A stretch of 64,000 nt of DNA from Octopus vulgaris. Lineage: Eukaryota. The stretch is from NCBI GenBank assembly GCA_951406725.2, contig OX597816.1, positions 93,310,001 through 93,374,000 on the forward strand, read 5' to 3'. Below the pieces are notes generated by a model. The model saw only the letters and a list, made by a program, of their open reading frames with translations. It had not been told where the DNA came from and did not search any database. The position numbers and the translations under genes were made by a program. Shown piece by piece: positions 1 to 64,000 of this stretch; the first letter of the stretch is position 1, and every line of letters begins with the position of its first letter.

Positions 1-249
1 ATATTGTTTGCCTAATACACACTCACACATACACTCATACACACAGTCACACACATGCAGATACATGCGCATGCATGCACACACACACAACAACAACAAC
101 AATAGCAACAATAATGGTAATAATAATTTTATGGAAATAATTCAGGGAGTGAACTACTGTACCGATCTTGACCCTTATAGTGTAGCAAGAACAATTTATA
201 TTAATTAATTAATTTATTATTGTGATTCATATGGAGCACACAAGAATAT

Positions 250-600
250 TTATTAAAGCATAAACATTAGGATAAAATTATTTATTATAAAGATGAGAAA
301 GCCATGGTTGGAACCTTTTATAATTCTTCTTTCGAATATTGGCACTTGAGGCACATTACATAAAGCTATAAATAATAGCTTATAAATGCTGTGTTGACTA
401 TCCCTCTTGGATAGAAAAAGTTGATGGTTGCCTGTTGGATATGATCCCACATCTCCTGTAGACATGACAAGCATTTAACATAGGCAGCTTTTCACTTTTT
501 CTATCCAAAAGGAATTTTCAACCCAGTATTTACAGGCTATTATTTATAGCTTTATATGTTGTGCCTTGAGAGTCAATATTCCACAAAAGAATTATTTCAT
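250..600 (-). mobile_element. Highly degraded LINE (RTE-like) AP-endonuclease fragment
   Basis: Minus-strand translation gives NVPQVPIFERR, similar to the RTE APE motif YAPQVGxxEEEK. Frameshifted and weak. Confidence 0.3.
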
Positions 601-2180
601 GTTATCTAAAAAGTTCATATATACTTAGAACCTTTTACATCATGTTTCATTTCATTTAATAAATTTAAATTTTTTTTTTTCTCAGGAGGAAGGGGCTATG
701 CCCTTGACTCTTTACAAAGCTATAAACTGGTGAGCATTGGGGAAGCAATACATCCTCAAAGAGGAAGATCTGGTTCAAATACTTGCAGGTTAGAGGATGT
801 TGCTAAAGGTTCCTATAGACCAAGTATTAGCATTAAACAAGGCAATAGTTTGTCTACCACCTAAACACCCAAAATGGATTACCTACCTCTTGAATTGTCT
901 ATCACACAGACTTTTCAAAGCAGAGCTGACAAGAGTTATCCAACAATGAATGAGTACAATATCAACAATGAGATACTTTTAGCCATACTATTTTACCAGT
1001 TTACTTTTCTCTTGTCTCTCCAAACACAAGAATCAATCCAAGATTAATATTTGGCATTTTAAAATATTTTTATATAGATTTCAAAGAGATTCAATGAAAG
1101 GTCAAGACTTCCCAACTATGGTTTAAATTTTAACATTATTTTGACAACCTCATTTCTTTTCTTGTTTCTATTGCTATTTTATTTTTCATATAAGCAAGTT
1201 TTGCAGATGTGCATCCTATAAGTGAAACTGTACTGTTCCTGGATGAACTACTAGATACTGCCTACTTCAGTTACCTATCAAATTAAGAGGTATCATCAGG
1301 AAGAAGACAAATTTAATGGTTGAACACTGAAATGACTGGGAAAAGACCATTGGAGAGTTATCTATAGAACCAAGATTGAATCCTCTTATGTGCGATTAGA
1401 AATAACTTTCCTGTAGGTTTGGTGGCTAATCTATCAGCAATTTGTTATTTGCTTTTCTGAATTTTCAATGCTACATGTGATCGAATGAAAGTTTAACATA
1501 TATTTTGAAATTAATATTTGTTGGAAAAAGAAATTTTGTTCTGGTTACACCCATGTAGAAGCTGTCTTACATAAAATGATAAAACACTACTTTGTTGCTT
1601 TACCTACAAGTCACAGCCTACCTGAAGAAAGTTAGCATTAATAGGGACACTGGGTTCATAACATCATAAGATACAGAAGAAAAAATAGAAGAAATGGAGT
1701 TGGATGAGAACTTCAACTCTCATTTAAGCAAGGATTTACTGTCTTAAACAGGTAAGAGCAAGATTAGTTTGCAAGCTGACAAATGTAAGACGCTATGGTT
1801 AATAATTCATACAAGCAAGAAAACATTGAATGCCATTGTGAGAAAACATAGTCAGTGTTATTTTGACAAAATATATTGAACACAGTCCCATGCAGCCAAA
1901 CAGATTTCATTTTATTCAAGAAATGGCCAACATTGCCACACAAACTCTAAGCTTCCTAGGTATGCATTTAATGAACAGAAAGTCAACTGTAGACACCGAA
2001 AAGGTCAAATAAAACCCATTGTGCACTACTGCTTACATATCAAGGATGGTGCTCTAATCAGACATAGACAGAACTAAGAACACACCCAGAACAAAGTGAT
2101 TTAGCTAACTTGAAATAACACACCTACAAATTTGCTTCAAAACTCATAGCTTGAAACAATGTAAGCATCACAATAAAAGT

Positions 2181-2670
2181 GGAGGCACATTTCCTAGTGG
2201 TTAAAGTAGAAGACTCACGGTTGAGAGATTGTGGATTCAAATCTCAGATAGGGAGATGTGTGTGTTTAAGAGCAAAACACCAGAGCTCCACACAGCTCTA
2301 GCAGAAAGTAATGGCGAACTTCTGTTGACTCTTTCACTGCAATTTTCTCTCATTCTTTCCTCCAGCATCTAGCAGCTCACCTGCGACAGACCAGTGTCCT
2401 ATCCAAATGGGGAACTTATACGCCAACAAAACCAGGAAACTGACCCTTATGAGCCAGACATGGCTAACAACAGTTACTTGACCTGCTAGAAATAGCCAAA
2501 TATCACGTAATCTCATTCCAATGTGATGCATTTGTGATACAGAAACCACACATAAAATTATACAATCCTTCGTTCCCTGCACATAATAAAAAGACAGGAG
2601 AGTTATAGATGGACTGCCTTTCATCAAAATTCTTCACAATCAGAACTGATCTACGGTTAAATAACAACAA
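2181..2670 (+). mobile_element. tRNA-derived SINE (family C), near full length
   Basis: Head ggaggcacat..tagtggttaaag (A box) and ggattcaaatc (B box); 3' end ..ttaaataacaacaa. A related 3' half occurs at ~43550-43755 and a related element at 10890-11150. Confidence 0.7.
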
Positions 2671-2925
2671 GAGGGAAGAGCGAAGAACAGGGCCTCAAGA
2701 TGAGGAAAGAAGGCATAATAAATTAGAATCATACCATTTTGCAGTGTAAATCTTGAAGTCGATGAGGAAGTGAATAAACTAGCAAATAAACTAGAAAAAT
2801 AATTGGTGGGTTAATCTTTCTTTAGGGGTACCAGAGTGTATAAATAATAAGAAAATAAAAATAGTACTTAAATTTAACAGGATTCGCCAATAAGTCTAGA
2901 AAAAGAATAGTACCTATGATTTCAT

Positions 2926-2940
2926 AAATATATATATATA

Positions 2941-2997
<57 letters not shown>

Positions 2998-3086
2998 GTA
3001 TATATATATATGTATATATATATTCTTTTATTCTTTTACATGTTTCAGTCATTTAACTGCTGCCATATATATATATATATATATAT

Positions 3087-3139
<53 letters not shown>

Positions 3140-3140
3140 C

Positions 3141-3171
<31 letters not shown>

Positions 3172-3172
3172 T
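2926..3172. repeat. Compound microsatellite (TA)n / (GATA)n / (GACA)n enclosing a reversed SINE tail (~3023-3065)
   Basis: Direct reading. ttcttttacatgtttcagtcattt is the reverse complement of the family A SINE 3' end. Confidence 0.9.
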
Positions 3173-3277
3173 ACTCTGAGTTGTAAGGAAAATATAAGAC
3201 TAAATGAATATACTCCATCTATGTTCAAGTTACGTCCTTTTATAAAAGACTACTCATATTTTCTTACTACACATATA

Positions 3278-4494
3278 CTAGATTAATTCACATGAAATGT
3301 CACATTTTTAATTACTTGTTATTTCAGTCATTTAAAAACTCAATTATGTATACACTTGCATTTAATCTTGATTCTTTTTCCTTTCCCTATAATATTAGTA
3401 TATGAAATTTGTACCCACAGACCTTATGAAAATGATAACAACCAAACTATGTTGAGTGATTTTCTCGTATGAGGACAAACAGGGTCACTCTGCCACAGAA
3501 GCTCTATGGAATATCAAGTGGGCCTTTGGTAATGGTTTTGTTGACATCAGAACTGTTCAGAGATGGTTCCAAAGCTCTTGTTCAGGAGATGATAGCCTTG
3601 AAGATAAATAAAGGGGTAGGCCAAAATCAGTTATTCAGCACGATGGATTAAATGCTTTGGTTGAACAATATACAAGAACAAAGGTTCAAAAGCTTTCATC
3701 AGAACTCCAAACATCACGTGCAACTGTTTTTGGACACCTGCAAAAGATTGGAAAAGTCAAGAAAACAGATAGGCTTGTTCAACATCAACTGAACGAGATT
3801 CAGAACAGATACCTTGAAGTGTGCTCCTTATTGCTTTTTCAACTAGAAAAAGACCAAATCATTACTTGTGATGAGAAATGGATACTTTTTGACAACAGCA
3901 GGAGAACAGGACAGTGATTAGATGCAGGAGAGTCACCTAAACACTACCCAAACCCACCATTGCACTGTATGGTGGTCTGTGAAGGGAGTTATTCATTATT
4001 CATTTTTGCAACAAAGAAAAATGGTAACAGCAAAATTGTATTACCAGGAAATTGATTGTATACATGAGAATTTGAAAAAGAAGCAACCCAGACTAGTAAA
4101 TAGTGATGGCCCAATTTTGCTCCACGACAATGCACATCCTCACACTCCTCAAGCTATGGTCCAAAAGTTGCAAAGCCTGAATTATGAGATTTTGCAACAT
4201 CTTCCCTATTCCCCTGATATCTCTCCTACTGATCATCATTTTAAAAAAAATTTTGAGCTTTTCATAAGCAATAAAACATTCTTAAATAGAGAAGAGGTAA
4301 TTGAAGCATTCAGACAGTTTATCACAGCAAAAGATGAATTTTTTTTTAAAGATGGAATATATGACTTAGCGAAACGTTGGGTAAACGTCATAAATGAACA
4401 TGGCTCATATTCTGATTAAATAAATCAGTTCTCTAACACTTCTGAAACTTTATTGTTACCTTTCAAATATGACATTTCATGCGAAACAACCTAA
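3278..4494 (+). mobile_element. Mariner (DD34D) DNA transposon, near full length, decayed
   Basis: TA|ctagattaattcacatgaaatgtcacattt ... aaatatgacatttcatgcgaaacaacctaa|TA: imperfect ~30-bp TIRs and a TA TSD; about 1.2 kb long. Confidence 0.93.
3432..4419 (+). pseudogene. Mariner transposase pseudogene (stops and frameshifts)
   Basis: HTH region GHSATEALWNI..RTVQRWF..SLED; catalytic motifs ITCDEKW, LLHDNA and PYSPDISPTDHH; C-terminus KRWVNVINEHGSYSD. Confidence 0.92.
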
Positions 4495-4654
4495 TATATA
4501 TTTTACTATATTACATTTTATATATGACATGGCATTTCAAATGGTATTTTCATAGCTTGTAAGACCTATGTGTGCAGAACACATTATTATTAACATCATT
4601 ATATATATACATGTGTGTGTTTCTGTGTGTATATATATACTTGTGTGTGTATGC

Positions 4655-4696
<42 letters not shown>

Positions 4697-4702
<6 letters not shown>

Positions 4703-4858
4703 GCATGACTGTGTGGTAAGAAGCTTGCTTCCCAACCACATGGTTCTGGGTTCAGTCCCACTGTGTAACAACTTGGGCAAATGTCTTCTACTTATAGCAT
4801 CTGGTCAACCAAAACCTTGTGGGTAGATTTGGTAGATGGAAACTGAAAGAAAGCCGTC

Positions 4859-4914
<56 letters not shown>

Positions 4915-5110
4915 CTTTGTGCCTGTTTGTCCCCACCACTGCTTGACAACCACTGTTGGTGAGTTTACATCCCTGTAACATAGTAGTTTACCAAAAGAGA
5001 CTGATAGAATAAGTACTAGGCTTTAAAAATGTCCTGGAGTCAATTTAACTAAAGCCCTTTTTGGCAGTATTCCAGCATGGCCACAGTCAAATGACTAAAA
5101 CAAGTAAAAT
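4697..5110 (+). mobile_element. tRNA-derived SINE family A with internal (TG)n, full length
   Basis: Head gcaggcatgactgtgtggtaagaag..ggttctgggttcagtccc, body ..ttgggcaaatgtcttcta.., internal microsatellite, tail gtcaaatgactaaaacaagtaaaa. Many copies in the window. Confidence 0.85.
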
Positions 5111-5854
5111 AACACAAAAATAAAAATAATATATATAAATAACATATATATGTATATATACATTTATATATTTGGTTAAGGGGCCTGTTTCTCAATCACA
5201 TGGTTCCAGGTTCGATTCCCCAACATAGTACCTTACAGAAATTCTTCTGTACCATAGACTCAGATCAACCCCAAAACTATCAGTAAAATTTGACTGAAAC
5301 AAACAGTACAGACTCATATCAAATCTGAGTGTGTAGGTGAATTAGTAGTCTGGTGTGAAATACTTTTTTACTATTAAATAACGTTTCTGTATGTTTTTGG
5401 TTATATAACTTAAAGTACTAGTTATACTTTTTATACCCAAATCAATTCACCCTTCCCACTTTTCAGGGGTGATAAAATATACACTAAAGTACTGGCTGTA
5501 GTCCAATGACCGAAACTAGTAAAAATTAGAAGAATATTGTTTCCTAAAGCAGTCGGTTCTATTCATTTTTAAAATGATGTGAATTGTCAGTCATTGATTA
5601 ACTCTTCAGATTTGATTTTTATTTTTAAAACAAAAGCCTTTCATTGTAATTGAATATGGCTGCCTTGTCTTGTGAAATCAGTTCAACTCTTTTTTTTTTT
5701 CTTTAAAGCAATGATGAAATTTGTATTAAGGCAGTGGCAATGAGAGTAGATTTGTTGGTCATATGAACACACAGTAGTAAGTTCAAACCTTTCACAGTCA
5801 CAGTTTGATCAAACTGAGGTGATGTAATACTTATATATACCAACTGACTGATTA

Positions 5855-6058
5855 TTGTTGTTGTTAAGCAACAAGATGGGTAAGGGTGATTAGGTGATGG
5901 TCTAAGGCTTAGAGGCGGGAGACACCAGACCTTGGAGGAAAAAAGAAAACTTTGGTCGTCTTGTAGTTGAGGGCTCTTTGTTGACACCCGACACCACTGG
6001 GAGGTGGCCCTCGAAGTCGCTGGAAATGGATATCTCCAGGTCCAAATTCTTGGACAGC
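5855..6058 (-). mobile_element. ~205-bp non-tRNA retroposon with (AAC)n tail, copy 1
   Basis: Perfect 12-bp TSD actgactgatta (5843-5854 and 6059-6070); end-to-end similarity with 54939-55149. Confidence 0.9.
5969..6058 (-). ncRNA. Candidate HDV-like self-cleaving ribozyme at the 5' end of retroposon copy 1
   Basis: Manual fold: P1 GCU..CGAC/GUCGGGU, P2 GAGGGC/GCCCUC, P3 ACC/GGU, L3 UCCCAGU, J4/2 CAAA. Not computed or assayed. Confidence 0.5.
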
Positions 6059-6179
6059 ACTGACTGATTAGGTCAAGTAAGAACAGCTAGTTAAAATTAA
6101 AGTTATTTTCACAATATGAATACAGCTAAATTTATAAAATCCTATCACAAAGCAAATATATATGTGTACATGTCTTTGA

Positions 6180-6226
<47 letters not shown>

Positions 6227-6490
6227 TGTACACACACATGTTTGATATGCATGACACAAAAGAATTGCAAAAAAAACATGAAAGAAGTAGGAGTTCAACA
6301 TATTGTAGTGCTTTAACCACAGTTCATATTCTTGATCTTTGAAGTCCCATACAAAGATGGAACTATGAGACTTGGAAGTAACAATGAGCGAAATTATTAG
6401 CTTGTAATGTATATCATCAAACTCTGTAATACTTATTGAGCATTCTATTTTCTTGGGCAATTCTTGTGTGCTATACATGAAACACATGCT

Positions 6491-6704
6491 TACAAGGGTG
6501 TGTTGAAAAGTTCCTGGCTTAAAGGGTATCATGAAAAGTCTGGTTGGAGGCCCAACCTTCCAAGTTCTTTCTTAGAAAAACTGAAGGATCACTGCAATAA
6601 CTGTTTGAATTGAAGAGAGGAATATGTTGAGTAAAATCATAATTAACTGATCCTCCTGTATTTTATTTTACCCAAAGTCAGAAACTTTTCATCACCCTGT
6701 TGTA
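6491..6704 (+). mobile_element. Mariner-derived MITE (~210 bp)
   Basis: TAcaagggtgtgttgaaaagttcctggc ... gtcagaaacttttcatcaccctgttgTA TIRs; retains the transposase C-terminus (LEKLKDHCNNC..RGEYVE*). Second copy at 10260-10467. Confidence 0.85.
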
Positions 6705-6822
6705 TGTCTTGTCTTTCATGAGTAGAACACTGTATGCATAAAGGCTAAGATTAACTGAACATGGAGCAATGCTAATCAGACTTCTCCTGTAAAAACAATC
6801 TGATTCTACTCTATAAATATAT

Positions 6823-7210
6823 TGGCATGTAAAAGCACCATCCATTCGTGTCCGTCGCCAGCCTCACCTGGCCCCCGTGCCGGTGACATGTAAAAGCACC
6901 ATCCATTCGTGGCCGTTTGCCAGCTCCGTCTGGCCCCATGTCGATGGCACGTAAAAGCACCATCTGTTCGTGTCCGTTGCCAGCCTCCTCACCTAACCCC
7001 CGTGCCGGTGACACGTAAAAGCACCATCCGTTTGTGGCCGTTTGCCAGCTCTGTCTGGCCCCGTGTCGGTGGCACGTAAAAGCACCATCAGTTCGTGTCT
7101 GTTGCCAGCATCACCTGGCCCCGTGCCGGTGACACGTAAAAGCACCGTCCGTTCGTGGCCGTTTGCCAGCTCTGTCTGGCACCTGTGCAGGTGGCACGTA
7201 AAAAGCACCC
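6823..7210 (+). repeat. GC-rich ~60-64-bp tandem array (7 core motifs) with alternating A/B units
   Basis: Core ca(c/t)gtaaaagcaccatc recurs at about 6826, 6886, 6949, 7012, 7073, 7133 and 7195. Confidence 0.9.
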
Positions 7211-7373
7211 ACTACACTCACAGAGTGGTTGGCGTTAGGAAGGGTATCCAGCCGTAGAAACACTGCCAGATCTGACGAAGCCTTCCAGCTTCACAGACCC
7301 CAGTTGAACCGTCCAACCCATGCTAGCATGGAAAGCGGACGCTAAATGATGATGATGATGATGATGATGATGA
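7195..7373 (+). mobile_element. RTE-LINE-type 3' tail ending (GAT)n
   Basis: gagtggttggcgttaggaagggtatccagcc ... aacccatgctagcatggaaagcggacgctaaat(gat)n. The same tail follows RTE ORF2 C-termini at 31500, 45436-45973 and 54340. Confidence 0.85.
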
Positions 7374-8989
7374 AGTACCTGACTGAAAACAGAGAAAATT
7401 TCATTCTAAGATTGAGAAAGTAGATATATTTCTTTAATGATTTGATGTTTGGTGGTCCAGTAAGAAATTCAGTTTTAGAAAGTATTAAAATCCACCAGCT
7501 TTTAATGACTGCTTAATACACACACACACACTTTATCTTGATCCTTTCCCTCAATTTCTTTGGCCTTTAAAATCATCATAGATACAACATTGTCCTTAGT
7601 TAATTTCTGCAACACAGAGACAGCTGTACATGCAGCAAAGGTCAAATTTAAAAACCTCAACAAGACGCAGTATATCAGAATAACAGAAGGCTCCTTTAAA
7701 ATTAGCTAGAACTATCATGGATCAACCTTCCTGATCAAGGAGGGGTGAAGCATTATGACTCTACTCATTTGTTTAGGGTTTTTGAATGAGAAGGCTGCAA
7801 GGTTCAGTATTAGCTGGAGTTTGACTGAAAAATGCAGAACTTATAATAACAACAAAAAGTGCAGGCTCTCCATAGAGGAGAAATCTATGAATTAAGAAAA
7901 TTCTTTTCAACTGAAAATATACCTGAACCCCAAGACCCAAACATTCACACACCGCCATATGAATGAAAATAAATTTGAGGTAGCAGAATCTCACCTAACA
8001 GCAAAAATTCGTATTTTTGTTCACAAGATCCCTACTCTCTTCCTATGCACTCAGGCAACTTTGCATCTTTTTCTCTTTGTCTCTCCACCTCTATCTCTCT
8101 GACTCTCTTTCCCACTTTTGCCTTCAATTTTTCTCTCTCCCCTTCTCTCTCCACTCTTTATATATGTGTGTGTATGCACATGCTCAGATGAGTGTAGAGT
8201 ATGCATGCACACGTGTACCTGATTGTGATTATGAACTCATATCTTGTTTTTATATATATTTAGATATGTATGTGTATGTTTACACACACATGCAGTGCAC
8301 ACATCTATGCCTCTACATCCTTCTCTTCTACTCTACTTTAAATTATACTTCGGTATAACTCTTTAAACCTTGCCAAGAGAAACAACTCCCAAACACTTTT
8401 GCATGCAATTATTTTGGCAATTTCTTGTATTTCATTTCTGTTCAGTTTTTGTTTTCCGCTTTTCTAGAAATTGATATTTTGCCTTTGCTTTTCTGCTTCA
8501 CTGAAAGTATTCTTTGCACTTTCAGAGCAAAAAGAGCCCTAGCTATACACATCCTATTGTCAAGCATGTTTGATCACTCTCCCTACTAAAGAAGTTTAAT
8601 TTTGCATGAAACTGATTTCTTACATCATTTGTCAGAATTATAGGATCTTTGATTTATAATTTTGGATTTAGATATATGCTTGGTTGTATGTATGCATGTA
8701 TGTGAAGGTGCAGGGCTTCAGAAATACAGCATGGTTCTGTACAGTTTCCATGAACTAAATTTCATGGGTCAAGATGAGACTGTAGCAGAAAACATTTGCT
8801 CGTGGTTATGTAAGGAATTCTGCATTACACAGCCATAACTGCACAAGTATGTATATATATATTTATGTATATATATATATATATATGTGTATGTGTGTGT
8901 GTGAGTGTGCGTGTGTGCTTGTGTTGACATATATATTTATATATGGCACATACATATATATATCACCATCATCATTTATCATCCATTTT

Positions 8990-9219
8990 CTTATTTCTTT
9001 ATTGCCCACAAGGGGCTAAATACAGAGGGGACAAACAAGGACAGACAAAGGAATTAAGTAGATTACATCGACCCACAATGCGTAACTGGTACTTAATTTA
9101 TTGACCCCGAAAGGATGAAAGGCAAAGTCGATCTCAGCAGAATTTGAACGTAGCGCCAGACGAAATACTGCTAAGCATTTCGCCTGGCATGCTAAAGTTT
9201 CAGCCAGCTCACTGCCTTC
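8990..9219 (-). mobile_element. tRNA-derived SINE family B
   Basis: Reverse strand reads aaggcagtgagctggctgaaac..gttcaaattc..gcctttcatcctttcggggtcaataaattaagtaccag..ccccttgtgggcaataaagaaataa. It interrupts a reversed RTE tail, with atccatttt(c/t) on both sides. Confidence 0.85.
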
Positions 9220-9224
9220 TTTAT

Positions 9225-9600
9225 AATCCATTTTCTAAGCTGGCATGGGTTGAATGGTTTGACCATGGCTGAAAAGCTGGAGAGTTGCACCAAGTTCCAC
9301 TCTGATTTGGGCTGGTTTCTATGATTGATGCCCTTCCTAATGCCAGCCACTTTACAGAGTGTGTGGGTGTTTTTTTATGTAGCACAGGCACAAGTGCTTT
9401 TTACATGGTACCAGCTCAGGTACTCTTCGCATGGACTGGAATGGGTGACCTTTACATGCCCAGCATAGGTGCTTTTTACACAAAGCCAGCACAGATGCTT
9501 TTTATGCAGCACCAGCACAGGAAAATTTTGTGTGGCACTAGCACTGGCATAGGTGCTTTTTACATGGCACCAGCATGGGGCTCTTGCAAAGCAAACACCC
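9225..9600 (-). mobile_element. RTE-type 3' tail with degenerate tandem 'gtaaaaagcacc' units
   Basis: Reverse complement of the 6823-7373 family: gatgcccttcctaatgcc and repeated ggtgctttttaca. Confidence 0.75.
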
Positions 9601-10259
9601 CTTCAGCTGGGAGGCTCATATGCACAAGCATGTTTGTGTGTAAATGTGAGAGATAGATAGAACGAAAAACAGTGTGCAAATTTGTGTTCTAGTTTTTGTT
9701 TTTTTTTAATTAGCTGAATCTGTTCTTGTGATTTTAAAATTTATGACTAAATCTCAAAATTGTTATTTCCTCTGTGTATAAGTACTGTACTTTACTACAT
9801 TAACATTTAGCATTGGAATTTTGCCATGAATGGGTTGACATTTATTTCAATCATTGGTTATTATCAGCCCTTTCTTTTGGTTGTGGATTTAAAGCTAAAA
9901 ATCAATTTCTTGCAATGTAAGTAAACAAATGCTCTGAAACACATACACACATACTTGTACATAAGCAAACACAAACACACATATATAAATATACATGTGC
10001 ACACTTATATGTATATAAACACATTTTATGTGTATTATATAAACAGTAACATTTTATGTCTGCTTTTCCATGCTTACATGTGTTGGACTGGTCTTCTTTA
10101 GCATCACATCTCACCACTTGTTGCAGTGCTTTGTCATCCCCTTCATGACGTTTGGACTGTTGAAACTAGCTTTACTACTTCTCATGATTTTGTCTCTTCC
10201 ATAATTCTTTCACTTAGATTATTTTACCCATTTTCGACTATCATCCTCCATACACAACA

Positions 10260-10467
10260 TATGAGGGGTTGTTGAAAAGTTCTTGGGTTTTAGAGTATCA
10301 TGAAAGGCCTGGCTTTCAAGTTCATTTACAAGGTTTAGAAAAACTGAAGGACTGCTGCAATAAGATTGTGAATCTGAGAAGGGAATATGTTGAATAAAAT
10401 CATAACTAACTTATCCTCCTGTATTTTCTTTTACCCAAAATCAGCAACTTTTCAGTAACCCCTCCTA
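10260..10467 (+). mobile_element. Mariner-derived MITE, copy 2
   Basis: TAtgaggggttgttgaaaagtt ... aacttttcagtaacccctccTA; colinear with 6491-6704. Confidence 0.85.
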
Positions 10468-10884
10468 TATCTATATCAGCTGAGTTTTGTATGCTACATC
10501 AGGTTCCTCTCATCTTATTTGTGCCAGTGGTTCATGTACACTACTTTCAAACATCAAATGTATAACTACATCAGAGTATAATTACTTTACTTGTTTCAGC
10601 TTTTGCACATTCTCCAGATTCAGTTTCTATGTTTGAATACTATGCAAGATACTTTGTACACAATATCGTGCAATCTGTCCTTCCCTCAGAGAGAATACCC
10701 AGAGTTAACAGCTTTGTGACCTTTTCCTACCCAGTCCTTATATTGATTATGCTTGAGAACACCTACCTCCACTGCCTAATTATGTTACTTAGGTAATTGG
10801 TGCAATCAACTGTTCTTGGAATGTATTTGAAACCCTTCATTTAATGGGTGAGCTAGTTACTACTACATTGGTGTATTTACCACA

Positions 10885-11152
10885 TCAAAAGTCAAAGATC
10901 AAAGGTCCTTCCCAAGCCATAGGTTCGCTCATAAGGCCAGTTTTCTGGATTCTGTGATGTATATATTCCCTCACTAGACAGTGACATGCTGGCCAATCAC
11001 AGGATTATTCATTTTTGCCAGTTGAGTGGACTGGAGCATCATGAAATGAAGTGTTTTGCTCAAGAATTCAAACACATCAATCAGTCCAAAACTGAAACGA
11101 CAATCTCACAATTATAAGTGCAGCACTCTAACCATTACTGCCACAGGCCTCT
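10885..11152 (-). mobile_element. tRNA-derived SINE related to family C
   Basis: Reverse strand reads gaggcctgtggcagtaatggttagag..ttgagcaaaacact..gaaaactggccttatgagc, with a (ctttga)n-like tail. Confidence 0.65.
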
Positions 11153-11962
11153 ATATATAAAGTCTTTATTTCTTCTTAACTTGCCAGTTATTCCAATGCA
11201 TCATTCTAAGTTTCCAGTTGGTAGATTAATTCAGAATTCCTACCTATTCCTTGTCTGCTCTCTGAGTGTGTCCCACTTTCTCTGATAGTTATATAGTCTT
11301 ATTTCCTTTACTGATTACTTAGAACTTTTCCTTTTAATAGACTTATTTGAAGCATTTTTTTATTCTAGGTCTTGCTTTCATATCTATAATTCTTCTAATA
11401 CTTTGATAAATTTGGCTATGATAGCTAGGCCATCTACAAATAGGTTTCAAGAACACTTGGTCTTAAACTACAAAGTTGATGGACACCTATCTGCATGCTA
11501 AATTTCTGAATCCATGGCTTGTCTGACCCTTAAAAGCTATTCATCTTCACTTAACTTTCTCAGAAATCACAAAACTACAGTGTGGTACACAATAGAGGCC
11601 CTTTCTAAGTTGATGAACATAAGATAAAGTGGCTTACTCTAAATTGTGCTAAAAATTTTTCCTATTACTTTCAAAATTTGGTACTTCAATTAAAAACTCA
11701 CTCTTTACTCCATCAGTGGGAGCATGTGCACCACAATCATTTCCCATTATATTCAATTACTCTTGAAAAGCACAGTGCTATGGGACTCATTGTTTATGAG
11801 GATCATGAACATGTTACTACCATTTTGCTCAGATGGTGTCATATGAAGACATAATGAATTCTATACAGGATAATGTTTGCACACTGTAAAATATATTTCA
11901 AAATACTTTATAGCTCTTAAGTTATGATTTATACATACATACATATATACATACATGCATAC

Positions 11963-11996
<34 letters not shown>

Positions 11997-12329
11997 ATAC
12001 ATATATTCATATATGCACATATGTATATGTACATATAAACAAACACACATACACACATGTATATAAATGCAACTATATATATGTATATATAAAGCACAGA
12101 TTATTATATATAGAGGATGAGAAAGGATCAGAGAGAGAAAGAAAGAGAAAAAGAGAAGATTGTAATCATGCTGCCTAGAAAAGATTTATTTTGCCTATGT
12201 TATCTTCATTCTCATAGTCATAAAAATACGCTTAATTGAGATTTCCAGAGCTCTCCTTCAAGAGTTGGAAAATTTGATTAAAATTGGGGGATAAAAACTG
12301 AATACTATCAAATATGATGAAGCAAAAGA

Positions 12330-13780
12330 TAGCTACAAATCATTTTAATGCTTTAAATATACCATAAAATTCAACTGTTGCATTCATCCCAACAAACCTA
12401 TTTAAATTATCTGGCACCCTCTGAGAAAAACAGCATGAACAACAATGAATGCCATTAAAAGTATGTATTTCACATTTACCTTTTCTTATCTTCAACAGTA
12501 AATATTTATAGTCAAACAATTGATTTGTGGGTAAAGTAACAGCCTCAGTAACAACCTTTCCATACATAATGGGCTAATATCTAAAAGATTCTGTTAGAAC
12601 ATAATAGCAAATGTGGAGAAAGCGAACATCATTCTGACATAAATCCGTCAAGTATGTCAAATAATAAAGTTACTATCATCCATCAATGTGACCAGACCTA
12701 ATGTTAACCTAATCACCACTCTAAATTATGACTTTTCACAACTAAATCTATCCACATTCTCACTTTTCGTTTTCTCTTTTTTTTTTCTTCTTTCTCTCTT
12801 TATATATACTTACTCTCTGAAATATGCCAAGATATTATCCACTTTTTAAGCAGATATCGCTCAAAACATTTCTAAAGCTGTGGAACCATTGAGAAATTAT
12901 CCCTTCAGCAATATCTTCAATCTCTATCCTGCTTTAGTGATTACTATTACAAACTCTATAAAACCAGATTCCATTGTAGCCCACCCTTTCAAACAATAAG
13001 TTTTTTTTATTATTGTTATTCTTAATAACTTCTGTAAGCTACTACTTTCACTATTCCTGCAAAACTTCTTACTCATAGGTTTTTCCAAAATCTAAGCATT
13101 TGTTTTGGAAACTTTCTGAATTGTTTTGTTGTTACCTGCCAAGCAATCTTAACATTATTATAGACCTCCAGGCAAAGCAATGTATGAGGGCCTCTAGGAT
13201 TTATTTAAAAAACCCACAGAAAAGCCACAGACCAGAAAGTCACAGATTAATATTGGGACACTAGATCAAACACCCAAACAAATGCCCAGTGTGTCCAAGC
13301 ATTAAGCCAGAATGATCAACTGTGTCATGAAGTCTGTTTGTGACAACTTAAAGTGGTTTTCCTTGTCAAGTAATCCTTTTATGACATTATTCTCAGACTA
13401 AATCAACTAGCTGCCCCCTTTTCATCCTCACATACCCACAGTCTGGAGGGAGAGACTGTCTTTATTACCTTTTCAAATGCACCAAGACAGGTGACATTGA
13501 AGTATTTAATGTTTTTCTTCAACAAGTGAAATTTGGTGAGTGCAGAAAAAATATACCGGAAGGATGATATTCTAGGGAGGGTTCTAGGAGAAGTAGGTTG
13601 TGCTGATAATGGTTGGAAAACAGAATATGGAGATGAATGGAAGAGAGATATGGGAATCATGGGTGCATGGATAGAAATGGCATGATGGGGAGACAGCATT
13701 TCTTTGTGCCAGACATTTAAGATGCTTTGGTGAGCAACTTCATGACAGTTGGTTGTGTGGTTTTGTTTTTTGGACAAAAT
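12330..13780. mobile_element. Very old LINE-like remnants (possible ORF1 on -, ORF2 C-terminus on +)
   Basis: Purine skew and Cys-containing fragments similar in style to 37140-42300. No clean motif. Confidence 0.25.
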
Positions 13781-14689
13781 CTATAATGTGTGTGTGTGTG
13801 TGTGCATATAACATAGATGAGGGAACAGTATTTCATTGTATATCTCAATTGAGCTTAGTGTAGAGTTCGCAGTTGTTTGGATACAAATATTTTATGATTG
13901 TATAGAGGAAAGCCAGGTTTTGTGAAGCAATCTTCAGTATCTTACGGAAGGAAACTACAACATTGCATGCCTGCTCACTTCTCATGAATAATTCTGAAAG
14001 GCAAGCTTTCCTAGAGAGAATACTTTGCCTTTCAGAAGCAAATTTAACCAAAATCTACTTCAGTCCTAAATTGTTGCTAAAATTTTATTAAGCAGTAATA
14101 CAGCTTGCACTTAAATAACATTTACTCGAAAAAATCTAGACATCTTCTAGGATAATTTGTATACATTCTCTTACACCCTTCACCAGTGACTTATTATTTA
14201 AGAATGAGTTCCCTTTGTTGCAGATTAGAACTGAAAAGACACTGGTCTTTCACAATATATTAACATAAAGAAAAAGAACATTTGCTAAAGATGATGCAAA
14301 TGTTTTTATAATTCTGAGTTCATAATATCTTTTATCATTGGATTCCAATGGGACTCTCGATCTCTTTGAAGTTAATTACTTTGTGCCAGTTCTAAGAAAA
14401 TTCTCATGTCTTCCACTAATTTTATTTTAGACAAACTTAAAATTCTTTTTTCTGTTTTAAATATACAGACACAGACTCATATGTATATTTAAGATGATTA
14501 CTTTACAATCCAATAGCTTCAGATTCAAGCTGACTTCATGATACCTTAGAAAAGTGTCTTACTACAGCGCCAGATTCGCTTGTATTTTGAGAGTGAAATT
14601 TAGGGCATAGAAAGTGCAAAGAATCCCCCACAATATGTGTGTGAGTGTGTGTGTGTATGTGTGTGTACATGCTTGCAAGATATCTATAT

Positions 14690-15420
14690 ACACAATTGAG
14701 CCTCTCACCTAATTTCTTCATCCAATCTTCGCTCCATCCCTTCATTCTCTACCAGTAACCTCTCTTTCATTTGCCAGCTGCAATGTTTTGCTGCTGTAAT
14801 CAAATGAGGGCAGAACTACATATTTTATATCCTTTATATGATACCAGTTTTTTTTTTTCATTATCTGGAACCACTCCAATTGACTTCTGTCCTTTATTCT
14901 TACATTGTCTCTCTTCACTATCACACCATTCTTTAATGCTATCAAATTATCTCACCCTTTTCCTCTCTTCAGAACCACTTCCTGTTAGTTTGCCCATGTC
15001 ACCATACACCTCTCACTCTCTCCCAATGCACATTGTCTTACCACACACACTTTTTCAAACTCTTGTCACTCACAGTCATGCAACCTAGCCACCCACTTCT
15101 TTTTCTCTCTATCCTGCTGTGCTTCACCTTTCTGTATCATCAATTAGCACCTTTTCACCAACTCACACATATTATCAATTACCCCTATCATTCCCTACAT
15201 TCAGCCCTATACCCTTCCCAATCTCTAGCCATTACTTCTCCCTATCTTCAATCCAGCCCATATTTTATCATAGACCTCCCTCCTCCACCTCGACCCTTAT
15301 TCATCATTCAGTATATTTGCCTCTTTATCCTGTTTCTTACCATCCCTCACTCTCTCTCTCCCCATACACTCTTGGTATCTCTATTCTACCTCACTCCCTG
15401 TTCTTCTGCCACCAGGGTCT
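14690..15420. repeat. Low-complexity C/T-rich tract
   Basis: About 700 bp strongly depleted in G on the + strand. The overlapping ORFs are compositional artefacts. Confidence 0.7.
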
Positions 15421-15960
15421 ATACTAACAACTCATATCACAACCATGTTTATTTCACATTCCAGTTCCATGCTGATTACTTCCACCCAATCTAGTATAAT
15501 ATGTCAACATTTTAAACTAGAGATCAGAAAGTTTTACAAGATGTAGGCACCTTGACAAGTTTCAGTTATTAAACTAGAAGACAACACCCCCCCTACCCAA
15601 CTCACCAGGTTAGATGCACAGTTTAACACACTTTAGCCCTTGTCCAATTTAACTTCCCCTACTAAGAATAGTTAATTTAGATATAAACACTCAATATTTA
15701 TAATATTCTTCATCTAAAAGATTAAAAGAGTAAATATTTATTTCCCCATTCCTGTCAAAATTTTAGTCTTTTTACCTTTCATTTTTTCCAATTTACTTCT
15801 TGGATTTCCTTGCGGAGTAGCCCTATCATTTGAGCATAATCATTGTGTACGGTATGCTAAACAAATCAGTTCAGTTATTGCTATATCCTAGCATGGAAAC
15901 TGAAATAGCTCCTATATAACTCCTATATTCATTAAATAATATATACACACTCATACACAT

Positions 15961-16220
15961 AGGCACAGGAGTAGATGTGTGGTAAGAAGCTTGCTTATTA
16001 ACCACATGGTCGCGGGTTCAGTATCACTGTGCAGCACCTTGGGCAAGTGTCTTCTACTATAGCCTCAGGCCAACCAAAGTCTTGTGAGTGAATTTGGTAA
16101 ATGGAAACTGGAAGAAGCCTGTCATATAGGTATATGTGTGTGTATATGTTTGTGTGTCTGTGTTTCTGTCTCCCCCACCACCAACATCGCTTGACAACTG
16201 ATGCTGATGTGTTTATGTTC
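15961..16220 (+). mobile_element. SINE family A, 3'-truncated
   Basis: gtgtggtaagaagcttgct..gggttcagt..ttgggcaagtgtcttctactatagcctc..cgcttgacaactgatgctg. Confidence 0.85.
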
Positions 16221-17149
16221 AATGTATCAATATCTTAATATCTATGTTAATAATCAAGCTTCCATTTTCTAACTCTTAGTAGAGAACTAATGGGCTATTC
16301 TCCTCCATGAGCTCCTGCCAAAGTTTACTTATCTGCTCATCTATGCCGCATGCTGTCTCCTCAATGTATGTAATTGTCCTGTTTCTGCAATTGTAATAAG
16401 TAAACTCATATACATACATGCAAAATACACATACTAAATGCATATACACACACACAGAAGGAAACACATGTGCAGATAAGAATACATACCACAGGAAGAC
16501 AAAATGGAATAAACAGAACAAGGGAAGATACATAGGATAGAGAGTCACTGAAGTGGTTGCAGGACGTGTGATGAAAAGACTTTGACAAAGAAACTAAAAT
16601 GAAAATAATAGAGCTGAAGTGAAGACTAAATATATAGTGCGTGTGTTTAATTGGCAAAATATGACCATCCTCAACTATAACAATGGAAAAAATATATTTT
16701 AATTCTTTCTTCTTCAGAACATGCCTATTTTTACATCACAAATTTTTTCTCTATCTACAATTATGTAATTATCAAATTTAAACATCAACTATCGAATGAT
16801 TTTCAATCACCAACCCTGTACCAATCCCACCTAAAATTACTCAATGCACCTGCTTTTATTGTATTTCACCCTTTAGGTTAAAAATTTTTTTTTTTTTTTT
16901 ACAATCACTTCTCTTCTATATGAAAACATGACCTAATAAAAGCAACCAAATTCTTCTTAAACTACATTACTATCTTGGAAACAAAAGACATATTGGATTA
17001 TGTAGCATTGGGTATGGTGTGAAAAATAAGATGGGATATATTGTCTTTAATAAGATGGAACAGACAGACATGGCTGGAATAGACTGAACTTATCTGACCT
17101 AGATCAGACTGAAATGAAGAAACAATTACAACAGTAACTCCAACATCTG

Positions 17150-17700
17150 AAATACCTTTTATGAGACCTAGCACCTTAATATCTGACCTCTGACCTCATT
17201 GCTTCTTTTCATGTATTCTTCAGCTTACTTCTGCTCCTGTCAGTACACCATACTTTTTGACCTAGCATTATCTGTAAAAATACTAATAATGATAATAAAA
17301 ACCTCAATATTCCAACATCACTAGTAGTATATCTACTTTGCAGCAGCCCAACTTTGTAAAATAATATTTCTTTGCAATAAATTAACTCATGACTCATTAA
17401 TTCATCAGAAATTTCCATAACAATCTATACCACGTGGGATTTTCTGAAAAGTCCTCTCATGTATAACAAAAGATAATAAAATCACTTGTACTAAGATAGA
17501 AATTGTGTGTAAAATATGACTGTCCCAATAATAACACCAATCTACATGCTGCTTATCATTACTATAGAACATTCTACTATCTTCTTCAATCAGTGTATTG
17601 ATTTTAGACACCTATAATTTTTCAATTCTATCTGGCATGCAGCAAAAAAAGCAATGCTAAAGAGTTAGCTATCTGTCAATGGTGCACTATGGGTACAAAT
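17150..17700 (-). mobile_element. Degraded LINE RT fragment (RTE-like)
   Basis: Only weak, frameshifted similarity to the RTE RT region. Confidence 0.25.
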
Positions 17701-18599
17701 ACAGTGTGTTGCACACTATAATAGGGTATGCTTGAAGATAATTTTATAAAACAAATGTTCTATGTAAATTGGCTTTATATCTTGCTTATAAATAATGTGG
17801 AAAATGTGAAATGTATAGAAATATTGGAAACTACTGCAGAGATGCAGTTCTAGCATATCCGGAATATAAAATATTGCTAAGTATATAATTAATTTAACTC
17901 TTTTTTTAATGTAGGGATTTCATTAACTCAGCAACAAAATTTTGGCCTGTAATCTTTAGCTCAAAAATTCTTCCCATCTTTCAAGTCATTGTAGCATTAC
18001 CTTAGAAAATCCCACATGCTCTGATTTCCCTCTTGCACAAAAAACCAGAATTAAGAGCTTTTACCAAGCACCTGAAACCATTTCTTTCTTTCTTCTTGCA
18101 TTTACTACATAGATTCTTGGTCAATGCAGAAATAAATTCTAGATCAATGCATAAAGTTTATGAAAGGATTAAAAGGAAAAAGCTATTTCTAAATATTGTT
18201 ATAAGAATTCAGTGCCCATTCTACCTTTTCTCTTTCCCAAATTTGACTGTAGTCAGTCCTTCAGTTTATTTATTAAATCAGTTTCTGATTTGCAAGAATT
18301 TTCTTATCAATGTTTTTTTTCTTTGAATGCCTCTGTTTTTTTTTTTTTTATATATTCAAATGATTGAAAACCTTAACATATTTCACTTATCTCAATTCAT
18401 TCAAAACATTTTCATTGTATTTTCATATTCTTTGTCAAGTCATTGGCAATACTCTACATCCCATTATAACATAAGATATGAAGAATGTTGTTAGAAAGTA
18501 ATGTACAGTTTGTGATTTTAATAATATAAGACAAATGTGGATCAAGACAAATTTCCAAATGTGAAAAATGTAGCTGTAAACATTACCATTATCAACAGC

Positions 18600-18975
18600 A
18601 GTATCATTATCATTCATTGTTTTGACATCCACTTTTCCATGGTGCATATGTTAGAGGAATTTACTTATAGTGTTGCTAACCCTCACCTGTTTCCTAGAAT
18701 ATTTCCTTATTGTCAGGTATGTTTTTTACTGAAGATTGGTGATGAACAACATTCATTTTTAACTACCACACAATGTCAAGATAAGGGGGTACCCTCTTAC
18801 ACACAGACATACAATGGGCTTCTTTTAGTTCTCTTTACCAAATTCACTCACAAGACTTTCATTGGTTCAGGACTACAGTTGGAAACATTTGTCCAAGGTG
18901 CCTCACTGTGGCAGTGAATCCAAAACAAAATAGTTGGGAAACAAACATCTTAATCACACAACCATACGTGCACCT
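18600..18975 (-). mobile_element. Reversed RTE-type tail variant plus reversed SINE A head
   Basis: gacatccacttttccatg..ctaaccctcacctgtttcc, shared with 43980-44170; aaattcactcacaagac..tgtccaaggtgcc..cttaatcacaca. Confidence 0.65.
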
Positions 18976-19963
18976 ACAAAGCCATACCTGTAATATTTGT
19001 TACTTTTGAATTGACTCCATTTTATGCTTGGAATCTTTTTGAAGCATATATTCTTAAATCAGTCCAATAATGGAAATAATATTTCGTTACTATTGAATAA
19101 TTTTCTATCATTCTTGCAGACATGTAACATTGCAAGATTTTATGTATTGCTCAAGGAGTCTGCTTTAATTTGTTTTCACCCAAACTATATTATGTAGTTA
19201 TAGTGTGATGTGTAAAATTTTAATGATAATTACAGATAACTAATAATTTTTTGTAACATTATTATTCAAGTGAAAAACAGAGCTCTAAAAATGTACTCAT
19301 TGGTAATCACTTATCAACCAAGAATATTTTGTCTTCACACAAAATTATTGCAAGGAAATAATTTAATGAAGAAAACTGAAGAGGCCATTCAATGTGCTCA
19401 CATCTCTACTACAATTATATATGCTGATTCCTTGTATTTCTTCCATTTTCCCTTAATCAGCCTTTCTTTCCCTATTTAATCTGTCCACTTAGCATAACTT
19501 CTTTCAAGTATACCAATTTAACATCTACATTGCTTTCAAATATATTTTTAACTCAACCAGATTTACTTTCTTCGAATGCAATGCTTTAGTATATTTATCA
19601 ATGGGTATGTGACACCCTGATAATGTTAAACAACACTAAAAATGAAAAATTATTTGTCTCATTATCTAATTCATTTTATCACTTTCCATAGATATCATCA
19701 AACAATATGTATAAAAAGAACTTAGCCACTCTAGCTAAATCTCACTGAAGTGTTGTATTCTTTATATTTCCAAAATAATATCAAGACTGGAATTTCTTTT
19801 AAAAGCACAGATATCTTTCATCTCTGACCATTTGTTGATTCTCTGCAAGGCTAAAATATACTACAAAGGGAGTGCTCTATACTCTAAGCATCCAATTCAA
19901 GAATACATTTAAAATATAAAAGACATTTTCAGTGTATATAAATATGCATACATACATACATGC

Positions 19964-20034
<71 letters not shown>

Positions 20035-23000
20035 TATACATACATATATATACACATATATACATACATATATATATACATACACTCACACACACACACA
20101 CACACACATATGTGTGGTGTGTGGTGTGTGTTGAGTCTTCATTCCATTATCATGCTACACTCTTTTGTTGCTTCTTTCATCACTACTTAAACAGACACTA
20201 TTCTTGAAAGCTGGCGAGCTATACTCTTTAATTTTTTTGAATACACTTATTGTAGCCACTTCTCTGTGTCTTGAATGTGTGCAAATAGATATAAGTAGAA
20301 ATAAAACTAGGTGTTTATTTTTGTTGCCAATGGAACCTTTAACCCCGAAATATTGATAGACCTATGAATTGAATTATGTACTTTTAGCATATTTTCTCAT
20401 TTTTCCTTTATTTTATTCTACATTTCTTTCCATATAACATTAATACTTAGCAAGAATGATAAGCAAATGTTTCTAGGCAAAAGAACAGAAACTGAACAGA
20501 AATAGCTTTTTAAATATTATAAAATTCTTCAAAATGGTATAAAATTTATTGAATATTAATTTAGATTTTGTATATTTTTATATTTTAATAATTTTATCCA
20601 AAGCAAAATCAAGAACAAATTACATTACAACACTCAACTGAAAATAAATCTCCTTTCATTACCCTAACCACAAATTAGCTGTGAATATGATCTTTCTATC
20701 TCTTAGAGGATTTTGCTATAAAAAAGAAATAATTTTCACAAGTTGTTAGAAAGATTACTATAAATTTTATACAAATTCAAACATTATTAAACCTTTTGTG
20801 ATATGTGACAGCTGGCAATTAATCAAATCATATATTGTGCAGATTCCTTTTTCTTCCATCTAACATTCACTGCAATACAGGTTATAATACATCTAGTTAC
20901 ATGCATAATTATCCCTTTCTTTCTTTTTTTTTTAATTTTTAGGAGATTGACTTGTTACAACATTTACATGCTACTTTTTAATGTATAAATGAAATATTGT
21001 TATGCAGAAATTCCAATTCATTGAATAGTCAGCTTGTTTGTTTCTTTATTGTCCATTCCTCAAACACAACAGAAGTGATGAAAAGAACAAATGATGAGCT
21101 GGCTATTTGAATAATCATTTTATTGATTGAATATTGCAAACTTTACAGCAACACAAAAGGAAATAATTCTTTGGCTATATTTTACAAGGGAAAGATCTTG
21201 TCATTTAAATCAACAAATTGAGCTATTTACTGAAACTAGAATGAAACTTGATAATGAAAAAAAATTATTATTTTCATTATTATTGCTTTTTGTTGTTGTT
21301 GTTATTGTTGTTATTGCTGTTGTTGTTGTTGTTATTGTTGGTGTTATTATTATCACTATTATGATTACTTCTCTTTTTTTTTTTCAACTTACAGACTCTT
21401 TTCAAACATTAAAAGTGGAAGATGTAATCAGATAAGAATTAAATTTCCTCCTATTTAAAGTTGAAATAATTGGCAATCAGGACAAAATTAATTTCTTCTG
21501 CCATGAAAAATTATCTTTTACCTCTTTTTACCTTTAATTTTCAACCTCACAAGATAATTTGTTTTTATCAAAAACAGTCTAGAGTGAGTTTAATGGCTAA
21601 CATGATGAACTTGTGGTTTATAGATCATTAAAGAAGTTTCTTACTCTACTTTCTTTATGCTTGCTAAGATATGTACCAGCATCACTTCATAATTTAGTGT
21701 TTAACATGGGCTAGTGAATCCAATTACATAAACAATCTTTGCTAAGGATTTTCTGACTAATTTTATATTTTGTCAGAATAGCGGCTTCATGACTAAATTT
21801 GTCTTGTCTAGCCAAACTTAATGTGGAAAATAATAATGTAAAATAAGAGAAGGGAATATAATCATTAATACTAGATGTCAATTTGTAGTCAAATACTTTA
21901 CAACTAATGAACATTTCCATTTCTAAGAACAATAGTATTGTTACTCTCTTTTATGATAGGGAAGTTGTTTAGTTAAATGAATACATCAAGAATGCTAGAG
22001 CCGCTAAGTAGCATATATTTAGTCTAATCTTATATCACCAGTTGTTTCAGACAGTTAATGCATCACATACAGAATTTATTCTTCAATTCTGGCAGAAAAA
22101 AAAAGCTGTTTTTGTCCAATGCAAGATAAATGCAGTTAAAAGAAGATATGGATTTAATAAACAGACATTATTGTCAGGAATGCTATTCAAGTGAATAGAA
22201 ATAACCACTGTTTGAGGATGTGTCAATGGAAACAGTAATAATTCTAAACAACTGTCTCAGATTGTTTAACTTTAGCATTAGTATTTTTTATCATTTAGGA
22301 GTGAATGAAAATTGTTTGTGGTTGCTGGTCAAGTAGATGTTTAGTTTGTATCCTCTCAGTTGCACTGACTAGTACCCAGTTCACATCATCATAAATAGAT
22401 AGATATCATAGGGGTGTACAGCATATGACATTGTATAATTGAAAATGTTTTGCTAATATTTTATTTAATTGTTTATCTGAGCATTCAAGATCATTATGGC
22501 TCTCCTAGAATTAAGACATCAATATATGTGATGTTCACAATTGAACATTTGGTAAGTTGATCCATACAGAAAAAATATGAGATGTGAGAGAAACCCAGAG
22601 ATGTAAAGTCAAGAAAGATTTAATAAAATAATTTTTTTAATAAAATACGTAAAGCATGATGCAATGCAGTTAAACAGAAATGGTTACAGTTTGCTAGTTC
22701 AGAGGAGCAGAAGTTAAGTTCATCTGTGAATTAGTGTGTGATGTGTTAGTTTCTGAGGGGAGGGGATAGACTGTGTGCCTGTGCATCAATACTACTCAAA
22801 CATGCAAGAATTTAATATGAGTATCAGTATAGCAATGTAGAGGATCAGCAACAAATCAGAGTTGAAATGTTTCTGAGCCTGAATAGGAAGCCTAGACATT
22901 GAGCCGTAGTTTTGGTCATATTACAATATGAGTGAGGTTGTCATGGTCAGTCAAATCGTCAAATCGTCCAACTCATGCTAGCATGGAAAGCGGACATCAA

Positions 23001-23857
23001 ACAATGATGATAATGATGATATATATATATATATATACACACACAACACACATACATATATATATTTATATTTTTGTATACATACATACATACCCATATA
23101 TAATTATATGTATATGTGTATATGTGTATATATATATGTGTGTGTGTGTGTGTGTATGCACGTACATACATGTGTGTATGTGTGTGCTTGTGTCTGCATG
23201 TGTTTCTTAACTTCAAAGAACCTTGCTATGAAACACAGATGATGTCGTATGCTTGCAATCAACAATGAAAGCATTTCTGAGCTATTCATTGTTCTATAAA
23301 CTAAGGGATTGCTGGGAAATGGGTGATGGTTAATGATAGAAAGGGCATCTGACTGTAGACAATCTCCTTGGATAAATTCTATGTGATCTATACAAAAATG
23401 GAATAGTGGACATTACATTAAATATGAATGTCTGCGATGACGACAGTAGTGGCAGCAACAGCAGCAATGACAATGGCGGCAATGAAGTTGTGGAACATAG
23501 TTTATTTCATTTTGTTGTTTTTTTACTGTGTATTTAATTATATACATTACATCTTGTGAACTATTGACTTTTTTGTCTTCTGCTAATCTCATATTTTAAT
23601 TTCCCATTAGAAGACAGTTGAGCTAAATAGTAATTTATTTTCATTAATCTATATTCTGAGTTGAAATCTTGCTTGTTCTTTAGTTTGTTATAGTTATCAT
23701 GGTTAAGGACATCATGCTGATGTAATAAATACCTGTAATATCCTGGGGTCATGCCTATCGTATCCTGACTGTACTGCATCCAACAAAATTTATCTCAGAA
23801 GTGAATAACATTTTGTAGAAAGAGCAGTAAAAGTGACTGGGATAACAAAGCATTAAA

Positions 23858-24256
23858 TCTGTATATATAAAGCTGAAGATGTCTGTATGTGTGTGGCAGG
23901 TTTGGTAGCCTTCAACTAACACTTTCTCCTCAGAGACCCTGCAGTGCAAGTTGACCAAAATTGAGAGTATGATAAAAGAAGGCTTGCTCTTCATTCCGTA
24001 GGAGACAAAATTCAAATCGGACCATGTTAAGACCAAAAATTATTTACATCAAAAGGTACTTTTTTTCTATGAAAATCCCTATTTTTTACGATTTTTTGAC
24101 TGCTGTGTCGCCATTTCTCGGTGTATTTCAACCAGAAAAATGTTCACTTAAAGAGAATAACAAGCTACATAATGCAACATTTTTACTTTTCAACAATTCC
24201 AATTCTAAAGGGTCGAAAAGAAAACAAACCCGAGCAACGCCGGGCTATACTGCTAG
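23858..24256 (+). mobile_element. Non-autonomous Helitron
   Basis: A|TCtgtatatataaagctgaag ... cccgagcaacgccggg hairpin + ctatactgCTAG|T; no TSD; termini shared with 36593-37092. Confidence 0.85.
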
Positions 24257-25023
24257 TACATTATAATATCTTATTTGAAGTTTTTTTTTTTTTGGCTTTT
24301 TTTTTCCAGTACCAGTTTCAAAACTGTGGAGATGTCTTCATCTTTTACCCTTTCATTTCAAGACAATATGCACTTGTAAAATAGTTAATATACTTTACTT
24401 TGAAAAAAAACATTTGATTTGTATAATGGAATACATAATTAGTCTTCAGTGGAAACTGGATAATATCAAGTTGTTATAAGGCACATGAGGGTAGGGAGTA
24501 TAACTCTTACATCTGTGACTGTGATCATGTATTTACATTAAAACCAGTGATAATTAGAATAAAACTATCTCATTTGGCTTTAATTTTCTCCATTCACTTC
24601 AAGAAGAATCATGAGAGATTTGCGTTAGTATGATGATCACTAGTCTTTGTCAAACTCTACAGTCATGTACAGTGGCTTAGCATTGCAATTGTGCTTCCAG
24701 TTCATCTAATGTTAGTATTAGTTCTTTTTCAATTGCATGGCGATAATGGCAAGTTTTTTCACTATCACAAATGATCAATTGTGGTGTTTTCAGCATCCTT
24801 CCTTGTTATACAAATATACTGGCATTTTTCTTAGGTCTTTCTTTTTACCATATACACCCCTATGTAATCCAACTGTATTAATCTCAATATATCAATAATT
24901 TGGTAACTACAAAATATAGATGCAACGTATGTTGTATTAGTGTCTTTCAATCTCTTAATTAGAGATTGTATATCAGCACTTCAAAAGAAAACTGGCTGAA
25001 AAGATAAACTATTGGGTTCCTAA

Positions 25024-25423
25024 CATGACTGTGTGGTTGGAAAACCTGCTTCCCAACCACATGGTTTTGGGTTCAGTTCCACTGCATTGCACCTTAGGTA
25101 AGTGTCTTTTCTAAAATTCCAGGCAGACCAAAGCCATGAAAGTGGATTTGGTCAAATGGAAACTGAAAAGAAAGCCTATTGTATGTACGTACATATGTAC
25201 TTACATGCATACATACATACATACACACAATCACACACACACGTGTGCATGAATGCATGCATGCATGAACATACACAGATACATACATACATACATACAT
25301 ACATACATACATACATACACACATACATACATACACACATACATACATACACACATGTATACATACACACATACATACATACATACATACATACATACAT
25401 ACATACATACATACATACATACA

Positions 25424-25453
<30 letters not shown>
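25024..25453 (+). mobile_element. SINE family A head with expanded (TACA)n microsatellite
   Basis: catgactgtgtggttgg..ggttttgggttcagttcc..ggaaactgaaaagaaagcc followed by ~250 bp of (TACA)n. Confidence 0.85.
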
Positions 25454-25455
<2 letters not shown>

Positions 25456-26278
25456 CAGGGTGTTCGAGTTAAACTTGAGAAAAATTAGCTAACATGGGGG
25501 ACTGGAAACCATCTGAATATTGGAAAAAAGTTACCTGCATCATGATTATTTGCACCAAGTATCAAAATGCCAACATCATGACTGCTGTTTACTGTTCTGT
25601 GAACAGTATAATGGTTATACGATATAACAATCCTTATGATGTCTCGTGTGTCATGAAAATCAAGTTCCCCAAACCATAATGGTCTTTGAGTGTGTCTCCA
25701 ATTAAAGTGACATTATGTCACACCACACCTTTGAACAGGGCCTTAGGCTCAGTTCAGACCGCCATGTGAGGCTGTTGGAGACTGTGGTCAAACTCTGGTT
25801 AAAGAGGGTTGCTGTTGGAGAGCCATATATGTGATAGCAGAATTCAGCTTCTTGATATATTTTCAGAAAGTGACAGAAATGCTTGTCAGAGAATTTCTAC
25901 GAATTCACCAACCCCAATATTTGGCCTCCTAATTTCCCTGATTGTAATTCGATGGATTACTATGTGTGGGGCATGGTTGAGAAAGATACCAACATCTCTT
26001 CCTGCAACATCAAGGTCAAGCTGGCGGGTAGGATCAGGGAAGTGTTTGAAGATCTTCCCTAGGACACAGAGAGGCTCACATGTGCCAGGTTCTGGAGCCA
26101 TCCTGAGGGTATGGTGTAACCTTCGGGCAGCTACTTTAAGTAAACTGTTATCTCCCAGTCATAATCTAGTTGATATTTTTTAATTTTTTAAAAAAACTTC
26201 CATTTTTAGATGTGTTATGGGGCTAATGTGTTTTCCTTTATTTTAATGCAAACTGTCAAATATAGCCCAAACACTCTG
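25456..26278 (+). mobile_element. maT/DD37D-like Tc1-mariner element, internally deleted
   Basis: TA|cagggtgttcgagttaaacttgag ... tcaaatatagcccaaacactctg|TA TIRs; transposase remnants KFPKP..IMVFECVS, GLRLSS..LETVVKLW and IWPPNFPDCNSMDYYVWGMVE. Confidence 0.85.
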
Positions 26279-26286
26279 TATATGCA

Positions 26287-26323
<37 letters not shown>

Positions 26324-26326
<3 letters not shown>

Positions 26327-26527
26327 GAGGGGACAAACAAGGACAGACAAAACAGATTAAGTCAATTACATCGACCCCAGTATGTAACTGGTACTTAATT
26401 TATCGACCCCGAAAGGATGAAAGGCATAGTTTAACCTCGGCGGAATTTGAACTCAGGACGTAACGGCAGACGAAATATGGTACGCATTTCGCCCAGCGTG
26501 CTAACACTTCTGCCAGCTCACTGCCGA
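26324..26527 (-). mobile_element. SINE family B, relatively young (CpG-rich)
   Basis: Colinear with 8990-9219; tcgaccccgaaaggatgaaaggc core. Confidence 0.85.
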
Positions 26528-26530
26528 GTG

Positions 26531-26561
<31 letters not shown>

Positions 26562-27368
26562 GTATGTATGTGTTTGTGCATGTGTGTCTGTGTGTGACTG
26601 TGTTTCTTTGTCTTGATAATGTGTCATGCAATCAGTGTCATTAACTTCCAGTATTCTGCAAAATCCTAACTGACTATAGGACAATATCAGCATGTTTAGA
26701 AACAGGTGAAGGTTATCAGTAGGAAGCTTCAATGCACTCCATTCAACCCACGCAAGCATGGAAAATTGGATGTTAAAATGATGATAGTTTATTGTAGATA
26801 TTCTATTATGTCTTGGGAGAGGAATTTTTTTCTAAGGAGGCCAGTTTCTCTTGCACACAGATCACCACCATATAATCTGGTAATGATTCCTGCAATAGAT
26901 CAGCATTTATCCAAGTGGAGATTTATCACTCTTCTTTGATCTTTGGGTGCCTTTAATTTAGTTGCCTTTGAACATACCTGCTTCTTCTCATGTTTGTCTT
27001 CCATACACAGAAGATAATGAAAGAATCAAACCCAATCTTGAAACTATGATTATGCCCCAAAATGTAATATTCTTCAAGTTTCAACTACTAAATTTAAAGG
27101 AAACAGTATTTATGATGAGTAGTATATGTCTGTAGTATTCTAGCATACAGTGAGGACTTCTAATTTTGCTTCTCAAACGATGGTTATTTGTGTGTTCAGC
27201 TAGCTTATGAATGTGTAAACAAACTTAATTCTGACAATAATGTAACAAGTATTCTTAAATATACTTTACTTGCTCTTTCCTATGTTCTCTGCTGAAGCAC
27301 TTGATACAACAGTGTTCTATTCTAAGTGTTGACAGATTAAATATTTCATAAATTTAAAGACAAAGAGC

Positions 27369-27446
27369 CAATAGTTCAGTTTTTATGTATGACTTGAAGG
27401 GAAATACATATTACCCTTCAAGTCATACACAAGAACTGAACTATTG
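27369..27446. other. 78-bp near-perfect hairpin (37-bp arms, 4-nt loop)
   Basis: caatagttcagtttttatgtatgacttgaagggaaat-acat-attacccttcaagtcatacacaagaactgaactattg; 34 of 37 positions are Watson-Crick pairs. Confidence 0.9.
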
Positions 27447-27738
27447 ATTTCATATGTAGGCACAAGACCTCATACTTAAAGTGTTGGGAAAATAATCTCA
27501 TATAACATTCACATCTTAAATTACATGAAATAGTAACAACTGACAATTAGAAGAAGTTTATAAAGTTGGTTCGTTCGATATTGCAATATTTTGATAGTTA
27601 AGTACAAGAACACAGATTTACTGAGAAAGAGACATGGGATTTTGTGATGTACATGCCTTTCCAAGGAATGTTAATGGTGCAAAGCATTTCAAATTGCTTC
27701 CCATATCTTACCATCACTTATCATTATTAGAAATATAT

Positions 27739-27955
27739 AAGGCAGTAAGCTGGTAGAATCATTAGCATGACAGGCAAAATGCTTAGTAGTATTGTGTTCG
27801 CCTTTACATTTTGGATTCAAATTCTTTTGAGGTCAGCTTTGCCTTTCAGCCTTTCGGAGCAATAAATTAAGTACCAGTCAAGTACTGGTGTCGATGTCAT
27901 TGACTATCCTCTTCCCCTCAAATTCCAGGCCTTGTACCTATAATAGAAAGAATTA
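27739..27955 (+). mobile_element. SINE family B
   Basis: aaggcagtaagctggtagaatc..ggattcaaattc..gcctttcagcctttcgg..aaattaagtaccag. Confidence 0.8.
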
Positions 27956-29583
27956 TTAGAAATATATCACAAACTATTACATAAAAAATTTCCCCAAGTT
28001 CTCTCATATTATATTACATATTAAAAGATACTGTGGAATGTCTTAGTGAACAACTATGCTTTCATTTATAGTTAGAACCTTTACATATACACTAATGCCA
28101 TTACAGAAGACGTGGGGATAATAACTTCCCACTTCCCTTAAGTAAATCTGACCATCCTTCACAATGCAACAATTATATTATTTTTTTTTTTTAAATTGTC
28201 TTTCACTCAATGAAATATTGGACAGCAAACAGAAAAAAATATTAGTGTTAAAAAGTTGAAGGTGATGCTGGGTTAGACGGAGGTCAGTTAATCTAGTTTA
28301 GAGAGGGTAGGTTATTAGTTGGGAATAAGACAGATGACAAAACTTAAGGTGTTAGAAATAAAGAAAAAATTTCAAACTAACTCTGCAAGTTAACAATATC
28401 TTAAATGTAGAAGACAGTTAAAGTGGTTGGAAGAAACATTAAAATACAATATAAGAAATGATATAGACAACTAATAAAACTAACATTAAAAATAACATAT
28501 AATCAAGAATATATATGTTTCTGAACTGACAATATCAGTTTTTAGTATAGTAATATATCATGTAGTGATTGTTGTTGTGGTGATGGTGAGATGTATGAAC
28601 ATCTTCAAGATGCCTATGCATAAAGTTGTATTTTGCCAAGATTTGTTTCATAGTGGAAAACATTTTTTGATTTTATAAACAAGAGATTTTGAAACATTTA
28701 GATGCCTACCCCATTACCTAGGGTAGAGAAAAATCAGTGTTTTAGACATTTTTATTATTTTTTTTTAAATTATTGCTTGCTTTATATTCAAGATGGCTCC
28801 TTCATGTGGGGGGAGCAGTAAAATGTACTAGCCAGATGTGTGGAAGGTAAATGAATACATTTGAACAAGCTGATATAGCAAATATTTATATTCTAACATA
28901 TGGAAAAAAATAACATTTTTATAACATTAATAGCAATAGTGGCAATTTTGCTAGCAAAGCTAATCAGAAGAAATACTCAATATAGTTTGGTTCCTATATG
29001 GGAAAAGCAAAGCACATGGTTGAGATATGTTCAGAGTGGCAGTGCTTCCTTGCTGCCCACAGAATATATTGAAGAACAAGAGGAGGGTAATATCATTCTG
29101 TTTTTCCATAAACTAAAAAGGTTTCCATTCAGCCACTAAGAAACAGGTAAAACTCTTATAGAGAAAATATTGGTATTCTAAATATTTATATTAGTTTTCT
29201 TTAAACTATTACTTACTAGTTATTAGATGGCTTCTTCTTATGGGGAGACAGTTTTAAAACAATAACACAGAGCTTGTAAAAAATTATGTGTCTTTGTATA
29301 TTTCAACGACTGAGATTGGACACATTGAAGTTTATGCTTGGCTTTTAAGATTAAAGTGTCTGGGAACCCATCACATGAGTGGGTGTTGCTTTGTATGAAT
29401 TTGTAAATATATTCGATTGGTTGAATAATTACAAAGATCTACTTGTCAATAAACAAGAAATTGGCCAAAAAGCGACTTACAAAGGAAGTTAAAACTGGAA
29501 TGCCAGATGTCACATCAGATAACGTCATTGGCACAAATTTCCATGTTGTATGAGTGAGGACTTCCAGAATATCACCGTTTATT

Positions 29584-29926
29584 ATGAGTTTCAGGGCAAA
29601 AGATAGAATGTGTGTTGTGATGGGATGTATAATAGACCATTGGACAGTGTTTCTGCACACGATTTTCCCAAGGGTCAGTGACTGCTGAGTGGTCTGAACC
29701 CTTGCAGTACACTAAGGTTTGATTGGAGCATTTTAACCCAGGCTATTTTGAAGTGCAGTATTCACTTATGAAGGAGTTCAGAATAAATAGCAAGACATGC
29801 TTATGCCCAGGATCTGTACCATCTATTTATCTCAAAAGGAAACTGGATGATCTCAATGAGGCATGCTTATCAACCCCTATCCCCACACCAGAATGCTCAA
29901 CTGTTGTGAAAAGGGGAAGAAATAAG
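29584..29926 (+). pseudogene. THAP zinc-finger domain relic, probably from a THAP-bearing DNA transposon
   Basis: MSFRAKDRMCVVMGC..FLH..FP / W.EP...KV*LEHF..L.PGSVPSIY matches the C2CH plus AVPTIF-box pattern. The third Cys is a TGA, the frame is broken, and it ends at a donor AAG|GTATGT. Confidence 0.7.
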
Positions 29927-31494
29927 GTATGTATTGTTTTTATTACTTGTGATGGTTGCATATAACTCCGGACCACAAATTTCTATATTACATTGAAAAA
30001 TAAATGGTAAATTAAGTTTTGGGAGAATAGTCTGAAAAATCTCAAAAGGCCATGCTAAATAGACTATCTCAGGGCATCACTTCACTTATAGATTAACATA
30101 TATAGTTGTGTTTTATGTTTTGATAAGCAATTAAAATGCTTGCAAGCCAATGTAGTATAGGATAATCTAAAGGTAAATAACAACAGGCCAATGTATAACA
30201 CACTACTGGTACATTTTATTGCATATGCATATCATTGAGTAAAAGCCATTTAAGAACCTTCTGTCCAAAGTTGAAAACGTTAAAAGCAGGTGAATTCATC
30301 AGGAATAACAGCTGGGTGAAAGCCATGGCTGTTTCTGTTGCTTTTCTCACAACATCACTATCCTAGTTCTAATGATACTTGAAACAAGTGGAAGAAAAGA
30401 ATGAAATACTTCATCCTTAGTGCCAGTAGGACCAGAGCTAATGAAATAAGAAACAAAGAAACAGAAGGGTCTCCTACTCTAGTACAGAACTGGTGAGGGG
30501 TTGCAAGCAGTAGTGTTACCACATTGTCTTATGGCAACAGGAAAGAGATGAAGACTAACAAAAGGTTGGAAACTGTTGGTGGGGGCATAAAAAAGAAGAA
30601 AGAAGCAGCAAAACGAAATAAAGAGCCAAACTAGGGGCAAACAGGTTGCTGCAGTCCCTTACTAATTGTATCTAATGACCTAAAGAGCTAGAACTCTATG
30701 GCCGTCTAAAGTGATAACAAAACTCTAATGTAATCTTCTGAATAACTTGTAGTGATGCTTGGAATTCGAAACCATATCTTAATAACAAGTAAAAGGCCAC
30801 GATATATCAGATAATTTTTGCCTTGTATTCTGACCAATCTGACTCGCATTTGTGTGATCACATGATTTGAAAGGAAATTTCCAAACAGTTTCTCATCAAA
30901 ATATGGACATACATTGACATGAATAGGAAAGACAAATCAGAGAGGAGAGAAATTTAACAAAGTTCATTAGAGATATTCTCAGTTTATTGGCTGCCATGTT
31001 CAAAGAACATCTCATCAACACATATACACACTCCTAGCATACAGCTTAACACTCTCAGCAAATAATGTCTGTGATGGCTTTATGTAAATAAATGTGATTT
31101 GCTGGAAACTTTTTATGGTGCTATGGTTTCTATATGTGAACAACACTCAGTCTAATCAAATATCCATTACCCACTTTAACCAAGCCGCAAACCTAAAGGA
31201 GAATGAAAATCATACTGTAAAAGTTAGGCGTCAAAACTCTGAATCCCCAATTGATGATAAAAATATCTACAGTCTTGTTAGAAGTAAGGAAGCACTCCTC
31301 GGAAGAGTGGGACCATTGACAGCTTGGCTAATGCTATGAGTGCTCAAGAACAATTTTGGAAGTTGAAGTTTCTTTGAGTGAGCAGATGTGAGAAGTTGTC
31401 CTTATCCTTCCCACTTATGTGTAGGTCAGTTAACCTATTTTCTTGTGTGTACTAAAATCTTGTCTTAATTTATTGTCTTATATTTTGTCACCCA

Positions 31495-32462
31495 CCCTCC
31501 TTGCATGCACGACAGAGTGTAAATAATTTAAGAAGAAAACTTGGTGTAAGAGGTGTCAGATATTATGTTCAAGACAAAAGACTGCACTAGTTTGCTTATG
31601 TGATGTGCATGGATTAGGACAGCTGCATAAAGAAGTGCTGAGTTTTAATAGTGAAAGGAACCTGTTGAAGGGGTAGACCAAGGAAGACGTGGGACAAAAT
31701 GGTGAGAAAAGCTCTTTAGATGTTGGGCTTCTCTGAGGAAATGATAAGGGCTGGAAGTTGTAGCAGTTTGTTGTACTTAAGATGTACCAAGCTAAGTAAA
31801 ATTCATAATACAGGCTTGTCCTTTACAGGTGCTGGTGCCACAGAGAAGCAGTCAGTACATTCTGTAAAGTGGTTGGTGTTAGGAAGGGCATCCAGGCATA
31901 GAAACCAAGCCACAATAAACACTTAGTGTCTAGACAGCTCTCTGGCTGACCAGCTCCATGTCTATGCCAGCATGGAAAGTGGGCATTAATGATGATTATA
32001 TATATATACACACATAGATACATATATTTATGAATATGTATATATGTAACTATAAAGCCAAGTGAAATTATTGTTGTGACCATTGTCAGTGTCACATAAC
32101 TGGCACCCATGCTGGTATCACATAAAAAGCACCTTTTGAGCATTGGGCTCAAGTCATGGAAGCAATGACAAGTGACCAAGCTTTTTGGCAATATGTTGTA
32201 CTTGAGAAGGAAGATCCATCAAGCCAAGTAAAATTGTAGTTTTGGGAGATACTGGTGACATGCAACTGGCACCCATGCTGGTAGCACGTAAAAGCACCCA
32301 TTACACTCTGGGCGTGATTGGTGTTAAGAAGGGCATCTAGCCATAGAAACCATGCCAAATCAGATTGGAATCTGGTGCAGCCCCTCAGCTTACCAGACAT
32401 TGTCAAACCGTCCAACTCATATCAGCATGGACAATGAACACTAAATGATGATGATGATGATG
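31495..32462 (+). mobile_element. RTE LINE ORF2 C-terminus plus two tandem 3' tails
   Basis: LRRKLGVRGV..KRLH*F..RGRPRKTWDKMV, then tails ending gcatggaaagtgggcattaat(gat)n (~31996) and (gat)n (~32462). Confidence 0.8.
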
Positions 32463-34284
32463 AATATATATATATGTATGTATATGTATATGTGTGTGTG
32501 TAATGTATTATATGCTTTGTAACTCTTTTTGCATGACATATTTTGTATTGCATGTATGGGCCCTTGAGGCCAATAAATAAAAGATTGTTATTGCTGATGT
32601 TGTTGTTATTGCCACTACTGTTAAACAGATGAGTATAACAAAATACAAACATCAAACATTATCAGTAAAGATTCATTTCAGATATACAGATCTTTAAAAT
32701 TAACACAGCCTGCCAACATATAATCATTTGTTATTTGCTCTCATGCATTTCAGAAAATATTAAGTGGTCACTTGAGACCAGTCAAATTTATTTTTTGTAT
32801 TGATTTACCAGTATAGATTAGGAAATAAATATCTTATCAATAAGAGACATGAAATCCATCTTCTACTCATCAGAAAAGAAAACCAAGCTGAAAAATTTGG
32901 TTACAAAACTAAATCGTATTTATTCAGTGTAGTCTTATATGATTGAAAACATATTAAAAAAATCTCCAGCAAATTATAAAGTATATCCCCCAATAAAAGA
33001 AACATACACAATGCAATCATCCACTTGTATATTTTAGTTGAGGTATTTTCTGTAGATGCTAGCGGACAATCATAGCCACGCATGCACAAATGTGTTTGCT
33101 CACCCATGTGTTAGTAGATTCATAGTTGAATAAACAGTACCGCTAGCAATGAACTAATTACACACTATTGATCAGTGAATTTGAGCAACTTGCTCATCAA
33201 ACAACACAGCCAATCAATAGATGAGTTCTAGTTTGTCATTTTCTTCTCAATCTTTTTCTCCCTTTATCTAGCAAAATTATACAAATTGAAATAAAATAAA
33301 AATAATATTGAAGTATTTCAAATGAAATAAGCTTCAGGTTTCCAAACTTTAAGTAAATATTTCAGAAATTCAACTAAACTTTATTTCTTATTAGAATTTG
33401 TCTAATGTTAATCATTTGTGGTCAAATTAAATTTTCCCTGTATTTATTTTTCCTATGTTGAATGGTTAGATTAATAAAAGAAAAATACCCTGTTTTATCG
33501 CAGAATGTTTCCCTGCCTATCTAACAATCATAATTATTAAATAGCGTTGGAACTTATTTTCAGCAAGATAAATTGATTAGTTAAATGTATGTCTTCTATT
33601 TGTTGACTTGTATATTTCAATCAATTTCAAATTGAACATCTAGAAATGCAGAAATTAAACAATGTGTATATAGAAACTAAAAAAAATCAATCAGTTTATA
33701 TATATATGCTGGTAATTTTTATCTAATGAATTTTCAATAAATCTATAAGAAAAATGGCTTAAACAATTATCATAAATTAATTTTTCAAGTTACTCTAATT
33801 TAACAAATTTAAAGGAAAAAAGTGGGATTTAATAAAGTCTTCATATGTTAATTTCAACCTAGCAATATGTAAATCAGACTCAGTCTCAGATCATGTACAA
33901 TATAAAAATGATATTTTTGTTTATCAAAAGTAAAGCTTTTATCAGTAAACAAAAAGCAGTTTGGTTATCTAGTTATTATCATGTGGCTCATTGTCAGCAT
34001 TGCTGTCATCGTCGTTATTGTCTTTATTATCAATATTATCATCAGCATTAACACCATTGTTTCTAAATGACAGCTTTTCAATACTCGCCTTGGTCAGATG
34101 AAATTTCCTGAAGCAGATTTTCAATGGTTGGTCACACGTCCAGAACTGTTTTCATGGTAGATTGTAAACAAATGACATTGCCTGTATGATGAAGATACTT
34201 CTTAACAATAACCATTTGATATCATGGCAAAATCACACACACACACACACACATGCATGCATCTGTAAAAATCACGCCAAAACT

Positions 34285-34488
34285 AACCTCGCATGTGCTA
34301 GTGCCATGTAAATAGCACTGAGACCCCTCTGCTGAATGGTTGGTGTTAAGAAGAGCATCCAGCCATAAAACCATGCTAAAACAGACATAGTAGCTTAGGG
34401 TTTCCTACCTGGCTGGCTCTTGTCAACTGTCCTGCCCATGCATGCATTGAAGACGAATGTTAAACAATGATGATGATGATGATGATGA

Positions 34489-34492
<4 letters not shown>
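34285..34492 (+). mobile_element. RTE-type 3' tail ending (GAT)n
   Basis: tggttggtgttaagaagagcatccagcc..cccatgcatgcattgaag..ttaaacaat(gat)n. Confidence 0.75.
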
Positions 34493-34535
<43 letters not shown>

Positions 34536-34542
34536 TATATTT

Positions 34543-35734
34543 TCTCAGATGAGTCATCTTTGAATTGTTTCCAAAGGAATTTTTGTCCATGCTTCAACTA
34601 AAACAGTCTCCAGTTCTTATAGTGATGATGATGGAGGATATCGACTCCTTACTTGTTTTTCTAAAATGCACCATAAATGTTCAATAGTATTGAGATCTAG
34701 GGACTGCGGTGGCCAGATAAGACGTTCAACTTCACTAGAATGTTTCTCGTGCCATTAACTAACAACTTTAGCTGTGTGAATTGGAGCATTATCATCCTGG
34801 AAGATTGCTTTTCCGTCCAAAAACATTTCCACAACCATAGGATGAATTTTATCAGATAAAATGCTTAAATAGTCTTGACTGTTAATTCTACATGAAGGGA
34901 AACCATTGGGCCAGCGGATTTCCAAGATATAGCCACCCCTAGATCATCACAGATCCTCCTCCAAGTTTAACAGTTGGAAGAAAGCAGTCTGGGTCAAATG
35001 CTTCTTTTGGATGTCTCCACACACATACTCGGCCGGTAGTCAGAAATAAAGTAAAGGATGACTCATCTGAGAAAATAACATTTTTCCACTACTCTAGGGA
35101 GCAATTCTGTAGATTTTTACTCTACCCTAAACAATTGGCAACGTTTGTTTTTGAAAGCAGTGGTTTTCTGATTACAGCTTTCCCATGAAATCCAGCTATC
35201 TGCAGCTCCCAGCAAACAGTTTTTGTGGAAACTGGGTTTTTGTGGAAACTGGGTTTTCGGGGTGGTCATTATGCTCTGCAATCATTTTGGGAATTGTTCT
35301 TTTCTGATGCTTCCTAACAATTCATGTAAGAGTCCAACTGTCTCTATCTGAAAATTTTGGTTTTCTTTCGATGAGGAGGTTTTTCCCTCTTTCTCAAAAG
35401 CTGTCATTACTTTTGAGACAGTACTTCTTGATACACCAAGCATTTTGGCTGTTTTCGTTATGCTAGCACTTGCCATATGAGCACCATATGCTAGCACTTG
35501 CCATATGAGCATCAACAATTTGACCTCAATCCAATAGATCTGTCATTTTAATGAATTTTAATTACTTTCTTCTGAGGATATCTGAAAAGAAACAGCAATT
35601 TTAACCAAACCTATTAAGCAACACCAATAATAAATCAAAAACATAAAAATAAACAAGCTTTTGATGGTTTTATAGATATTTCAAAATTATGATGCTATGA
35701 TGCTAGGTGTTTCCATTATTTTGTCTAACCCCTG
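34543..35734 (-). mobile_element. Tc1 (DD34E) transposon, 3' TIR lost, decayed
   Basis: 5' TIR TA|caggggttagacaaaataatggaaacacc; transposase ASITKTAKMLGVSRSTVSKVM, VIFSDESSF, FQDDNAPIHTAK and IWPPQSLDLNTIEHLW. Confidence 0.9.
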
Positions 35735-35741
35735 TATATAT

Positions 35742-35893
35742 GAGAAGCTTCTTTCAGTTTCTGTTTATGAAATTCACTCACAAGCTATTGGTCAGTTTAA
35801 AGCTATAGCAGAAGACATTTGCTCAAGGTGCCACACTGTGGGAATGAACCTGAAACCACATCAGTGCAAACTTCTTAATCACATAGCCATGAT
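35742..35893 (-). mobile_element. SINE family A head
   Basis: Reverse complement of the family A 5' half, abutting the Tc1 TA site. Confidence 0.8.
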
Positions 35894-36592
35894 TTAGATT
35901 GAATTTTTAAAAAATTTGAAGTAATGTGGAATAGAATATAACATAGAGTGTCAAAAGAGTTTCTCAGATATGCACTCAAATAAGCTACTTTATGTTATTC
36001 TTAGTCAATCTACTTAAAAACTGGTTGAAACACAGGCAGCATCTCAGAAGTTAACATAGCCATAAGCTCATTTGCAACAAAACAAAGCTTGTGTATCATC
36101 ACAAGGTCGTTTAGCACAATGGAAACTAGAAATAATCAGTCTGTATCACTTAGGCCAGGAAAAGAATTTAACTCAATATTTCCACTTAATAGAAAAATTA
36201 CTTGTGTTATGTCTGATTGATTGAGACATCTTTTACTTACATTACCTTCTTCATATTCCAGTAGAAAATAACAAAATACTTTGTTATTATCTTATGCCAT
36301 ATAACTGCAATTAAAAAAGACATCAAATATGAATTAATAGAATAGCTTGGAATGTTGCAAAATTAAATTCAAAGACAAAGTTTTTGGCAGTGTGACTGCA
36401 ATATTAATAAAAATATTGATGGAAATGAAATTAATAACAAGAGAAATAGCATTAAAATAATTATAAAGAACAACAAAAACTCTTTACCATATAGCAAATT
36501 GAATGTAACACAGATACCTTGTAGTTCCTCAAGAAACACTACTATACAGACATCAAGAATATAAAGTTTAGCTTGTGGTTCATAAAAAATAA

Positions 36593-37092
36593 TCTTTATA
36601 TATAAAAGTGAAGTTGTGTGTCTGTCTCCTACGATTTAGATTCCTAACTACTCCCACATTTTGCGGTGCAGTTTAACCAAAACCGGGTAACTTATAGTCG
36701 TGATTCATATCGAGCCCTTCTGGGTATTAGTGCGCATCTACGATGAGTCTACGATTTTTAAAAAAATTTACCATCATTTTTTTCCATTTTAATGCATTTT
36801 TTTCGCTATTATATAAGGGAAGTAACTCTCTAAAAATGTCTACGATGAGTCAACGATTTAAAAAAAAATTTACCATCATTTTTTTCCATTTTAATGCATT
36901 TTTTTCGCTATTATATAAGGGAAGTAACTCTCTAAAAATATCTACGATGAGTCAACGATTTAAAAAAAATTTACCATCATTTTTTTTCCATTTTTAATGC
37001 ATTTTTTTGCTATTTTTTGGCTATAGCTCTCTAAAAATGCTTATATAGTTATTTCCCTTACAAACCCGAGCAACGCCAGGCGATACTGCTAG
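36593..37092 (+). mobile_element. Non-autonomous Helitron with internal ~102-bp tandem repeat (3 copies)
   Basis: A|TCtttatatataaaagtgaag ... aaacccgagcaacgccagg..tactgCTAG|T; units starting tctacgatgagtc at about 36737, 36839 and 36941. Confidence 0.88.
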
Positions 37093-37139
37093 TTGTATAT
37101 AATATAACTTAAGTAATATTAATAATGATAGTAATAAGG

Positions 37140-40100
37140 ATAGTAATACTTTCTTTGAACCATTTGTGAAAACCACTTATCACTGCTGACATGAGGAAGA
37201 GGATAAATGTGAGAGTTCCACTGGGCAACTGGTTTATGGGGTTATCCAAAAGAAAAATGGTTTGAACAATTATCATAAATTAATCTTTTAGGTCTCTCAA
37301 ATTTAACGAATTTAAAAATAAAAGGATCTACCAAAAGGTCTCTTGCAGCATTACATAGGCCACTTTCACTTTGAAAACTCCCCACATCATATTGGAATTT
37401 GAATAGAAAATATTTGTAGACTACAGATGTCATTCTCACCAGAGTTGTTTCCAGTTACCATCTTTAGTGCATACTCAAAACCTAGTGTTCATATTTCTTA
37501 GTCATTTTGTAGTCTATATTCACTCAGCCCAGCATCCACATTTGAGACAAAGGCATATTTCAGGAGTATTCTTGTGTATTAATGTTGCAGTTGTTGTTAT
37601 TGTTGTTGCTTTTTTTTTTAAGCTGATGACATTGTGTCTGTGATTTGATAGTTCTTGTTGCTGCTGGTTGGCTGGTATGCATTCTATTTTGCAGCCCATT
37701 GACATTTCTGCATTTTGTAGTAAGATAAATACCAATGGCTGTTTTTCCTCTTCACAAGTTCAGTTTGCTATTATCCAGCACTTTTTCCTTTTATCATTTG
37801 ATGAGCATCTGAAGGAGACTACGTAATTAGACAAAAATGGAAAAAAAATACCTGATTGATGCTTGTGTGTGTACATGTGTTATCTGTGTTGGCATTGGTA
37901 TTGTTATTTGGAAAACCGCATTCTGCTGCTGACATATGCATAAACACTCTGCTTCAGTACCTTGGCATAGATTTGGGTACCTGTTACTGTTGCAGTTTCA
38001 GTATTGCCACTGTTTCTTTTTTCTGTGTGTTGCAACTTCTGTTATTACTGTTACTGCTTCTGAGTAGTTGTGTTGTAGCTTATTACTATTGCTGTTGTTA
38101 AACTGCAGTTGTAGCTGAATTGTTGGCAGCAGTGCAGTTCAATGTTCACTTGGTCTCTGTGATACACAGGGCCTTCAGACATTTGGTGGTAACACATGCG
38201 GGGCACTTGGTCATCTATTATCTACTATAACATGTAGTTCATTTCCATTTCAAGGACTATTTGGTCAGGGATCTTGTCCAAGTTTCTAGTTGTACCTGGA
38301 TTAAGAAACCCAATGTCAATTCCAGACCATTTTTCTTTTTCACACCCATAATTGTATTCTTTTTCTCTAGAACACAATCCACCAGATATTCAATCTCATC
38401 AGTCTATTCAAAACCTTCACCTTCATCACTTTCTAACCCAAATATTTTGGAATGAGGCTGAAATCTTCAATATAGATGAAAGACTTCCACTTTCTCCTTT
38501 CACCTAGCATTGAACCTTTTTCCTTTCTTTACCATTGTGAGAGTGACCCTTTATACTTATGTATATTACCATTTACTTAATTGTTTCCCCTAAGAAATGT
38601 GGGCTCTGACTTATGCAGACATATTTGATGTCTTTCTTCTAAGCAAACATTTTGACCATTCTTGGGTCTAACCATTTCTCATCTAGAGGGTGCAGCCTTT
38701 ATAGTGTTCTTATTGTTGGTACTGTTCATACCATTCACACCCATGCATCCAGCTCTTCCTTACTCAATCTTCTCCAAAAAGGTGCACCCAAAGACAACTA
38801 TCAGCATATTTTTGTGTTGGCTAAGGCAACAAAACTTCAATATCCCCTTAGTATTACCATTTCAAACTGTTATAAATTACTGGCATAATTTTCACTAAAA
38901 GCCTATCATCCAAGTGTTTTTGGAAGGTCTATTAAATCCACTTCATTCAGTACCTCCCAATCCTTTTTTTATAAGTCAGAGTTATCAGCATTCCAATAGT
39001 GACCATATTGTTCTGCCTCATCTCTGTAAAATCTATGACACTGTCCTGTGGAAAGGACTCTGCTTCATTCATTTAAGCTGCCTTCTGTTGAAGGTTATCG
39101 TTTTTTGGGATGGATTTTCTCCCATATTTTGTCTTTTGCACCTTTTCTGACAATTTGGAAATCTTTCTTCGTTTCCATATCCTCTGCCTCATTACAAGAC
39201 ATGCCGCTGGTTATGACAGGAAGAAGGGCTGTGTGGTCAGTAGATTCTGAGACCAGGAACAAGGTGTATTCCTTCACCATCTTCAGAACTGTGAACTATG
39301 TTGCTCTAGACACTAGCACCTGTGGTTGGTGTCTCTACTATCATCCACCCAGTTTCTCTTCACCTTTTTCAGTTCTTCCAAGCAAAAGGTCTTCATGTGA
39401 GAACCTTTTTTTCCTGAAGAAGTGCTGCAATTAGTTTCCGCAAGTCTAGCAGCCAGTTTTTGTTCCTGCGCCATGAACCAAGCCAATTCCCTTTGTTTTT
39501 GTGCCTATGATAGAGCCTGACTCAAATATGACCCTCCAGTTTTAGGAGCTGCTAAGATTTATATGTTTATTCTGTCTCCTCCTCACTCTGTATCATGCTT
39601 TACATTTCTGTACTAACCAGGTGTTTTCTTTTTTAAACAAAAAATGATAACAAGCCTGAGGTTAGTATTGTTGCTGATATTCCTAACCAATATATTCATA
39701 TTCCTCTGTCCCTAATAGTGGGTGACAAGTATAGAGGTGGAGGTGTACCATGCCTATTTCTAGGATACACTTTTAATCCTAAAAACTAATACAAACCCAC
39801 CCATAGTTCCTAAAATTATCAATTGAGAGAATTTTTGCCACTATTCCAATAGTTGCTTTGAAGTTAATTGGAATCCTCTGCTTTTTATTAACAGACATGG
39901 ATAGACAATTGTGCATTGTACCTGCTGCTGAATATATTCTTTGGGCAAAGATATGTAACTTGGTCTTCCCATGTGGCATTGTTTTCCCAAATAGACTTGA
40001 CATGTGGGTAAAACTTATCCCATCCTGAAAGACATTAATACATTTATATGACAGACCACATTATTAAAAATACTCTTTACATAGTAGACCATATCATTTA

Positions 40101-42350
40101 AAATACTGTTTTGATGGGGTTTAGGCATTTTGTGTTTCTCCCTTGACATATCTTTATGGGACAGAATGTTCTGTTCACGTGAGGCAGCAGGAGTGGCATG
40201 TCAAATTATTTTGCTTATTTTGTTTTAAGAAGTCATGTTTATATAAATAGATAAATAAATAAAAAATAACAAAAAATAGTATCAAGACAAACATAAAAAA
40301 ATGACAAACTTCTAAAGTTTGCCACAAGTTATGGAAGATCCCATACCATTTTTAAGACTCTTTACTTGTAAAACCATCAAAAATTTTGAAAATAATCCTT
40401 TCATTTACACCTGATAAAATCCTAAATTATCAAAATATCATATAAATATCTTGTTTCCCCATGGTTTTCATTTCCTGTAACACAAGGGTCCACACTCTCA
40501 TATAAAAGGTATTACAATGAAGCAATCAAAGGGATGCTTTTTCCAATAATCTTTTCTAATTTACTCCTTATCCGTCTTTCTCTCTCACTCCCCTTCTCCC
40601 ACCAGTCACTCTCTAGTTTTTTCCTGTAATCATTTATTTTCTAAATGCTATTGTTTTAGCTTTTTTCAGCATTTTCAAAGTCCTTCATCACTGATTGTTG
40701 ACCCTGCCCTTGTCAATACCCTGTAATTCACTAAACCAATCACTGTGTGTTGAGAAAGATATGTCCAATTTCCCGTAACTAGTCCTCTGTCTATATATCC
40801 TCTCTAGATCAAATCATGCAGATTACAAGTCTGTGGTCTGTGTTATCTACTGGCAGAAAATGCAAACATTCTACATTATTTTGATCTATTGACCTTATGC
40901 ATTTGTTCCATGTACAAACTGAAGTATTCAGAATATCCAGTTGGTATTTGTCAAACAGTAAGAAACTGTGAGTAGCTTTGGGAGATTTTTACAACTCTCT
41001 CACTTATTGCATACTTCTACACAATCAAAGCATGTATCTGATAAGCCATTTTAGTCTCCACTAGTACTAAAGAGCAAAATGTTCTGAAAACATTTATAAA
41101 TGCCAGAATAAATCCAGCCACTCTACTCTAGTTGGGAAATAAACAACCTCTAGTCTAAAAATACTACCTTCATAACACATCCAGGATCACCAACTTATAG
41201 TCTAGGAAGATCATTTGTATCTTAAGATCCAGTTTTTACCAGGAATAACACTGGCCAATATAACACCTGATCCCAGAAAACCATAGAATCTATATATCTC
41301 ATTGTTTGGATGTATATGCTATGGCAATCATGATTCTGCTGATGGTTGATGTATCCATGTCTACTGACTTGAGGTTCATTGAACAAGCCACCTTGCTTCC
41401 AAGCTCTGAGTATGAGGATATTAATCAGAAAGAGAGTGGGGTAACTTATTTTGGTCTTGGAAAAGCCTGCTAATCTGGTCTTTTCAGTGAGCAAAGGTTC
41501 CTTGGAAGGTCCTTTCAGAATGTTCTTGTCTACAAGTATTTTTAAGTGATCTACAGTCAGAATTGAACTTAACATTCAGTGTATCTTGAGCTTGAGTTTA
41601 CATTCTATTTGTATCTTTTAGAGCCTTTTTCCGTCTAAGCTTCAACACTATGTTGTTACCATTTGCAAAAGTGATGTTGATGAGGTGCAGTTCTTGTGAG
41701 TTTAAGTACTGATGTTGTTTTTGTTGTTTCTCTTGGTTTTTTTGCTGCAATTGTTGTGATTCTGGATTTTCTTGCTGGTTGTTTCACTTGTTGATGTGGT
41801 TGTAGGTTTGGTTCCTGTTGTAACAGTACTCTTTAGTTTAGTTGTTGATAGTGCCAGGCTTTTTAATGGGCTTTCTATTGCTTTGCTGATCTTTCAAGGG
41901 TTTGAGATTGCCTCTTTGATTATATTTCCATTTCCCTGTTTCTCAGAACAACAATGACAAATGTTGATGGGCTTGTTTTAAGCTTTTCACACGACAAGAT
42001 CTTGAAGTCAGAGAAGCTTGAAGTTCCATTTCCCTGTTCCCCTGAACAACAAAGATAAATACTGATGGTCTTGTTTTAAGCTTAACACATGACAAGGTCT
42101 TGGGTCAGAGAAGCTTGAAGTAAAGAGAAGAGGTATAAATGAATATGTGAGTGTGTATTTGTGCTTTGTTGACCTTACAAGAAAGGAGACAAGGAGTTTC
42201 TTTTTTACTGTAACAGTATCAGTGAAATTATTTTTCCGGGCTGTGGTATTGATCTCTGCTATTACAAGGGAAAAATAATGTCTCCTGATTAAATAATCAG
42301 TCCCAACAGGCAATAATATATCTTTGAAAGGAATGTAGAAATTATCCAAA
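37140..42350 (-). mobile_element. Cluster of ancient L1/Tx1-like LINE remnants (ORF1 zinc knuckle, T/N/K-rich linker, APE start)
   Basis: Minus strand: IPDQIVLE..LHVIVDNR..CPAC..CLKALC (degenerate knuckle, ~38160-38280); TLNV..EKTRL (~41450-41600); LSEYRL (~37515). Heavily frameshifted. Confidence 0.4.
41926..42120. repeat. Two-copy ~97-bp tandem duplication
   Basis: ttccatttccctgtt..aacaacaa..gttttaagctt..gacaag..gtcagagaagcttgaag occurs twice, moderately diverged. Confidence 0.85.
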
Positions 42351-43841
42351 TACAATTATCTGGTAAGAGACAACTAGAATATAGGGACTGGAAAGAGAAA
42401 CAGTCCCTATAATAACAGGTGTCTTAACAATGATTAAAGAAATGCAAGCAAATACAAAACTAAAACCCCAGGACTTAAAAATATACATAATATCTAGATA
42501 ATAGCACTACTAGGTGCTGCACATCTATATCTATTGTGTAGAGTACTTTCAATATAATAGAAATTGCAAAATCAAAACAAAACACTCTGTATACACAAGA
42601 CACGCAGAGCTGTGCTTAATACTACAGTGAAAGCCTGCAATTAAAATAAGACTACAGAAAAATATTAATAATACATTGCTGGTTTAATAACAATGCTATT
42701 GATACAGAGCAACATTGTGGAATAAGACTTCTTCATACAAATGAATTGTCTGACAGATGAATGCTAATAAGTTTTACAATGATTTTATTTAGTACAGTTA
42801 TATTCATTATTTATTTACACAGAAATAACAAAAATGAGTATGAAAACAGCATTTCAGGTAAACATAAAAATATGAATGTTAAGTTCAATTCTGACTGCAG
42901 ACCAATTAAAAATATTAGAAGTAACCTTTCTCTCTAAAATGCAGCAAAGAGTAAATGTTAATTCAGTCTCGCAGACTGTGTAAATCCTACCAATCTTATC
43001 CTTGAAAAGAAAGTGAAATGACATAACGAACATGGTTGTATGTATTTGTGGTTGATGTTTTTGTTTTTGTTTTTGTTTTTTCTTCCTTGCCAGAAGATTT
43101 ACACAACAAATTTGGTTTCTTTAAGACATAAAAAATCAATTTAATTTTGTGGTCAACAGTAATAAGTTTGTGAAGAAATGTGAAGTGATCATAACATGTT
43201 CACGCTTTGCTTATAGTTATAACTAGATAACATCAGCAGACCAAACAATATCAAGATGAAATCTAATTTAAAGTGAATCTGAAACTTGATGCTACAATAT
43301 CTGCAAGCTATAATCAATAAAGTTGTTGCAGTGATTTAGTCAGTAAAAACATTGAATCATTTCATCAATGATTTTAATGTTGCTTTGTTGCTCTAAATGG
43401 AGCCATAACTACTGATAAGAAGAAACAGAAGGAATAGAAAGTACTTGCAGTATTACAGGAGTATAGTAATAATAATAATAATAACAACAACAACAACTGA
43501 TAGGAAACAACATTTATATTACAGTTGGGGACAAGGAATCAACAAAGAAACTCCTACATGATAATTTGACTTGCTAGGAGTAGCAGCAAAAATCTCCTTA
43601 TCTTACCATTTCTATCTTAAACAAAAGAAGGACATATTGAATCTTTTAGTCTAAGAAGCATTGTGTCTAAGTAAAAGATAGAATTGTTATGGCTGAAAAC
43701 ACTTTGATCATAAGTGTGCTCGATCATGGTTAACCTGGTGTTAAACCACAAAACAAGAAAGCACAAACATGCACGCACACACACACACTAACATGCACAT
43801 CTATATATATATCCCATGTCAGCATGGAAAATTGACAATGA

Positions 43842-43872
<31 letters not shown>

Positions 43873-43967
43873 GGAGGAGGAGGAGGAGGAGGAGGAGGAG
43901 GAGGAGGATAGTGATGATGACGATGATGACGACGACAATGACGATGATGGTGACGATGATGATGATG
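43842..43967. repeat. Compound (GAT)n(GAG)n(GAY)n trinucleotide repeat grown from an RTE tail
   Basis: Follows cccatgtcagcatggaaaattgac, the RTE 3' terminus. Confidence 0.9.
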
Positions 43968-43974
43968 CTATATC

Positions 43975-44370
43975 ATCATAATTTAATGTCCCCTTTTCCA
44001 TGCTTTCAAGTGTCAGACAAAGTTGATTAAAGCAGATTTTCTATGTCCAGATGCCCTTTCTGTTATCAACCCTCGCCTGTTTCCAAGCAAGGTAATATTT
44101 TCACCCTGACATGTTTTTGCAGACTATTGGAAATGAATGACACTGCTATGATAGTAACACTCTTTGGAATCTATTTGAACATATTTATGTATACAAAATA
44201 GAGTTCTTTCAGTTCCCATCTACCAACTCCACTTACAAGCTCATAGCTATATAGTTGACTCATAGCTATAGTAGAAAACACTTGCCCAAGGACCCACACA
44301 GTGGGAATGAACCCCAAACCATGTAGTTGGGATTTAAATTTCTTAAACAAACTACTACTCCTGTGCCTAT
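43975..44370 (-). mobile_element. Reversed RTE-type tail variant plus reversed SINE A head
   Basis: Same two-part arrangement as 18600-18975. Confidence 0.7.
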
Positions 44371-44688
44371 AGAGGTATTTGCTGAAAGTGAGTAAGTACT
44401 GCTTTGGACATTGGTCATGGACTCAACAAAATGGCTGTACTAAAATTTGAGTCTAACCTCACAAGCATTGCAGCCTCTTCAATGATATAATTTCACTAAT
44501 AATGGGAACATTGACCTTCCTGCTACACATCTACAGATGGCTGAAAGTAGAAGGACCCAAGTCCTGTAATATTTACAACAGACATTAACAGATTACCACT
44601 ACATCTATGACCTTACTTTCAGGTGGAATTAGACAAAGACTTGACCAAAAGGACAATGATGATTCTGATTTTCAATATTTTATACGTT

Positions 44689-44905
44689 AAGGTGGTGAGC
44701 TGACAGAAACGTTAGCACACTGGCCGAAATGCTTAGCCATATTTCGTCTGTGTTTACGTTCTGAGTTCAAATTCTACTGAGGTTGACTTAGCCTTTCATC
44801 CTTTCAAGGTCCAAAATTAAGTACCAGTTGCATATTGGACTCGATCTAATCAACAGTACCCCCTCCCCAAAAATGTTGGGCCTTGTGCCTAGAATAGAAA
44901 AGAAT
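44689..44905 (+). mobile_element. SINE family B
   Basis: aaggtggtgagctgacagaaacgttagc..gagttcaaattc..gcctttcatcctttc..attaagtaccag. Confidence 0.85.
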
Positions 44906-45316
44906 ATCTTATCCATTCTGTCATCTAGCATCTGTGATAATTTGTGAATGACACTAGATAATGGAGCATGTAACCATGGATAGAATAACAGATGTATAAT
45001 TAAAGACAATATAACAAATATTCACAAACAAATGATACTATAAATGCATTGTAACAGATAATATTTGTTCATTTGCTCAGTTGTCTTAACATCCATTTTT
45101 CCCATGCTAGCATGGGTTTTGCTAGGGATTTATTTTGTGGCAGAATTTGATGGCCAGAGGCATTTCCAGCTACAAGCCTTTGCTTGTTTTTAAGCCAGGT
45201 ACTTTTTATTCCAGAGATTTTCAAAAGCACAGAACAACAGAGCTTAATGTCAACATCACCACTAGTTTGCTCAAGCCATGACATTGTGGAGTATCCACAT
45301 TTACATAAACTGACAT

Positions 45317-45358
<42 letters not shown>

Positions 45359-45435
45359 ATACATATATACACATTTATACAGACATACATATTTATATGT
45401 GTGTGTGTGTGTGCATACATATATATGATATATAT

Positions 45436-45973
45436 ATAATCATCATCATCATCGTTTAACGTCCGCTTTCCATGCTAGCATGGGTTGGACTGTTCAACTG
45501 GGGTCTGGAAAGCCAGGAGGTTGCACCAGGCCCAGTCTGATCTGGCAGTGTTTCTACAGCTGGATGCCCTTCCTAACGCCAACCACTCCATGAGTGTAGT
45601 GGGTGCTTTTTACATGCCACCGGCACAGAGGCCAGTCTGGGGGACGCAGGCAACAGCCATGTTCGGATGGTTCTTTTACGTGCTACTGGCACTGGTATCA
45701 CAACTACAATTTCCATTGATTTTTGATCGATTTCGATTTCACTTGCCTCAACAGGTCTTCGCAAGCAGAGTTTTGTGTCCCAAGAAGTAAAGGTATGTAT
45801 AAGTGGACTGGCTACATACCAGGTAGAGGCCACGGGTTATGGTCTCACTTGTCCTGCCGAGTCTTCTCATGCACAGCATACTTCCAAAGGTCTCAGTCAC
45901 TAGTCACTGCCTCGATGAAACCTAATGTTTGAAGGTCGTGCTTTACTACCTCGTCCCAGGTTTTCCTGGGTCT
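45436..45973 (-). mobile_element. 5'-truncated RTE LINE (ORF2 C-terminus, 3' UTR and (GAT)n)
   Basis: RPRKTWDEVVKHDLQTLGFIEAVTSD*DLWKYAV followed by the common tail. The copy sits in a (TA)n context. Confidence 0.88.
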
Positions 45974-46149
45974 ATATATATATAGTATGTCACCTGAGAA
46001 AATGGAATGTTTATGTGACAGTGTGAATTTACACCATGCAATGAGACCAAGCCTGAAACCCAAAATTTTTAAAGTGCATTTCATAAACAAATAGCCTTTT
46101 CTGCTCTTAGATGTCTTGCAAACAACTTGCACATGCAAGTGCTACCAGT

Positions 46150-46740
46150 CAAAAACTCAACATACCGGAAGCCAACAAGTGTATGGGGTCATCAGGAGAG
46201 AATGCGCACTGTTTTGGGCCCTACCTCTCAATGGCATCAATACGCACCGGGCCCCCCTCACTGATATAAAGCCCCACTTGCTAGATCAACTGGTTATCAA
46301 ATAAAGCTCAATATTCATCTAGCCATCGCTCATGGTCATTTTTAACCAAATCCAGTGGCTAGCCTTCTCCACTGTAGTTTGGATATCTGCCATGATGGTA
46401 TTGACTTTATGATGAGTTAGGCCTAACGATAACAACAGTCATCTCACACAGTGTCCAACAAACCCTCTACATCCAACTTCGATTGGAAAATGCTCTGCTT
46501 TCCAACCTGCATTTTCACATTCCTTGAGGAGGTTTACATAACGGTTAATCTTTCGAGCCCAAGCGGCGTCCATGTAATCTTCGTGAGGAACTCTTAACTT
46601 GACTAGATTTACAACTTTCCTTCTTTCACACCACATCAAAATGTTTTGGTTTTTTTCGTAACTGGGATGGGAAAGAATCCCTGGCACTCAGGTAAATCTG
46701 CAGTCACCTCCCAATAGCCGATCCACTTTTCATCTCTCAC
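46150..46740 (-). mobile_element. 5'-truncated RLE-type LINE (HERO-like) restriction-like endonuclease end
   Basis: KVVNLVKLRVPHED..AWARKINRY..GWKAEHFPIEVGCRGFVG..VEKASHWIWLK matches the recalled HERO C-terminus (ELTVPWE..RK..KY..PVEVGCRGF..AEKASRWLWLK). Confidence 0.8.
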
Positions 46741-47854
46741 AGTATCCTAAATATTTTTAAATATGAAAACAACATGACTATTATTTAACAATATACTTAT
46801 TATATTGTAGGTTTATGACTATAAACAATATCATAGACACATACTAGAGGACTTGCTATGCTATTAGACATTGTAATCACTAACATAAGACAGGTAACAG
46901 AAACAGGCTCAGTATTGGCACTCAAACCCTGTATTCATCAGTTGCAATGTGTACAGATTACCAATATACTACAGAGAGCCTGCTATCCTTCTAGCACTAA
47001 GTGACTGACAAATTATCTTGGAAATAAAATTTTTTTTAAATCTTGTCAATGGGTTTGTTGCTCTCTTATGTCTCAAGTTTATTGTTATGATGTCTAATTT
47101 AATCTACAATAAAATTTTAGCTTTTAATTCATAATATATTTACAAATTTGTGTTGACAGAACGTCTGACGACAAATAATTTGACAAGTGTAACACAATAC
47201 ATAGTATTCTAGGTTGAAAGGAAAGAAAATCAGCCAAGATATAATAAATATTTATCAAGAATAAAATGATTGAAGGATGAATCAGAAAAAAATTCTATGA
47301 ACATAAAAACAAAGATTAAGAGAATTGAATCACATTAAAAAAAAATAAGGTAAGGTAAAGTTGATTTGAAACGATGAAGATCAAGAACCTGAGAAGAAAA
47401 CTTATCAACACAAAACACATCTTGTTTGTTTTATTTCATTTTGCTTCATTTATTATAGCCCAATAAAATACAGTGAATTAGCTTTCCATCTTTATGAAGA
47501 GACCATCTGTATTCTTGACATACAAATAATCATTTCTGACCTATGCTCTCAAAGTGATTGAAGATAACAAGAGCAGCTGGTTATAAACATTCCAGCCAAA
47601 TTCTTATGCAATAAGGTACAGCAGATGTGCTACTAAAAGTCTCAAAAAAAAAGGTACAGAATTCCTTGAGAAACTAGGTAGCTATCGAGAATGGTTTTCT
47701 ATAACTTTGGATTTTGTCAAAGAGATGATGTATCAATGACTTCTACATTAGAAGCTAGGCTGTATCAACGCTGAAAATCAAACACACAACCAACATTACT
47801 TATAAAGAAGATAAGGGTTCTGAAGCTATTGTATTATTATTTTATGTCTCAGAA

Positions 47855-48380
47855 TGGTGGGTTAGCAGAATCTTTAGAGTGTTGAACAAAATGCCTTATG
47901 ATATTTGTTCTGATTCATTGCATTCTGAAGTCAAATCCTGCCATGGTCAGCTTTGCTTTTTATCCTTCCTTGGTTGGTAAAAAAAAAATACCAATAAAGT
48001 ATTGGGATCAATTTATTCAACTAACTTCTCCCTGCAAATTTGTGCTCTTATGCCATTCCCAACCACATGATTCTGGGCTCAGTCCCACTGCATGTCCCTT
48101 TAGACAAGTGTCTTCTGCTATAGCCTCTGGCTTATCAAAGCCTTGTGAGGGAATTTAGTAGATGAAAACTTAAAGAAGCCTGTCATATATATATATATAT
48201 ATATATATATCTGTATATGTCCTCGTGTCTTTTTGTTCCCCATTACTGCTTGACAATGGGTGTTAGCATGTTTACATCCCTGGAACTTTATAGTTTGGCA
48301 AAAGAGACTCATAGAATAAGAACCAGGCTTAAAATATAAGCACTAGGGTCAATTTGCTTGACTAAAATTTTTCAAGGTGG
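47855..48380 (+). mobile_element. SINE B followed directly by SINE A
   Basis: SINE B core to ~48050, then ttcccaaccacatg..caagtgtcttctgctatagcc..(TA)n..gcttgacaa..atagaataag. Confidence 0.8.
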
Positions 48381-48419
48381 TAAAAGATATCAAATCTCTC
48401 ATTTATTTACAAATGTATT

Positions 48420-48900
48420 CCTTGTAGTATCTTAAAATCACCAGAACAACAAGCAACATTCCATTATGGGAAAACCAGTGGGGATTCATGGTTTAGGCTG
48501 TTCAACAGTCACAGAAAAGGAGTTCTCTATCATGTCCATATTTCCCTTAGGTGCCCGTGGTTAAGCCAAATTTGCTTTGGAGATTATTAAGACTTGTTCC
48601 ATATGAACTTGAAGCTCATTAACAAATTTTCTGCTAGTGCCATTGTCATATCTGGCATTGGTGGAATATTTATCATCTTTCCTTTCACAATTGCATGTAG
48701 TAAGACTTCATTGAAACATCTACAGGAGCTGTAATTAAATATGCTGAAATTGTTATTGATTAAATCATTTTCCACTGAGGCACAAAAACTGGCTGTGATA
48801 CTTAGTTCTTTGTTTGTCTACATAGTTATGAGTTCAATCCTTTCTTCTACATACCTTCTCTATAAACCACAATCTCCCTGACTAACAAATCTCTTCCATT
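48420..48900 (-). mobile_element. Ancient Gypsy-like integrase remnant
   Basis: Frameshifted PP..NG.LAE.FV..FK, resembling PYHPxSNGLAERFVxTFK. Confidence 0.35.
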
Positions 48901-50389
48901 TCTTTTCCACATTTAAGTGGTTAGCAGATGAGAGAAGACCATCAAATAAGAAAGGTTACAAGGATATACAACTTTACAGCTTTTTCTAAAACTCTCACAA
49001 CCATGCTAGTTGGAAAGTTGATATAATTAATAATAAAGATAATTGAAGCATATTAAATGGAATATTGGATATTAATAAGATTAAGATGGTCTCAAACTAT
49101 GGATAATATGCTTACATTCATTTAATCTTTCTATTATTTATGGAGATTTAATCAACTCGTAGCTAAGTGTCCTGTCCTGGAAGACATTTGTCTCACACCC
49201 TTTTAACATGGTGACATGAAAGCCTGGCCTTCATTTCTCTTGTAGATATTTATATACATTCTGTTATAGCTGTACACTTTATTATTTAGAGCCCTGTAAA
49301 TATAGAATATCAAAATCTTTTTTGTCAAAAGCAGTTGAATAATTCTCTTTCTTAGAATCTTAATAAAAGCATGGTTCTTCACAGAGTCAAATATGTTCTA
49401 TAATTTTTGCTTTGCTTTGCTGGTATGTTGTCATGTAAATGAAAAGAAATGTGAATGAATGCTTCCTCGTGCATATGAAACTCAAATTACTTCTAAAATA
49501 GTAATGCCTGCACTGCTCTCTTTTTCAGCTCAGAGCTATTGTGATATTTTCTCCAGCAAATATCTTTGAGAACCAAATCATTGTTGTCAAATACGATATT
49601 TTCTACATGGTTGATATCTTTGAAAAAAGTTAATTTGGCTAGTCAACATCTGCAGCAACAAAAAAATTAATTTTATTTTGTCATTACACGGTGAATAGAA
49701 AACCTTATAGAGACTTTACTCTAATATTGGTTAGAATAAGTTAAGCAATTTCCTGTAGTACAGCAAGCTCCTAGTTGATAATAATAGGCCAATAATAATG
49801 ATTTGTTGTTGATCTCACGATGCACCTGCTCTTAGAAATATGAATTTAAATTCTGACAGACTAATGAAGAATATTCTAGGTATATTAGATAAGTAGTATA
49901 CTTGAGTTAATATCTTTCTTCAGGGAACTTTTCAAATTACTTTTAGTTAACTCTAGTTCACCTTTTACATCATCCATAACAAACATTATGATTTTTAACT
50001 TTACCAAAAGGTCAGAAATGTTTCCAGTGGAATCAGTCAAGAAAATTAACTCCAATACTTGATTGGTATTTATTTTATCATCTCCTGGAAAGGATGAAGA
50101 ACAAAGTTAGAATTAGCAAAATTTGAAAATAGAAAGTGAAAAACTGAAGCAAAATTCTATTTTGCCTTTTTTTTCTAACACATCAGTGTTGCAGCCAATG
50201 CACCACTTGCAAGGATAATGATTTCTAATATATGTAGAAGGCCACAAATTTGTAAGGGAGTAACAGTAAGTTACATCAGCTTATTTTATTGATCTCATTA
50301 CCTTCACAAAGGAAGTTGACTTCGGGATGAGTTGAACTTCAAATATAAAGTGGAATAACTTAGTAATACAAATCATTTTTATCTGACAC

Positions 50390-51000
50390 TCTAGTGATTC
50401 TTTCATACCTCGATCTTCTAAATCTGTCATCCTCCACTCTATTCAGTTTGTTCTCCAGGATTCTACTGTTTCATTCCGCCATCATTCTATTAATTCTGCA
50501 ATCTACCATCTTATTTATTCTGCTCTCTACCACACAAATATCTCTTTTATTCACCTGTTTTTTCACATTGCCCTTCTGAACTCTACTCATTGTACCCTCT
50601 ACCACTATAGGCAATCTGTCCATTACCACTCAACTCATTCTGTGCCCCCACTACACTAAAAATTCTATCTTCCAATTTTCAACACATTCTGTCCTCCACC
50701 ATTCTATATAATCTGTCCTCTACTACTTTGCTCATTCCCTCCTCCACCATTCTACACAATCTGTCCTCCACAACTCTATACATTCTCTCTTCCACCACTC
50801 AACTCATTCTGTGCTCTAACTACTCTACACATTCTACCCTCCACTACTCTATACATTCTGTCTCCAACACTCTACAAGTTCCATCATCCTACTCATTCTG
50901 CCCTTCACTACTCTATTCATTTTGTCCCTCACTCTATACAATCTTTCCTCCACTACTCAATACATTCTATCCTCCCCCCACTCTATTCATTCTGTTGTCA
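50390..51000 (+). repeat. Degenerate ~20-21-bp minisatellite (approx. tcctccactactctattcattctg)
   Basis: Recurrent cattctgtcctccac / ctctattcattctg units over about 600 bp. Confidence 0.8.
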
Positions 51001-51799
51001 ATTGCAAATTTTGTCATTTGCCATCTTTTATAATTGTAATAATAACAACTAGGATATCTTTGTCAAAGAACTACAGAATATAGAGTTTAATGAAAGAAAC
51101 AGAAAAAGAAAAGTACAAATAAAATGAATAAAACTTGTTTTCAACAGTTGAAATATCAACAACAGTAAATTGTTTCCCTTCACTGTATTGTTTATTTTAT
51201 CTGGAAAATACTTTAGTTAGATTTAAATTAACAGACAACTACTGTCTCACTTGCCATTATTGGACCTTTACTCTTCATTTGGACCCTTTGACCCATATCA
51301 TTTTAGCCACACGAACCCTCATTTGATAGAAGCATTTCAACAGAAGGATGAACCATTTCTATTTTTACGTTGTTTTAAACAGTATTTAAAGATCTGAAAA
51401 TGGATCCTGAGTGTTATAAACCTCTTGCAGTCAATGATTTCAATAGTACTGTTTATATATCATCTTCGTCTGTAGTAATGACATAAAAGCACAAATTTAA
51501 TGACTTTACACCTGTATGGCTGATCCATTAACAATATAATTTATTTTTGCTGAGAAATGGTTCAGTTTCATCATCCTAAATATGCAACAAGTGACATTGA
51601 TCCTAAAATTCAACAACCAAAAATTGCACTGTACTAAAGTATGAGTTACAACTACATTTTTCTTCCTTTATTTTTTTATTAAATCTCTCTTCAGTTTGAA
51701 CACCATCAATTGCCATTCTATCATATTTCAGACAGGGAGAGCAAACAGCAAACTAATCACATTACCAGAATAGAGGTGCATCAGAATTCTTTGGAAACC

Positions 51800-52900
51800 T
51801 GAACCCACAGGTCAGCCACGTGAGTTTGTATAGTATTTCAGAGTCATGTCTAACTCTTCTGCCATAGTGTTATTTCTTATTCCTTCTATTTATACCCTAT
51901 ATAATTGTTATTGCATCCAGTTTCCATCTTACATTTCTTAGGTGATAAAGCACAAAGTATCCTTTTCAATACTGTAGGTACTTCTTAGCTTCTTTGTTGA
52001 TCCAGTCTGACAACTCAGTGATATTCATATCAACAGAAATTTTTCCTTCTCTACACAATGGAATACTTATCCATCATTCATTGATCTCTACAGATGCTTC
52101 TGCATTGTTGCATATTGGAGTATCTATAAGTAAAAGAAAGACATTCGGCCTTTGAAGTTATGGAAAATATCCCAATATGAGAATTTCTCAAGTTGCCTGA
52201 AGCTACTAACAGAGCTGAATTATGCCTGTCTTGTTGAGTGTTCAAATTTATTCAATTTTGCAATAAGCACATTGGTGACTGATAGTAATGTTATTATGGC
52301 AATGATATCATCTATGTTAGCAGTTTGGTGGCTGAACCCCAGAGAGATCTTGCTCAACAATTATATTCCACTTCTGAAGGCTATAAATGCCTCTACATAT
52401 CAAAGCAGTGAGAACAGACAAGACATTGATGAATTGATATTCCAATTCTTAATTTATTCACTGGTTTGCAAGAACCTTTGAACACTGTTCTCCTTACATT
52501 TCAAGCCATTCCCAGCAAGTAGCAAAAAACCTTTGGTCCAGGTTTTAGAGCAATTTTGAAGTACCTTTTTTTTTCTTTTGTAGTTTATTAAAAGAAAAAA
52601 AAAGTTAGCTGCTATGATCTTCACATGCCCTCCAAGACTAATGAAACTCATGCAGAATAGAATATCTGCAGTTATATTTTCAGAGTGAAATTTACCTATT
52701 TCACTTCTCTTAAGAAATTCATTTATATTCACTGGCTTGTTTAAGACCATCTCAATCTCATTACAGATTAATGGTAATAATTCTTATTTGCTTATACAAA
52801 ATAACTTCATCATGATTTTTCTGTCTCAACGACCCTTGCTTTCTCTAATTCATCTTTTTTACCTTTTAATAGTTGCCACTAACTTTTGCTTCTATTTGGA
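51800..52900 (-). mobile_element. Ancient LTR-retrotransposon RT-like remnant
   Basis: Minus-strand ANIDDII resembles YIDDII. It lies upstream of the integrase-like relic on the same strand, the Gypsy order. Confidence 0.3.
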
Positions 52901-53623
52901 TTTACTCAGAGACTTTTCTATTATTTTTAGAATTAAGTTGTTGTGGTGTCTGAAAATGAACGTTGTTATTGTTTTTCTATTGTGTATGTGCTTTGTGAAT
53001 TCATAAATAAAACCCTACCACAAAAAAATTTAAATAATGCTAAATATCTGCAATCCCATCAATATATTACAAACTAAATACTAATAACAACAACATCTTA
53101 CATTGGCAGAAAGCCACATTTTCACTGAAGAAATATATTTATAGTTCATTGAATCAACTTTCACTTTTCCTTTTTTATTTTATTTTATTTTGTCATTTTT
53201 TGTGGGTTTTTGTTTGGAAAACCCACTAAGGCTATATGTTAATGATACTTTTTGAGAGATTCTGGCAAGATAAAAGCAAGCAATCTTTTTAATATATTAA
53301 TTATTTACAGAAGAAGCTGAGTGTAATGGACTTTTGTAGACCCCTCCAGTCCAGGGAGATTGATGCAATTAATATTCCATTTGAACTTTGCTGTAGAACA
53401 ATGGAAGCAGAAAGAAAATTCTAGGTAGTTACAGCTTTGGAAATCAACAAGTAGGCAAAGTGTTTAGTTTTAGACAGCAGAGTTGGGTGTTGAGACATTG
53501 TAAGGATGACAAGTGGGGAGAGATAAATGCATCAGGTAACTTAAATAGAGCTAGGGTCCAGTTTATCAATTCAAAGAAACTGGGATCATTGGAGTAGTGA
53601 CAGAGCAGATAAAGAAGTGTCGA

Positions 53624-53940
53624 TGAGGTGGTATCAAAAAGTTCCCGGACTAGTTATTTTAATAAGAAATGACTTATTTATCAAAGTTTTAATATCATCT
53701 CATTCGAAATAGTCACCTTGTGCAGCAATACACCAGTCCCAGCATTTCTGCCACTTTTGGAATCTGATCTGGAAGTCATTTTCCATAAATGAGATGAGAA
53801 CCTTCTGTGATTCACTTTTGATTTTCCCAAGGGTGTGAAAACAGTGATCTTTGAGTTGCATTTTCCTCTTTGGGAAGAGATGGGAGTCTGCAGCTACTAA
53901 ATCTGGTGAACAGGGTAGATGCAGAAATGATACCATTTTC
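53624..53940 (-). mobile_element. Mariner 3' fragment with one TIR
   Basis: LHLPCSPDLVAADSHLFPK..WQKCWDWCIAAQGDYFE; TIR-like gaggtggtatcaaaaagttcccggact. Confidence 0.85.
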
Positions 53941-54938
53941 TCAACTTAATTGCAAAGTTATAGAATTGTAAAAGAATACAGACTGTTTTAAGTAAACAAA
54001 CTATCTCAATAGAAATTCTTCTGTTCCAGTGCTTTGCCATGAAATGTAAAATGATGCCTTCCATAATTCGAGTTTTCAGCATGGCATTTATACATGGCAA
54101 CATTGCCTGAATTTTCTACTTTGTTGTCTGACAGAGAATTTCATAGATAAGTATTTGTTATCTGCAGCTTGGAAAAACTGTGTTCACATTGCTATTTGTT
54201 TACATCTAAATATCATCATTGCACTGCATTTATTTGTAATTTGTAACTATCACCGTTGTCATCATCATCATCATCATCAGTATTGTTGATGTTGTCATCG
54301 TCATTGTCATCGTCATCATCACCATCATCATCATCATATCATGTGATGCATATGGATGAAGACAGCTGTGTAAAGAAGTACTGAGCTCTAACTGTGGAAG
54401 AGATGGATGCAGGAAGACATGGGATGAGGTGACGAACCATGATCTTCGAATGTTGGACTTAACAGAGGTCATGGCAAGTGACCGTGACCTTTGGCAATAT
54501 GCTGTGCTTGAGAAGACTCATCAAGTCAAGTGAAATAGTAGTCATACCCATTACCAGTGTCATGTGAATGGCACCCATGAAAGCATAATTGTGACCGTTG
54601 CTGGTAGCATAATCTTTGAATGTCAGGCTTCATGGAAGCGATGACAAGTGACCAAGATCATTCATGATATGCTGTGCTTGAGAAGACTCGTTAAGCCAAG
54701 TAAAATTGTAGTCGTGGCTGTTACCAGCCTCATGTAAATGGTACCCATGGAATTGTAATTGTAGTTATTTCTGGTGTCATGTAAACAGCATCTGTGCCAG
54801 TGGCACGTAAAAAAGCACCCATTATACTTTTGGAGTGGTTGGCATTAGCAACCATGCCAAATTAGAGTGGAACCTGGTACAGCTCTCCAGCTTACCAGTT
54901 CCAGTCAAACTGTCTAACCTATGACAGCATGGAAAGCA

Positions 54939-55028
54939 GCCGTCCAAGAATTCGGACCAGGAGATCACCATTTCCAGCGACTTCGAGGGCCACCTCCCAG
55001 TGGTGTCGGGCATCAACGAAGAACCCTC
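54939..55028 (+). ncRNA. Candidate HDV-like ribozyme, copy 2
   Basis: GCC[hairpin1][hairpin2]CGAC-UUC-GAGGGCC-ACC-UCCCAGU-GGU-GUCGGGC-AUCAA-CGAA-GAACCCUC; manual fold only. Confidence 0.5.
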
Positions 55029-55149
55029 AATTACAACAAGACGACCAAAGTTTTTTTTTTTCCAAGGTCTGGGGTCTCCCACCCCTAAGCCCTAGACCAT
55101 CACCTAATCACCCTTACCCGTCTTGTTGCTTAACAACAACAACAACAAC
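54939..55149 (+). mobile_element. ~210-bp non-tRNA retroposon with (AAC)n tail, copy 2
   Basis: 12-bp TSD gcatggaaagca / gcatggaaatca (54927-54938 and 55151-55162). The uninterrupted site sequence cagcatggaaagcagacgttaaat is seen at ~58852. Confidence 0.9.
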
Positions 55150-55964
55150 TGCATGGAAATCAGACATTAAATGATGGTGATGATGATGACCCTCATCATC
55201 ATGACTCTCAACATCATTAACTTCATAATCGTGGTCATCATCATCATCATTATCATTCATTCCACTGCACCAGTTTATAGTGTGACTCACACATTATGGT
55301 CTGTGTATTCTCATTAAAATGTTTATATATTATAACAGTTCTGCAGAAGATGTCCATAATACATAATAAAGTAGCAGACAATGATTGTGTTTTTCTTTTT
55401 CTTTTTTCATCTGTCTCTTTTAAGTTTGATAGCAACGTTTGTATCATGTTAATTTGTGCATTTGTGCTTTTATATTAATTCTTCAGCACACATGTTATTC
55501 TAAGGATCATTTCTGCTTTTTCATTTTCTATATTGTAAATATTTTTATTTCAAAGTCATGATATCAAAGAAGTTTGTTTTTATTCCTTCTGTTTGAATAC
55601 ACAAGCATGTTGACAGTAATGTCTCCCATATATCATAGCTGTGTCAGTTTTTAGGCACTCTCTGTAATGGTATGCTGGTACCAGATGTTTCTGTCCTAAA
55701 TTAAATATTGGCAAACTTTTTAATATACTTTGTTGCCAAATGTAGATTGTAAATATTTAAAGTCAGTTTTCTGTATACAATGTTTTTACTGTCTGTTGTA
55801 AGAGCTACTTTCCTTTTTAATGATGGCATTTAATTAATTATTGGAAAACAGATACTGGTGTTTTTTGCTAAAAGGAAACCACTAGTTTCCATCTATTAAT
55901 TCTTAGCATTATTATTTATTTAATGAATTAATTAATCTATTATTATTATTATTATTATTATTAC

Positions 55965-56007
<43 letters not shown>

Positions 56008-56090
56008 TTCTAATCAACAGATCAGACTATTGGAAAAGAAAAATCCTATCACGCTACAAGTAACCTTAAATGCCAAGAACCCTCCTATTA
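56008..56090 (-). mobile_element. Tiny 3' end of a second R4/Dong-like element between (TAA)n tracts
   Basis: Minus strand reads RRVLGI*, a short UTR, then (TAA)n. This is a typical R4/Dong ORF terminus. Confidence 0.5.
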
Positions 56091-56094
56091 TTTC

Positions 56095-56152
<58 letters not shown>

Positions 56153-57197
56153 TTCTTTGCACTGAAGATGTACTACAGTGTCAGCTGTTCACTATCAATG
56201 AACTAAGGTAACACCTCTTATTTTTCAAGCACCTTCTGGAGTATTCAAGCGGTTCCAAACAGTGCGGTTTTCTCACACCTTGTTGTCAGCTGGGCATGCT
56301 ATATCTATGATCCAGCATAGTTTGCTTTCTTTCTCAATTAAGACTATGTCTGGCTTCCTATTCTTTATCACATGGTTGCACTGAATCATAAAATCCCACA
56401 GGATCTTTGCATTGTCATTTTCAATGATGCCTTCAGGTTTGTGGTCATACCAATTTTTTGCTCTGTCAAGTCCATACTTGTTGCAAAGTGTCCAATGGAC
56501 AAGCCTTGCTATATTATCATGGTGTCCGGTTTTAAATCACTTTTAGTCATCCACAGCCATCTTTTTTCTCTGTCTGTCTTATCTTCAACATCCCTATGAA
56601 ATTGTCCATGCATTCTGTTTTTTTTCCCACCTATTTTCAGTTTCATGCATTTTCAATTGTTTGTACAGTGCTTTATCTTTGAAATCTTTCATCCTACACC
56701 GGCCTGACCTTCTTCTAATAATAGTGGTTCAGTGGCATTTTTTACATACCATGCTATATTGTTTTCTTCTGCTCTAATGCTGTGTTCACACCCAATAAGT
56801 CCTCTTCCCCCTCTTTTTCTTGGTACATACAGTCTATCTGTGTCACTTTTTGGGTGAAGTGTCCCTTATCTAGTTAGCAACTTCCTTGTCTTTCTGTCTA
56901 AGCTGTTTAGTTCGTCAACTGTCCATGCGATTACCCCTGCTCCATATCTAAGTAGTGAAACCGCCCAGGTATTAATAGCTTCATTCTCATTCTGTCCGTT
57001 TAATTTTGACTTAAGGATCAGTCTCAGTCTGCACAAGTAATCTGCCTTAAATTTTTCTGTCATTTCTTTCTCCATCAATTTATCCATTTCCAAAATCCCC
57101 AAGTACTTATAGTCTCTCTCTTCTATCTGCTTCATAACCTCCCCCGATGGTGTCAATAGTTCATCCATACATTTGATTTTGCCTCTCTTCAAAACAA
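56153..57197 (-). mobile_element. 5'-truncated R4/Dong-clade LINE inserted in (TAA)n
   Basis: YKYLGILE..RLRLILKSKLNG..AINTWAVSLLRYGAG..W..ELNSLDRKTRKLLT; LYVPRKRGGRGL; MHGQF; KILWDF..KPDIVL; KTALFGTA. (ATT)n lies on both flanks. Confidence 0.9.
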
Positions 57198-57209
57198 TTA
57201 TTATTATTA

Positions 57210-57244
<35 letters not shown>

Positions 57245-58814
57245 TGTTGCTCAAATATCTATCCTTCTTCTATTTAGTTTGCATCTAAATCCATCCACTG
57301 AAAATAATATAGAAAAATAAATTTGTGAAAGATGTAAAAAGGAAGAGAAATGAGAGAAGAAAAAAGAACAATATATATTCTTTTTTTTTATTGAATGATT
57401 TATAACATTTTCCTTTTTCTAGTAAGTACAACAGTCAACTAGAGATAAGTTTTGGTCATATTCTGACTTCATCAATGAAGCATAGTTTTCTCTAGACTTG
57501 GTTTTGATAGTAACTAGTCAATTGCTTCATCAACTAAACTACCCACTCAGTAAAATGACATAATTGGCCAAATGTGCCACACACATGTGAAATCTGAATG
57601 TTATTCACAGGTACAATCCATCTAATCATCATCTACATAGTTTTAGTCTACCTAATTTCACTTACAAGTCTCATGTCAATTCAAGTCTATGGTAAAATAT
57701 CTATGTCTAAGATGCTAAGATGCCACGCATTGTGAACAAATCTAAGACTTCATGCTTGCAAAGCAAACTAGTTAACCAGTGGTTAATAACCACTCACTTA
57801 TATCTGCATCATTTCCAACATAGTGATACAAGAAACACTAACTAAATGTTTAAGTGTATTGTGGTTACCAGAGAAATGAAAATAATATTAGTCCTTGACA
57901 AATAGTGTCTTTTGCAATCTAATGGTAACCATTCCATATAGCTATAATTTGGTAGAATTATTAGAACATCAAACAAACTATGACTCATATTATCTGTTCC
58001 GGGTTTTTGCATCTTATGTTCAAATCCCACATCACAGCTTTGTTTAATGCAAACAAATGTAAGACCTAATATACAATTACCAAAATACACAGTTTTACTC
58101 CTCAAGAGAAAATGCCCAGAGAAAGCTATTGTGTGCCTATATTAACTACAAATCAACACACAACATAGTGAATACAGTGCACTCTTTCAAACGTGACCTG
58201 CATAGTCAACAGCTCACTCTGTTACTATCACCTGAAAAACACCACAATAATTGCAGAGTACATTTGAAAACCAAAAGGAAAATGAGAGGCAATCAGTATT
58301 ACATTGGTAGTGTGGGATATAGCATGCAAATTTATAAACAGGTTAACATATTTAAGTCCTTGTCTTAGAGAAAATTTCCACATCACTTTTCATCACATAC
58401 CAATTCTAAAAAATTGCCAACCAATTTTGGTATCTCAGCACATTCCCTAATTCTCCATCAAAAATTTTCAAATGAGGGATCCCTGTTGGTACCTGACCAA
58501 CATAAGCAGTATCAATATTGATTTAAATTGCTTATGCTAGTCATTAAAATTTTTTTGTGTATTGGTCTGGAGGATGAGAATGCAACAATGGCTTTCAAAA
58601 GCCCTCTAGGATGCCATTAATATCCCATTTAAACTGATTACTAGTTGACAACTGCATGAAAGACACATGCAGTGAAAGAACTCCAAAGGTCTGATGCTCT
58701 GGAAAAAGGGGATTTAACATAGTAGCAAGTGGTAGGCCTGGAAAGCTGGACACAATATGAGTGATGAAAGAAGAAAGCCATCCAACTCTAATGAGAAGCC
58801 ACTGTCATAGTTGT

Positions 58815-58892
58815 AGAAAAGGCAGCTCCAGTCAAACTGTCTAACCCATGACAGCATGGAAAGCAGACGTTAAATGATGGTGATGAGGATGA
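58815..58892 (+). mobile_element. Short RTE 3' terminus
   Basis: ccagtcaaactgtctaacccatgacagcatggaaagcagacgttaaatgatg. Confidence 0.75.
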
Positions 58893-59086
58893 TTCTACTT
58901 CGAAGAATTTCATTTCAGAGGCTTTTTTCTCAACCATACTGACCATGACTGTATTCTTACCTCCATTAGTAAAGAAGTTATGTGTCTCCAGTCAGCAGGT
59001 TTAATGAGTTGCCTATATTACTAAGAGCAATGATAAATGTGAAACCAAAACTAACTTTCTGACTGGCCATAACCAATGACTAAATA

Positions 59087-59121
<35 letters not shown>

Positions 59122-61616
59122 ATAGTGATGGACTGTGAGAATGAGGACTCAACATAGCATTTGGTGGATAAATATTATTTGGGGATGCGCAATATTATCA
59201 ATGATTGCAATTAGCAAACATTCCACGTAGGTATGTAAGTATTCTATCTTCATTGTTTGATAAAGATTACATGAGACATAGCCTTATCCAAGATAGAAGC
59301 AGATTAGGAACATTTTTAGGTAGAAAGCCTGAAAATTCCGAGTTTTTGCATGAATTATTGGTAGCATTGCTAATCCACAAATTATATATACGATATAAAT
59401 ATATATATTATATCACACACACATGCACATGCACACACACATGCACACATACGTGCACACACACACACACAACCAGATATATAAGCATAGTGTCTTACAC
59501 TATCACCCTTAATGCTTTGAGAGTTGAACTCAAATACTAAATGAAGCCAAATATGTAAACAAAACAATACATGTGTGTGCAAGTATCTGCATGTGTGTGC
59601 AAGTATCTGCATGTGTGCACACATATGTGTGTGTATGTTTGTGTGTATGTATGTGTTTATGTACATATGAGTGGCTGTGCAGCTGCTCTGGTATGTTTGC
59701 ATGGCTTCATTGTTGTGTCTGTGTGTATGCATCTTCCTGTCAGTTTTCAACCATTTGTTATTTATTAACAATTCTCTTGTGTAACTGGTAGACCTCATTT
59801 CAGACCACTAACATGAAATGAAATTAGAAACACTTTTATTCACCAGGAATCAAACAAAATTCAATTAAAATGTAAAACTGTCTTACATCAAATGTATCTT
59901 GCTGATTACTTGCCAAACAGACAATTAAAATATTTTGCATAAAATACTTTTAAGGAACCTCTCAAATGAATATGCTCATCCAAATTGTATTTCATAACTA
60001 CTTTTCATATCTATGTAATTATTTATGAAAATAATATCATATGAAGTAGATCAATAATTTTCTTATCATTGTGATTGATGTAATATAAATCATAGATAAT
60101 GGAATCTAAAACACAAAGACCACAATAATATTCCTCAAATACATATTTTATAATGTTGGTAGAGAGAATTCGTTTATTCTTACATATTATTAATTAATAT
60201 CTAGATGTAATGCATTAGAAATTAAAACAATTTCAAGCTAAAGGTCAAATTAGGAAGCAACTTCCAAGCTAATCTCAGAGACCATATTTTTTATTCTTCC
60301 TACTTCTATTATTGAAATTTATGCAATGACCTTACCTAATGCCAATCTTTTCTTTGTCCTCAGATGCAAATAAAAACCAATATTATGATTAAGTTTTATG
60401 GGATTTTTTCTCTCTTTTTAAACCAAGGCAAAAAGAAAATTTCTACAACCTTAAATCACATATCTCCTTGAACATTAACTTCGGGGAGAAATTTGATTCT
60501 CTAGCCTCAGGGAAAAAAATAAATTGATAAGATTTTTTTTTTGTTCATTTTGAGGGAATAATAAAGAATTATAAGTAAATCTAACCAAAAATAATGGAAG
60601 TTTCTGATAAATGTTATGACCAATCTAATGTGTAAATTTTCTCAAATTAAAAAAAATGGAATATTGAAGTTCGTTTCTGCAATTCAAAACAACTCACAAA
60701 TATTCTATTATACTAACCTACCAAAATATACTCAAGTTCTTCAATATCGTTATTCCAAAGGAATTGGTAGAGTTATTTTGAGAAAGAAATAATCAAATTC
60801 CATTTCACACTTGTATGAATTTCAGGCAACCAATACTTATAGATCATGTCTGAAATCTGATGTTGCCTCCATGTCTGTGCAATTGCTGTGTCAGTGAGGT
60901 AGCTATATATTACATCAAATACATATTTATATATAGATATGCTACAGAGAGCTACATCAGAATGTAACATGTTTCAGAATGTGATGACAATATTGAAATT
61001 GATGCCAACTGCTTGCTTCTGTAACTGTCTCCATGCTGCCTATAAATCAAAGCCACCTAAGTATCATTTTAAACTTTTAAAGAAAGGTTGGAACTGTGAG
61101 AAATGTTACTTTGTTTTTACTTCCATGTAATAACTTGGTATTTAAAGCCAAATCGACACCACTCATAATCACGTGATTGCAAGTAGTGATATTGACATCA
61201 TCACTCACAATAAAAATCAATTATCAGTATATAATTGATTGTAATTATCACTAGTGTGAATAGCAACAATATCAGCAGTAACAGCCTTATCATTACCAAT
61301 AATATCTATGTTATTAATATCAGTAATATTAATTTATTTTGACTCAATGCCAATTTTTGTAGGAGAGAAAGGTATAATTGATTAAAATGACCTCAGGATA
61401 TTGTATTAACCCTGGAAGAATGAAAAACTTGGGAAATATTGGCAGAATTTGAACTTAGAATATAGAAGTATGAAACTAAATATATATTTAGTCTGGCAAT
61501 CCACTCATTAAGCTACTTTTGGCATATTTTGATAAAAGTAATATTAACATTTCCATCATTTTCCACATTAATATAAGCCCTAATAATATTAAGAACTAAT
61601 ATCATATGAAAAGTAT

Positions 61617-61645
61617 TGTTGTTGTTGTTGCTGCTATTGTTGTTG

Positions 61646-61703
<58 letters not shown>

Positions 61704-61730
61704 CATTATCATCATCATCATCATTATTAT
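61617..61730. repeat. (TTG)n/(ATT)n/(ATC)n microsatellite, the target/tail of a Dong-like element
   Basis: Direct reading. Confidence 0.9.
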
Positions 61731-62750
61731 TTGGTAGTTTTATTTTTATCATGTGCTTTCACTGCACTGCCAAGTGCTACTCTGTGTGCTTTGGGTATGT
61801 GCTGTGGTTTGTTTTGGCATTGTTATTGTCACTGTATTGAAAGTGCTTTAAGTAGCAAGTGTGCCATGCCTAGTAGTGCTATTTTCTGTGTGTTATATAT
61901 ATTTATAAGTCCTGATGTTTTGGTTAGGCATTTGTCTGCATGTTTTTTAATCATACCTAATGCACTTATTATTATAGGGATTATTTTTGTTTTTAGGCTT
62001 CATGTTTGGGTTATCTCTATCTCCAGATCTTTGTAATTCAAGAGTTTTGCCATTTCTTTTAGAGATACATTGTCATTTGCTGGGATTAATACGTTGATTA
62101 CAAGACACTGTCAACTATATCCAGTTATTACCTGTGTATATTGGCATATCCCAGAGTATGGTTGCTTTGTCCTTTTCAGAGACTTTTTACGCCTATACCA
62201 TCTTTTCTTTTATCATGCCATAGTGTTGGCAAAACTTCCAGTGTATACAGATCCCAACTCTGTCATGTCTGTGGATATATTCCTTCTTAGCCAGAACTGG
62301 GCTGCCAGTGACAATATGATTTATTGTTTCTTCCCCATCACCATATATTCCGAAGTTACTTATAGTATTTTTCTTCATTATGTGTTTCTAGTGGTTTCTG
62401 TAGAGAAGCTTTGATCTTGTGCTGCAATTAAAAATCTTTCAGTCTCTAGTTTGAGTCATGAGCTTTTCAACCATTGTGAAGATTTTACTTTTTCTATTCC
62501 TTCACTGTTTAGCTTATCCCAGTATTTCCCATGTAAGGGCTTTTCTTGCTATCTTTTTATCATGGTATTTTGTTGTTCCAGTTTTAGTTTAGATTTCACT
62601 TGCTTTACAGCTTTTGCAATTTGCTCATTTTTTTCATAGTTGTCAGGTACTATGACCTCTTTCTTGTATTTTCCGGCTTCTTTAAAGACAGAAAACATTT
62701 TTCCTTTGCTCATTTTGTGGTTATTTGAACTAGTTTTCCTTGGTTCTGAT
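61730..62750 (-). mobile_element. R4/Dong-clade LINE 3' part, decayed
   Basis: KPLHGKY..ETERFLIAAQDQ..EETINHIVTG..LAKKEYIHRHDRVG..IHW..YKDLEIEI..IPIIISALGMI..IALLG.AHLL, then a (TAA)n tail. Confidence 0.88.
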
Positions 62751-63995
62751 CATCATCATGAAAAATCTCAACTGGACATGATGGAAAGTGTCAGTAGACT
62801 ATGGTGATCCTTGTTTACTGATTGTGCTTCAATAACCCTGCAGAGAACTCTTGAAATTCCAAGCAATGAGGATTTTGTATGTGTTCTATCTTTACATTTG
62901 CTTCAATCTTTTTGAAGCCATGTTGATAGCTGGGTACTGATACTCCCAAGTGTACCATTCACTATTGTTATCATGTTCCCTTTCTTCAGTGTCCACAACC
63001 TGTATATTTCCCACTTTTATTCATCAAAGTTCTTCACTTTTTCTTCTTCTTTCTCTTCACTCCTGTTGTCACCAGGACATGTTGTATCAATTATCAGGCA
63101 TGTTTTTTACTTTTTTGTTCATTTCAACTATGTCAGATTTTTTATCTTTAACCTGTTAGTCAGACTCAATCATTGTATCCCACAGGATTTTGCAATCCTC
63201 ATTCTCAGTAACTCCTTCTGAGATTTAGTCATACCACATCTTTGATCTTTCTAAGCCATAATTTCCACAAAGCTCCCAATGGGTCATTCTTGCCACACTG
63301 TCATGTTTCATTTTGTATTAATGTTGTGCCAATTTCGGGCATTCACTAACAATGTGCCATACTGTTTTACCCCTTTTAACACACATTCTGAATTTGTCAC
63401 TCTCAGTTGTTTTATCAATTCTGCATTTCACATACTTTGTTCTCAATGCTTATTCTTGTTCCATACTTATGTAATTCTGTTTCTATCTTCAAGTCACTCC
63501 TCCACATCAATAACCACCAGAACTTCCGTATTTGTCTTTGCACTCATATCTCTTGCAAACTGACTGAACATTTTTTTCCTTTCCGATGTCATTTCTTTTT
63601 ATACGTATGCTCTTTTCCTTGTTAAATTTCTCTTTCTCCAAACAATTATCAGTTTGATGATGCCTGATTTCACATGCATCAACAATGGTTCTACTGAATT
63701 TTTTGCATACCACCCTAAACTGTTTTCCTCTGATTCAACACAATCATGACAACCGGTTAAATCTCTGCCACACTTTCTTCTGGAAAAGTGCAACTAATCA
63801 GTGTCACTGTTGGGATGAAATACTCTATACAATATGAATAATTTCTGTTTCTTCTTATCCATACTCATCAGTTTATCCTTCTGCTAGTTTTATGATTCCA
63901 TCATGGAAGATTTCTTATATCTGCATATCTAAAATGCTGAATCTGTAGATTCATTTAAACATTCATTAAGATATGCTGTGCCATAAGGTGATACT
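62750..63995 (-). mobile_element. Another R4/Dong-like LINE (different family), decayed
   Basis: HPNSDTD*LHFSRKCGRDL..CVESEENSL.WY; ETVWHIVSECPKLAQ..HDSVARMTHWELCG; KILWDTMI; PDIVE. Ends in a (gat)n-like tail at ~62750. Confidence 0.85.
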
Positions 63996-64000
63996 TGAAA

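Follow-up and report, generated by a model that had tools for sequence, protein, structure and literature searches.

A short retroposon family of Octopus vulgaris headed by a candidate HDV-like ribozyme with an interrupted P1 helix

Results

Architecture of the element

The window analyzed here is a stretch of 64,000 nucleotides from Octopus vulgaris (contig OX597816.1, positions 93,310,001 to 93,374,000 of the forward strand). It contains two copies of a non-autonomous retroposon of ~200 nt. Copy 2 is delineated from 54939 to 55149 on the forward strand, and its features are listed in Table 1. Copy 1, on the minus strand from 5855 to 6058, is 89% identical to copy 2, is bordered by its own 12-nt duplication, and retains pairing in all of the proposed ribozyme helices. 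An initial annotation of the window, made from its letters alone, had listed the strands of a candidate HDV-like ribozyme, a terminal AAC repeat, and an internal run of eleven T residues; every one of these was located where it had been placed. The 12-nt target-site duplications that it described hold for copy 1, whereas those of copy 2 require the small amendment given in Table 1. In contigs from four public sequencing runs the insert is missing from the surrounding repeat, with divergence points at 54939 and 55151, which is consistent with the borders as called. Note that copy 2 is embedded in another very abundant short repeat (window positions 54780-55190).

Table 1. Features of copy 2, with helices and pairing arms as predicted
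Feature	Position	Strand	Remarks
Left target-site duplication, 12 nt	54927..54938	+	Last base directly before G1 (G54939)
Right target-site duplication	55151..55162	+	11/12 identical to left; one base beyond tail
P1a 5' strand GCC	54939..54941	+	G54939 is the family 5' end and predicted cleavage site; GCC also in 3/4 family B heads, the fourth being truncated
Insertion of 36 nt within P1, forming two abutting hairpins (6 bp, 8 bp)	54942..54977	+	Predicted four-way junction; single U in family B
Hairpin 1	54942-57	+	Sequence
Hairpin 2	54958-77	+	Sequence
P1b 5' strand CGAC (family B: CAAC)	54978..54981	+	One compensatory change
P2 5' strand, 7 nt	54985..54991	+	Three compensatory changes
P3 ACC/GGU, closing a 7-nt L3	54992..55004 (strands 54992-94, 55002-04)	+	Families A and B identical
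L3 UCCCAGU	54995-55001	+	Sequence
P1' GUCGGGC, 7 nt, plus P1.1 position	55005..55012 (P1' 55005-11)	+	P1.1: G in 60/78 copies, A in copy 2
4-nt linker replacing P4; J4/2 CGAA with candidate catalytic C55017; P2 3' strand with bulged A55022	55013..55028	+	Sequence, family B comparison
5' arm, predicted long-range pairing to 3' end	55034..55043	+	Complementarity
T-run (T11, 55051-61) and rest of likely LINE-derived 5' part	55051..55105	+	T-run behind head also in LINE-linked L205 and family B
3' end common to element and partner LINE	55106..55149	+	Contains 3' pairing arm 55119-55128 and (AAC)6 tail 55132-49

A tRNA-derived polymerase III SINE would be expected to carry A and B boxes in a tRNA-like head and to be free of internal terminators. 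The window holds no tRNA gene, and on copy L029 the best A box has three mismatches and the best B box two, as the initial annotation had anticipated; a weak B-box-like word is found at element nucleotides 4-12. Together with the internal T11, these results rule out a tRNA SINE. Rfam provided no match to the element at the gathering score and none on the heads at E <= 10.

The genomic family

In the genome (2.8 Gb, 227 contigs), the first 20 nt of the element have 1,375 exact matches and a 21-mer at its 3' end has 1,179. By coordinates, 15 of the first 30 3' matches have a head among the 5' matches, and the size of the family is thus estimated at roughly 2,700 copies. Identity to copy 2 is 93-100% among the 40 copies with the best scores. 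The family, with the same majority bases, is also present in runs labelled as four organisms.

For an unbiased view of the 5' ends, the first 30 of the 1,179 3' matches were taken in order of position. The predicted pile-up at the initial G is evident, with 29 of the 30 copies starting at nt 1-3: 25 are contiguous from there, three have a head from nt 1 and are interrupted by another repeat, and one (L164) has its head joined to a LINE fragment. The remaining copy starts at nt 24. In a second set of 30, fetched by the 3' half and having four loci in common with the first, 28 begin within nt 1-8. A plain truncated LINE 3' UTR is excluded by such uniform ends, which by themselves do not separate a ribozyme from an internal promoter.

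Ten of the 25 contiguous copies are flanked by non-repetitive duplications of 10-17 nt that end before G1, eleven lie in simple repeats (mostly CAG/CAA), and four have none; duplications of ~12 nt are as in RIME/NARTc-type elements. The flanks of L001-L060 and L161-L190 reveal a strong insertion bias for CAG/CAA/CAC microsatellites. In three of the 30 position-ordered copies (L173, L177, and L183), the same antisense repeat with a tRNA-like head interrupts the element at the same place, with ~nt 140-158 duplicated. This arrangement may represent either an insertion hot spot or a composite subfamily.

The partner LINE and a sister family

The L164 locus led to about 50 old LINE fragments (53 candidates, 42 matches, 30 fetched). 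These family A fragments encode an RNase H (E 1.5e-11) and a CCHC finger, and the last 33-35 nt of the element are common to 26 of the 30 loci at 89-97% identity. A full-length family A LINE was not found. With L164 set aside, eight of the remaining 29 fragments have an inverted head at the 5' junction. In six of the eight the outer edge of the inverted piece lies at nt 108-112, and in six of the eight the piece extends to nt 1-3. Short stubs starting from this edge occur in four further fragments, and the stub word matched three unrelated places as well. Inversions arise by twin priming in L1, and those observed here are read as such; they would imply that the LINE RNA began at G1 and carried the head. 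An A at nt 30 occurs in five of the eight inverted heads and in none of the 78 short copies, which points to a different master than that of the short copies, most simply the LINE itself. The T at nt 111 was not used as a LINE marker for the inverted heads because the target can supply a T. In L205, the LINE-linked head runs on through the T-run, which is likely inherited from the LINE 5' UTR, to nt 145. At head nt 110-112, both L164 and L205 have an AUG before the T-run versus an AAG in the short element, which may have lost the LINE start codon.

A sister family, B, was identified by way of P0122, a full-length relative from the protein database. A near full-length copy is located on contig C10, and its order is head, 2A motif, PHD fingers, endonuclease, RT, and RNase H regions, and AAC tail. 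Four family B heads were recovered (L229, L226, L232, and L415), of which L229 has private mismatches in P2 and L226 is without P1a.

On the basis of these sequence comparisons, the short element is likely an internally deleted descendant of the old RNase H/CCHC LINE and not a SINE headed by a small RNA. Its 5' part likely corresponds to the 5' end of the same LINE, given that the head is joined to LINE fragments and that a homologous head is positioned on the near full-length family B element. The initial description as a SINE independent of polymerase III is thus retained for the missing tRNA and A/B boxes and replaced as regards origin.

To our knowledge, Rex1, Crack, L2, L2A, and CR1 are without RNase H. 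The partner LINE likely belongs to the Ingi clade because a 2A motif and an RNase H occur together in family B, RNase H and CCHC are seen in family A, and RNase H is found in Ingi, an assignment that rests on architecture, with no named Ingi protein among the matches. Motifs of the 2A type are reported in Rex1, Crack, L2, L2A, CR1, and Ingi (PMC3708506), and RNase H in Ingi (PMC13708176). An internally deleted derivative of such a LINE would be the animal counterpart of trypanosome RIME/NARTc. R2, RTE, and L1Tc elements had been cited as precedents in the initial annotation; neither R2 nor RTE is the likely parent.

Several other partners were considered and rejected. Among RTE candidates, the DUF6451 families (30 loci) terminate for the most part in AAG repeats, and neither end of the element occurs in 20 near full-length RTE loci. 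The CR1-like families fetched from the endonuclease and RT searches have nothing in common with it, and an RLE-type fragment in L072 is unrelated.

The predicted ribozyme fold

The order of the segments in the head is that of the nested double pseudoknot, P1, P2, P3, L3, P3', P1', P1.1, J4/2, P2'. In a comparison of L029 from family A with L415 from family B, 17 of the 17 P1, P2, and P3 pairs are Watson-Crick in both families. Four pairs are changed on both sides (one in P1b and three in P2), none on one side only, and none is broken; random placement of the same number of changes matches this in 4e-6 to 8e-5 of trials, for what is a single two-family comparison with linker registers set by hand, MAFFT having misplaced P1b by one column. 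When P1b is left out of the count, 97% of the cells are paired with three two-sided changes, as compared with at most 51% and one in slid controls; shuffles reached that number of two-sided changes in 251 of 500 cases.

The HDV topology proposed in the initial annotation is supported by compensatory changes against family B. Covariation, which it had named as a check on all of the helices and both hairpins, is confined to P1b and P2. P3, L3, P1a, and the G after P1' are identical in the two families, and P1a, being invariant, has no covariation of its own. The strands of P2 are in place as first described, and the helix is extended by a seventh, core-side pair (C-G in A, G-C in B), itself one of the covarying pairs, followed by the bulged A.

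P3 contains three base pairs, and L3, within the 7-8 nt of HDV-like ribozymes, has the conserved U, C, and G, each L3 base being present in at least 74 of 78 copies. The P1.1 G is also found in all four family B heads and shows no covariation. The candidate catalytic C of J4/2, assigned to 55017 from the start and followed by purines, occupies a CpG site and is kept in 67 of 78 copies and in four of four family B heads. Family B has a small P4, and family A has the linker in its place.

P1 totals 7 bp in both families and is split 3+4 by 36 nt in A or 1 nt in B. In family B the strand reads GCC, one U, CAAC, and the helix is interrupted after pair 3, the same step as in family A, in agreement with the split P1 first proposed for the window. 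The uninterrupted 6-7-bp P1 of described HDV-like ribozymes is missing, and no contiguous P1 partner was found in the family A or B heads.

The resemblance of the head to the HDV fold is not due to chance, given the thousands of copies and the covariation against the sister family. The 5' ends of the DNA copies coincide with the predicted cleavage site, both in the position-ordered sample (29 of 30) and in the inverted heads (6 of 8). From the modelled fold, the head probably works like an HDV ribozyme, cutting before G1. A fortuitous likeness to HDV in a conventional polymerase III SINE, or in the 3' UTR of a truncated LINE, is hardly credible and already largely refuted: the B-box-like word and the lack of an Rfam match would suit it, and it is at odds with the absence of a tRNA, the three mismatches in the best A box, the internal T-run, the uniform 5' ends, the homologous head on a near full-length LINE, and a covariation null of at most 8e-5.

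A strict descriptor applied to 28 upstream regions returned only family B and one contiguous-P1 HDV-like match upstream of a retrotransposon ORF (L266:18-85). A covariance model of the core gave no matches in 45 loci and, within the window, only the two copies. In viral contigs the core pattern had no matches and the protein scan returned none. In these scans the four-way junction thus stands without a second independent example.

The insertion within P1

An unconstrained fold of nucleotides 1-75 of L029 gives P1a, both hairpins, and P1b, leaving no junction base unpaired (z -2.0), and the pair probabilities are 0.99 for P1a and 0.65 for P1b. When the insert was subjected to 5,000 dinucleotide shuffles, 25 were as stable, 57 formed two abutting hairpins, and 68 kept the split P1. 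The common variants of the insert (nt 6 C/U and nt 30) preserve pairing. The case for the modelled hairpins is a thermodynamic one only, since they contain no two-sided change. From the general behavior of four-way junctions, P1a and P1b likely stack as one 7-bp helix with the hairpins stacked on one another at the junction.

It is conceivable that the ribozyme is active in another fold, in which P1 consists of the 4-bp CGAC/GUCG helix alone, or of another register, with GCC and the hairpins as a separate 5' domain. The invariance of P1a between the families, which leaves that helix without covariation, would allow for this, but the cut would then lie near nt 37-40 and new copies would be without the hairpins, whereas copies start at nt 1. 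The pair probability of P1a in nt 1-75 and the fact that in both families 3+4 adds up to the canonical 7 bp also speak against such a fold, and we regard it as quite improbable.

Predicted pairing between the 5' and 3' ends

In family A, the 10 nt that follow the ribozyme can pair with those preceding the tail, also 10 (0 of 1000 shuffles), and in family B, 14 different nucleotides form the equivalent pairing (0 of 1000 shuffles), the two ends being taken from different loci. Cross-family controls were equalled in 727 and 293 of 1000 shuffles. Judging from the complementarity, a pairing of 10-14 bp appears to be kept, and to covary, in both families. In two metagenome relatives the pairing was not significant (332 and 342 of 1000 shuffles). 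Among 92 body windows in family B, one paired as well as the 5' arm; it is probably the 3' end's own hairpin. The edge of the inversions lies directly behind the 5' arm in family A and in both family B inversions seen. This position is consistent with a looped RNA offering the adjacent U-rich stretch to a second primer. Alternatively, the 5' arm may be a by-product of such inversions.

Decay of the copies

Every core pair and base is kept in 18 of the 78 distinct full-length copies. Copy 2 departs from the family majority at A55012, where the P1.1 G is lost, at A55023, which breaks a P2 pair, and at one position in each hairpin. Judging from these substitutions it is probably impaired; decay of the core is expected after insertion, and copy 2 is the wrong substrate for a cleavage assay.

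Other features speak against activity in the family as a whole. Without pseudoknots, the minimum fold of nt 1-92 (-35.2 kcal/mol) retains P2 and P3, with P1' caught in a small hairpin. J1/2 is 1-3 nt long; in drz-Agam-2-1, spacers of 0-1 nt are reported to have nearly abolished activity (PMC4908430). Mismatches in P1 have been linked to loss of activity (PMC3774820), and well-folded heads of trypanosome SIDER1-beta elements are described as inactive (PMC4035085).

The head could accordingly descend from an HDV-like ribozyme disabled by the 36-nt insertion or by the loss of P4, its uniform 5' end being set by an internal polymerase II promoter, as with Pr77. Pr77 is reported to be promoter and ribozyme at once (PMC3383444), some well-folded SIDER heads are inactive (PMC4035085), and both the competing fold and the hairpins lacking covariation would fit. 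Selection on a DNA promoter, however, would not predict that the A/B differences in P1b and P2 are all compensatory, nor that the insert is structured in a manner, rare in shuffles, that keeps P1 closed. We think loss of activity unlikely for these reasons.

Discussion

A working model

In the model that we prefer, the first 90 bases of the RNA would fold in solution as an HDV-like ribozyme and cut the RNA just before G1. Self-cleavage would free unit-length RNA from host or read-through transcripts, and an internal promoter such as Pr77 may, by analogy, act beside or instead of read-through. The segment just behind the ribozyme would base-pair with the 3' end. Beginning at the (AAC)n tail, the RNA would be copied by the LINE protein into sites rich in CAG/CAA.

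Taken as a whole, we lean toward an active natural HDV-like ribozyme in which the P1 hinge after pair 3 would accept anything from one bulged base up to a two-hairpin four-way junction. It would head an animal Ingi lineage whose RNA is looped by the covarying 5'-3' pairing, so steering second-strand priming, and would form a class invisible to contiguous-P1 descriptors.

Other heads were noticed in the course of this investigation. L335:548-625, which lies on a contig of a bacterial MAG and is followed by a 2A motif and a retrotransposon ORF, can be read by eye as an HDV-like fold with a 7-bp P1, a 7-bp P2, a 3-bp P3, and a P4, and with a 4-bp hairpin inserted in L3. This would be a further insertion site outside the standard ones in the same group of retrotransposons. 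L259:1628-1685 and L257:91-152, also upstream of 2A motifs, bear a weak resemblance by eye to HDV-like ribozymes, being P4-less with a continuous P1 and an atypical L3. A young RTE family with intact ORFs (L143-L145 and L150) displays, at ~580-680 in element orientation, a structured 5' head with a CUAA motif and several complementary segments. It is possibly another self-cleaving RNA; L143 and L144 gave no match to the covariance model of the ribozyme core.

A natural split P1, if true, would widen the rules of the HDV fold and provide a new site for domain fusion adjoining the cleavage site. Such a layout would slip past standard ribozyme searches. Descriptor searches are reported to permit single-base bulges (PMC4870747), and those requiring a contiguous P1 or allowing only such bulges would miss whole families. 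Ribozyme-headed short Ingi derivatives would extend from trypanosomes to an animal genome, and host transcripts would contain potential cleavage sites in their thousands. The natural pair, with a 1-nt bulge and P4 in one family versus a 36-nt insert without P4 in the other, allows an easy direct test.

Comparison with known systems

The comparisons that follow draw on excerpts of the cited papers. In these sources the P1 of described HDV-like members is short and continuous, with natural insertions in J1/2 or P4, and the literature searched contained neither an HDV-like ribozyme with a domain inside P1 nor an animal Ingi ribozyme, although a drawn example may exist. What would be new here is an HDV-like fold, as modelled, whose P1 is interrupted and which departs from the described members in that feature.

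Bipartite LINEs are known for RTE, Ingi, Vingi, and R2 (PMC5786205). These bipartite non-autonomous LINEs (PMC5786205) and the mollusc LP-SINEs (PMC4758252) have a LINE-derived head, which is likely for the octopus element too, and share with it a LINE tail and the lack of a polymerase III head. The passages available on LP-SINEs describe no ribozyme fold (PMC4758252), and the likeness is drawn from descriptions rather than from Repbase or Dfam sequences.

P4-less HDV-like forms have been reported (PMC10879173, PMC3774820). The minimal HDV-like and theta ribozymes share with the octopus element the lack of P4 and a catalytic C in J4/2, a candidate here; they occur in a phage context, and the excerpts describe no P1 insertion in them (PMC10879173). 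In R2 ribozymes and SIDEs (PMC3774820, PMC6765202), the ribozyme sets the 5' end, as is predicted for the octopus element, P4-less forms occur (silkmoths, abalone), and large insertions are tolerated. The insertions described for R2 lie in J1/2, not inside P1, and R2 is rDNA-specific, whereas the octopus element is dispersed with a CAG/CAA bias. The large HDV-like ribozymes, including drz-Agam-2-1 (PMC4908430), resemble the octopus head, as modelled, in having a stable peripheral helical domain that adjoins P1. In drz-Agam-2-1 this P1.2 domain is positioned in J1/2 and P1 is continuous; the corresponding octopus domain would split P1 3+4.

Short derivatives headed by a ribozyme have been described for Ingi/L1Tc and R2 (PMC6765202, PMC3383444, PMC3185411), and trypanosome Ingi-clade elements carry active HDV-like ribozymes and have short derivatives (PMC4035085, PMC3185411). 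The NARTc, RIME, and SIDER elements with Pr77 L1TcRz (PMC4035085, PMC3185411, PMC3383444) are, like the octopus element, short and non-coding and composed of LINE 5' and 3' ends, the LINE origin of the 5' part being likely in the octopus. Both have an HDV-like head, predicted in the octopus, whose +1 position is the element end, a single-pair P1.1, a candidate one in the octopus, and duplications of ~12 nt, and in both the relatives of the parent have a 2A peptide and an RNase H. The octopus element differs in its animal host, the two-hairpin domain in P1, the absence of P4, the (AAC)n tail, and the 5'-3' pairing arms, as predicted here from sequence.
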